Shown here: positions 1 through 64,000 of the stretch, in pieces
Position numbering within the stretch: position 1 is the first letter of the stretch
How the letters are laid out: every line of letters begins with the position of its first letter
Origin: Cyanophora paradoxa CCMP329
Taxonomy: Eukaryota > Plantae > Glaucophyta
DNA length: 64,000 nucleotides
Direction: 5' to 3'
Assembly: GCA_004431415.1 (NCBI GenBank)
Contig: QPMI01000569.1
Coordinates: 124,001 to 188,000, forward strand
Program-made: the position numbers and the translations under genes
The notes under the pieces: generated by a model
What the model saw: the letters and a program-made list of their open reading frames with translations, nothing else
What the model was told of the DNA's origin: nothing
The model's database searches: none

Positions 1-789
1 GCTCTCGCTCTCGGACGCCTCGTGCGTGGGGCGCAACGGGCCGGCCTTCCGCCGCTTCCTGGACGAGGGCCTCCTCTCCGGCCTCTTCGCCAACGCCGAG
101 GAGGTCCGCCCCGCACCCCGCCCCGCGCAGCGCCCGCGGGGGGTACACACGCCCGCCCGCTCGCAGGCGTCGGTGCTGACGGGAGAAAGGGACCCGCGGG
201 CGGCCACCGACTGGCTCGGGCGGCGATGCCGCGGGGGCGGTGGCGGCGGCGGCTGGGCGGTTGTCACGGACGGCTGCGAGGCGCGCCCGCCCTCGCCCTC
301 GCCCACGCCCTCGGTTCAACTTCTTGTTGTTCCGCTGATCGGCATGCGCGGCAGGGCGCGTACGTGTGGTCCAACGGGCACACGGAGAGGGTGCGCATGC
401 GCTCTCCCGCCAGGCTCGCGACCCTGAATGCCAACGGCCCCCGGCCCTGCGGCCGGCCGGCAGGTCCCCGCTGTCGCCTGCCCCGAGCCCCTCGACAGCA
501 CCGGCGCCGGCGACGCCTACGCGGTGCGCGCCCCTCCCATCCCCTCCTCTCTCTCCCTACCGGCCGCTCGGCTCTTCTGAGGCCGGCGGGGCGCGGGGCG
601 CGCGCGGGGCGGGGCGGGGCGGGGCAGGGAGCGGTGCTGTACGGGCTCTACTCGGCCGGGTGGTCCCTGCGCGAGGCGGCGGCCTTCGGCGCCTCCCTCG
701 CCGCCCGCGTCGTCGCCCGCTTCGGCGCCCGCCTGCCCCCGGGCGAGCCCTACGCCCAGGCATGGCGCCCCGGCGGGGGAGGCCTGTAG
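1..789 (+). CDS. PfkB/ribokinase-family carbohydrate kinase, 3' part (multi-exon; 5' end outside window)
   Basis: Spliced exons give LFANAEE|ASVLTG...WAVVTDGCE|GAYVWSNG...|VPAVACPEPLDSTGAGDAYA|GAVLYGL...AAAFGASLAARVVARFGA; DxTGAGD is the PfkB signature. Stop at 787-789. Confidence 0.9.
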   Translation, partial: ALALGRLVRGAQRAGLPPLPGRGPPLRPLRQRRGGPPRTPPRAAPAGGTHARPLAGVGADGRKGPAGGHRLARAAMPRGRWRRRLGGCHGRLRGAPALALAHALGSTSCCSADRHARQGAYVWSNGHTERVRMRSPARLATLNANGPRPCGRPAGPRCRLPRAPRQHRRRRRLRGARPSHPLLSLPTGRSALLRPAGRGARAGRGGAGQGAVLYGLYSAGWSLREAAAFGASLAARVVARFGARLPPGEPYAQAWRPGGGGL

Positions 790-1654
790 CTAGACAGTGC
801 GAACGCAGCGGAAGGGTACTCGCAGTGGAAGCGGTGAGCCTCGTCCCTTGATCATAACTCGAGGTCCCCACGTGAGCCTCGAAATGAAGGCCCCCCCTCG
901 TTGAAAACGAAGCCACGTGCGAACGGATAGAAGCTCGTGATTGGCGGCGGTTTCCCTGTTGCAGCAAGTTCCGAATTGACGCAAGTTGAACGGCCACCTC
1001 GCGGCAACTTGCAAGCTTAATGAATCCTTATGATTGGCCTCTTCAAGGCGGCTTACCCGGCAGGCCCACTGTCTTCTGCGAACGAAGTGGTCTCGCCGGA
1101 GCTGTCGTGCTCACGCGTCGGCCTTTCTGCTAGCAAGCGCGCCGCCTCGCCGGCAGCAGCAACAGCAGACTTCACGAAGCTTCCAGCGCTCGCAGCAGAC
1201 CAGCGCGCGCGCAAAACAGAGAAGCGGCTCCGTCGCCGCCCCAGAAGCTTCCCGAACCCATCCGCTGCGCGAGCAGCGACAGCGCCTTCCGTTGACGTCG
1301 AGCGGGCCGGCAAGGAGCCGGCCGACATTGTAGAACAGCAAGCGAGCTGCGGCGCAGCTCGCAATCGAAGAAGCGTCGCCGCCTAGAGAGTTCAGACCAG
1401 CTGCCGTTGCGCCTGAGCTTGAGCACGCCGCGCCCGGCCCGGCGGTCATCTATTGTCGTCACCTGGGCCGGCTTGCCGGCCAACAGCGTAGGAGAACCAA
1501 GAATCCAAGATGTCCCGGCGGAGTTCCATCTCGAAATACGTGCGCATGCGCGCGCGTTCAACTTCCGAGCCCGCGCGAGCCGGCGCCGCGCGTGCCGCTC
1601 CGAGCCGCCTTCGTATAACCGCGATTCGTTGTTTAGATTGTTCCTGATCCCGGC

Positions 1655-4600
1655 ATGCCGTCCACGGGCGACGGCGCTGCCGCTGGCGCTGGGCCAGCAG
1701 CGCCATCGCTGTCCGGCGCCATCGCCGCGCCGGCTGCGATGGACAAGCTGGAAACGGGCTCGGTCCATTCGGCGGCCACCGGCACGGAGTCGCAGATCCG
1801 TGCGTCTGCCGAACCGCGCAGCGCGCAGGCCGGCCGGCCGAGGCGGCGCGCGCCTGCCGCGACCGGCCGGCTCGCGCGCGCCCCGGCCTTCGGGCAGCTC
1901 CGGCTTGATCGCTTTCCCCCGCGCGCCGGGCACGCGCAGTGATGGAGATGGAGGGGCTGCAAGAGCGCAAGACGGTGCGCGAGCCTGCGCTGCCGGCCTC
2001 GCTGGGGCCGCGCCGGCGCCGGCCGAGCTCCGAAGTTCTCACGCGCGCGGGGCCCGCAGGAGGACGCGCTCTTCGGAACCCTCTTCACAATGACCTCCCG
2101 TTCGCCCCGCCGCTCGCGCCGCCTCCTGAGCGCGGAAATCGCAACTTATCATGACCCGGGCCCGCAGGAAACTCCCAGACCAAGACCCGCCTCTCCACCC
2201 GGTGCGTCCGACCACGACCTGCGAGCGCGCCGCGCCACGTGCACGTCTCGCACCGCGCCTGACCGCCGCTGCGGGCAGAGTCGTGGTCTTCCTCTTCTTC
2301 ACGCTCCTCGACTTCGTCCAGCTCATCGGCCTCGCCTACGACGACACCGTCTGGCACCCCGACGTCGTCGGTGCGGCCCCCCGCCGCCGCGGGCTCGAGC
2401 TCGGCGCTGTCTTGACTTGGCTCCGGCTCCGGCTCCGCAGGCTGGCTCGCGTTCCTCTTTGAGATCAGCCGGGTTCGAGCCCTTGCGCATGCGGCGCCCT
2501 CTCTCGCCTTCCGGATCCGCGCTGAGGCCGGCCCTTCCCGCAGCGGCTGAACGCGCTGGGCCGCATGTGGATGGTCGCTTTCTACTACATCGCCGCCATC
2601 GCCGTGCTGAGCGCCATCGGCCTCCTGATTTACGTTGGATTCCTCTTCAAGGTGCGAGAGGGCCGGGCGCCTTTTCTCTCCATATAGCTACCCGCTTCGG
2701 ACTTCCGTTGAGTGAGAGCTTCGTCCGCAGCGCGACCGCTTTCAAATGTTTCCGGTGAAAGCGCTCCGCATCCTCGTCACGATCCTCGTGACGGTGCGAC
2801 TCCGCCGCTGATCTCTGAGCGGCCTCCGCCCTGCGCGTCTGATAGCGTCCCGGCGCTGCAGGCGCTCTACATTACGGTGCTGGAGATCCTCATCTCCCCC
2901 TTCGACTGCGTCTTCTCGGGCACCTGCCTCGAGCTCAGCAGCATCGTCCAGGCGAGCCGCCCGGCTCCGTGCACGTGCCTCGTTCGGATCCAATATTCAT
3001 CCGGCTCCGAGCAGATGGGCATCTCGTTCATCCTGCTGCTCGTCTTCATGCCCTTCTGCCTCCTCATGTCCCTCGTCTTCCACGACCATGAGGTGCCCGC
3101 TGCCCCGGCCCCTGCTTCCTTTCTTTCGTGCACCAATTTCGGCCACGCAGACTCACTCGCCGGACCTTGAGTCCCGTGAGTCGCCATCCGCGCCCCGCGC
3201 GCCCGCCTTGCCGGCGCCGGCGCGGCTGACGCGCGGCAGGGCCGACCGGCCGCGGCGACCTGCTCTACCTCGCCTCCCGTACGGTCCTCGTGCTCGCCCG
3301 CCACTTCCTCTGGCCCTACAGGCGCGCCGCCGCGCACCCGCCCGTCGCTTCCGAACTGACGCCTCTCATCCCGCAGCCCGAGCCTCGTCGGTCTGCTGGT
3401 CGCCGCTGCGTCGGGCCTGCAGGCCGGGTACACGGCCGTCTTCCTTCCCTACTACCGCCGCTCCATCAACACCTTCAAGGCCTGGCTGTAAGTGGCGCGT
3501 CTGCGACCTCCGAATCGCGATCTCAGAGGGCGCCGCTGCGCAGGTTCATGGGAGCGGCGGTTTTCTCGCTGGGGACTGTGGCGCTGCGGAACGCGACCGC
3601 TGACGGCCGCTACGCCGCCTCCATTGCCGTCCTCGTCGCCCTCGTGCCCCTCGGCGCCATCGGCGCCCTCGTCGCAGGTGCCCCGTCCACGTCCTTTCTT
3701 AGGGCAAATGCACTCGGTCTGACGTCTCTCCGCCCATCAACGGCAGAGTTCCGGCACTACCGCATCTCGCGGGCGTTCCTCAAGATCCCCGCGGCGCACG
3801 CCTCGGTGCTGGTGGCCGGCGGCTCCTCGCAAGAGGAGGCGTCGGCAAAGGCCGCCGCCGCCGCCGCCGCCGACCTCGCCGAGGTGCGAGTTCCTTCTTT
3901 CCCGCGACCCTTCCGGAACATTTTGCACGATTCTCGCGATCTTGATTAATATTCTTGCACAGAGCACGCACGGTGGTGGCATGGCGCGGGCCCTCGTCCG
4001 TCGCGCCCGCACCGTCACCAAGTCGATCTCGACCCTCGGCGGCCCGCTCGCCGCCGCCATCTTCGACAACGGCGACGACGGCGATGGGCACGAGCCCGGC
4101 GCAGGCGGCCAGGGGCCTTTCCTCCTCGAGCAGGAGGTCGAGGTGCGCCGCCGCTCCCCCGCACCCGATGGGCCCGCGTGACTGACTCGTGCGACAGGTT
4201 GCCGTTCGCTTCCTGCGGCTGACGCGCCACCCGAGCGCGGGGCTGCTCGACGCGGCCGAGGCCGTTTACAAGCGCGGCATGCAGCAGTTCCCCAAGGTGC
4301 GGGGGGCTTTCGCAGTTTCGCGAGACGTGTGAGCTCCTCTAACGTGTCCCCTTTCGCAGAGCGCCTATGTGCGGTGCGGCAAGACGTGGATCCGCCTCAC
4401 TTTCATCGCAAATGGTAACGCTGTCCGCCCACAGGATCACGTACGCGAGCTTCCTGCAGAGCTACCGCAAGAACGTCCCCGGCGGTGCGGCCACACCGGC
4501 CCCCGCGCGCTGCGCGTCGGGCTCTCGGTCGGCTGACGGCGGCGGCGGGCGCAGCGATGGTGGCGCTCAAGGACGCGTGGCAGCGGAAGCCGCCGTTCGA

Positions 4601-7600
4601 CCAGCGCTTCTGGCTCTCCTCCATCCGCCGCTCGTGGGAGCAGATGAACCAGGGGCAGTCGGCCGGCCAGGGCGAGTCCCTCTCCTTCATCAAGGTGCCC
4701 CCGGCCCGCCTCCCCCTCGACTTTGTCCCTCACGCCTGGCCGCGCCGCAGATGCTCGAGTTCAAGCGGCTCCTGACGGTCACCCAGGCGCACCACAACCA
4801 GGTCCGCAGACCGCTCGGAATTTTCGTTGGCTCTCGGCGCGCGGCCAACGCGGCTGCTCTGGACAGGCGGTGGTGCACGTGCGGGCGTTCTGGCGCGGCC
4901 TCGCCCGCAAGCGCGTCCTCCTCCCCGCCGTCCTCGATAACGTCGGAAAGAAGCTGGAGGAGATTCGCAAGGTGGGCACCGCGCTGATGCCGTCGCGCCC
5001 CTTCAAATTTATGCTCTCCAAGTCTCACGTTCATGTTCAGGTCAAGTCGAAGGCTGATGAGGGCTACCGCCGCCTCTTGAGTGCGCCTCCCGCAGCTGCC
5101 CCCTCGATCGCCCGCTTCTCGGCGCGGCGCCTGACGCCGGCCGCAGCGCAGTACCCGCGCTCGAAGCTGCTGATCCGCTCCTACGCGGCCTTCCTCCTGC
5201 ACGTCGGCAACGAGGCAGAGGCCGCCGCCGTCCAGTTCGCCAAGGCCGACGAGATCGAGGAGGTGCGTCTGTATGCGCGGTGATATCGACAAATGGACGA
5301 GGCATCCTCGTTGCATGCCGTCCACTTCAATCAGTACTAAAGATCTCGATGGATGTTGCCAAATTGCCAGATCTGACGCTTCTGCCGCGCTAGGCCGAGA
5401 TGCGTGAGCGCCTTGCGAACGGCGGCGGGGGCGGCTCGTCCCTGGGCACGTCGTCCCAAGGCACCAGCGAGGACAAGGCCTCGGAATCCATCGGGTCCTC
5501 CAGCCACTCTTCCTCCGCCAAGCGCAAGACCGGCAACGGCGACTTCGGTGCGGTCAAAGAGTGTTACGGTTGAAATCCGGCGAGGGCTCACGCAGTTCCG
5601 CAGAGATCATCCAGCAGGAGAATGGCGCGATGAAGATTCTCAAGTTCGGCATCGTCGTCGGCATCGGCGTCCTAATGGCCCTCTCCGCCGTCAGCTACGG
5701 TCCGCCCACAGCGACGGCTTTTCGCGCCGCGAAAATCGCCTCTGATGCCTCCGTAGCGGTAATCCGCGACCTGTTCGGTGGCTACGACCAATCCGTCAAG
5801 CGCAACAAGGGCGTGATTGCACTGCTCCGCATGATCCTCGAGTGCGGCCTTCCCACTGCCTTGCGCCTCCGCTAATGGCATCGATGTCATTTCCGACTCG
5901 AACTGCGCAGGGCGTGCCACCAGACGCGCACGCTGAACATTGCCGCGCGCGAAAACGACAAGGCCGCGATGGATGAAACGGTCACCAACCTCGCCACCAT
6001 GTCCGAGGCGAGTTTTAAAACTGCCTTTGTACCGTTAACGTTATTATTATTACTTGATCTCTGGCCGAATCATGACGTGGCTGACCGTCCGACGGTTCTC
6101 GCAGACCTTCCTTGATGCTTTCCGCTCCATTTACATGGGAATCAACGGCGTGACACGCTCGAACGACGCTGCCGTGAACCGTCAGTCTTTTGGGCTTTAT
6201 CCTGGATCGCCTTGCGTAAATCGTTTCGCCTCATGCAGGTATGTGGACCGACCAAAACGTCCGCATGCAGGTACGCGGTTTGAGTCGCGTTGTGAAATCC
6301 GCCTACCCGCTCCGCGCTAACGGCGCCATCGGCAGAAATACGTCAGCATCCCGCCGGCGCACTACGTCGACACGTACACGTCGCTCTGGGTGCGTCGGCG
6401 ATGGATCCCGAGACCATTGGGACCGTCATCTCACCGGCTTCCATCGCAGGACGCCGGAAATCTCTTCGCGACGAAGGCCCGGCAGTTCTCCCACAGCACC
6501 GTCGCTGGTGCGCACGATTCAAATGGAAAAGAGCCATCGGTGCATCGAAATTCTGAGCGTCCGCTCCGCGTGCAGACTGGAAGGACGCGCACGCGTCGGA
6601 CCTCTTCCGCTACGTCACTCGCAACGGTGCGAGAGCGATGGCTTTCGCTGCGAAATTCGCTTCTTTGTTGACGCGGCTGCGCGCAGCCATGTACGGCTTC
6701 CAGCAGGCGATGGAGAGGGCCGCCAACACGTACCAGCTGGAGGTAATTCGCGCAAAAGGAGAATAGAAGGGGCTTGGGGCCAGCGCGTGCAAGGCGGATG
6801 TTGCACATGTACATTTGAATAGACTAACGGCGGCGCTCCGCTCGCGGCGAGCAGACGTTCGTGAAAACGGACAGCTCTAAGGCGATCCTCGGGACTCTGC
6901 TGGCTCTCTTTTTAGGGACTATCATCTCTCTAATCCTCGGAGTGTTTCGAGTGCGCTGCTTGCTGCCATTGACGCGCCCCCTCCCCCTCGCGCATTTGGG
7001 GACCGCCTTCACCACTCAAGACCTACGTTAGCACCTCCAGCAGCAAAGCCGTGCTAGGGGTTTTGCTAGCTCTGTTCGTCTCGACCATTGCGGGCCTCAT
7101 CCTGGGCCTGCTAATGGTTCAACACACCCGCCCCCGCCCCCGCCCCCGCCCCCCACCCTTCAGATTCGGCCACCCCGCGGCCGCCCATCCGAAATCAGAG
7201 CTGCCAGAGCAAGCGGCCCCCGCCCGGGCCTGGAGCTCTCCACGCCTAACCTCGCCTCTTGACTTTCGCGTCGACAGCCGAGCGCATTAGCCGATAATCT
7301 CTAGAACTTCGATGCCGCATACTAGTCTCCTGGTCTAGACCTCTGACATCCGTCTCGTCGTGCGCGACAGCCCGCCTTCGCGAAAGTGCGCAAGAACCAG
7401 CGCGGAGGTGCCTGCGCCCTTGCCGGCAGCTGCGTCCAAAGGCGCCCGCCTGACGCCACCGCGCGCGCAGTCTCCGACATCCTCCTGGCGATGCCCCGCG
7501 CCCGTGCGTGCCGATTGCAGCCCGATCCGACGTGGCGCCCCGGGCTTTTCCGTCGGTGGCTGAGGCGCCGGCGCAGTGATGCGGCAGCTGAGCCGGCACT

Positions 7601-10600
7601 ACGCGCACGTTCGCATGGTGGGCGACCGCGCCGAGGACTCGGACCAGGAGAGCTCCGGCGGTGTGCCCCGCCCCGCCCAAACCACAGCAATTACATAATT
7701 AAAACAATAGCCGCCTATATGGCCCCGAACCATTCAACCGCCGATTTGGGAACTGTAACTTTTGAGTTCCGGATACCGGACGAATCCCTCAACGATTTTT
7801 AATGGCCTTCATGAGAATAATACCTTTATGGCTTCGTTTGCGAACCGTTCATCCGCTTATTTCACCATAAATGACCTTGAACGGACTTGAACCTTTAATT
7901 TGAACCTTCCTTCAACTGCATCGGCAGTCGGCTTCGATCCTCGGCTGACGCTCGGGGGGTGGCAGACGAGGCGGAGAGTTCGAAGAAGAAGAATGACGAG
8001 TCCGAGCACGAGGGCGACGGCGAGCACAGCGGCGCCGAGGGCGCGGAGCGGCCGATCACGGCGGAGAACCTGGCCGCAGGGCCGGGCGCCCCGCGCAGCT
8101 TCCTGGAGGAGGCCGCTATGAAGGCGGAGAAGAAGAACCGCCGCAAGAAGGCGCAGAAGTACGAGGGCGCGTCGCAGTCCGAGGACGAGGCGTCGGGCCG
8201 CGAGCTCGCCCGCCGCGAGCGCGGCTCGGGCTCCGAGGCCGCCGGCAAGCGCGGCGCCCACTCCGACCGCTCCCGCAGCAGCAAGTGCGGCCCCGCCCCT
8301 CTCCCACGCGGCCCACCGCCCGCTGACCTCGGATGGTCTAATCAGGGGCAAGGACGGCGAGAAGAAGGAGAAGAAGGAGAAGCGGCACGAGCGGGCGCGC
8401 TCGACGGGCCCCGGGTCCCGCTCGCGCGTCGCCCCCGAAGCCTCCGGCGACAGGTCCGCCCGCTGCCTCCGCGCAGCGCCCCGCGCGGGTGCGGCGCGCC
8501 GACGCTTCGGCGCCGCAGCTCGAGCGAGGCCGAGGGCGGAGCGCGCTCCGAGCGCGGCCGCAAGCGGGAGACAGAGGAGAAGAAGGCCGAGGCGGCCAAG
8601 GCGCGCTCCAAGTCGGCGCCGGCCCAGGCGCCCCTCTCCATGGAGAACCTCCAGCGCCTCGGCTCGGAGGCCCCCGGCCAGGCCCGCCCCGCCTCCCGGC
8701 CCGCCCTGCTACGGCTGCGCTCTGACCTTGCATGTCCTCGCAGGCGGCGCTTCGGCACGTGGCGCTGCAGCAAATGCACCGCCGGCGCGCCGCCTCGCCG
8801 GCCCGCCAGGAGCCGGCCCTTCTCGAGGATGCGTCCGTTCACGCCGGCGCCGCGCTTCCGGGCGTCCCGCCGGCGGTGCCGGAGGCCGGCGACGCGCGCC
8901 CCGCGTCGCGCGGCTCGGCGGCCGGCTCCGGCTCCTCGTCGGCCCGCCGCCGCTTCCTCCCCGAGCTCGAGACCCTCCTCGCGTGCGCCGTCCGCCGTCC
9001 GCCGCCCCCGCGAGGCTCACGGGCGGCGGGCAGGCCGGAGCCGGAGGCGCCGGTGGCGGTCATCGCGACGGGCCACTTTGCGGAGGGCGCCGTGCTGCCC
9101 GACGGCTCCTTCGACTCGAGCGCGAGCGGCAGCGCCGGGAACCTGCCCTCCTTCGACCAGGGCTCCGCCTCGCCCCTGTCTCCCGATGACAACACCAAGG
9201 CACGTTGAACGCTGCCAAGCGCGGCTCGCGCGCCCACGACACCAACCGCGGGCGGCAGGTGGAGCCTGTCTCGGACGGCGAGTCGTCGAGCACCGACACT
9301 GTGGGCCGCGAGAAGCGCGCCGCCGCTCGCGAGCGCTCTCCGCCCCTCCCCATCGGCGGCATCCTCCGCAAGTGAGCGGCCCCAAATCAAACCGTTGTTC
9401 GCCGCCCGCCGCGCACCCCATGCCACTCACTCGGGCTTGTGCTCTCGCTCAGCGGGTCGTCCCACTCGCGCACCCGCTCGCATTCCCATGGGCACGTGTT
9501 CGCTGCCGCTGCCGGCGCACCCGGGTCGATGAGCGAGCGCCGCCGCTCCGTCAATTTCGACCCCGTGCGTCCCGTAGCGCCAAGCTCAAAGCCGCCCTCC
9601 GGGGGTGACGCCGGGGGTGCAGGAGGACCTGTCGAAGGGCGAGTCCAAGGGCCTACACCGCCGCGAGCGCGACCCCGCGACCGTCAAGGACCCCCTCGCC
9701 GAGATCCTGGGCGGCGCCAACCTCTGGGCCCCGCCCCCGGACATGCCCCTCGTGCCCGTGGTCCCCAAGCCGGCCATCAAGCCGCACAAGAGCGAGGAGA
9801 AAGACAAGGATCATGCACGCGGCGACAAGGATCACAAGGATCACAAGGAGAGCAGCAGCGACAGCGACGACGACGAGAAGAAGAAGGCGGCGGCGGCGAA
9901 GAAGAAGAAGCATGACGCCGAGATGGCGAAGCCGGCCGTCAACAACCTCCTCACGTCCCTCACCCGCAAGTACCTCACCTGGTTCTTCATCATCGCTGTG
10001 CGCGGCCCGCACGCTCGCTCGCTCGCGCCCTCGAGCTCGACACCGCTGACGGCGGCGGCGCGGCAGGCTGTGATGTCGGCAAACTTTGCGCTCTGCTTCT
10101 TCTTCATGGACCAGGGCAAGACGGCCTCGATGGAGATCAAGTGCGCCCGCGCCGACCCGCGCCGCGCGGCGCGGCGGGCGGCGGCGGCTGACGGGGGCGC
10201 AGGTACGGCGGCACGCGCCGCGCCGTCGTCCGCGAGCTCGCCTTCCTCTCCCGCGAGCTGTGCGCCCCCGCCCCGCCCCGCCCCGCCCCGCCCGAGCTCT
10301 GTTTGTCCACTGTCTGACGCCCGCCCCCGTTCGCCTTTGCCGCCCGCTACAGGTTCATCAACGACGATCTCGTGCGTTCCGTCGCCCGCGCTGGTTTCTA
10401 GATCTGCGCAGTTCTCACGCCCCGGCGCCAGATCATGCCGTTCAAGGAACTGAAATCACGCCTCGAATCGCGCATGCTCGAGCTCCGCACCATCCACGGT
10501 GCCCCCGACTCCTCACCTGTCTAAACATCTTGCCTCGTTCTGACGTGCGGCTTCGCAGCGGGCCTCAAGTACGGCAACGAGACGATGGGCCTCCCCGGGC

Positions 10601-11712
10601 AGAACAACCGCTACCAAAAGCTCGACGACCTCATGTGCGCGCGCCCCTCCCCCTCGCACCCCCCGCCCCGACCCACGGGTGTTTCGCAGGTACCTGCCCT
10701 CGTGCCTGCTCGACAACCAGGCGGCGTGTGATGCCCTGTCGCCCGAGCGGAAGGACGCCTACAACTACGGCGTTGACAACCTCGTCGCAGTCTTCCTCGA
10801 CAAGGTACCCCGTTTCTCTCTTGCATCCTGACGCGCCATCCTGACGCGAGACGGCGCCGCCAGGTCACCGATATCCTCAAGGTAGGCGTTTCACCCGACT
10901 CGACCCGTCGCCCTCGTTGCGCGCCCGCTGACGCCGTCGCGCGCGCAGGAGGCGGACTGTATCGAGCGGAACTGCGATGTGGCGTCGACCCTCTCCCGCG
11001 CTACTTCCCAGTCCTACGCCTTCATTCAGGAAAGGTGCGCGCTCCATGGATGCACACTATCACAGCCACCCCTTCTCATCGAACAGTGCATTGATATTAT
11101 TCTGTGCAGCTATGGGTTCCTTGACGCGGGCCTGGGCAAGTGCATTGACCTGACTGTCGAGGAGAGCGTCTCCCGCATCGACGTCGTCTACGTCGTCGAG
11201 GGTTCGGGCCCCGCCGCGACCCTTCTCCACGGGCTCTGCGCTCACCGGAACTCTCTCCGCAGGCGTCATTCTCGCCTTCAACATTGTGTCGCTCGCGAGC
11301 CTGTACCTCTTCATGTTCCGGTACCCCCCGTGCCATCCATCGCCCCCGGCCGCCGCTGACGAGTGGTCGCAGGCCCATGATCAAGCAGCTGGTCATCCCC
11401 GCCCCTCGCATCTTCGGCCCTCGCCATCGAAGCCGCTGACCGCCGGCGCGCGCAGGACGACGAGTCGACGCGGCGGGCGCAGCTGCTCGGCATGTTCCCC
11501 CGCGTCATCATCAAGGACAACGCCTTCCTCCACAAGCGCGTACCCCGCCCGATGTCCGCCCACCCGCACCCCTCTGACCGGGGGCCGGCTGCGGGCGCAG
11601 GTACTTCCGCGGCGGCGCAGGCGGCGGCTCGGACGAGAGGAGGAGGGGCAAGGGCGGGGACCACTCGGACGGATCGTCCAGCGAGGACGAAGACAAGGAG
11701 AAGGACAACTGA
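1655..11712 (+). CDS. TmcB/TmcC-like (tiny macrocysts family) large multi-pass membrane protein, paralog 1; dozens of short exons
   Basis: N-terminal multi-TM block (FFTLLDFVQLIGL, LYITVLEILISPFDC, FMPFCLLMSLVFHD). TPR-like region (AEAVYKRGMQQFPKSAYV; QYPRSKLLIRSYAAFLLHVGNEAEAAAVQFAKADEIEE). Then two TM-ectodomain-TM modules (LKYGNETMGLPG...C...C) separated by a charged disordered linker. Stop TGA 11710-11712. Start ATG approximate; family assigned by motif recognition, not a search. Confidence 0.75.
6855..6950 (+). other. Candidate mutually exclusive exon A of paralog 1 (TFVKTDSSKAILGTLLALFLGTIISLILGVFR)
   Basis: 96 nt, CAG acceptor at 6852-6854, GTGCGC donor at 6951, phase 0/0; homologous to 7021-7116. 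Confidence 0.75.
7021..7116 (+). other. Candidate mutually exclusive exon B of paralog 1 (TYVSTSSSKAVLGVLLALFVSTIAGLILGLLM)
   Basis: 96 nt, AAG acceptor at 7018-7020, GT donor at 7117, phase 0/0; ungapped homolog of exon A. Confidence 0.7.
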
Positions 11713-12898
11713 GGTCCAACCTCGGCATGTTGAAGTCTCCTGGGGTATCTGGGGCCGAATCGCGCCCCGTTACCATACGTACGCTGCGAGGGGGCGACAC
11801 TCGCAATGCATATGCTTTTTATCAGACATTCGGGCGCTAAGAGCTGTTCCTCAACAATCAACAAGCTCCGCGTTTCCCACTTGAACATATACACATCGCG
11901 GTTTTGGCCTTTCATTTCGCAACTTTCAATGCTTCTCGAGTGTCTGAGTGCTTAGTTTCTTGATTCCAGAGTAGCAGACTCTGACATCTTAGATTTGATA
12001 TCGTAGTATCGATAGCGTTGTACATGTGCGATGCGGTAGCATCGCTTCAGTCCCGATGATCGCCAGTGATGCCGTAATGGCCGGAGACTGATTCTAATTA
12101 GAATATGTGGTTGTGAGAGTCAACAACCGGTACCACGTGCACCGATTTGCGCTGCGATCTTTATTAAACGCATGAAGTGTATTTCTGACGTCAGTAATAT
12201 GTAGTACTATCAATATCTTCAGCAAGATAGCTGTGTCTAGAGCCTCGGCTCATGATCATGATCAAGATCTTTCGAGGCTTCTGTAAATGAGCGTCAAGAA
12301 TGCTTATCCTGCATTTTTTTGCAGCAGATGCAGTTGTCGTTTACAATTGCGAGAATGCTTCAAGGCTGAATCCGGACCTTGAAATCCAGTAGTTCGACCC
12401 GTGTATTGTGATGTGGTGGTATGAATTCAAAAGTGTGAACCATATGCATGTCCGACGGTCCACACCAATCATGAATGCCGCACCATTGATATCATGGTCA
12501 AGGCATGACCTGAACCTCGGCCATGGCCTTCGAATTCAAATAACCACGTGCACCGGATTACATGTACACTGCTTTAAATTCTTCAATTGCAAGTGCACGT
12601 GCACATGCACGGTGCACAGTGCACGCGCATGTAAACTGCAGCGCTAGCTGAAACCGTTGATCTTGAACTTCGAATTCGCATCTTTAATGGCTGTGCGCCA
12701 TAACTAATTATATAACTGTACAGCTATAGCTACATGTCCGTATACGTATGCAGTAATACCGCACTTCATGATCATGCACGTAAGATCTAGATAATTCTGC
12801 GAGCAACGTTAACGCAACGCCGCACGGAGCTTGATTGCGATTGCGCATGCGAGGGGCGGTGCATGGAGGCGACGGAGCTGGGGCCCGGGGCGGGGCGG

Positions 12899-15800
12899 CT
12901 AGGCGCGGGGGGCGGCGTCGTCGCCCTCCTCGACGCGGTCGTAGAAGCGCTGCAGGTACCGCACGTCCGCCACCACGCTCCGAGGGATCAGCTGCGCCCC
13001 CTTCGCGCCTGAGCCGCCCCGCCGGCGCCGGCGCCGCGCCCCGGGCCCTCCGAGATCGGCGAGCACGCGCACCTGGAGGAGCTGGACGGTGCGGTTCGAC
13101 TCCGACTGGAGCTTCCTCACCATCGGCCGGAAGAGGAACACTGCCGCGGCGCGGGCGCGCCTCATGGTCAGGGCACGCCGATGGGTGCCACCGACGATTA
13201 ATTTTATCGATTGCGCTGGAAGCTTAAATTGAAAGTCGGCGCGCGCACCGTACATGGCGACAAGGAAGGAAACGTTGAATGCGAACAAGATACCCTGGAC
13301 CATCCCCACTGCCGCCGGATCGCGCGCGCGAGTAATTATAAGCCCGAGCTTCAGGCCGACGAGGAGCGCAATTTGGATTCCAACGGACCGAGGTCGAGCT
13401 GGGCGTTGGTCTCCTTGAAGAAGAGGTCGATCGATTGCTCCAGCGCCGGCCGCAGGTGCCTGGACCCGACTCAGCATCCCGGTTGGATATCGATGGACGA
13501 TGGGCCGAAGGCGGGGGCAGGGTGGGGTGGGGGGTGGGGGGGGGGGGGGGGGGGTGGGGGGGGGGGGGGGGGGAGGGGCGCACTTGTGCCAGACGGTCTG
13601 GCAGTCTTGCAGCTCGCTCGACTCGTCCACGCGGGCCTTCCACCCGACCTTGTAGCAGCGCACCTCCCCGGGGCACGCCCGGTCCTGCCCCCCGCGCCGC
13701 AAGCGTGAGGCGCCAGCGCAGCGAGCTCGAGGCGTCGGCCGCGGGGGCAGGGGCTATAGCTAGGCTCGGGTCGCGCTGGCGCACGTCGCGGACGTTGCCG
13801 AGCCAGTCGAGGAAGACCTGCATCATCGCGAACATGCCCCGCCTGCACGCATGCGCACACGCGGCGCGCGAGCGATCAGGCGGCAGCCGAGGCCGCGAGG
13901 GACCCGCGTCCGCGGGAGGCCCGCGCCGGGCGCTCGCGTCGCCCGCACCCGTAGAAGTCGATGTCGCGGGGGTCGGAGAAGGGGCAGGGCCCCCCGAAGG
14001 AGGCGTCTCGGATGTCCATCCCGTTCTCCTCCCCGTACCGCGCCGGCCGGATCGAGCAGATCGGGTAGTACTGCACCCCCCCACGTACGCGTGATCAGAG
14101 TCGGCATTTGATCTCGAGGGGCCGGGCGCCCCGGGACGCGCGTTGAGCTTGTCCTGGGGGAGGAAGCGGTTGTCGGCGCCCATGAGCCCCAGGGACGCGT
14201 TCCCGTGCTTCAGGCCTGCATAGGCGGGGGCGGGGCCGGGCGGGGCGTGAGCGGGATCCGGAAAGTGCCGTTAACGTTGGTTCGCCCCGCCGGTGGCCCC
14301 TATAGCTAGCCCCCCGCACCGAAGTCGAGGATCTCGAGCCGCTCGATCGCGTCGCTCAGGTATTGCAGGATCTGCGAGCCGGGCGTCGGCGAGCTGCGGG
14401 GCGCGGCCGGGCCCAGGGGCGGCGAGCCGAGGCGCGGATCCGGACCTCCTCGCGCGTCTCGACCAGCGTCCCGTCGTTGACGAACGCCTGCGCCCGAGAG
14501 CCGAAATTAAGAAATTCGATGCCGAGGGCATCGATCCCAGCCTGTGACGCCCCGACCGCAACGCACCTCGCGGGCGTAGAAGATGGACGCTGCGCCATTG
14601 CGGACGACCAGGACACCATCAGGGAATCGGATGAATTTCGAGAGGGATGCAGGGCGGGGCGCACTGCGGGCGATCTGGCGGCGCTCCGTCGCGTAGAGGA
14701 CGTCGCTCCCGAACGCCTCCACCGCCGTCATGAAGTAGAAGCTCTGCCGACGCGGACGCATTTTTAATTTCGCACTTCTCCGAAGAGATTCAAGCCAACG
14801 TTTACGTGCACAACGCACGCTGGCAAAGTTGGCGGCGGAGACGCAGACGATGATGAAGAAGGCGGTAATGTAGCGCTTCCGCAGCTTGCCTGCCCGCGGC
14901 AAATTTGCGCGACGTCAGCTTGAGGCTTGCAAATTAAATTTCTCAGAGCTGCGAAAATTAAAGCCGAAGCCGGCGTTGGCGGACCGATGACCGAGTTGCC
15001 GCTGGACTCGGCGCCCTCCGCCGCGCCCGCCGCCTTCTGCGCTCGAAGCCCACCGCGATCAGCCGCTTGACGCTCAACCCGCCGAAACTGAAACCCGCCT
15101 TGGCGTCGGCGGCGGAGGCGGCCTTCTTCGCCTCCCTGGGGCGGCCCTCGTCCTCCGACGCGCCCTCCCCGTGCCGCCCCTCGCGCTCGCGCTCGCCCTC
15201 GTGGTCGGCCCGGGCCGGCTTCGCCTTGAGGATGCCCGCCAGGCTCCCGGGCGGGCTCCTCCCCGCCGCGTACTTCGCCGCCGCCCTGCGGCACCGCCGC
15301 GCCCGGCCCGGCGCCGTCAGCCCTGACGACGACGACGGCGAGCGCGAATTCGAAGAGAGGCGGCGGCGGCGCACTTGGGCGCCCGCTTCCCGCGCCCGCG
15401 CGCCCCGCCCCCGCCCCCGCCGCCGTCGCTCGAGTCGGAGTCGCCGCGGGCCTTCGAGAGCTGGAGGAAGACCGGCTTCTCCTCCCCGCGCCGCCCCTTC
15501 CCGCCTTTGGGCTTGCCGGCCCTCGCCGCCTTGGGCTTGGGCTTCCCCTGCTCCCGCTCCGCCAGCACCTCGTCGGACGCCACGTGGTGCACCTGGCGCG
15601 CCGCCGGGCGTCAGGCGCGAGTGGCCCGCGAGCAGAGCACCGAGGATCGGGGCGCTCGCCTTAGGGCCGCGGTTGAACGTGACGCTCGCGCGGCGCCCCC
15701 TGCCCGAGTGCCCGTGCCCGCGCTGCTTGGCGGGCCCGCCCGCCGGCGGGGAGGCCGCCCCGCTCGCGAGGCCCCCGAGCTCCTTGCGCGCCCCGCCCGC

Positions 15801-18800
15801 GCTCGGGCCCCTCTCGACCACCAGCGCCGCCTACGCGCGGAGCCCTCGGAATCAGGAGATATAGAGGGCGGACGCGCGGCCGGGAGGACGGGGAGGCGCC
15901 GCGCCTGTGCGGCGAGGAGGACGCGGTCCGTCTCGAGCTCTTCGCCCGTCGGGCTCTTCGACCCGCCCCGCCGCCCCGCGCCCCGCCCCTCCCCCGCCCC
16001 CAACGCCGACCCCGCTCCGTCCGCAGCCGGTTGCGGCGCGAACTTCGCGCCGTCCACGCTGCGGAGGGAGGGGTCACACCCGGACCGGAGGAGGGCCCGG
16101 GCACGAGACCCGGGGCCGGGGCGGGGCGCACATGGCGTCGATGGTGGCGCTGCGCCCCGAGCGCGAGTGCGGGTCGACGGCGCCGGCGGCCCCGCTGAGC
16201 TGGGCGAGGGAGAGCACGAGCGGCGCCGGCGCCGGCGGCTGCGGCTGCGCGCGCTCGGAGCCGCCGGGGCTGGACGGGCCGCTCAGCGCCAGCGTCGCCG
16301 AGCTGCGCGCCGCCGCGACCTCGACCTCGAGCGCGAGCCCCGACCTTGGCGCCTTCGGGTCCGGGCCGGCGCTCCCGCGCAGGTCGGAGCTGGAGGAGGC
16401 GGGGGACATCCCTTCGAAGAGGTCGCTGCGCACGGCCGACGCCCCCGCCCGCCCCTTGCGCTTCGGGTCGGCGTCGGCGTCGCCATCGGCGTCGGCCCCC
16501 TCCTCGCCGCCGTCGTCGCTTTCGGCCCCGCGCGCGCTCAGCCGCTCCACCGCATCGTCCTCGTCGTCTGCGCGCTGCGCGGGCGTCATGATTACCGACA
16601 GACGAATTCGAACGTCACTGAGCGAGGCCGCCGACGGCACCTGCGCCGGGTCGTCGTCGTCCTCGGCGTCGACCCCGGCCCCGGGGGCGCCGTCCTCCTC
16701 CTCGCCGTCGGCCTCGGGCTCGTGCTCGTGCCCGCCCTCGTCCTCCAGCTCGTGCTCGTCCGCGTCCGCCGCCGCCGCCCGCGCCTTGCTGTAGTGCTTC
16801 GCCCGCTCCTGCGCGCGACTCGCTTCAGAAATCGAACGAGTATTAATGTAGCGGAGGAAATCAAAGGACCTTGAAGATGCGACGGGGGATGGAGGAGAGA
16901 ATATCCTGCACTCCGCGCTGGTTCTTCGCGACGGAGCGGAACGCGGGCTCGAACACCGCCTGTGGGACCGGCCCGGCCGCGGTCAGCGCCTAACACGAGC
17001 CGCCATCCGAGCCGAGCCGCGGCCGCGGGTCGCGGGTGCGCACCAGGCAGAGGGCGATGACGAATCCGACGTTGATGGCAAAGAGGATGCCGGCGATGCC
17101 GCGGTTCGACGAGTTCACCTCCTTTAGCTGCGCGCGCGCGCGCCGCGGCCGCCGCTCGACGGTCAATTGCAAGTCGGCACAGAAAGCAACGGCAGAATGG
17201 ATCGAAACGAAAATGTTTGAGTGGGGCGCACGCGGTCGGCGACGAGGTGGCTGATGTCCGTGAGGCGGGGGAGGAGGACCTTGATGGCGTTGATCATCAT
17301 CGACCTGCCCCGGCGCCGTTGAATAATTATAACGTTTAACCTTGCAGGCCACAAGCTAGACATAGCTATGCAGAAATTATTAGAGCGCAGAAACGCGGCG
17401 GATGATACCGGAAGGCGACGTTGTTGACGGGATCCGCAGCCTGAGGCACGCGGGGGATCGAAATTTAGATGGAGGACGTGGACAGGAGGAAAAATGGAAC
17501 GCATCGCGGATATCTAGATCTAGAGCCGGGCACCTGCTCGATGCCTCCGTGGGCGAAGTCGCGCGCGTGTTTGATGAACAGGTTGATCGCGTCTGAGCAG
17601 CCGATTCAAGCGACTCGCCTCGAGAAACAGTGCAAGTAACGCGTGGATGCGCAAGGCGCATGCGCACCGTAGAGGGCGTGCTTGGTGAACTTCACCTCCA
17701 GCGGCCGCGCCTGCGTCACCTTGTAGTGGTTGACCAGCACCTTCGTCCACTGGTCGTTGATCACCGCGTCCGACACCACCGCTGCGCGCGCAGCGTCAGA
17801 GGGGTGAGAGCATGCCGGCTTACAGAGGCCGCGCGCACGTATGTCGCTGGGATAGTACGCGAAGATCCAAAGACCGATGAAGCTGCGCATGCGGCGAGCG
17901 TGTAAAATTAAACATCGACGGAACTGAACGGGGCTCCGTGGTCGAGTACACGTGGGACCGTCGGACGCACGGGTGCTCGAACTCGTTGATGGCCTTCGTC
18001 ATCTGATCCACGTGGTGCTCGTATATGGTGCGGTTGCCTGCTCGGAAACGGTCGTGATTACGGCACGCGACCCATGCACGTGCGCGCGTGCAGCTCGCAA
18101 AGGCTCTCACCGGCGTCCGCCTGGGAGTCCACCCCGGGGGCGCCCGTCATGTTCTGCGCCGCGAGCGCCAGGGAGCGCCCCGAGAAGAGCACGTCCTGCA
18201 ATATCAATGCCGCCGTCGACGTCAGACGTCGACCATGTCGACGGAACTGAAACGAAAGGCAGACCGCCAGGTAGGCGGCCTCCATGGATATCACGCGCGA
18301 GTGCGCCACGCTGCGGCGCGCTCCCCGCGTGAGCTGCCCCTGCAGGCGCAGCGTGCCGCTGAGCGGCACCGGTTGCTGAAGTCGGTGTTGAGGAGCTTGG
18401 AGACGGCGAAGAGGACGGCGCCGATGACGACCAGCGTCAGCATCCCCCCCAGGATCCCCCACGAGAGCTTCTTCACAGAGTTGGTCTCCTTTTGCGCGAG
18501 GCGGAACGTGACGCGGCGTCGTCGCCTGATCACGAAGGGGTGGACGTCGGTGAGAGAGAATTTGCGAAGAGGACGTCGACGGCAATGACAACGTTTTATC
18601 TAATGGAACTGAAGCGCACCGAACGACGCCGGTCGCGCTGCCCTGGCTGCTGCTGTGCTTCGAGCTCTCGCTCTCGCTCGCGCTGCCGTCGGGGCCGAGG
18701 GCGCCCCCGACGCGGTTCTTGGCGCGCGCGTCGAGCATCTGCTTGTGCTCGATCTCGTCGGCCTTGCGGTAGAAGGTGGAGGCCGCCTCGGGGTCGACGA

Positions 18801-21800
18801 GGACGTCCTCGCAGAACTTCCCGTAGCTGCGGAGCAGCACTTTGGACGTTCCGTACCTGCGCGAGAGGAACGGGCACGAGCGAGTTAAAAAACATGGAAA
18901 ATCGAACGCAAAACCCATCCATCAATTATGAATAAAGCACTTCTCGAGGAGGGAGGTGTAGGCGGCCTGGGCGGCGTCCTTCTGCTCGCCGATCTGCTCG
19001 AGCTTCTGGCGGACGTCGTCGGCGGCGCCCGGCGCATCGAAGTTGGCGCGCCGCAGGCTCGTCCAGAACTGGCCCAGCAGCTGCAGCGTCTTCTGGTGCG
19101 CCGCCTGCGCCTTGCTGTAGAACCCGCGGAACTCCAGCAGCTGCGCGCATCCGGCCGCCGCGTCAGGGTGCAATTTGTACACCGCCAGCGGCATCGATAT
19201 CGCATCCACATACTTGAACGTAGGACATGCCGTCCGCCCCGCCAACGCCGTCCGCGTGCGCCTTCTGCTCGCTCTCGCTGCGGGGCTCCCCGTCAGGGCT
19301 CGATCGATATATATCTCGAATTCGCGTTTGCACGGATGCCGCACCGGCGGAGGGCCAGGAGGAAGTAGCGGAAGTCGAACTTGGGCTGAGGGATATTAAT
19401 CGAAGAAATCAGAATACGGACGGGAGCCACGGGCCAGGCGCGGGCCGCGCGGGGCCGGACCTTGCACTTCCACGCGGACTTGATGAGCGGCATCGCCCCA
19501 TGCGACTCGGCGTGCGTCGCCAGGAACTTCGCGTAGCTGCCGGGCGCGTGCTCGAGTTGAAGATTCGAAAAGCTCGAAGAGGGGCGCCGGGGCGGGCGGG
19601 CGCACGCGAGGCGGACGAAGGCGCTGCTGGGGAACTGGAGGAGGCCGCGCTCGAAGATCTCCGTCGCCTCCTCGACCTCCAGCGCCGAGGGCGCGTTCTT
19701 CGCGGTCTCTTCGTCAAAGATGCTTCGATTCGGAAAGATCAGGGCGGGAGGGGGCACCTTCAGGGAGCCCGTGACGAGGAAGCGGGTGGCGAGCTCGACG
19801 TCCGTGTCCATCAGGAACACGCGTGTCTCCTCGTCCTCCGCCCCCGCCTGCTCACGCGCGTCGACGTCCCCGTCATGATCAGAGGCATTTGCAGCTCGGC
19901 GACGGGACGTGCGCACGGGATCGAGGTGCGTCTCCATGCTGGGCCGGTGGCGCTTGTACAGCAGCCGGAGGCGGAGCCCTGCGACGTCCGCCGCCGCTCA
20001 GGGCGCCGACGAGGCGCCAGAGCAGGGTCCGGGGCGGCGGGGGCGCACGGGTGGCGTAGACGCCGAGGGGGAACGAGCCGGCGACGAGGAGGAGGAAGAA
20101 GACGGAGGCGGCGACCTTGCTGGCGTCCCCCTGCGCCCCCACGAACCCCAGCTGCGCCGGCCCCGGCCCGGTCGGCCGAGGCGGAGGCGGAGGCGGAGCT
20201 CGAGGCGGCGGAGCGGGGGCGGACGGCGAAGGAGCCGAGGGCGAAGACGCAGGCGGCGACGAGGAGGCTCGCCCGGAACTCGTTCGCCCGGCGCTCGTAG
20301 AAGGGCTGCCCCCCCACGCGCCCCCGCCCCCGATCAGTTCGCTGAATTCCCGGCCCGGCCCCGGCCCGCGCGCCTGGACGAGGATGAAGTAGGCGGCGGC
20401 GGCGCCGGTGAGCAGGAAGAGGGTGAAGTTGATGAGCGGCTCGGAGGGCAGGAAGAAGTTGAAGAAGACGCCGATCTGCGCGCCGGGCCGAGGGCCGCTC
20501 GCGTCGGCGGCGGCTACGACGACCGGGGCGGGGCGGGACGGGAGGGGGGGCGGGGCGGACGGTGCGGACGGCGAGGTAGAGGAGCTCGCCGCGGCCGTGC
20601 ACGCGCGCCTCCGGGTCGATGCTGCGCCCGCCCCGCCCCGCTCGCCCCCGGCCCGGCGGAGGGGGGCGGTGGGGCGGGCGGGGGACGCGCCTGCGGGGGT
20701 TCGAGTCGTGGTAGACGAGGGCGAGGACGGCGCAGAGGGGCAGGAAGAAGAGCAGCATCAGCAGCGCCACCCCCAGGTACAGCTGCCGCCGCCCCGTCCT
20801 CAGAGGAGCGCGGGGAGCCTCGGAGGCGGGAGGGGCGCCGGCGGCGGACCACGTGAGGAACGGCGAAGCAGCTCCTCGTGATCGCCTCGGCTGCAGAATG
20901 GCGTTCAGCGCCCTAGCGATCGGCTGCGGCTCGCGCGGGCCGGGGCGCTGGCGGGGCGGGGCGGGGCCCGGGCGCACGGTACGTGGGCGAGTTGACCTGG
21001 CAGACGAAGCTGGAGGCGAAGAGCTTCGCGACGAGGATGAAGGCCCCCGAGAGGTAGAGCTGCCCCCGGCCGCGGTACCGGTCGATGGCGGCGCGCGGGC
21101 GCCAGCGCGCGGGGCGCAGGGCGGACCTTGACGAGCCAGCGGAGGAGGCGGAGGGGGAGGAGGCCCAGCGGCAGCTTCTGCGTCTGCATGTTGTACCACG
21201 CGTAGACGCACATGCCTGCGCGGCCGCGACCGCGACCGATCGTGCGGGGCCCCTCGCTCAGAAAGGCGGATCGATCTCGGCCCGCGGCCGGGCCGGGCAG
21301 CGAGGGGGTGGGGATGGGGGGTGGGGGGGGGGTGGGGTGGGGGGGGCGAGTGGGGGTGGGGGGAGGGGGGTGGAATTGGGGGGGGGGGGGGTGGAGTGGG
21401 GTGGGTGGTGGGGGGTGGATTGGGGTGGGGTGGGTGGGGGGTAGGGGGGGGAAGAAGGGGGGGGGGGGGGGGGGGGGGGGGCGCCGCCGCACCTGCCGTC
21501 GCGAGCAGCAGAACTGTAAAGAGCCAGTAAATGAGCGGGTAGCTGACGTCGAAGTACGACTGCTGAGCGATCAGAGCAGCGCGCCGGCCATGGCCAGCGG
21601 GCGCGGGCGCGGGGGGCGCGCACGCGTATCCAGGACTGCGTGCCGCCGAGCCAGTATACGACGCGGTAGTCCCACGATGAAGCGTTCGCTGCGGCGTTGC
21701 AGGACGCGAGTGAGCCCTCAACGGCAGTTCAGAGCAGAGCCGGTGGGCGCGGGTGGCTCTGACCGGTGAGGGAGAGGAGGAAGAGGAAGTCGACGAGGTG

Positions 21801-22403
21801 GAGGGCGACCGTGGCGGCCGTGCGGTACTTGCCCCGCCTCTTCCTCGGCTTCTCGACCCGCGCAACGACCTGCCGCCCCGCCCGTCACCCACTCAGCCGA
21901 AGTATTTCTAATGCGCATGCGACTCCAAGCTTAAGACCCGAACACGTCGAACTCACCGCGTCCAGGACATTGAACAGAATAGTTTCTGCTCGAGATTGTG
22001 AGCTCAGAAATGCACATCTACTGTGCATGCAAAGAAGCCGACGCGGCGCACCGATTTTCCGTACTCGCAGCATCTCCGCATCGGCCTGCGCGAAATTCCC
22101 GACGTGCCTTAGAAATGCTGCACAGCCTGGAAATCGAGAGCGAGCTATAGCTATAGCTAAAATGCGACGCACAGAGTCATCGTCCCTGCCCGAGGCGCTG
22201 AGCCCCCCACTTGTCGCGCCGGGATCCCTCCTTGCAATGCCGAGGGAGAGCGGGGAAGCTGCGCCACCCATGCGCCCAGCGGCATTGCCTGAGATTTGGC
22301 TCAAGTTTCGACCGCGCGCCTGAAGTATAAGCCAAGCACGCAGCGGCGCACCCTGCCCATGCATGTGGTCACCAACAGCGCTGGTCAGGCCTTCGGTCTC
22401 CAT
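12899..22403 (-). CDS. TmcB/TmcC-like multi-pass membrane protein, paralog 2 (multi-exon)
   Basis: Exons include HLVDFLFLLSLT, LYLGVALLMLLFFLPLCAVLALVYHD, EIFERGLLQFPSSAFVRL, YGTSKVLLRSYGKFCEDVLVDPEAASTFYRKADEIEH, LKHGNASLGLMGADN, FRPMVRKLQSESNRTVQLLQLIPRSVV. Stop at 12899-12901. Start (METEG, ATG at 22403) uncertain. Confidence 0.75.
21303..21481. repeat. G-run-rich low-complexity tract (C-rich intron of paralog 2 on its sense strand)
   Basis: Many G4-G20 runs. Similar poly-C tracts occur at 24108-24142 and 31922-31954, and poly-G at about 13530-13573. Confidence 0.85.
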
Positions 22404-23208
22404 TGCTGGTATGTATACTCCGCTTGAGCTGGGCCGGCGAGCTTTCAACTCATTGCCCCCCGCTGCAGCTAGCTGCTGTTCCTTAAAGCCCGCGCATATG
22501 CATGTACGTGAGCGGTAACGTTAACGAGAGGAGTAATGCAGCTGCAGCTGAGCTGCATGCGCTGCATGCAGTCCGACGGTCAGCTAGCTCGAGGTTGCAA
22601 CTGTTCACGTGCTGCAGAGCGCCTGCGTACGCAGGCGCCCTGTCGCTCCTTAGCTAGCCGCAACCAGTCTTATCTAAAAGCGATCGAGCAGGAACTTCGG
22701 CACTAGCGCAAAGGGGTTGACTCTGCTCGCAAACCCAAGCTTCAAGAGCTGCAGCTGCACTGCGGCATGCGCAGCTCGCGCGCGCGCCGCGGCGCCTACG
22801 CAGGCTACGCTATACGGCGCAGCGTCGGCGCTACGCAGCCTTTGCCAGGTGTCCTACGTATACGCTGGCGGCGCCGCGCGCAGGCTGCGCTGCCGCCGCC
22901 GCTCGAGGCTGCGAGTTCGCTTCATGATCAGCGACTTTGGCCATGGGGTACGGCATTGTCTGGAAAGGACGCCTCGTTCAAACAATTACGGTACCCGTAC
23001 AGGCCTGGTCCTTTATGCCGGCGCCATGATCATGAGGCTGACATGAGCGCCAGCCGAGCGGCGCTGATGAGCGCACGCGACTCGGAGCGCTCGCCGAGTC
23101 GACGTCGAGGCGATCGGGTGACCGACAACTTACCGGTATCCGAGGATCGGATCATAGGCTTTCATAGCTAGTACTAGTATCGCGCGAGCTCGAGAGATCT
23201 GTGTGATC

Positions 23209-23228
23209 TGTGTGTGTGTGTGTGTGTG
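23209..23228. repeat. (TG)10 microsatellite in the divergent promoter region
   Basis: Read directly from sequence. Confidence 0.9.
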
Positions 23229-23433
23229 CACATGTACACGTACGCACACAGTTACCCAGCTGCAGGTAGCTGCAGCTAGGGCTGCGTTCAGGTTATGGAC
23301 TAGTACTGATAGAATTCGAAGCAAGCGCTAGCCCGCACAGCATGTGTACCGCGACTGCAGCAGCTTTTAAATTTGTGTAGCTCGTCGATTGGAGCAGCGG
23401 ATGTAAGCAAGCGCGGTGGCCAGGCGTCCAGCC

Positions 23434-24106
23434 ATGTCGAAGCCCCCATCCCTCAACGCGCTTCCGCTGCAGCTGCCGCTCCTTCAAGGCCCCGCTGCGG
23501 CCGCGGACCGGCCGCAGCTGTCGGCGATTGCGGACAGCGCGCGCGAGCTCGAGGGCGGCCATGCGGGCCCGGCGCAGGCGCAGACGACGCGGTCGGAGGG
23601 GCGGCGGCTCTCCTACCGCGGCCGCCGCCCCTCGCGGAGCGGCTCCATCGCCTCCGCGCGCTCCGGCGGCTCCGCCACGCCCAGTCTCACGGGCAAGGAG
23701 GCGGACGACCTCGTGCGCCCGCCCCGCGCCCCGCCTCGTCCGCGGCCCGCGCCCGGCCCGCGCCCGGCCCCGCGCCCGGCCCCGCTCAGACGCGGCGCGG
23801 CGCAGGCCGAGGCCGAGATGCTGAAGATCCGCAAGTTCGGTGCGCTCGCGCGCGGGCGCCCGCTTGCCCCGGGCGCCGCCCGCTCACGCTCCTGCGCGCG
23901 CCGACAGAGAACGTCCTCTTCAGCGTCATCTACGCGGCACGCCGCGCCGCGCCGCGCCCGCCCCCGCGTTGCGCGCTGAGCCGCGGGCGGGGCAGATGAC
24001 TGCGCGGAGCGGGCAGCGCGTCGGCTTCATCGAGATGCTCTCCTCCGTCTTCGGCCTTGCCATCTCCGGTCCGCTGCCGCCGCGCCGGCCCTAACGCGGG
24101 CGGCTC

Positions 24107-24142
<36 letters not shown>

Positions 24143-27100
24143 AGACTTCTTCTTCCTCATCAGCCTCACCGGTGCTGCCCCCTGCCCGATCCGCCGCGCA
24201 GCGCCCAACCACGTCGGCGCCTGCTCCTTGAGCTCACCCGCCCGCCGGCGCAGTGAACAACAACTCGTGGGAGCCCGCTATCATCGTCTGGCTGAGCGCG
24301 ATACAGAACTCTCTGAAGGTGCCCCACTCTTATACGCACACACTCCCCCCCCCCCCCCCCCTCCCCGCGCCTCCCGCCCCCGTCCTCCGCCTTCTTCCCC
24401 CCAACTGCCGGGTCGTTCCCGCTTTCCCCCGCCAAATGCCCCCTCCCCCAACCTCCCTCCCCCCCCTCCCCCCCCCTCCCCTCCCCGCGCTCCCAGCCTT
24501 CCCCGAACAGTGACGCTCACGGGCGGCGTGCGCAGATCTACTTCAGCGTCTCTGCCACGTGGGTGCGGCGAACCGGGAATATTTATGCAATCGCGCCCCG
24601 TCTTTTTGCCAACTGCTTCGGGCCGCCGGCAGATGTTCTGGATGGGGTGCGCCTCGGTCCTGCTGACGGGCGTGCTGTGCGGTCCGCGGCGGCCCCAATC
24701 GCAGCCACGTTCTTCACGCGCCTTGACTGACGCGACCCGCACGCGCGCAGCGTACGCGTGGCAGACGTTCAAAACGAACCACTTCCCTCTCGGGTCCGCA
24801 CTGAGCATCCCATTCGAGCCTCGCGGCTGCTCCTCTAGATCTGCGTCGACGTCGCGGGGGGGTACCGGCGCTGAGGCGGGGCGCCTCTGGAGCAGGATCT
24901 GGCCGATCAAGCTCCTGCGCGTGGTGGTGAAGCTGCAGCTGACGGCCGGCTACATCCTCCTCCTCAAGCTCTTCGCCTCGGGCCTCCTCTGCCAGGTCAA
25001 CTCCGTCACCCACCGTGCGCGCCTCCGGCTTTGCCCACCCGACGCCCGAAAGCAATGGCCGGCCCTCGCCCGCGCTCACTCCCCCGCGCAGCGGCCGCCG
25101 CCAACCAGCGCTGCCTCGCGTTCCCCAACGTGGTCCGCGGCCCCTCCCGCCTTCGAGGCTCCCCGCGATCCTCTGAGGGCGGGGGCGGGGGCAGCTGTAC
25201 CTGGGGGTGGCGCTGCTGATGCTGCTCTTCTTCCTGCCCCTCTGCGCCGTCCTCGCCCTCGTCTACCACGACTCGAACCCCCGCAGGCGCGTCCCCCGCC
25301 CGCCCCGCGCTGCTCTGCCGGGGGCGAGCATCGACGCAGCATCGACCCGGAGGCGCGCGTGCACGGCCGCGGCGAGCTCCTCTACCTCGCCGTCCGCACC
25401 GTCCGCCCCGCCCCGCCCCGCCCTGCCCCACTCCGCCCCGCCCCGCCCCGCGTGTGGCTTGTCGTCATCCTGCGCCGCGCAGTTCGGGGTCTTCTTCAAC
25501 ATGTTCTTCCCGTCGGAGGCGCTCATCAACTTCTCCATCGCGGCCATGACCGGCGCCGCCGCCGCCTACTTCGTCCTCGTCCAGGCGCGCCGGCCGCGGC
25601 CCCGCAGCGTCCGATCCGCGCCTGTTCGCGGGCTGAGAGCGGCATGGCCGTGGGGCAGCCCTTCTACAACGCGCGCTCGAACGAGTTCCGGATCGGCCTC
25701 CTCTGCGCCGCCTGCGTCTTCTCCCTCAGCTCCTTCGCGGTTCGAGCTTGCAGCCGAGGCACTGGGCCGGGCCCCGCCCCCGCCCCCCTCTGACGCTCGC
25801 GCCGCCCTCGCCGCAGCTGGGCTTCGTGGGGAGGCCGGGGGAGCTGGGCAAGGTGGCCGCCTCGGCGCTCTGCATGGCCCTCGTCGTCGCAGCCTTCCCC
25901 CTCGGCATCCTCGCCGCCCGTGCGCCCCGCACGCGCACGCGCACCCAGATCTAGACGCCTCTGATGCCGCCTCCGCCCGTTGTCCCACCGACGTCGTCGG
26001 CAGGCGCGCGCATCCGCATGCTCTCGCGCCGGCACCGCCCCAGCGCCTCCTCTTCGTCCCCGGGCCAGGCGCCGGTGCCCCGCGCAATTCAAGAGCGTCC
26101 GCTGAGGCGGGGGCAGGTGGCGCCCGGCGGGCTCGAGGGGCTCGAGGGCTCGCGCCACGGGGCCCTGCGGGCGGCGCCGGCGCCCCTCGTGCCGGCGGTC
26201 TTCCTGCTGGACACGGACGTGGAGATTCTCACCCGCTTCCTCCGCGACGCCGCCACCCCCGCCGCCGTCGACGAGGCCCGCGCCGTGCGCCGCCGTTCAT
26301 AACTCGTTTGTTTCTTGCGCGCTTAGCTCCCCGCTGCTTATCCGGCCTCCGGATGCGTTCGCCGCCGCCAGATCTTCCTGCAGGGCCTCGCCCAGTTCAA
26401 GACCAGCAGCTTCCTCCACCTCACGTGCCCTCCCGCGCAAGTTCGAAGGCCGATCGCCGATCTCTCTCCGACGTCGACGCCGGGCGCCGCGCAGGTTCGC
26501 GAAGTTCCTGGTGACGTACGGGTCGGACTCGCAGAGCGCGCTGGCCGAGCTCAAGGTCGCCTGGTCCTGCAAGGTCCCGCCCCCGCCCCGCGCCGCGGGC
26601 CCCCGCGCGCAGCCGAAGTCCTCTCCGCGCACGCGCAGCCCAAGTTCGACATGCGCTTCTTCCTCTCGTCGATCCGGCGGGACGCGGAGCAGCAGGCGCA
26701 CTCGCAGAGCGTCGGGGACTCGGTGGGCCTCACCTACGTCCAGATCCTCGAGTTCCGCACCTTCTACGGCAAGGTCCGCCGGCTCCGGTGGCTGGGCGCG
26801 ACGCCCGCGCCGACACCCGCGCCCGCGCGGGGGCAGGCGCAGGCGGCGCACCAGAAGACGCTGCAGCTGCTGAGCCGCTTCTGGGCGAGCCTGCGGCGGG
26901 CGAGCCTCAGCGCCCCGGGCGTCCTCGACGAGGTGCCCGCCACGCAAACCGCAATCGATCGCGATCGGCGCTCTCAGACGCGGCACGCATGCGCTGCAGG
27001 TGCACCACCGGCTGGAGGAGATCCGGCTGCAGATGGACGCGGCGCAGCGGGCGTACGCCTCGATCCTCTCCAAGTTCGGCACCTCGAAGGCGCTGCTCCG

Positions 27101-30100
27101 TAGCTACGGCAAGTTCTGCGAGGACGTCCTCGTCGACCCCGAGGCGGCCTCCACCTTCTACCGCAAGGCCGACGAGATCGAGCACAAGCAGATGCTCGCC
27201 CGCCGCGCCCAGCAGAAGGGCCTCACGGGCGCCGACGCCGCCAGCGTCAGCGAGAGCGAGAGCTCCAAGCGGAGCAGCAGCCAGGGCAGCGCCGCCGCCG
27301 CCGCGCGGTGCGGTCGTCTAGATCTCATCCTGCTCCGCTCCGTGCACGTGCTCTCTGACCCGGCTGCTTCTGCGGCTGCAGGCGGCGGCGGCGGCCAGCG
27401 TACGTGCTGGCCCACAAGGAGACGAAGGCCGTCAAGAAGCTCTCGTGGGGGATCCTGGGCGGCATGCTGACGCTGGTCGTCATCGGCGCCGTCCTCTTCG
27501 CCGTCTCCAAGCTCCTCAACACCGACTTCAGCAACCGGTGCCGCTCAGCGACACGCTGCGCCTGCCGGCGCTGCTCACGCGAGCACTTTTGCCGCAGCGT
27601 GGCGCACTCGCGCGTGATATCCATGGAGGCCGCCTACCTCGCGGTGCCTGCCGTCCGCTGCAAATCCTTTCGCCAAGCCATAGATTCGAATTCGTGCGGC
27701 GCCCGCGCCCGGCGCGCGTCCGACATCGCGCCCGGCAGGACATGCTGTACGGGGCGCGCTCCCTCTCTATGCTCGCCGCCAACGTCTCCGCCACCGCCGC
27801 CCTCCTCGGCCCCGGCCCCGGTGCCCGCCCCCTCCCCCCTTCCCGAGCCCGAGTGCGCCCTTCACCCTCTCCCCAGGTGCCGGCGCGGGGGCGGGCTGGA
27901 ACGAGACGGTGGCGGCGGCGGCGTACGAGCGGGGCGTCCGCCGCTTCGTCGAGAGCATCCACGAGTTCGAGCACCCGTCCGCCCCCGCCCCGCCCCGCCT
28001 TGCGCGCTCGATTCCATCGCTGCTTTCGTTGTACTCAAGCCCGCCCGCGCCGCAGGTTCATCGGCCTCTGGATCTTCGCGTACTACCCCAGCGACATCCG
28101 TGCGCGCTGCCCCAGACCCGCCGCGCCGCCCCGCTCCAACGCGCCTCGCGCGGCGCAGCGGTGGTCTCGGACGCCGTGATCAACGACGTGTGGACCAAGC
28201 GCCCCGTCCAGCTCGTCAAGGTGCGCCGGCCTGCTCCGCGGGCCCCTCGGGCGACCTCAAGGCACCGACGGACCGGCGGGCGCAGGTGGAGAGCACGAAC
28301 CCGCTGAGCACGCGCTCGCGGCCCCTCGCCCTCTACGGTGCGCGCGCCCCGCCCCGTCCCAGGCCTTCGCATCCTCCTCCTTCTGGGTGTTCACGCCGCC
28401 CGGCCGGCGCGCCCTGTCCTCGGCGCAGACGCGGTGAGCCTGCTGATCAAGGCGGCGCGGGACTTCGCGCACGGCGGCCTCGAGGCCGCCGCCGACCCCG
28501 CCAACAACGTCGCCTTCCGGTGAGGCCGCCGCCACCGAGCATTAATGTTAGCAGCGAATTGCGCTGATCCCGGCCGCGCGGGGCCCGGGCGCGCGCGCAG
28601 GAGCCTGGTGGTGAACGCGCTGGAGCAGATCGTCCCGACGCTCGCCAGCGTCAGCCACCTCGTCGCCGACCGCGTGCGCCCTGCCCGGCCCCGCCCCGCC
28701 GGCCATAGCCGGCGAGCCCGCCCGAGCCGCTCGCGCGCGGGCGCAGCTGATCGAGGCGACGGGGACGAACCGGGCGGCCGTCTGCGCCCTCTTCGGCGTC
28801 AACGTCGGCTTCGTCCTCTTCCTCTGCCTGGTCCCGGCCCCGCCCGCGCCCCCCGCCCCGCCCCGCCCCGCCCCCCTCCGAGCGGCGGGGGCGCGGCAGG
28901 CGGTGTTCGAGCCTGCGTTCCGCTCGGTGGCGAAGAACCAGCGCGGCGTGCACGACATCCTCGAGTCCCTCCCCCGCCACTTCTTCAAGGCGCCCCCGCC
29001 CCGCCCCGCGCCCTTCAGCTGTGGCCTCTGGGCGGGACTCAGGCGTGCGCGCGGGGCCGGGGCGCAGGAGCGGGCGCGGCACTACAGCAAGGCGAAGGCG
29101 TGCTTCGGGGCCGACGAGAACGACCAGAGCGGCGTCGACGAGGCGGAGGAGGAGCGCCGGCTCTCCCCCCGCGCCCCCCGCGCCAGCCGCCGCGCCCGCC
29201 TCCGCGGCGCCCCGCCCAGCGACGGGCCCACCTCGTGCGCCCAGCCGCCTCGCTTTGTGTGGCTTGGCGGCTGACGCGCCGGCAGGGAGGAGGGGGACGA
29301 GAAGGAAGAGGAGGGGCAGGAGGAGGAACAGGCAGGGAGCGAGGGCAGCCGCGGCGGCGGCGGCCGCGGCGGCCGCGGCGGTCTCGACCTCGGGCTCGCG
29401 CCCAGGGCGTCTCCCGTGGTGCTCGGGCCGGAGCCGCCGACCCCGGCGAAGATCGCCTCCGGCGGCTCGTGGGAGGGGCGCACGCTGGTGGAGAGCATCC
29501 GCATCGGCTCGCAGGGCGAGCTCGTCGGCGTGCCCGGGGACGCCTGGGGGGCCTCGACCCCCGCCGTTGCCATCTCGAGCCTGGGCACGGCCCCGGACTC
29601 GCAGCCGGCGGGAGCGGGTCCTCCCGGGAGGCGGCGGGGCAGCTCGCTCTCGAGCGGGAGCGGGGCGGGCGGGGCCGTGGCCGGGGCGGCGCTGGCGATC
29701 GCCTCGGCGGGCCTCCTCTCGGCCTCCTCCAGCTCCCAGACCGACTCCTTCGAGACCAAGGCATCCCGCGCTCGCTTCCAGCTCGCTCGCTTCCGGCCTC
29801 GCTTAGTTTGACTTCGCCTCAGGTCTCGTCGGGGGACGGGCGCGAGGCGGGCCCCACGGGCCTCGGGGGCCCCGGCGGCTCGAGCGCCATCCCCTCCGTC
29901 GCGATCCTCCGCCGCCGCTCCGGGGGCGGGGGCCCCCCCGGCCGCGACGAGGCCGGCACCCCCGGCCCGGGCGCAAAGGTCGGCTTCCCCGCCCCCTTCG
30001 CCGTCGCGGTGCGCACGCGCGCGCCGGTCCCGCGCCGCGCCGCCGGTCAAAGCCGATCAGAGCCGACGGGGGACACGCGTGCGCAGGCCGCGCGGGCCTT

Positions 30101-31921
30101 CTCGCTGGGGGAGCTGGCGGCTCGCGGGGTCGCCCTCGACGACCTCCCCGTCTCATCTCCTCCTCCGGGCCCGGGCGACGGGGCGCAGGCGGACGCGGAG
30201 GCGGAGGCGGAGCTCGAGCTCGAGGGGCTCCTGCGCAGCCTCGGGCCCGCCCCGCCTCCACCCCGGGCCCCCGCCCCGCCCATGCTCTCCTCGCCCTCGC
30301 CGAGCCCGACGGCCCCCCGCTGCGCCCCGGGAGGCCTCCGCCGCCCCGCGGAGGGCGGCGGAGGCAGCGGCAGCGGCTCGGGCGGCTCCGACTCGGACGA
30401 GGGCGACGCGGCCTCGCCGCGTGTGGCCGGGGCCCTCTGAACGCCCCGGCACCGGGCCCCGCGGCGGCGGCGGCGGCCGCCGCTAAGAGCTCGAGGGGCG
30501 CCAAGCCGGCGGCGAAGGCGCGGGCGCGCCGGCCCCTCCTCCGCCCGCCCCCGCTGAGCCGGACGCGGCGGGCGGGGCGCAGGGGTCGGAGTCGGTGGGG
30601 GAGGCGCGGGGCCGCTCGATCATCGCCGCGCTGCGGCGGCGCTACCTCTCCGCCTTTGCCGTCATCGCCGCCATCGCCGCCGCCAACTTCGCCGTCGTCC
30701 GCCCCGCCGCCCTCGCCTTCTACCGCCCCGGCCCGGCGCCCGAATAGAATTCGACATTGAATCTGATGGCCTCCCCTCGCCCTTGGCGCCGCTCACCGCG
30801 CCGACCCCTTCGCCGCGCCCCGCAGAGCTTCTACTTCGTGTCGTTCATGGCGGCCTTCGCGAGCGACGTCCTCTACGCCACCGAGCGCCGCCAGCTCGCA
30901 CAGAGTCCGCCCGCCCCCGCCCCGCCTCCCCTCTGCGCCTTCTCCCGTGTCTGACTTGGCGCCCCCAGCCGCCCTCTTCTACGCCCGCGAGGTGCCCTCT
31001 CGAGCGCCTTGGGGCGCACGCGCCGCCTCGCTTCGCTCACGCGGGGCAGGCGTTCATCGAGGACGGGGTGCTCGGGGGCGGGCGGGAGCGGACGCTCGCG
31101 CGCCTCGCCGCCACCGTCGACTCCCTTGCCGCCATCCACGCCGGTGCTCGATCTGAGGGGAGCCTGGGGGAGGCAGGGCTAACTGGAGCCGGCCCGTGCA
31201 GGCCTGAAGCACGGGAACGCGACGCTGGGACTCATGGGCGCCGACAACCGCTACCTGCCCCAGGACAAGCTCAACGCGCGCCCCGCCCTCCCCCCGCGCT
31301 CGCACCCCGCCCACCGCCTCTTAGCGTCCCGCGCGGGCAGCACTACCCGGTGTGCTCGATCCAGCCGGCGCGGTACGGGGGCGACCCCGCCGACATCGAC
31401 ACGCGGGACGGACGCTACGGCCTCCCCTGCCCCTTCGCCACCCCGGAGGAGCGAAACCTCTACGGGTGCCCGCCCCCCGCAAACAGAGACAGACAGAGTC
31501 TAAACGCACGCGCCGGGGCCCGGGGCTGACGGGAGGGAGGGCGGGCGCCTGCAGGCTGGGCCTGGACCCGATGATGCAGACTTTCCTCCAGTGGCTCGGC
31601 ACCGTCCTCGGCGTCCGCCCGCCCGCCCGCCCAGAACGTTTACTTACTCGACTCTGAACCATCGGGCGGCCTCGCAGGGGGAGACGTGCGTGAAAAACCG
31701 GTGCTCGAAGGCGGGGTGGGCCCGGCCCCCGCACGAGTCCCCCGAGCTCGCCGCCCTCGACCGCATGTGGGCCGGGTCCGCCCCCGCCCCCGCCCTCCCC
31801 GAAACGGACGGCGCCTCAAGCTTGGGGCGGGGCGGGCATCGGCAGGCACCTGCGGGGGGCGCTGGAGGAGTCGATTGGGCTCTTCTTCGAGGAGACCAAC
31901 GCCAAGCTCGCCCTCGGTCCG

Positions 31922-31955
<34 letters not shown>

Positions 31956-32370
31956 CCCCCCCGAGTTCCCCCGAGCCGTGCACGCTCTGACTCCCTCGGG
32001 TCCCTGCGGGCGCAGTGGAGGCGGTGCAGGCGGCGGTCTTCGCCTTCACCGTCGCCTTCCTCGCCGCCATCTACCGTCCGCCCCGCCCGCCCCGGGTTGC
32101 GCCCCGGCCTCCTCCTGGGCCTGACGCGCCCTCTCCCGCATGCGCAGTGCTGGTGTTCCGGCCGATGGTGCGGCGCCTGCAGCTCGAGTCGAGCCGCACC
32201 GTCCAGCTCCTCGCCATGATCCCCAAGGCCCGCCCCGCCCGCCCCGCCCCGCCCCGCCCCGCCCCGCCCTCCGGGGCCCTCTGACGGGCGGGCAGAGCAC
32301 GGTGGGGGACGTGCGGTACCTGCAGCAGTTCTTCCGCCGCGTCAGCGCCACCGACGACGGCCCCGCCTGA
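23434..32370 (+). CDS. TmcB/TmcC-like multi-pass membrane protein, paralog 3 (multi-exon), head-to-head with paralog 2
   Basis: MSKPPSLN... start. Colinear homology with paralog 2 (IFLQGLAQFKTSSFLHL, FGTSKALLRSYGKFCEDV, KLSWGILGGMLTLVVIGAVLFAV, LKHGNATLGLMGADN, FRPMVRRLQLESSRTVQLLAMIPK). Stop at 32368-32370. Confidence 0.78.
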
Positions 32371-32702
32371 GCCCGCTCGCCAGCCCGGCGGGCCCCTCCC
32401 CTCAGATCAGAGAATAATGAGTATAAATAGCAGCGCTCACATGAAGTTTTAGAAACATTGAAAGCGATCACGGAGGGGGGTATACGTACCGGTCTGATCA
32501 TGCTGAATTAATATTACTCGACAAAAAAAGGTCACTTGACAGAAAAAAAGGCCACCCGACGTCGACAGCGGAAACGTCACTTCACGAGGTCACCCGACCC
32601 ACGCAGGACCCCCCTTCCGGAACCCCGCATAACACCAGTGCAGCACCACTCCGGGCCGCAGCTCATTGCACCAGCACCAACTCAAAGATCTTCGTCGCCA
32701 GC

Positions 32703-33083
32703 ATGGACTTCCGGCATCTGAAGGGTAACACGGGCAACACGGTGAGCACACCGTGGGCAGGAGCCTTCTAGCCTGTCGCACTGCCAACTGCTCTAGATCT
32801 CCGACTGCTCTAGATCTCCTCGTTGGCGCCCTCGCCTCCCCAAGAACGTTGCAAACGTTGCACAAGTATGACCGAAATCGCGGGCGCGCATGCGCAGTTC
32901 GACAATTTCAAGCCATCTCCGCCGGCTGTGATGCCGGGCCTGCAGGTGACGCCGCCGACGTACGTGACGCCGTCGCTGAACTTTGCTGTCGGCGACAATT
33001 CGTCGATCCGCCTGTCCGGCCCGACCATGGGCCCCGCCGGCTCCAACGGCAAAGTCGGCCTCCACTTCACTTCTCGCTTCTGA
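32703..33083 (+). CDS. Small hypothetical protein, probably spliced, ending in beta-strand-like ...YVTPSLNFAVGDNSSIRLSGPTMGPAGSNGKVGLHFTSRF
   Basis: Coding-like codon usage from about 32898 (after GCGCAG) to stop 33081-33083; upstream ATG 32703 followed by a GTGAG donor. 5' exon structure unresolved. Confidence 0.4.
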
Positions 33084-33716
33084 ATCGGCGATCGATATCG
33101 CAATTATACGTGCGCGTTTCAACTTCAGCCTTCGCGAGCCGCGTTTTCTGATTTAATTATGATTCACAGAAGAAGGCGCCAGCGTTAGAGACTCCTCCGA
33201 GGCTCCTTTGGCCGACGTGGACTCAGTGGACGCCACGACGTGTAGAAGGCACTCGAGCTCTAGACCGTCGGACTAGGGGGGTCATGGCGATCTAGTAAAT
33301 GAGCTAAATGAGCGCCCCGCCCATGCTGTAAGAATAAATTCTCTGATCTTCATGAGCACATGATCATGAATCGTGGCAGCACCGTGGCAATTTAATTCAG
33401 TTTTGCAATCCAGTTCTGCAGTTTTAATTATGCAAGTTGGCGCTCGCAACCTCGAGCTCGAGCTCTGCCTCTTCCTTCCCAGGTCAGCTGCCGCACCGCT
33501 CGCGGGGCGCGGCTGCAATGCAATTTCATCAAATTGAATATTTACAGTTTACAAGCTTGAGATTCGAAATTACATGTACATGATTTCAAAGATGCTTAGG
33601 ACTATATGAGCGAAAGAAAATGCGGGAAAAGGATAACGATCGGGGAGAAGGCGGCCGGGGACGGGGGGCGGGGGGCAGAAGCCCCCCGGGGCCAACCGGG
33701 GCGGCCCGGCGGGGGG

Positions 33717-36700
33717 TCACCAGGGGGTCTGCGGCTGGTTGCTCGAGTTCATCTTCTTCTTCCGGTTCGCCGACTGCGCGGAGCGGGCAGCCCGCTTGTG
33801 AGGCGGCTGCGGGACAGGGCGGACCCGCTCTACCCCCCCCCTTCGTTCGCACCTGGAGGAGCTCGCCCTCCTCGACGCCGCGCTCGACGAGGTGCTTCAC
33901 GAAGAGGCGCGAGTTGCGCTGCGGGGCGGCGCGGCGTGAGGCGGGCGGGGGCCGGGGCGGGGCGGAGGGGCGCGCCTTGGGGTCGATGCGGGAGCGGCGA
34001 CCCTCGGGCAGCACCGAGAGGTCCGTGCACTGCTCGAACCCCCGCTCCACCTGCCGGGGGGAGGAGTTCAGGGGGAGCGGCCGGCGGAGGCGTGCGGCGC
34101 GCACGAAGTAGTGCGAGGTGTGCGTCGAGAGGCAGCAGAGGCGACGGATGCCCTGCGGCGAAAATCGGGAGGGGGAGGAGGTGGCGGGGGGTACGGGTGC
34201 GCACGCGCTGGTAGGCCTCGCGCTCGAGGTACGCGAGGAGCAGGTCGCCCTTCCCCTGCGCGAGAACGGTCGCCCAGGCGAAACGGGGGGTACGCGAATC
34301 AGATGGGGTACGGGGGGCGCACGGAGGAGCGAAACTCGGGGGAGATGGCGACGCAGGCGACCTGCCGGGGTACGGGTTTAGGGGACGCGGGTTAGAGTGA
34401 AGGTGCGTCGGGGGGTACGCGCCTCGGCGAGGTCCTCGGAGAGAACGAAGAGCGCCGCGCAGCCGATGATCCGGTCCTCGCGCTCGATTACCTGAAGGGG
34501 GGTACGGCGTTAAAAGAGGGGACGAGAGTGCGGTCAAGCTACTTCTGAGGGGGGTACCGTGAAGTTCTCGATGTCGCGGCGGAGCTGCTCGCGGGAGCGC
34601 TGCACGAGGACGCCCTGCCGGGTACACGCACGCGCGAATCAAATCACATCCCGCCCCGAGGAAACGAGATCTCGGGCTCGGGGGGGCGCACGGCCCTCTC
34701 GAGGGGCCGGATGAGCGCCTCGATGTGCACGATGTCGTTCAGCCGCGCCTTCCGCATCCCCTGCGCCCCTTCGGCTAAGAAGGGATGGGAGAGGGGGAAG
34801 GAGCGGGCAGGGGGCGTGGGCCTCGTAGAGGTCGTCGACGACCATGAGGCCGGAGCCGTTGCGCGTGAAGAGCTCGACCAGCAGCGCCCCGTCCTGCGTC
34901 CGTCCCACCTGCGCCCCGCCGCCCCCCCGCTTCAGAGCCCAGGGGGAGGGAGTGGGGCGGGGTACGGGGTACGCACGAGGTGGAGGCGGCGGACGTCGCG
35001 GGGCAGGCCGCGGCGGAGCATGCGCCCGTGCGCCGCCGGGAGCTCGTCCCCGCGCTGCCGTCCCCGCGCTCAGCCGAGCCGGCGCCGCCGAGGGCGGGGT
35101 GCGGGTGCGGGGGCGGGGGCGGGGGCGGGCCTGCTCGAGCATGGTGGCGAGCTCCGAGCGCGTGAACGTGCACGGCTCCGGCATCTGCCCGCGGCCGCGA
35201 GGTCAGCGCGGAGAGGAGCGTGGGAGGGGAGGGGCCGGCCGGCCGCCCCGGCGGGGCGCGCCTGCTCGGTGATGTAGATGAGCTTGTCCGCCTCCAGCGC
35301 CTGCGCCCCGCGCCGGCCGCCGTGAGGCCCGCCCCCCAAGCAGAGCAGAGCATCGCGGGGCGGGGCGGGGCGGGGCGGGGCGGGCCTGGGCGGCCGACCA
35401 GGCGACGTCCTCCGAGGAGCAGTTGAAGACCTCCCCCGTCACGCTGCGCCCCGAGGGCCCCTCCGTCAGCAGCTGAGGCGGACTCTCCCCCCCTGCCCCC
35501 CCGTCTCCCTTGCCTGTAGGCGATGGGGGTTAGGAGGACGATCTCGTTGTTGTGGAGGTGCTTCCGGATCGCCGCCACCTCCACCCGCCGGATCTGCCGG
35601 CGACGCTCGAGGCGGGGCGGGCGGGGAGGGCGGGGGAGGGGGCGGCCCTCGCCTCGCCGGCGTACTTGTGGTCGACGCCGCCGCGCACGCCCACCGGCTG
35701 CGCCCCGCGCGCTCGGACGCGGCCGAGGGGCGGGGCGGGGCGGGGCGGGGAAGGCATGGAGGGGCGCCGGCCTGGCGGGCGGGGGGGCGGGTGCGGGGGC
35801 GGGCCTTTGCGAAGACGAAGTTGCCGGAGGCGACGTGAATGTCGGCCCCCGCGAGGGGCGACTTGATGAGGCCCACCGACAGCGACGCCTCCACGTCCGT
35901 CCGCACCGTCCCCACCGCGTCCTGGGGGGGGGGGGAAGGCCGGGGGTAGAGGGGAGCAGGGGGGGGGCGGGGGGCACCTTGACGGCGCGGAGGACCTTCT
36001 CGCACGTGATGCGGATGTTCGTCTGCTCGTTCACCGCGCACCCGTGCACGTCGCACCTGCCGCCGCCCCGGGGTACGCTTGGGATCTCCAGAGGGGGAGG
36101 ATGCGTGCCGGGGGTACGCGCGCACGAGATGCCGAGGTCGCGGACGCGCTCGTCGATTTGGGGGCGGGCGCCGGCGACGAGGACGAGGTGCACGCCGAGG
36201 CTGCGCCCGGGCTCGAGGGCGGGAGCGGGGCCGGGAAACGGGATCCGCGGGGATTCGAACCTGTTCAAGATGGCGATGTCGGAGACGAGGTTCTGGAAGG
36301 CCTGCACGTCGGCGACGACCTGGAGCCCCCCGGGGGTCGAGGCGGGGCGGCGGCGGGCGGGGAGAGGCGGGGGGCGGGGGGGCGGGGCGGGCCTCGCCGC
36401 CGAAGCAGATGACGAAGGTGGAGCCGCGGTGCACGTTCACGTAGGGTGACGCCTGCCGGAAGATGTCCACGAAGATCTGCGGGGGAGGGGCGAAGGCGTT
36501 GGCGGCGCCGGCCGGGCGGCGGGGGCGGGCGGGCGGGCGGGGGGGCGGGCCTGGTGGCGCTGCGTGCGGTTGAGGCCGTAGCGGTCGACAGCCTCGTCGG
36601 AGGCCTCGTACGGGTTGTCCCCCAGCGAGTAGCCCGGGCTCTCCGCCGCCGGCGAGGACGCCCGCTGCGGAATCGAGCTCGGCGGGCCCGGCGGCGACGA

Positions 36701-37015
36701 GTACGAGTCTTCCGGCGCCTCCGCCGCAATGAAGAATGCCGGCGCGGGCCCGCGGTGCCCCGCGCGCCCCGCGGCCCCGCGGTGACGGTCGCGCCCCATC
36801 GGCTTGAAGGTCCACGCGACAGCGGCGCGGACGGCACCCGCAGCGCCGCGCCTGCCGCCGGCCAATGCGAGACTACAGCCGCCGGGGCGCCGTGCGGGGC
36901 AGGACGCCGCTGCTGCCGTCGTCGACGGCGCGACCTCTGGCGCTACGTGCGGAGGGGCGGCCCATGCGAAGAAGGGCAGGGCGAAGGCCGCGGCCGCCGG
37001 TCCCTCGGCCGCCAT
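33717..37015 (-). CDS. argA: N-acetylglutamate synthase (two-domain AAK + GNAT, ArgA/plant NAGS type) with about 100-aa putative plastid transit peptide
   Basis: Exons give [107 protein letters not shown]. Terminal exon SANRKKKMNSSNQPQTPW-stop. Confidence 0.92.
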
Positions 37016-37242
37016 TGCTTCTCGCGTTGGTACGCGAAATCAAGTGCAAGTACGACGGTGCACCTGTCGACCTTTCGGTCTGGGATCGCGGCTGCGACGG
37101 GCGGCGGTGCTGTGATGTTCCAGAGTCTATTGGCGGTGTCGGGAGATCGCAAGGCCCGTGGCCGTCTCGCGGTCGAGAAACACGTACCCGGAAACCTGGA
37201 TCCTGGCCTGCCGTTCTTCAAACTTCGGCCGTTCCGGCCGGG

Positions 37243-39775
37243 ATGCAGCAGGACAGCGCGTGGTGGAGCTCTGGGGGCCGTTCGATGGGCTCTCGCGTTC
37301 GAGTCCTCGCAACAGTACACAAGCTCCAGCCTCCCCCCGTCCTCAACATTCCACAACGCGCAGTTTCCTAACAGCTCCCCAACTTACACCTACAATAGCT
37401 ATGACGTTTACCGAACGAGCTCCTTCGACCAGCAGAGTCTAGCGTCGACTGCGGGCGCGTCCGTTCCGCCCTCGTCGGTCCCGCAGCTGCCTCAGCAGCA
37501 GTTCTGGTCCTATCAGTCGCAGCCGCAGTTCTCGGCGCCTTACACGACTCCGCGACCACGTTGTCGCAAGCTTCGCACTCACAGCAGGACTTCGCGGCTT
37601 ACCAGTCCCTCCAGCCGATCGACCACTCTCAGCTAAGCGATGCAGGCGCGAGCGGACAGATCCCAGACTCGTTCGAGGTGCGTGTCGTCAACCCCAAGAT
37701 CTTACTTAGCCTGTTCGATGCGAGCGCCTCGCAGGACGCCCGCAGCGTCGCGGCGTACCGCGGCGAGCGGTTTCAGCCGATGCGCATGCAAGAGCAGACC
37801 TACCAGCCGGCCGGCACGTCTTTCCAGGGGACCTCTGCCACCAGGTTCGAAACCTTGCCCGCAACCGCGCAAGCCGACGGCGGCTCACGCCCCTTGACAG
37901 CGGCAGGACGGCGGCGTCTTCGCTACGAGCAATCGGACATGCAGTATGGGCTCGCGTATCCGCTGCCGTCGTTGGCGTCGGCGCGCGCCGACCCTTACAG
38001 CTCCGCTGACTCCAGCAGGAGGTGCGGGGCCGGCAGTCGCACCGTTCTGCCGCGCGCTCTGACCCTCGCTGTCAGCTCGTTTGCCTTCGGGGGCCGCGGC
38101 GACAGCCCCTCGTTGCTGCAGCACCAGCAAACGCAGCAGCAGCAGCAGCAGCAACAGCAACTTCAGAGGAGCCCTGTGCTGCCCTCCGGTGTCCCGCTGA
38201 CGCACTCGCTCGCGTCGACGGGGATGTCGTCGCATATGATGCATGCACTGCCGCCGCCGTTGCCCTCGCCGCCTCCGCCGCCGCCGCCGCAGCAGCAGCA
38301 GCTTCCGCCGACCTCCTCCGCCTCTTTCGTACCCCTGCCCGCGCCCCTCGCGCAGCAGCAGCGGCAGCAGCCGTTGACACAGGCTAGCATTTCATCCCAG
38401 TCCGCCTCCTTCACTCCTCTCCTCCTTCACGTCGAACCTCCCCCCTCCACACAGAACCTGCCCAGGCCGCCCGCCCTCCGCTTCCTCCGAGCCGCCCGCG
38501 CAGCAGAAGCCTGGCGCCGCCCCAGTGCGGGCCGACACCCAGCAGCAGGGGTACAAGCACGCCGCTCACGCGGGTACGGCTCGGGCGGCGCGGCGCGACG
38601 TGCGAGCGGCCCCCGCCCCCGGACGCCACCGCGCCCGCGCCGACCGCCCTCGCAGGTCGGCCGAGGACCCGGCGGCCGCCGCCCCAAAGTCCGCCGCGAC
38701 CCTCCAGGCGCCTTTCACGCCGCCGCCTCCAAACTCAGGCCTCCCCCGCAAGCTCCAGGGCGCCGTACCCCCTACCTCGTGGGATGCCTTCGCGGCGTAC
38801 CCCATTTCCGAGATCCCCCGGGTACACGTACGCGTCGGCGCCAACGTCCTTCTCCACGTCGGCGGAGCCGCTCCGAGCGGATGCGACGGCGTACCCGCCC
38901 CGCAGACCCAGTTCCAGGCGTACTCCCGCCCGACGGGGGCGCCGGCGCCGCCCCTCCCCGGAGCCTCCCAGGTCAAGGTGGAGGCGGCGCGGGCCGGCGG
39001 GCGCGCCGGTGAGGCGGCGCCGCCGCCGCGGCAGCGGGCCGGCCGCGCGCCCCCGAGGCCCGCGCCGACTTGCACGCGCCGCGCGGCGGCGCTCCCCCGA
39101 GGGCCTCGGCAAGCGGCGCGGGAGGAGCCGGTGGCAGCGGCGGCCCGGAGGCGGAGCCGGCCCTACCCCCCGTACCCCCGACGTCGCACCCTGCGAGCCC
39201 CTCCCTTCGTCCCTTCGCCCCGAACCCGCCCCGCCCCGCCCTCGCCCCGAAGCTGCGCGGCCCGACGGGCCGGGGGCTCCCTCGGGCGCCCGGGATCGGC
39301 CACCGCCGCCCCGCCGCCCCCGGGCAGCCCGGCGGCGCCCCGGGGGCCCGCCGCTGCTGCCGGCACGCAGCTGCCGCCAGGCGCGGGCCCGGCGCGCACC
39401 CCGGCCACCACCAGAGGGGCACCTCGGGAGGGGCGCGGGCGCGGGGCCGCTGGGCCGCCCCCGCCCGGGGGGGCGCAGCCGCTGGCGCCGCCGCTGCCGG
39501 CGCTGGCGCTGAAGGTGCCGTCGCGGCGGCGGCGCCCCGCGGCTGTGCCTGCCGTTCGCGTCGTCCCGCCGCGCCCATGAAGGTGGACCTGCCCTCGCCG
39601 ACCCGAGGAGGCCCGCGCTCGCCACGGGCTCCGACCCGCCCTCGCCCGCGACGACTTCCCCTTCGCGTACGGCCCCTCCGAGGCGGCCCCCGTCGCCTAC
39701 GAGCCGATACCCAAGACCGAGCTCGTCGACAACTCCTGGCGGCCGCCCCCGCCCCCGCGCCCCCTCCACACGTAG
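37243..39775 (+). CDS. Gln/Pro/Ser-rich intrinsically disordered hypothetical protein, copy 1 (apparent frameshifts from indels)
   Basis: MQQDSAWW... with polyQ (CAG run about 38133-38160) and polyP; ends KTELVDNSWRPPPPPRPLHT-stop. No globular domain recognised. Confidence 0.55.
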
Positions 39776-40417
39776 CGCTCGCTGGCTGCCGCCGGCCCGC
39801 GCGCCCGCATCGATCCCGGCGGGCGGCGGGCCGTACGTATGCGACTCGTACTCGTAGCTGCTCTGACCGAATGCGTGCTGTTGTCGGTATATACGTAGCG
39901 AATCGGAAACTCGTGCATGCGACCCTGATTCAATTCGTATATGCATCAGCCTGGCAGCGGCAGGCAGGCAAGCTGAGGCAAGTAGCATGCACACGCGCAA
40001 CGGGGTGCGCCGGTGGTACCATATGCGTGTCCGGCGCCAGTGGCCGCAGTCCGGCGCGCGTGCGGGCGCCTCGCGAACAGCGGGGTAACAGCGGGGTTTA
40101 ATTTGAATCGGGTTGTCAAATTCGCAAAGAAACACATTAGTAAAAACCGAAGAAACGAATCGAAGTTCAAGCGCACTGCGGAAGTGGGGTCCAGGGGCGG
40201 AGGACGGGGCTGGATGGAATTGGGAGCCGGGCGGCCGAGAGCGGGCAAATCTACATACTCTCTGCCTACCGGACACTACATTACAGGGCGTCCGCTGTCA
40301 TCGCAAGAACTGAACTCACTAGGAAACTGACTGGGTGACTGCTCCCTGTCGCGCTCTCCTCTGAAACTGAACGCACTGCGACACTGAAGCGAAAACGAAA
40401 TGGGGCCGGGGGCGGGC

Positions 40418-41631
40418 TCAGGCAGAGGGGGCGGGGGGTGGAGCCCTCGCCGTCGCCGAAGCCGAGGAGCTTCTCGAGGCGCAGGCGCGCGTCGTCGAGC
40501 TCCGCCTGCTGCGCCGCCGCCCGCTCCGACCGCCTGCCCCGCCCGCCCGTCAGCTCCGCCCCGCCGAGCGAACCCGCCGGGCGGGGCGGCGCGCGCACCG
40601 CTTGTCGCCTTCCTCCGGCGCGCGGCCTGTCTTCCACGCGGGGTCGATCGCCGACTCCTCCGGCGGCATAAAGAGGCTGCGCCCCGCGCCGTCAGCGCCG
40701 TCAGAGCGGCGGCGCGGCCGCCGAGGCGCGCGCATGCACCTGCCGGGCGGACGACGCCCATCCTGTGGCCCGACTCCTCGCAGAAGTCGCGGATCTCTTC
40801 GGGGGCGAACGCCTCGACGTTCGGCGTCGGGAAGTCCTGCGGCGCCGCGTGGGCGCGCCGCGGCGGCCGGCGGCGTACGCCGCAACCAACCTGGGCTTCG
40901 AGAAGCGTCGCGTAGCGGAGCGCCTCCTCCTCCGCCTCGAACGCGAGGATGATGTCGTGCTCGCCCATCTGCGCCGCGTCGGCGCCGGCGCGCACGGGCG
41001 CCGCGACGGCATCACCTTGAGGCTGTAGATGCCCTCATTGTCCGTGCCCGAGTGCACCAGCAGCACGAACACCTGGCGGCGGGAAAGGTCGCGATCCCTT
41101 GAGGCACGTGTACGCATGCCGAGAGGGATCGGCGGCGGCGGACCTTGCTCAAACCCAGCAGTGGATCCTCCTCCTCCTCCTCCTTCGGATAGCTGTCCAG
41201 CTCCTCGCCGTTGGCCTCCTTCTCTTGGATCTCCGCGGCCCGCCGGCGAAGAACAGAAAGGTCGATGTCGAAAGACGGGTCGCCTGCGAGATACAATTGC
41301 AGAACTTGAGCGCCACAGATCGGGCAGGCGTCCGTCGGCGGCAGCGCGTGGGGCGCACTGCTGAAGTCTGCCCGATCGTCCTCGGCCCACATCTCCGAGA
41401 CGATAGTGACGCCCATCTTCTTTGGCCAATTCCACCTTTTGCTAGCACTCGCTGGCATCCAGCGGATCGCGAGCGCAGGGCGGAGCCACGCCGGCCGAGT
41501 CAGGCGGGCCTCCCGCCGCCGTGCCGCCGGGGCTGGCGCCGAGGCCGGCAAGGGCTGGCACAGACTCGAGACGGGATGACGGGCGACGGCGCCGTGGCGC
41601 TCGTCGCAGGAAGCGGGCAACAGAACGCCAT
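40418..41631 (-). CDS. DUF3110-family (cyanobacterial/plastid) protein with transit peptide, copy 1
   Basis: VFVLLVHSGTDNEGIYSLK|MGEHDIILAFEAEEEALRYATLLEAQ|DFPTPNVEAFAPEEIRDFCEESG...ELDDARLRLEKLL matches the cyanobacterial DUF3110 pattern. MAFCC start; stop position approximate. Confidence 0.82.
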
Positions 41632-41713
41632 GGCTATTTGTACTGTACCCTCGGCTTCATCCCCCACGGCGCCAGCTGTGATTCAAGCTCCTGTAACTTG
41701 TAAGCAAGCAGCG

Positions 41714-42638
41714 ATGGCGGGACCTGAACAGGGCCAGGCCAGCGGCAGCGCAGCGTTCCCGACGACGAGGAAATGGCCCGCCGTCTGCAAGAGGTTCGTC
41801 GGATACCCTACCGTGCCGGCCGATGCGCTGCCGTCGCTGTCATCGCTGCGCGGCCAACCTTGCACTGCCGGGGCAGCGCGCCTGCACCCAATCGGCCGTG
41901 CTTCGAAAGATGCGCGTGCTCTTGCGATTGTTGGTTGCAGTGGTTGGGCGCATGCGGCCGCTAAGGGTCGTCCTGTGACTCTCTAGCTTTTACTCGCTCC
42001 GCCCACGCCTCCGCTGAACGCGCCGCCCGCTAGCCGTTCGAGCTGCTGACCCGCTGCGCGCGTCAGGAGTACGACCTGGAGCTTGCGCGGGCGATGTCGC
42101 ACGAGCCCGGCATGCAGGTGTGCCAGCAGGGGGGCGGCGCCCTCCGAGCTCCTCGCCAACCGCGCCGTGCGCAGAGCGAGTTTGTGGCGAAGGACGCCGC
42201 GCACAACATGGGCGTGCCGTAGACCCGCAGCGAGACGAGGCGCTGGCCCGGTTCGAATCGGCCCCGCGGCATCCCGGGCCCCGCCCGCCCGCCCGCTTTC
42301 CCGCCGGCCTGACGGGCGGGGCGGGGGCGCAGGGACATGGCGAAGGCGTACGAGGAGATGGCGCGGGCGGAGGCGGAGGACGAGTTCGAGAAGATGACGC
42401 GCAAGGTCAACGAGGAGATGGCGAGGTGACCCCCGGCCTCTTGACCCCCGCACCCCCTGCGCTTTTCCGACGCGCCCCGCTTCCCCTCCGCAGCAAGAAG
42501 ACGCTCAAGCAGATGCAGGCGAGCGCGCCCCGCCCGGGCCCGGCTCGCCGCTCTCCGCCCCGCCGCATCTCGTCGCTGACCGGGTGGGGCGGCGCCCAGA
42601 TAAGAGGAGAGGTCCCGCGGCCGGCCGCGAAGAAGTAG
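41714..42638 (+). CDS. Small acidic helical protein with MIU/UIM-like motifs, copy 1
   Basis: MAGPEQGQ...DDEEMARRLQE|EYDLELARAMSHE...DMAKAYEEMARAEAEDEFEKMTRKVNEEMA|KKTLKQMQ|IRGEVPRPAAKK-stop. Confidence 0.55.
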
Positions 42639-42997
42639 ATTGGCTCTCTCCCGGGCCTTGCGTGTTTCTGGACTTTTTGCCGGCATCCCAAGCGCAAAGC
42701 CTGTGCTGGTCAATGCCGCCGAGGCCAGAGGGAGCGCCTCGGCGCGCCATTCCTGCCGTTCCCGCCCCGCGGCGGGCGTCCCAAGGACAGTTAGCCGCTT
42801 CACTTTCAACTCTGCGGCGGGCACCCGAGCTTTTTCCGCGCCTGTATCCTTTCGAGAGTTCGCGTGTACATTCAAATCCGATATACCTACATACTATCCT
42901 CGCTGCCCGCCCGATTGCACTACAGCTAGAAGAACACTGTCCCTGCCTAGCTAGGCCTGAAAAGCTGTCTGGACTGGCCGGCCGCCGGCGCCGACGC

Positions 42998-44438
42998 CTA
43001 GGCCCGAAGGCGTTGCAGGCGAGGATAGCGTGCCGTATGCCATCTCCTGGTGCAGCGTCCGCCCGCCTCCTGCGCGCGCAGAGGGGTACCCGCGTCGGCC
43101 TCGTGCTGACACGCCGGGTGGGGCCCGCGCACCTCGCCCGCGTAGCCGGCCGCCACGTATAGGGTATGATGTGCTCCGTGCGCGGGTGCGCCAGGCTAAA
43201 GTTCGGGTCCTGCAGGGGGGGTACGTGAGCTCTGCGCCCTGGGGCGAGCTCCAGCGGGGGCAAAGGACCTTGGTGAGGGCGAGGAGGGAGTCTTCCCGCT
43301 GCTTCCCGGTCCTGCGGGGCGGAGCGGGGCGGGCGGGCGGCCTCAGGGCGGAGAAGGCGGGGCGGGCGGGGGGGGGGGGGGGGGGGGGGGGGAGGGAGGG
43401 GGGGAGGGGGGCCCACTGCTCGGTGATGATGTGCCGGATGCGCTCATCGAACTCGGAGGCCCAGGCGACGGGCGGCGCGTGCGGGCCTCCCCCCACATCA
43501 GCTTCCCCAGGTTGTGCGTCGCTGCCGCGCCGGCGCGTGAGCTGGCGAAGGCGGGGGGAGGACAGGAGGGGGGTACCGCCGCCGCTGGTGACGAGGAGGA
43601 CGTCCTTGAGCTCCTTGAGCGGCGCGAGGGCGCGGCCGAGCTCGATGTGGGCCCGCGGTCCAGGTCCCTCCGCAGGGACACCGTCACCACCGGGATCGAC
43701 GCGTCGGGTACACGAGCTTGAGGGGACCCAGTGCCTGCGCGGGCGACCGGTCAGCCGCGCAGTGCGGAGAGAGGTACGGGGAGCGGAGGGCGCTCGCCCG
43801 TGGTCGAGGCCGCGCTGCGAGGGTGTCAGGCTGGGTTCTGGCGGGGCGGGCGGGGGCGCGGCGCACGTTGCCGAGGCGGGTGCGGAGACCGGCCTTCTTG
43901 AGCAGCTCGTACACGTTCTGCGCGAGGGCCGGCTCCCCCACCGCCGGGTACCTGCGCCGCCCGCGCGTCGCTTCGGGGCGCGGCGGAGCAGGCCTAGGTG
44001 CGGGGCCGGGTGCACTTCAGAGTGTACATCTCGCGGGGGAAGCCGCCGAAGTCGTAGATGGTCTCGTAGGGCGCCGTGTTCGAACCGCAGACAACGAAGT
44101 CGCTCTCCTCGTCGTGCGCGGAGACGACGACCAGCGCGCGCGGCTTGGGCCGCAGCTGCGCGCCGAGGCCGCGCAGGAACTTGTGCGCCGGCTCCTCCTT
44201 CTCGATGACGAGCGTCGGGGCGCCTGCCGCACGCGTCAGCCCCCGCGGCGCTCGCCGGCATCTAGCTAGTCGCGCGCACCGTGGCTGATGAAGAGCGCGC
44301 TGGGAAGTCCGGCAAGGACGGACGTCATGCTGGCGCGGCGCTGGCGGTGAAGGGCGACGCGCGGGCCGTGCCGAAGATGCCGGCGCTGAGGCTGGCGAGC
44401 GCGGTCAGGAGGACTCCCGCCCGCTGCAACGCGAGCAT
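42998..44438 (-). CDS. 4,5-DOPA dioxygenase-like (DODA/LigB/YgiD) extradiol ring-cleavage dioxygenase, copy 1
   Basis: LFISHG|APTL, VVVSAH, TIYDFGGFPREMY, RGLDHG, SIPVVTVSL, HIELGRALAPL, SGG|ATHNL, AHPRTEHIIP. N-terminal extension MLALQRAG.... Confidence 0.88.
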
Positions 44439-44571
44439 CTACGTATACCTAGATGACGAGAATGCGCGGCCACCGACGCGTACGAGGCCAAGCTCTCTTG
44501 ACGCGGAGCGGCTGTTAAGCGCAGGACGTGAATGACGCAAGCCCGACTGATGCCCGCGAACGAAGGGTAGC

Positions 44572-44653
44572 ACCAACGCCTGGAGTCGAACCCACGAATC
44601 GAGGGGATCCGGACTGGCAGAAACCCACGCACCATAACGACCACGGCGCTGGC
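44572..44653 (-). ncRNA. Degenerate tRNA-like element (Gly-GCC-like loop, perfect B box), copy 1
   Basis: Minus strand GCCAGCGCC-GTGGTCGTTATGGT...CTGCCAG...GGGTTCGACTCC-AGGCGTTGGT: paired ends, A-box-like motif and B box. D and T stems imperfect. Confidence 0.35.
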
Positions 44654-44664
44654 AGCGCGCGAGC

Positions 44665-47600
44665 ATGCTGATTGCCGGATGCCGGGGTGCGGCGCCGCGC
44701 CCCTGCCTCGCGCCGCGCGACACGCTGACTCCCGCGCGTCCGCGGGCGCAGCTGGCAGAGCTCCCGGGCATGGAGTCGAGGGATCACGCTGAGCGGGTCG
44801 CGCCCCGTCCCAGCGGGGCCGGTGCCCGCCCCCGGGATCGCGCAGGTGTGGCGGAGCGGCATCTCCCGCGCGGCGTCGGCCGCGAGACTTAGCTACGGCG
44901 GGGAGCTGCAGCCGGCATGGCAGCCGCGCTCCTGGGGCGCGCGCGGCGCTCCGGGGCTCTCCGCCACGTCCGCGGCGGCGACGAAGCGCGCGGGAAGGCG
45001 GCGGAGGCGGCGGCGGCGCCCGCGAAGGCGAAGCGCGGGCCGAAGAGGAAGAAGGCGGCGGCCGACTCGTCCTCCCCGCCCGCGTCGCCCCGCCCCGCCG
45101 ATCGCCTCCTCGCCGCCCCCGTCCCGCTTCGAGGCGCGCCCGCCCGCCCCCCGCCCGCTCGCCCGACCAGCCGGCGGCTCACGGGGCGGGCAGGTGGAGG
45201 ACTTCCTGAACACGGAGCTCGGCATGCGGCCGGAGGCGGTGAACACGTTCCTGTCGCGGCACCCCGCCCTGCTCGTCGACGGCGAGATGTTCCGCCTCGT
45301 GAGGCGCGCCCCCGCCCGCCCCGCGCCCCGCGGCCCCCGCCGCGCAGGACCTCGTGACTGGGCCGCAGGCGCACGACGAAGGGCCTCATCGCGTACGGCT
45401 TCAGCCACAGCGACGTCGCCGAGGCGCGCGCGCGCCCTCCGCCCGGTTCTCTGCGGGCGGGGCGAGCGGGGCGGGGCGCAGGTGGCGCAGAAGGAGTTCC
45501 GGCTGCTGGTGCTGCCCGAGGGAGACGCGGTCGCCCGCCTGAACACCGTCCGCGCCCACCTCGCCCTCCGCAAGCCCGCCGCGCGCCCTGCCCCGCCCCG
45601 CCCGCCCGCGCTCCTCGCGCCCTCTGAGGCGGGCGGGCGGGCGGGCGGGCAGGTGGTCCAGGCGGTCGTCGCGAACCCGTCCCACTTCCTCAAGCCCTCC
45701 GCCGTCGACGGCCGCTGGGCCTCCGCCGCCGCCGTCCGTCCCCCGCCCGCCCCGCGCGGTCGGTGGAGCGGGCCGAGGGGCGGGGCGGGCGGGCCAGGTG
45801 CTGCGGGGGGCGCCGGCGCGGCTGGGGAGCCTGGAGATCGCGGAGATCGTGCGGACGACGGGCATCCGCCTCTTCCACATCGGCGGCGAGGCCCTCGCCG
45901 CCCGGTCCGCCCCCAGCCCGCCCCCGCCGCCCCCGCCGAGCCCCGCCCGCCCCCGGCTGGCTAGAGGTCCCCACGGGCGCTTCTAGCACCACTCCCTAGT
46001 ACTAGCACTTTCTTCTCCGCGTTGGGGCGACGCTCCCTGCGCCCCCGCCCGCTCCGCTTCGTCCGACGGCGGCGCTCGCAGGCTGGAGGTGCTGACGGGC
46101 TACTTCACACTCGACCGCCCCACCCTCCTCCGCCTCTTCACCACCTACACCAGTGCGCAGCGCGCCCGCCCCGGGCGGCCCGGCGCGGCGCGGGCTGAGC
46201 GGGGGCGGGCAGTCCTGGTGCTCAACTCGCCGCCGGTGATCGACTCGTGGGCGCGGGCCATGTGGCGCATCTACGGCGACGGCTCCGAGCTCACCGCCCG
46301 CTCCCGAGGCCCGCCCGCCCCCGCCGCCTCGCCCTCCGCCCCCGCCGCTGACCGCACCCCAGGGAAGGCTCCGCCCCCCTACCCACCTCCGTCTACCTCC
46401 TCGCCCGCGGCCCAAGAGGCGCGTCCCAAGGGCCCCTCCCCCTCCCCCTTTGTGTACCCCGGGCTCAAATCCGGTACCCAGCCCGGAGACGGTGGACGCG
46501 GCGCGGCGCGTCCTCGAGGAGGAGCTGAGCATGAGCCCCGAGGAGGCGCGTACTCCCCCGTCCTCCGCCGTCCCGCCCCGGTCCGACTCGCGTACCCCCG
46601 CAGTCCCTGAAGACGCTGCGCCGATTCCCCTCCATTGCGAACCACGTGCGCCGTACCCCTCCTGGCCCCGCCCCCGTCCCCCCGGGATTGAGCCGGCCGC
46701 GAAGGCGCCCGCTCTGCCGGGGCGGATCGAGGCGCTCTGCCGCGGTTTCGCCGCAGCGAACGTCTCCCGCGAAGACCTTCGCCGCCTCGTCATCGTCCGC
46801 CCTACCTACGCCCCGCTTCTCTCTCTCCCCCCTCCTTAAATCGTCGGCCCCGCAGCTGAACCCCCGCATCGCTTTGTACGACTTTGAGGAGCACATCCGA
46901 CCGAAGGCGCGCGCCCGGTGCCGCGGCGCCGCCCGGGGCGAGCTGAGGCCGGCGCCCGCGCAGCTGGAGCTCCTCGTCGCGCGGCTGCGGATCGAGCCCT
47001 CCAAAGTCGGCATGGTCCGCCCCGGGCGCCGGGCCGCGCCCCTGGCCCGGCCCGAATTCACCGCACCCCCAGATGGTCCTTCGCGCGAACTCGTTCATAT
47101 CCGCTTCGCTGGAGAACAAGATCCTCCCCAACCTCCGGTGCCTTCTTACCCCCCGGCGGCTTCCCCCCCCCTGACGAGGCGGGCGCGGCAGGCGATGACG
47201 GAGGTCGGGCTCTCGGTGGGCTCCCCCCCCCCCCCTCCCCCCTCCCCCCCGCCCCCTTCGCCCCGGGCCGGGGGCTGAAGCGGGCGGGCCAGGAGGAGGA
47301 GATCGCGCACGTGCTGCGGGCGTGCCCGCGCCAGATCGCCGCCGACTTTGCCCACCGCTTCGAGTTCCTCAAGGCTCGCACCCCTACCCCCACTCCCCCC
47401 CCCTTCCCTCCTGCCCGCCCGCCCGCCCGCCTGGCGCCGCGACCGGCGCCGAGCTCGGACCCGCACGCGGCAGACGGCGATCGAGGGGATGTTGGGGTAC
47501 CCCGTCGGGTCCGCCGCCGCCGCCATCCGCCGCTCCCCAGCCCTCCTCGGCTGCGCCCGTACGGTCTGCCCTGTACCCTGTACCCCCCGTACCTGTATCC

Positions 47601-48445
47601 CCCTCCCCGCGGCCGACGGCCGGGCCCCGCAGACCGTCACGCACGTTGAGGCCCTCCTCCAGTACGGCATGAGCTCCGAGCAGGTGCCCCCCTCGCCCGC
47701 CAAGCCGCGCCCTCCCCCCCCCCTCTTCCGTAGGCCCGTTCTGAGCTGCGCGCCCGTACCCCAGGTCAAGAAGATTTTCAACAAGGTACCCGGGATCCTG
47801 GCCCTCTCCGCCGAGCGGACCATCGTGCGCCGTACACCCCCCATCGAATCCACGTACCCCCTTGCGACCGGTACCCCCTCCCCGCGCAGATTCCGAAGCT
47901 GGAGCTCATCCGCCAGTACGGGTACACCCTCGACGAGATCGTCGACGGGGGCGGCGAGGTCCGCGCCGCGTGTACCCCCTTCCCGCCCCTTGGGCCGAAC
48001 GCGGGGGGGCGGCAGTGCCTTGTGTACCCGCTGGAGGGGAAGATCCGGCCGCGGCTGGAGCGGGCGCGGGGGTCGGGGATCCTGCTGCCGGCGCCGGCGC
48101 CGCGGCCGGCGCTGCGGCACCTGCTGCGCAGCCAGGAGAGCTCCTTCTCGGGGTGGATCCAGGAGCTCCAGGCCACCGACACCCAGCAGGCCCGCCCCGC
48201 CCCGCCCCGCCCCGCCCCGCCCCGCCTGACGCGCCGGGGCCGCGCAGGTCAAGGAGCGGCTGGTGGAGTGGCTGCAGGAGCTCCCCGAGTTCGCCCGCCA
48301 CGTCGCCGCCGTCCAGGCCGCCCGCAGGGGGCGCCGCGGGCGCCTGCCCCGCCCGCCCCCGCAGCCCCCCGCCCCGCAGCCGCAGCCGGCCGCACCCCCG
48401 CCCGACCCCGCCCCGGACTGCAGCCCCGGCCCCGGGCCTGCGTAG
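44665..48445 (+). CDS. mTERF-repeat organellar nucleic-acid-binding protein, copy 1 (multi-exon)
   Basis: Repeats such as LNPRIALYDFEEHIRPK|LELL, SASLENKILPNLR, VKKIFNKVPGILALSAERTI|IPKLELIRQYG and YPLEGKIRPRL. Start uncertain. Confidence 0.78.
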
Positions 48446-48729
48446 CGCTAGCTGCACTGTGTTCATGATCGTGACGTGCGGCCCGCGCCTCTTCAATTAG
48501 TTTCCAGTTTTTCCAAGCCAGTCCAATCTATTAGTTATCGAGCAAGCCAACAACAACGGCGATTAATCATGATATCGAAATTGATAACCATTCCAGAAAA
48601 ATGAGTTCCAGATTAAATTAGCGCGAATTCGAACTGCAATTTTGAATTCTGTCACATCAAACCATTTGCAACGGCCCTAAGGGCCTTCCTTCCCCCAAGG
48701 CTGAAAATTGGGAAGAAGCCCTTGTCAAT

Positions 48730-50518
48730 CTATTGGAACAAGACAGAGCTGAGGGCGTAGACGTTTCCGACGAAGTCGCCGGCGGCAATGCGCGCGCCGC
48801 ACGAGTCAACGCACGTGAAGGGTGCAAACCCTTCGAAGGCGCAAACCCGCTGCCCGGCGTCGGTGTGCGTCTGTTGGCGCTCAGCCCGTCAGGTCGATCG
48901 AGCGCAAAATTAAATATATAATTACTGAGATGCATATATATGCATATCCGCGAGGGCGGGGGGTCCGAGCATACCGAGAGGAGCTTGCCGGGGTCCGACG
49001 CGACGACCACGTTGGGTCTCAGCTCGATCGCCGCCTCGCTCACGGCCGCAGGCGGGTTGTAGAAGGCGCACGCCACCACGCTCCGGGGCGATGCCGTCGT
49101 CCGCTTTGTGGCGTCTCCGTACGCGTGGACGTGCGCCGCCGAGCGCTCTCCCAGCCCCTGGACCTGCGAATGCCGGACCAGCTCCCAATCAGCTAATGTG
49201 GAATATGAACTCGGGCGAAACAGTTGCGCACTGAATACTCCGAAAAGCGCGCCTTGTCGGATTGAATCATTGCCTAAGGGACCAAAGAATTGGTTCAAAC
49301 GAACCACTGGATGCGGGGACTCGATCGCTCAGCGGCATGCGCACCTCGACCTCGTAGACGCGAACGACGTCGCGCCCGCCCGCCTCGCAGCTCGCGACGA
49401 GGCGGGTCCGCCCCTGCACCGTGTCGTCCACGGACAGGCACTTGATGGGCGCATCGCTGACGATCGCGCTCCTCAGCTCCTTGCAGCCCGAACCCACGTC
49501 AAAGATCTGCAGCCGGTTTTGGCACTGAAACAGTAGAGAGATACAACAAAATTTAATCGTGTTCTCGACCTTGATCGCGTTTCCGACAGAGGCGATGAGC
49601 CGGCGGCCGTCTCCCGCAAAAAAGCAACTGGAGTTGCAATCAGAGAATATCTAGAACTGGAATTGTGGTAGGCCGTGCCTTGTGACGTTCGGCGCAAGGC
49701 CAGAGACGACTTTTGTTTCCTTTCCAGACACCCAACCACCGCCATCCGTCTTGATCTCCCAGATCCGCATCGTCCGATCTGCGAGCAGGGCATATATACA
49801 TCAGTCTTCGTACTTTGCGCAGGTGCACGCCATGCAGATAGGAAAGACGAATAGTTCTGAGATCAAGCACGTTGCTGTCTATCGCCATTTGCAACGCCCC
49901 GCCGGGGGCCGGCACCTTCAGAGCCGGAGACAAGGAGGCGCCCGTCGGGGGACCATCCGACGCTGTGGATGATGCCAGAGTGCCCACCGATCTGAGCCAG
50001 CTGCTCGTACGAGCCCGATATCGATGTCGCCCAAATCCGCAGTGTGCGGTCCCAGGACCCGGACGCAATGTAAGCGTCCGAGGGTGCCACCGCAACGGAC
50101 TTGACCACACCACCGTGCCTGAAAATTTAAAAGGGTTTGGATCCCAACGAGGCTCCATCTGGGACGGTTCGCTAGTGGCGGACCCGCGGAGGTGGCTTGC
50201 CAGAGGCCTTCCGAGTTGAACACGCGAATGGAGCGGTCGCGCGAGCCCGTTGCGAACCACTGGCCCGTCTTCGACCACCGCACGCACATCACCTGGTCCG
50301 GATCTCAGTTTCTTGCGATCGCACGATCGCGAAGCGAGCATGTCGATCGGGTGGCAGACCCCGGCCTTGTGGGAGCCGTTGCGCTTCTGTAGGCGCCGGC
50401 GCTCGGCAGCGTCGAGCGCCTCTGGGCTTTGGTCCTCCTCTTCTGCAGGGCGACAGTAAATTAAACGTTTAAGATTGCAGGTGAATGCCGTGACATGCGG
50501 AGCAGGTGATGTGAGCAC
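48730..50518 (-). pseudogene. WD40-repeat gene, 3' portion only, truncated by the duplication junction (possible chimera with argA 5' end)
   Basis: SHKAG|VMCVRWSKTGQWFATGSRDRSIRVF; HGGVVKSVAVAPSDAYIASGSWDRTLRIW; GHSGIIHSVGWSPDGRLLVSGSE|DRTMRIWE; ends AGDFVGNVYALSSVLFQ-stop. Confidence 0.8.
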
Positions 50519-50818
50519 CGCCTCCGCCGCAATGAAGAATGCCGGCGCGGGCCCGCGGTGCCCCGCGCGCCCCGCGGCCCCGCGGTGACGGTCGCGCCCC
50601 ATCGGCTTGAAGGTCCACGCGACAGCGGCGCGGACGGCACCCGCAGCGCCGCGCCTGCCGCCGGCCAATGCGAGACTACAGCCGCCGGGGCGCCGTGCGG
50701 GGCAGGACGCCGCTGCTGCCGTCGTCGACGGCGCGACCTCTGGCGCTACGTGCGGAGGGGCGGCCCATGCGAAGAAGGGCAGGGCGAAGGCCGCGGCCGC
50801 CGGTCCCTCGGCCGCCAT
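50519..50818 (-). pseudogene. argA: Duplicated 5' 100 codons of argA (transit-peptide region) at the junction
   Basis: Identical to 36716-37015 (MAAEGP...PAFFIAAEA), then switches to WD40-locus sequence. Confidence 0.9.
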
Positions 50819-51045
50819 TGCTTCTCGCGTTGGTACGCGAAATCAAGTGCAAGTACGACGGTGCACCTGTCGACCTTTCGGTCTGGGATCGCGGCTGCGA
50901 CGGGCGGCGGTGCTGTGATGTTCCAGAGTCTATTGGCGGTGTCGGGAGATCGCAAGGCCCGTGGCCGTCTCGCGGTCGAGAAACACGTACCCGGAAACCT
51001 GGATCCTGGCCTGCCGTTCTTCAAACTTCGGCCGTTCCGGCCGGG

Positions 51046-53623
51046 ATGCAGCAGGACAGCGCGTGGTGGAGCTCTGGGGGGCCGTTCGATGGGCCTCTCG
51101 CGTTCGAGTCCTCGCAACAGTACACAAGCTCCAGCCTCCCCCCGTCCTCAACATTCCACAACGCGCAGTTTCCTAACAGCTCCCCAACTTACACCTACAA
51201 TAGCTATGACGTTTACCGAACGAGCTCCTTCGACCAGCAGAGTCTAGCGTCGACTGCGGGCGCGTCCGTTCCGCCCTCGTCGGTCCCGCAGCTGCCTCAG
51301 CAGCAGTTCTGGTCCTATCAGTCGCAGCCGCAGTTCTCGGCGCCTTACACCGACTCCGCGACCACGTTGTCGCAAGCTTCGCACTCACAGCAGGACTTCG
51401 CGGCTTACCAGTCCCTCCAGCCGATCGACCACTCTCAGCTAAGCGATGCAGGCGCGAGCGGACAGATCCCAGACTCGTTCGAGGTGCGTGTCGTCAACCC
51501 CCAAGATCTTACTTAGCCTGTTCGATGCGAGCGCCTCGCAGGACGCCCGCAGCGTCGCGGCGTACCGCGGCGAGCGGTTTCAGCCGATGCGCATGCAAGA
51601 GCAGACCTACCAGCCGGCCGGCACGTCTTTCCAGGGGACCTCTGCCACCCAGGTTCGAAACCTTGCCCGCAACCGCGCAAGCCGACGGCGGCTCACGCCC
51701 CTTGACAGCGGCAGGACGGCGGCGTCTTCGGCTACGAGCAATCGGACATGCAGTATGGGCTCGCGTATCCGCTGCCGTCGTTGGCGTCGGCGCGCGCCGA
51801 CCCTTACAGCTCCGCTGACTCCAGCAGGAGGTGCGGGGCCGGCAGTCGCACCGTTCTGCCGCGCGCTCTGACCCTCGCTGTCAGCTCGTTTGCCTTCGGG
51901 GGCCGCGGCGACAGCCCCTCGTTGCTGCAGCACCAGCAAACGCAGCAGCAGCAGCAGCAGCAACAGCAACTTCAGAGGAGCCCTGTGCTGCCCTCCGGTG
52001 TCCCGCTGACGCACTCGCTCGCGTCGACGGGGATGTCGTCGCATATGATGCATGCACTGCCGCCGCCGTTGCCCTCGCCGCCTCCGCCGCCGCCGCCGCA
52101 GCAGCAGCAGCTTCCGCCGACCTCCTCCGCCTCTTTCGTACCCCTGCCCGCGCCCCTCGCGCAGCAGCAGCGGCAGCAGCCGTTGACACAGGCTAGCATT
52201 TCATCCCAGTCCCGCCTCCTTCACTCCCTCTCCTCCTTCACGTCGAACCTCCCCCCCTCCACACAGAACCTGCCCAGGCCGCCCGCCCTCCCGCTTCCCT
52301 CCGAGCCGCCCGCGCAGCAGAAGCCTGGCGCCGCCCCAGTGCGGGCCGACACCCAGCAGCAGGGGTACAAGCACGCCGCTCACGCGGGGTACGGCTCGGG
52401 GCGGCGCGGCGCGACGTGCGAGCGGCCCCCGCCCCCCGGACGCCACCGCGCCCCGCGCCGACCGCCCTCGCAGGTCGGCCGAGGACCCGGCGGCCGCCGC
52501 CCCAAAGTCCGCCGCGACCCTCCAGGGCGCCTTTCACGCCGCCGCCTCCCAAACTCAGGCCTCCCCCGCAAGCTCCAGGGCGCCGTACCCCCCTACCTCG
52601 TGGGATGCCTTCGCGGCGTACCCCATTTCCGAGATCCCCCCGGGGTACACGTACGCGTCGGCGCCAACGTCCTTCTCCACGTCGGCGGAGCCGCTCCGAG
52701 CGGATGCGACGGCGTACCCCGCCCCGCAGACCCAGTTCCAGGCGTACTCCCGCCCGACGGGGGCGCCGGCGCCGCCCCTCCCCGGAGCCTCCCAGGTCAA
52801 GGTGGAGGCGGCGCGGGCCGGCGGGCGCGCCGGTGAGGCGGCGCCGCCGCCGCGGCAGCGGGGCCGGCCGCGCGCCCCCGAGGCCCGCGCCGACTTGCAC
52901 GCGCCGCGCGGCGGCGCTCCCCCGAGGGCCTCGGCAAGCGGGCGCGGGAGGAGCCGGTGGCAGCGGCGGCCCCGGAGGCGGAGCCGGCCCTACCCCCCGT
53001 ACCCCCCGACGTCGCACCCTGCGAGCCCCTCCCCTTCGTCCCCTTCGCCCCGAACCCCGCCCCCGCCCCCGCCCTCGCCCCCGAAGCTGCGCGGCCCGAC
53101 GGGCCGGGGGCTCCCTCGGGCGCCCCGGATCGGCCACCGCCGCCCCCGCCGCCCCCGGGCAGCCCGGCGGCGCCCCGGGGGCCCCGCCGCTGCTGCCGGC
53201 ACGCAGCTGCCGCCAGGCGCGGGCCCGGCGCGCACCCCGGCCACCACCAGAGGGGGCACCTCGGGAGGGGCGCGGGGCGCGGGGCCCGCTGGGGCCGCCC
53301 CCGCCCGGGGGGCGCAGCCGCTGGCGCCGCCGCTGCCGGCGCTGGCGCTGAAGGTGCCGTCGGCGGCGGCGGCGCCCCCGCGGCTGTGCCTGCCGTTCCG
53401 CGTCGTCCCGCCGGCGCCCATGAAGGTGGACCTGCCCCTCGCCGACCCCGAGGAGGCCCCGCGCTCGCCCACGGGCTCCGACCCGCCCTCGCCCCGCGAC
53501 GACTTCCCCTTCGCGTACGGCCCCTCCGAGGCGGCCCCCGTCGCCTACGAGCCGATACCCAAGACCGAGCTCGTCGACAACTCCTGGCGGCCGCCCCCGC
53601 CCCCGCGCCCCCTCCACACGTAG
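51046..53623 (+). CDS. Gln/Pro/Ser-rich disordered hypothetical protein, copy 2
   Basis: Duplicate of 37243-39775 with longer intact frames. Confidence 0.6.
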
Positions 53624-54271
53624 CGCTCGCTGGCTGCCGCCGGCCCGCGCGCCCGCATCGATCCCGGCGGGCGGCGGGCCGTACGTATGCGACTCGTACT
53701 CGTAGCTGCTCTGACCGAATGCGTGCTGTTGTCGGTATATACGTAGCGAATCGGAAACTCGTGCATGCGACCCTGATTCAATTCGTATATGCATCAGCCT
53801 GGCAGCGGCAGGCAGGCAAGCTGAGGCAAGTAGCATGCACACGCGCAACGGGGTGCGCCGGTGGTACCATATGCGTGTCCGGCGCCAGTGGCCGCAGTCC
53901 GGCGCGCGTGCGGGCGCCTCGCGAACAGCGGGGTAACAGCGGGGTTTAATTTGAATCGGGTTGTCAAATTCGCAAAGAAACACATTAGTAAAAAACCGAA
54001 GAAACGAATCGAAGTTCAAGCGCACTGCGGAAGTGGGGGTCCAGGGGCGGAGGACGGGGGCTGGATGGAATTGGGAGCCGGGCGGCCGAGAGCGGGGCAA
54101 ATCTACATACTCTCTGCCTACCGGACACTACATTTACAGGGCGTCCGCTGTCATCGCAAGAACTGAACTCACTAGGAAACTGACTGGGTGACTGCTCCCT
54201 GTCGCGCTCTCCTCTGAAACTGAACGCACTGCGACACTGAAGCGAAAACGAAATGGGGCCGGGGGGCGGGC

Positions 54272-55493
54272 TCAGGCAGAGGGGGGCGGGGGGTGGAGCC
54301 CTCGCCGTCGCCGAAGCCGAGGAGCTTCTCGAGGCGCAGGCGCGCGTCGTCGAGCTCCGCCTGCTGCGCCGCCGCCCGCTCCGACCGCCTGCCCCGCCCC
54401 GCCCGTCAGCTCCGCCCCCGCCGAGCGAAACCCGCCGGGCGGGGCGGCGCGCGCACCGCTTGTCGCCTTCCTCCGGCGCGCGGCCTGTCTTCCACGCGGG
54501 GTCGATCGCCGACTCCTCCGGCGGCATAAAGAGGCTGCGCCCCGCGCCGTCAGCGCCGTCAGAGCGGCGGCGCGGCCGCCGAGGCGCGCGCATGCACCTG
54601 CCGGGCGGGACGACGCCCATCCTGTGGCCCGACTCCTCGCAGAAGTCGCGGATCTCTTCGGGGGCGAACGCCTCGACGTTCGGCGTCGGGAAGTCCTGCG
54701 GCGCCGCGTGGGCGCGCCGCGGCGGCCCGGCGGCGTACGCCGCAACCAACCTGGGCTTCGAGAAGCGTCGCGTAGCGGAGCGCCTCCTCCTCCGCCTCGA
54801 ACGCGAGGATGATGTCGTGCTCGCCCATCTGCGCCGCGTCGGCGCCGGCGCGCACGGGGCGCCGCGACGGCATCACCTTGAGGCTGTAGATGCCCTCATT
54901 GTCCGTGCCCGAGTGCACCAGCAGCACGAACACCTGGCGGCGGGAAAGGTCGCGATCCCTTGAGGCACGTGTACGCATGCCGAGAGGGATCGGCGGCGGC
55001 GGACCTTGCTCAAACCCAGCAGTGGATCCTCCTCCTCCTCCTCCTTCGGATAGCTGTCCAGCTCCTCGCCGTTGGCCTCCTTCTCTTGGATCTCCGCGGC
55101 CCGCCGGCGAAGAACAGAAAGGTCGATGTCGAAAGACGGGTCGCCTGCGAGATACAATTGCAGAACTTGAGCGCCACAGATCGGGCAGGCGTCCGTCGGC
55201 GGCAGCGCGTGGGGCGCACTGCTGAAGTCTGCCCGATCGTCCTCGGCCCACATCTCCGAGACGATAGTGACGCCCATCTTCTTTGGCCAATTCCACCTTT
55301 TGCTAGCACTCGCTGGCATCCAGCGGATCGCGAGCGCAGGGCGGAGCCACGCCGGCCGAGTCAGGCGGGCCTCCCGCCGCCGTGCCGCCGGGGCTGGCGC
55401 CGAGGCCGGCAAGGGCTGGCACAGACTCGAGGACGGGATGACGGGCGACGGCGCCGTGGCGCTCGTCGCAGGAAGCGGGCAACAGAACGCCAT
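54272..55493 (-). CDS. DUF3110-family protein, copy 2
   Basis: Duplicate; exon 1 open from MAFCCPLPAT. Stop position approximate. Confidence 0.85.
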
Positions 55494-55576
55494 GGCTATT
55501 TGTACTGTACCCTCGGCTTCATCCCCCCACGGCGCCAGCTGTGATTCAAGCTCCTGTAACTTGTAAGCAAGCAGCG

Positions 55577-56507
55577 ATGGCGGGACCTGAACAGGGCCAG
55601 GCCAGCGGCAGCGGCAGCGTTCCCGACGACGAGGAAATGGCCCGCCGTCTGCAAGAGGTTCGTCGGATACCCTACCGTGCCGGCCGATGCGCTGCCGTCG
55701 CTGTCATCGCTGCGCGGCCAACCTTGCACTGCCGGGGCAGCGCGCCTGCACCCAATCGGCCGTGCTTCGAAAGATGCGCGTGCTCTTGCGATTGTTGGTT
55801 GCAGTGGTTGGGCGCATGCGGCCGCTAAGGGTCGTCCTGTGACTCTCTAGCTTTTACTCGCTCCGCCCACGCCTCCGCTGAACGCGCCGCCCCGCTAGCC
55901 GTTCGAGCTGCTGACCCGCTGCGCGCGTCAGGAGTACGACCTGGAGCTTGCGCGGGCGATGTCGCACGAGCCCGGCATGCAGGTGTGCCAGCAGGGGGGC
56001 GGCGCCCTCCGAGCTCCTCGCCAACCGCGCCGTGCGCAGAGCGAGTTTGTGGCGAAGGACGCCGCGCACAACATGGGCGTGGCCGTAGACCCGCAGCGAG
56101 ACGAGGCGCTGGCCCGGTTCGAATCCGGCCCCGCGGCATCCCCGGGCCCCGCCCGCCCGCCCGCTTTCCCGCCGGCCTGACGGGGCGGGGCGGGGGCGCA
56201 GGGACATGGCGAAGGCGTACGAGGAGATGGCGCGGGCGGAGGCGGAGGACGAGTTCGAGAAGATGACGCGCAAGGTCAACGAGGAGATGGCGAGGTGACC
56301 CCCGGCCTCTTGACCCCCGCACCCCCTGCGCTTTTCCGACGCGCCCCGCTTCCCCTCCGCAGCAAGAAGACGCTCAAGCAGATGCAGGCGAGCGCGCCCC
56401 GCCCGGGCCCGGCTCGCCGCTCTCCGCCCCGCCGCATCTCGTCGCTGACCGGGTGGGGCGGCGCCCAGATAAGAGGAGAGGTCCCGCGGCCGGCCGCGAA
56501 GAAGTAG
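55577..56507 (+). CDS. Small acidic helical protein with MIU/UIM-like motifs, copy 2
   Basis: Duplicate of 41714-42638. Confidence 0.6.
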
Positions 56508-56867
56508 ATTGGCTCTCTCCCGGGCCTTGCGTGTTTCTGGACTTTTTGCCGGCATCCCAAGCGCAAAGCCTGTGCTGGTCAATGCCGCCGAGGCCAGAGG
56601 GAGCGCCTCGGGCGCGCCATTCCTGCCGTTCCCGCCCCGCGGCGGGCGTCCCAAGGACAGTTAGCCGCTTCACTTTCAACTCTGCGGCGGGCACCCGAGC
56701 TTTTTCCGCGCCTGTATCCTTTCGAGAGTTCGCGTGTACATTCAAATCCGATATACCTACATACTATCCTCGCTGCCCGCCCGATTGCACTACAGCTAGA
56801 AGAACACTGTCCCTGCCTAGCTAGGCCTGAAAAGCTGTCTGGACTGGCCGGCCGCCGGCGCCGACGC

Positions 56868-58330
56868 CTAGGGCCCGAAGGCGTTGCAGGCGAGGGATAG
56901 CGTGCCGTATGCCATCTCCTGGTGCAGCGTCCGCCCCGCCTCCTGCGCGCGCAGAGGGGTACCCGCGTCGGCCTCGTGCTGACACGCCGGGTGGGGCCCG
57001 CGCACCTCGCCCGCGTAGCCGGCCGCCACGTATAGGGGTATGATGTGCTCCGTGCGCGGGTGCGCCAGGCTAAAGTTCGGGTCCTGCAGGGGGGGGTACG
57101 TGAGCTCTGCGCCCTGGGGCGAGCTCCAGCGGGGGGCAAAGGACCTTGGTGAGGGCGAGGAGGGAGTCTTCCCGCTGCTTCCCGGTCCTGCGGGGCGGAG
57201 CGGGGCGGGGCGGGCGGCCTCAGGGGCGGAGAAGGCGGGGCGGGCGGGGGGGGGGGGGGGGGGGGGGGGGGAGGGAGGGGGGGGGAGGGGGGGCCCACTG
57301 CTCGGTGATGATGTGCCGGATGCGCTCATCGAACTCGGAGGCCCAGGCGACGGGCGGCGCGTGCGGGCCTCCCCCCCACATCAGCTTCCCCAGGTTGTGC
57401 GTCGCTGCCGCGCCGGCGCGTGAGCTGGCGAAGGCGGGGGGGAGGACAGGAGGGGGGGTACCGCCGCCGCTGGTGACGAGGAGGACGTCCTTGAGCTCCT
57501 TGAGCGGCGCGAGGGCGCGGCCGAGCTCGATGTGGGCCCGCGGGTCCAGGTCCCTCCGCAGGGACACCGTCACCACCGGGATCGACGCGTCGGGGTACAC
57601 GAGCTTGAGGGGGACCCAGTGCCTGCGCGGGCGACCGGTCAGCCGCGCAGTGCGGAGAGAGGGTACGGGGAGCGGAGGGCGCTCGCCCGTGGTCGAGGCC
57701 GCGCTGCGAGGGGTGTCAGGCTGGGTTCTGGCGGGGCGGGGCGGGGGCGCGGCGCACGTTGCCGAGGCGGGTGCGGAGACCGGCCTTCTTGAGCAGCTCG
57801 TACACGTTCTGCGCGAGGGCCGGCTCCCCCACCGCCGGGTACCTGCGCCGCCCGCGCGTCGCTTCGGGGCGCGGCGGAGCAGGCCTAGGTGCGGGGCCGG
57901 GTGCACTTCAGAGTGTACATCTCGCGGGGGAAGCCGCCGAAGTCGTAGATGGTCTCGTAGGGCGCCGTGTTCGAACCGCAGACAACGAAGTCGCTCTCCT
58001 CGTCGTGCGCGGAGACGACGACCAGCGCGCGCGGCTTGGGCCGCAGCTGCGCGCCGAGGCCGCGCAGGAACTTGTGCGCCGGCTCCTCCTTCTCGATGAC
58101 GAGCGTCGGGGCGCCTGCCGCACGCGTCAGCCCCCGCGGCGCTCGCCGGCATCTAGCTAGTCGCGCGCACCGTGGCTGATGAAGAGCGCGCTGGGAAGTC
58201 CGGCAAGGACGGACGTCATGCTGGCGGCGGCGCTGGCGGTGAAGGGCGACGCGCGGGCCGTGCCGAAGATGCCGGCGCTGAGGCTGGCGAGCGCGGTCAG
58301 GAGGACTCCCGCCCGCTGCAACGCGAGCAT
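56868..58330 (-). CDS. DODA/LigB-type extradiol dioxygenase, copy 2
   Basis: Same motifs with frames restored (HWVPLKLVYPDASIPVV; AHPRTEHIIPLYVAAG; YGTLSLACNAFGP-stop). Confidence 0.9.
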
Positions 58331-58463
58331 CTACGTATACCTAGATGACGAGAATGCGCGGCCACCGACGCGTACGAGGCCAAGCTCTCTTGACGCGGAG
58401 CGGCTGTTAAGCGCAGGACGTGAATGACGCAAGCCCGACTGATGCCCGCGAACGAAGGGTAGC

Positions 58464-58545
58464 ACCAACGCCTGGAGTCGAACCCACGAATCGAGGGGAT
58501 CCGGACTGGCAGAAACCCACGCACCATAACGACCACGGCGCTGGC
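58464..58545 (-). ncRNA. Degenerate tRNA-like element, copy 2
   Basis: Identical duplicate of 44572-44653. Confidence 0.35.
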
Positions 58546-58556
58546 AGCGCGCGAGC

Positions 58557-61500
58557 ATGCTGATTGCCGGATGCCGGGGGTGCGGCGCCGCGCCCCTGCC
58601 TCGCGCCGCGCGACACGCTGACTCCCGCGCGTCCGCGGGCGCAGCTGGCAGAGCTCCCGGGCATGGAGTCGAGGGATCACGCTGAGCGGGTCGCGCCCCG
58701 TCCCAGCGGGGCCGGTGCCCGCCCCCGGGATCGCGCAGGTGTGGCGGAGCGGCATCTCCCGCGCGGCGTCGGCCGCGAGACTTAGCTACGGCGGGGAGCT
58801 GCAGCCGGCATGGCAGCCGGCGCTCCTGGGGGCGCGCGCGGCGCTCCGGGGGCTCTCCGCCACGTCCGCGGCGGCGACGAAGCGCGCGGGGAAGGCGGCG
58901 GAGGCGGCGGCGGCGCCCGCGAAGGCGAAGCGCGGGCCGAAGAGGAAGAAGGCGGCGGCCGACTCGTCCTCCCCGCCCGCGTCGCCCCCGCCCCCGCCGA
59001 TCGCCTCCTCGCCGCCCCCGTCCCGCTTCGAGGCGCGCCCGCCCGCCCCCCGCCCGCTCGCCCGACCAGCCGGCGGCTCACGGGGCGGGCAGGTGGAGGA
59101 CTTCCTGAACACGGAGCTCGGCATGCGGCCGGAGGCGGTGAACACGTTCCTGTCGCGGCACCCCGCCCTGCTCGTCGACGGCGAGATGTTCCGCCTCGTG
59201 AGGCGCGCCCCCGCCCGCCCCCGCGCCCCGCGGCCCCCGCCGCGCAGGACCTCGTGACTGGGCCGCAGGCGCACGACGAAGGGCCTCATCGCGTACGGCT
59301 TCAGCCACAGCGACGTCGCCGAGGCGCGCGCGCGCCCTCCGCCCGGTTCTCTGCGGGCGGGGCGAGCGGGGCGGGGGCGCAGGTGGCGCAGAAGGAGTTC
59401 CGGCTGCTGGTGCTGCCCGAGGGAGACGCGGTCGCCCGCCTGAACACCGTCCGCGCCCACCTCGCCCTCCGCAAGCCCGCCGCGCGCCCTGCCCCCGCCC
59501 CCGCCCGCCCCGCGCTCCTCGCGCCCTCTGAGGCGGGCGGGCGGGCGGGCGGGCAGGTGGTCCAGGCGGTCGTCGCGAACCCGTCCCACTTCCTCAAGCC
59601 CTCCGCCGTCGACGGCCGCTGGGCCTCCGCCGCCGCCGTCCGTCCCCCCGCCCCGCCCCGCGCGGTCGGTGGAGCGGGGCCGAGGGGGCGGGGCGGGGCG
59701 GGGCCAGGTGCTGCGGGGGGCGCCGGCGCGGCTGGGGAGCCTGGAGATCGCGGAGATCGTGCGGACGACGGGCATCCGCCTCTTCCACATCGGCGGCGAG
59801 GCCCTCGCCGCCCGGTCCGCCCCCAGCCCGCCCCCGCCGCCCCCGCCGAGCCCCGCCCGCCCCCGGCTGGCTAGAGGTCCCCACGGGCGCTTCTAGCACC
59901 ACTCCCTAGTACTAGCACTTTCTTTCTCCGCGTTGGGGGCGACGCTCCCTGCGCCCCCCCGCCCGCTCCGCTTCGTCCGACGGCGGCGCTCGCAGGCTGG
60001 AGGTGCTGACGGGCTACTTCACACTCGACCGCCCCACCCTCCTCCGCCTCTTCACCACCTACACCAGTGCGCAGCGCGCCCGCCCCGGGCGGCCCGGCGC
60101 GGCGCGGGCTGAGCGGGGGCGGGCAGTCCTGGTGCTCAACTCGCCGCCGGTGATCGACTCGTGGGCGCGGGCCATGTGGCGCATCTACGGCGACGGCTCC
60201 GAGCTCACCGCCCGCTCCCGAGGCCCGCCCGCCCCCGCCGCCTCGCCCCTCCGCCCCCGCCGCTGACCGCACCCCAGGGAAGGCTCCGCCCCCCCTACCC
60301 ACCTCCGTCTACCTCCTCGCCCGCGGGCCCAAGAGGCGCGTCCCAAGGGCCCCCTCCCCCTCCCCCTTTGTGTACCCCGGGCTCAAATCCGGTACCCAGC
60401 CCGGAGACGGTGGACGCGGCGCGGCGCGTCCTCGAGGAGGAGCTGAGCATGAGCCCCGAGGAGGCGCGTACTCCCCCGTCCTCCGCCGTCCCGCCCCGGT
60501 CCGACTCGCGTACCCCCCGCAGTCCCTGAAGACGCTGCGCCGATTCCCCTCCATTGCGAACCACGTGCGCCGTACCCCTCCTGGCCCCGCCCCCGTCCCC
60601 CCGGGATTGAGCCGGCCGCGAAGGCGCCCGCTCTGCCGGGGCGGATCGAGGCGCTCTGCCGCGGTTTCGCCGCAGCGAACGTCTCCCGCGAAGACCTTCG
60701 CCGCCTCGTCATCGTCCGCCCTACCTACGCCCCGCTTCTCTCTCTCCCCCCTCCTTAAATCGTCGGCCCCGCAGCTGAACCCCCGCATCGCTTTGTACGA
60801 CTTTGAGGAGCACATCCGACCGAAGGCGCGCGCCCGGTGCCGCGGCGCCGCCCCGGGGCGAGCTGAGGCCGGCGCCCGCGCAGCTGGAGCTCCTCGTCGC
60901 GCGGCTGCGGATCGAGCCCTCCAAAGTCGGCATGGTCCGCCCCGGGGCGCCGGGCCCGCGCCCCTGGCCCGGCCCGAATTCACCGCACCCCCAGATGGTC
61001 CTTCGCGCGAACTCGTTCATATCCGCTTCGCTGGAGAACAAGATCCTCCCCAACCTCCGGGTGCCTTCTTACCCCCCGGCGGCTTCCCCCCCCCTGACGA
61101 GGCGGGCGCGGCAGGCGATGACGGAGGTCGGGCTCTCGGTGGGCTCCCCCCCCCCCCCTCCCCCCCTCCCCCCCCGCCCCCTTCGCCCCGGGCCGGGGGG
61201 CTGAAGCGGGGCGGGGCCAGGAGGAGGAGATCGCGCACGTGCTGCGGGCGTGCCCGCGCCAGATCGCCGCCGACTTTGCCCACCGCTTCGAGTTCCTCAA
61301 GGCTCGCACCCCTACCCCCCACTCCCCCCCCCCTTCCCTCCTGCCCGCCCGCCCGCCCGCCTGGCGCCGCGACCGGCGCCGAGCTCGGACCCGCACGCGG
61401 CAGACGGCGATCGAGGGGATGTTGGGGTACCCCGTCGGGTCCGCCGCCGCCGCCATCCGCCGCTCCCCAGCCCTCCTCGGCTGCGCCCGTACGGTCTGCC

Positions 61501-62370
61501 CTGTACCCTGTACCCCCCGTACCTGTATCCCCCTCCCCGCGGCCGACGGCCGGGCCCCGCAGACCGTCACGCACGTTGAGGCCCTCCTCCAGTACGGCAT
61601 GAGCTCCGAGCAGGTGCCCCCTCGCCCGCCAAGCCGCGCCCCCCCCCCCCCTCTTCCGTAGGCCCGTTCTGAGCTGCGCGCCCGTACCCCAGGTCAAGAA
61701 GATTTTCAACAAGGTACCCGGGATCCTGGCCCTCTCCGCCGAGCGGACCATCGTGCGCCGTACACCCCCCATCGAATCCACGTACCCCCTTGCGACCGGT
61801 ACCCCCTCCCCGCGCAGATTCCGAAGCTGGAGCTCATCCGCCAGTACGGGTACACCCTCGACGAGATCGTCGACGGGGGCGGCGAGGTCCGCGCCGCGTG
61901 TACCCCCTTCCCGCCCCTTGGGCCGAACGCGGGGGGGCGGCAGTGCCTTGTGTACCCGCTGGAGGGGAAGATCCGGCCGCGGCTGGAGCGGGCGCGGGGG
62001 TCGGGGATCCTGCTGCCGGCGCCGGCGCCGCGGCCGGCGCTGCGGCACCTGCTGCGCAGCCAGGAGAGCTCCTTCTCGGGGTGGATCCAGGAGCTCCAGG
62101 CCACCGACACCCAGCAGGCCCGCCCCGCCCCGCCCCGCCCCGCCCCGCCCCGCCTGACGCGCCGGGGCCGCGCAGGTCAAGGAGCGGCTGGTGGAGTGGC
62201 TGCAGGAGCTCCCCGAGTTCGCCCGCCACGTCGCCGCCGTCCAGGCCGCCCGCAGGGGCGCCGCGGGCGCCTGCCCCGCCCGCCCCGCAGCCCCCGCCCC
62301 GCAGCCGCAGCCGGCCGCACCCCCGCCCGACCCCGCCCCGGACTGCAGCCCCGGCCCCGGGCCTGCGTAG
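58557..62370 (+). CDS. mTERF-repeat protein, copy 2
   Basis: Duplicate of 44665-48445. Confidence 0.78.
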
Positions 62371-62653
62371 CGCTAGCTGCACTGTGTTCATGATCGTGAC
62401 GTGCGGCCCGCGCCTCTTCAATTAGTTTCCAGTTTTTCCAAGCCAGTCCAATCTATTAGTTATCGAGCAAGCCAACAACAACGGCGATTAATCATGATAT
62501 CGAAATTGATAACCATTCCAGAAAAATGAGTTCCAGATTAAATTAGCGCGAATTCGAACTGCAATTTTGAATTCTGTCACATCAAACCATTTGCAACGGC
62601 CCTAAGGGCCTTCCTTCCCCAAGGCTGAAAATTGGGAAGAAGCCCTTGTCAAT

Positions 62654-64000
62654 CTATTGGAACAAGACAGAGCTGAGGGCGTAGACGTTTCCGACGAAGT
62701 CGCCGGCGGCAATGCGCGCGCCGCACGAGTCAACGCACGTGAAGGGTGCAAACCCTTCGAAGGCGCAAACCCGCTGCCCGGCGTCGGTGTGCGTCTGTTG
62801 GCGCTCAGCCCGTCAGGTCGATCGAGCGCAAAATTAAATATATAATTACTGAGATGCATATATATGCATATCCGCGAGGGCGGGGGGTCCGAGCATACCG
62901 AGAGGAGCTTGCCGGGGTCCGACGCGACGACCACGTTGGGTCTCAGCTCGATCGCCGCCTCGCTCACGGCCGCAGGCGGGTTGTAGAAGGCGCACGCCAC
63001 CACGCTCCGGGGCGATGCCGTCGTCCGCTTTGTGGCGTCTCCGTACGCGTGGACGTGCGCCGCCGAGCGCTCTCCCAGCCCCTGGACCTGCGAATGCCGG
63101 ACCAGCTCCCAATCAGCTAATGTGGAATATGAACTCGGGCGAAACAGTTGCGCACTGAATACTCCGAAAAGCGCGCCTTGTCGGATTGAATCATTGCCTA
63201 AGGACCAAAGAATTGGTTCAAACGAACCACTGGATGCGGGGACTCGATCGCTCAGCGGCATGCGCACCTCGACCTCGTAGACGCGAACGACGTCGCGCCC
63301 GCCCGCCTCGCAGCTCGCGACGAGGCGGGTCCGCCCCTGCACCGTGTCGTCCACGGACAGGCACTTGATGGGCGCATCGCTGACGATCGCGCTCCTCAGC
63401 TCCTTGCAGCCCGAACCCACGTCAAAGATCTGCAGCCGGTTTTGGCACTGAAACAGTAGAGAGATACAACAAAATTTAATCGTGTTCTCGACCTTGATCG
63501 CGTTTCCGACAGAGGCGATGAGCCGGCGGCCGTCTCCCGCAAAAAAGCAACTGGAGTTGCAATCAGAGAATATCTAGAACTGGAATTGTGGTAGGCCGTG
63601 CCTTGTGACGTTCGGCGCAAGGCCAGAGACGACTTTTGTTTCCTTTCCAGACACCCAACCACCGCCATCCGTCTTGATCTCCCAGATCCGCATCGTCCGA
63701 TCTGCGAGCAGGGCATATATACATCAGTCTTCGTACTTTGCGCAGGTGCACGCCATGCAGATAGGAAAGACGAATAGTTCTGAGATCAAGCACGTTGCTG
63801 TCTATCGCCATTTGCAACGCCCCGCCGGGGGCCGGCACCTTCAGAGCCGGAGACAAGGAGGCGCCCGTCGGGGGACCATCCGACGCTGTGGATGATGCCA
63901 GAGTGCCCACCGATCTGAGCCAGCTGCTCGTACGAGCCCGATATCGATGTCGCCCAAATCCGCAGTGTGCGGTCCCAGGACCCGGACGCAATGTAAGCGT
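62654..64000 (-). CDS. WD40-repeat protein, 3' portion (continues beyond window)
   Basis: Duplicate of 48730-50077 with the same WD repeats. Confidence 0.8.

Follow-up and report, generated by a model that had tools for sequence, protein, structure and literature searches.

A tandem pair of homologous exons for one membrane helix in a TmcB-like gene of Cyanophora paradoxa, a candidate for one-or-the-other splicing

TmcB-like genes and a duplicated helix exon

We analyzed a stretch of 64,000 nt from contig QPMI01000569.1 of the glaucophyte Cyanophora paradoxa CCMP329, referred to here as the window. It consists of GC-rich eukaryotic DNA, and both its composition and its very short introns match what was published for this species, namely, a GC content of 67.6% and a mean intron length of 86 bp (PMC6704402). 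Three TmcB-like paralogs adjoin in the window, located at 2500-10700 (+ strand), 24500-31300 (+ strand) and 20900-14100 (- strand). The collinear blocks common to all three are an N-terminal membrane part, the TPR_TmcB domain, a PAF..KNQRG stretch and a C-terminal GLK.GN..GL motif.

The first of these genes was rebuilt from RNA joints and loose ends as 20 exons between 4555 and 8285, all on the + strand, and comprises 593 codons with no stop when exon B (see below) is included. Its exons were searched against Pfam one by one. The exon at 5147-5262, the ends of which are given by RNA joints, probably contains the end of a TmcB-type TPR domain: its 38 residues (5149-5262) matched PF25474 TPR_TmcB with an E value of 1.9e-5 and 25 bits, against a cut-off of 27, over positions 84-120 of 125, which is the last third of the profile. 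A stretch of a paralog (27015-27260) scored 40.6 bits with the same profile. A preliminary description of this DNA had named the product a TmcB-like receptor that couples an ectodomain to a signalling helix. The domain match, slightly below its cut-off, agrees with the first half of this name, whereas the receptor function and the coupling were guesses. A literature search on TmcB returned no paper on the function of the family.

Hydrophobic segments resembling membrane helices were observed at two places. The exon at 5604-5699, defined by RNA joints, encodes about 20 residues of hydrophobic sequence and has a GC3 of 0.90, and about 210 residues separate this helix from the second one, which is the subject of this report. 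Exon U (6687-6742) lies upstream of the latter, ends in ...YQLE, has the atypical donor GTAATT and is delimited by the joints 6626>6687 and 6742>7021 in the runs X1, X3 and X7 introduced below. Directly downstream of the helix, exon D (7371-7407, PAFAKVRKNQRG) encodes a basic stretch homologous to PAFRSVAKNQRG of both paralogs; its position follows from RNA contigs and the reading frame. Exon D is followed by a long, charged tail of low complexity. The second helix is best explained as the last membrane helix before a cytoplasmic tail.

Several further features of the gene model were recorded. The tail between 7966 and 9605, a long exon or a run of exons, is rich in K, E, R and S, and a 569-codon open frame extends over 7899-9605; RNA contigs cover the tail up to 8285 within the region mapped (4500-8500). 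An intron at 6008-6104 (97 nt) is of the GC-AG type, with RNA joints in all four mapped runs. Very small exons, supported by RNA joints or loose ends, were found at 6239-6270 (32 nt), 7471-7503 (33 nt) and 5041-5080 (40 nt).

Two candidate exons for the second helix are present between U and D. The sequences bordering exon A (6855-6950) are CAG upstream and GTGCGC downstream, and those bordering exon B (7021-7116) are AAG and GTTCAA, respectively. Both exons are on the + strand, measure 96 nt, contain no stop and are in phase 0/0, which is consistent with the RNA-verified reading frame. We thus reproduced all coordinates, translations, lengths, phases and AG/GT boundaries given for the pair in the preliminary description. 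The two exons align without a single insertion or deletion and are identical at 53 of 96 nt and 20 of 32 residues, with 12, 9 and 22 differences at codon positions 1, 2 and 3, respectively. As had been proposed, the DNA has diverged while the protein pattern was kept, with an excess of changes at third positions. The ungapped BLOSUM62 score of the pair is 96, whereas every other 32-residue stretch in the six frames of the 64-kb window scored below 35, and the DNA alignment surpassed 499 of 500 shuffles. Exons A and B are therefore true duplicates whose likeness is not due to chance, and, lying next to each other with the same length and phase, they have the arrangement that marks mutually exclusive pairs. 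A small residue occupies segment positions 13, 17, 21, 25 and 29 in A, in B and in paralog 3, and this run at every fourth position looks like a helix-packing face. The copies differ at the ends of the helix, which carry the charged residues K, D and R in A and no charges in B, and also on the face opposite to the small-residue run.

Neither of the two other paralogs in the window contains the exon pair; each has a single copy. The preliminary description had stated that they carry exactly one 32-residue segment at this point, which holds for the copy number but not for an unbroken exon, since an 84-nt exon is followed there by a predicted intron, and the four final codons of the segment (AVFE) are found beside PAF on the exon after it. 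The donor in both paralogs (28829-28900; 17046-16961, - strand) is thus placed 12 nt earlier than that of A (6947-6950), with paralog introns assigned from GT..AG and CTGAC signals only. An additional intron (7408-7470) lies within KNQRG|V in the gene with the exon pair and is lacking in the paralogs.

The introns removed around B measure 278 and 254 nt, as compared to 56-131 nt for the other short introns of the gene. The intron after B (7117-7370) contains a C-rich repeat (7126-7160) and a CTGAC motif 24 nt from its acceptor, and its 254 nt correspond to about three times the genome mean of 86 bp (PMC6704402).

Exon usage in RNA contigs

To follow exon usage, we made use of public runs of the same organism. 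Eleven RNA-like runs were found; each contained 14-18% of the sampled words, a share to be expected if exons alone are represented. Four runs from three studies (X1, X3, X7 and X8) were mapped on positions 4500-8500. All four consist of assembled contigs, and these derive from RNA because they contain spliced GT..AG joints. Rare forms get lost in contigs, so that a minor form with exon A could escape such data.

The joint 6742>7021, which connects exon U directly to exon B, was present in the contigs of X1, X3 and X7. Each of these runs contained a 158-nt contig in which the whole of B is flanked by 35 nt of U and 27 nt of the next exon. This contig continues by 28 letters that fit positions 7370-7397, which places the start of the next exon at 7371, the joint itself being absent from the listed joints. 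The RNA joint and the contig run-on are in agreement with the earlier proposal that the upstream exon ends at about 6742 and that the downstream exon starts at 7371. In run X8, this part of the gene was not covered by any contig. Exon B is the default exon, and its splicing into mRNA was seen in the cultures of three studies.

Exon A was found in none of the contigs of the four runs and three studies, and contig depth was 0 over 6778-6911; the depth of X1 and X3 contigs in the bin 6912-7045 is wholly explained by B. In the contigs of the runs covering the locus, no A-to-B joint (6950>7021) was detected, and 6742 was the sole donor joined to B. The two exons were never observed in the same mRNA, and A was skipped by 6742>7021 in every run that covers the locus. 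Constitutive inclusion of both exons is refuted by the joint between U and B, and the earlier claim that A and B are not spliced together held in three studies. The junctions anticipated for a switch were recovered in part: 6742>7021 was seen and 6950>7021 was absent, as expected, but the joint 6742>6855 was also absent from the contigs. The proposal of a mutually exclusive switch is accordingly supported in that the two exons are not joined to each other, whereas a transcript containing A appeared in none of the four runs. According to the preliminary description, the proposal would fall if only one exon ever appeared in transcripts, the other being a decaying duplicate. As far as contigs show, only B appears, but the notion of decay does not fit the sequence evidence presented in the next section.

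Sequence variants were noted in X7, which belongs to another study. One of its contigs has GAGG for CTGG at 6737-6740 (YQEE instead of YQLE) and is likewise joined to B; the run also lacks 3 nt at 4667 and differs in several single letters (5217-5495, 6506). The variants stem from another strain or allele, or else from a second gene copy that is nearly identical. Such an allele or copy probably accounts for the fact that the exon B contig has the same break points in every run. We had considered these break points as a trace of a branch that contains A, and dropped this idea in favor of the allele or second copy, which fits better given that the GAGG variant is also joined to B.

The search for relatives was uninformative with regard to exon A. 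A protein-database look-up for transcript fragments was blank for A, and this carries no information because the control with B was blank as well. A profile of A and B run against 1.84 billion representatives returned a single match, an unrelated bacterial repeat protein, indicating that the Cyanophora protein is absent from this library. A metagenome scan with the same profile gave 213 pattern matches and no relatives. Across the protein libraries and metagenomes, no relative from another species was found with which conservation could be tested.

Divergence and retention of the two copies

Considering that only B was seen in RNA, we asked whether A bears the marks of a decaying copy. At synonymous sites, the divergence of A from B has reached saturation (pS 0.76), whereas pN is 0.32. 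Because synonymous sites are saturated, recent gene conversion is ruled out as the cause of the likeness. Third positions differ at a frequency of 0.69, as compared to 0.72 expected for unrelated sequences. The intronic sequences adjoining the two exons were copied along with them but have lost any alignable similarity to each other (z 0.6 and -0.5), whereas the exons themselves still align (z 4.2). In a simulation of neutral decay starting from B, with 0.54 substitutions per site, a helix-like peptide was kept in 0.3% of the trials, and at least 20 of 32 identities were kept in 0.24%. A comparison of dN/dS between the copies, which had been suggested earlier, thus pointed to constraint in the contrast of pS and pN, while the formal likelihood test of "A neutral since duplication" gave a p value of 0.07-0.10 on 32 codons only. 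Both copies appear to carry the marks of long purifying selection, in line with the earlier statement that the protein pattern was kept in each of them.

The single-copy paralogs allow the differences to be polarized. At seven sites, two derived residues were assigned to A and five to B, with the reservation that the paralogs are distant and that their 32-residue segments each span a predicted intron of their own (28 + 4 residues). The residues "VF" precede PAF in A and in both paralogs, whereas B has "LL". By this comparison with the two paralogs of the window, A looks like the more ancestral copy.

The GC3 content is significantly low in both exons, amounting to 0.625 in A and 0.75 in B, as compared to 0.92 in the other 551 codons of the gene and 0.58-0.67 in nearby introns. 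These values would fit part-time translation of both exons, with A used more rarely, and would fit equally well an exon A that is never translated now. Sequence evidence alone does not separate a recent loss of A use from its continued use. Nevertheless, the retained length, frame and helix character of A are not those expected of a copy in decay, and our verdict on these features is that A and B derive from an old tandem exon duplication and were probably retained by selection.

Splice signals, possible readings and known systems

We compared the splice signals around A and B with those of the verified introns of the gene. The usual donor in these introns is GTGCG, and the acceptor is CAG in 16 of 18 and TAG otherwise. 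In a motif scan of the verified introns, most acceptors had a CTGAC-type motif 11-24 nt upstream, separated from the donor by at least 37 nt. The acceptor (CAG) and donor (GTGCGC) of A score inside the range of the 18 other introns, whereas the acceptor (AAG) and donor (GTTCAA) of B each score below all of them. The U donor (GTAATT) is also below all 18, and the acceptor at 7370 is below the range as well. Weak sites around a cassette of this kind are typical of regulated splicing. An exon with ordinary signals is skipped and one with weak signals is used, and some active control would therefore be required whether A is still in use or not.

The motif scan revealed a branch-like CTAAC for the acceptor of A (6824-6828, + strand), 27 nt upstream of it. 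For B, there are two candidates. The first is TTGAC (6969-6973, + strand), which is followed by a C-rich tract and has its candidate branch adenine at 6972, 21 nt after the donor of A and 48 nt before the acceptor of B; the spacing of about 20 nt reported in the preliminary description is thereby confirmed. Since likely branch sites elsewhere in this gene lie at least 37 nt from the donor, a steric block on splicing from A to B is plausible. The second candidate is TTCAC, 9 nt before the acceptor, and if this is the branch site of B, there would be no steric block. C-rich tracts with CGCCCCC repeats follow shortly after the donors of both exons (6975-6989 for A, 7126-7160 for B) and may be the last trace of a duplicated intron or may serve as pyrimidine tracts. 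Folding of the pre-mRNA over 6700-7420 was not unusual (z 0.28), and no conserved RNA structure was found there. Short inverted repeats occurred at the level expected by chance for GC-rich DNA.

We prefer, with about even confidence, the reading that A is still a working alternative exon of this C. paradoxa gene and that A and B form a real one-or-the-other switch. An old tandem duplication would have generated two copies of the 96-nt exon for the last membrane helix, of which A may be used rarely, or under conditions other than those sampled, in place of B. Either choice would keep one helix and the same topology. One-at-a-time use makes sense because inclusion of both exons would misplace the tail to the opposite membrane side. 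Exclusivity could be achieved by spacing: if B uses TTGAC at 6969-6973, the donor of A would be too close for an intron from A to B, so that only the acceptor at 7370 would be left for it. The U donor, both ends of B and the acceptor of D are weak sites and would be of the kind usual at regulated exons. The swap would exchange the residues at the helix ends, charged in A and uncharged in B, and those on the face directed away from the small-residue run. A more specific form of this reading is offered tentatively and falls somewhat short of even confidence, namely, a regulated switch of a single helix in the TmcB-like scaffold of a glaucophyte that is enforced by crowding of donor and branch point, as in animal tropomyosin.

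The strongest competitor, which we rate as a serious possibility though below an even chance, is that A is a silent relic, either a former alternative exon or the original one, that B took over and that decay is not yet visible. It would account for the finding of B alone in the contigs of four runs, for a GC3 of A close to that of the surrounding introns and far under that of the gene, and for a test of past selection on A that is not significant by itself. It is less easily reconciled with the branch site, acceptor and donor of A, which look like those of an ordinary constitutive exon and are stronger than those of B, since good sites would be expected either to lead to inclusion or to be lost from an exon that is out of use. 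Furthermore, A is no more diverged from the paralogs than B, and it acquired neither stops nor indels while its flanks were randomized.

Inclusion of A alongside B in a fraction of transcripts is very improbable; two successive extra helices would then flip the tail across the membrane. An A-to-B intron of 70 nt would be within the size range of the gene, the TTCAC motif could serve as its branch site, and the frame would hold with two exons in phase 0/0; however, A is in no contig, the sole joint into B comes from 6742, and the basic stretch of exon D directly after the helix fits a fixed cytoplasmic side. Slightly less probable still is a chance likeness or a non-coding role of A, for example as a splicing-control element for B. 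In its favor, hydrophobic stretches are easily found in the open frames of GC-rich DNA and A sits within the long intron before B, but the A-B score is unique across six frames of 64 kb, the differences are concentrated at third codon positions, and a control element needs no frame, helix or splice sites.

The TmcB/TmcC family (PF25474 TPR_TmcB) was named after the "tiny macrocysts" proteins of Dictyostelium. The present gene resembles this family in having a probable TPR_TmcB domain followed by membrane helices and in lying side by side with several paralogs, and differs from the two other TmcB-like paralogs of the window in its exon pair. If the preferred reading of a switch is true, the A/B helix would be marked as functionally important in an unstudied family, which would provide a handle on TmcB function.

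Tandem exon duplicates that are unannotated or silent have been described (PMC9013439), as have extra copies of sodium-channel exon 5 (PMC12772994). Exon A is similar to these in that it sits in an intron beside the copy in use and lacks transcript support. It differs in having splice signals that are stronger than those of the used copy and in its more ancestral appearance, which are unusual properties for a dead copy. If A is never used, it would be a clean case of a duplicated exon that has outlived its use with splice signals better than those of its working twin, and a silencing mechanism would be needed as an explanation.

In animals, duplicated exons are widely known to act as switches that tune channels and receptors, as in exons 8/8a of CaV1.2 (helix IS6) and exons 5N/5A of sodium channels; to our knowledge, such switches are barely documented in algae. 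Mutually exclusive exons that arose from tandem exon duplication in animals have been reviewed (PMC9013439, PMC9741552). Like these, A and B are homologous neighbors that agree in length and phase, provide two alternatives for a single membrane segment, and stem from an old duplication in which the protein pattern was kept. Unlike in the animal pairs, only one of the two exons was seen in RNA, and the pair occurs in a unicellular glaucophyte whose introns measure about 60-130 nt and in which splicing is thought to act across introns and not across exons.

In alpha-tropomyosin, exons 2 and 3 exclude each other sterically because the branch point is too close to the upstream donor. The present pair is similar in that B may use a distant branch-like site with a long C-rich tract, located 21 nt from the donor of A. 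It differs in its much smaller scale, with a spacer of 70 nt between A and B, and in that the branch site of B is a candidate motif only, the second candidate of which (TTCAC, at 9 nt) would lift the block. If A is used, a single-celled glaucophyte with very short introns would make two versions of a helix from one gene and keep them apart by a simple spacing rule. Switching between homologous exons and its enforcement by spacing would then extend to a deep-branching plant lineage, and this kind of feature, known from animals, would gain a new member in a glaucophyte.
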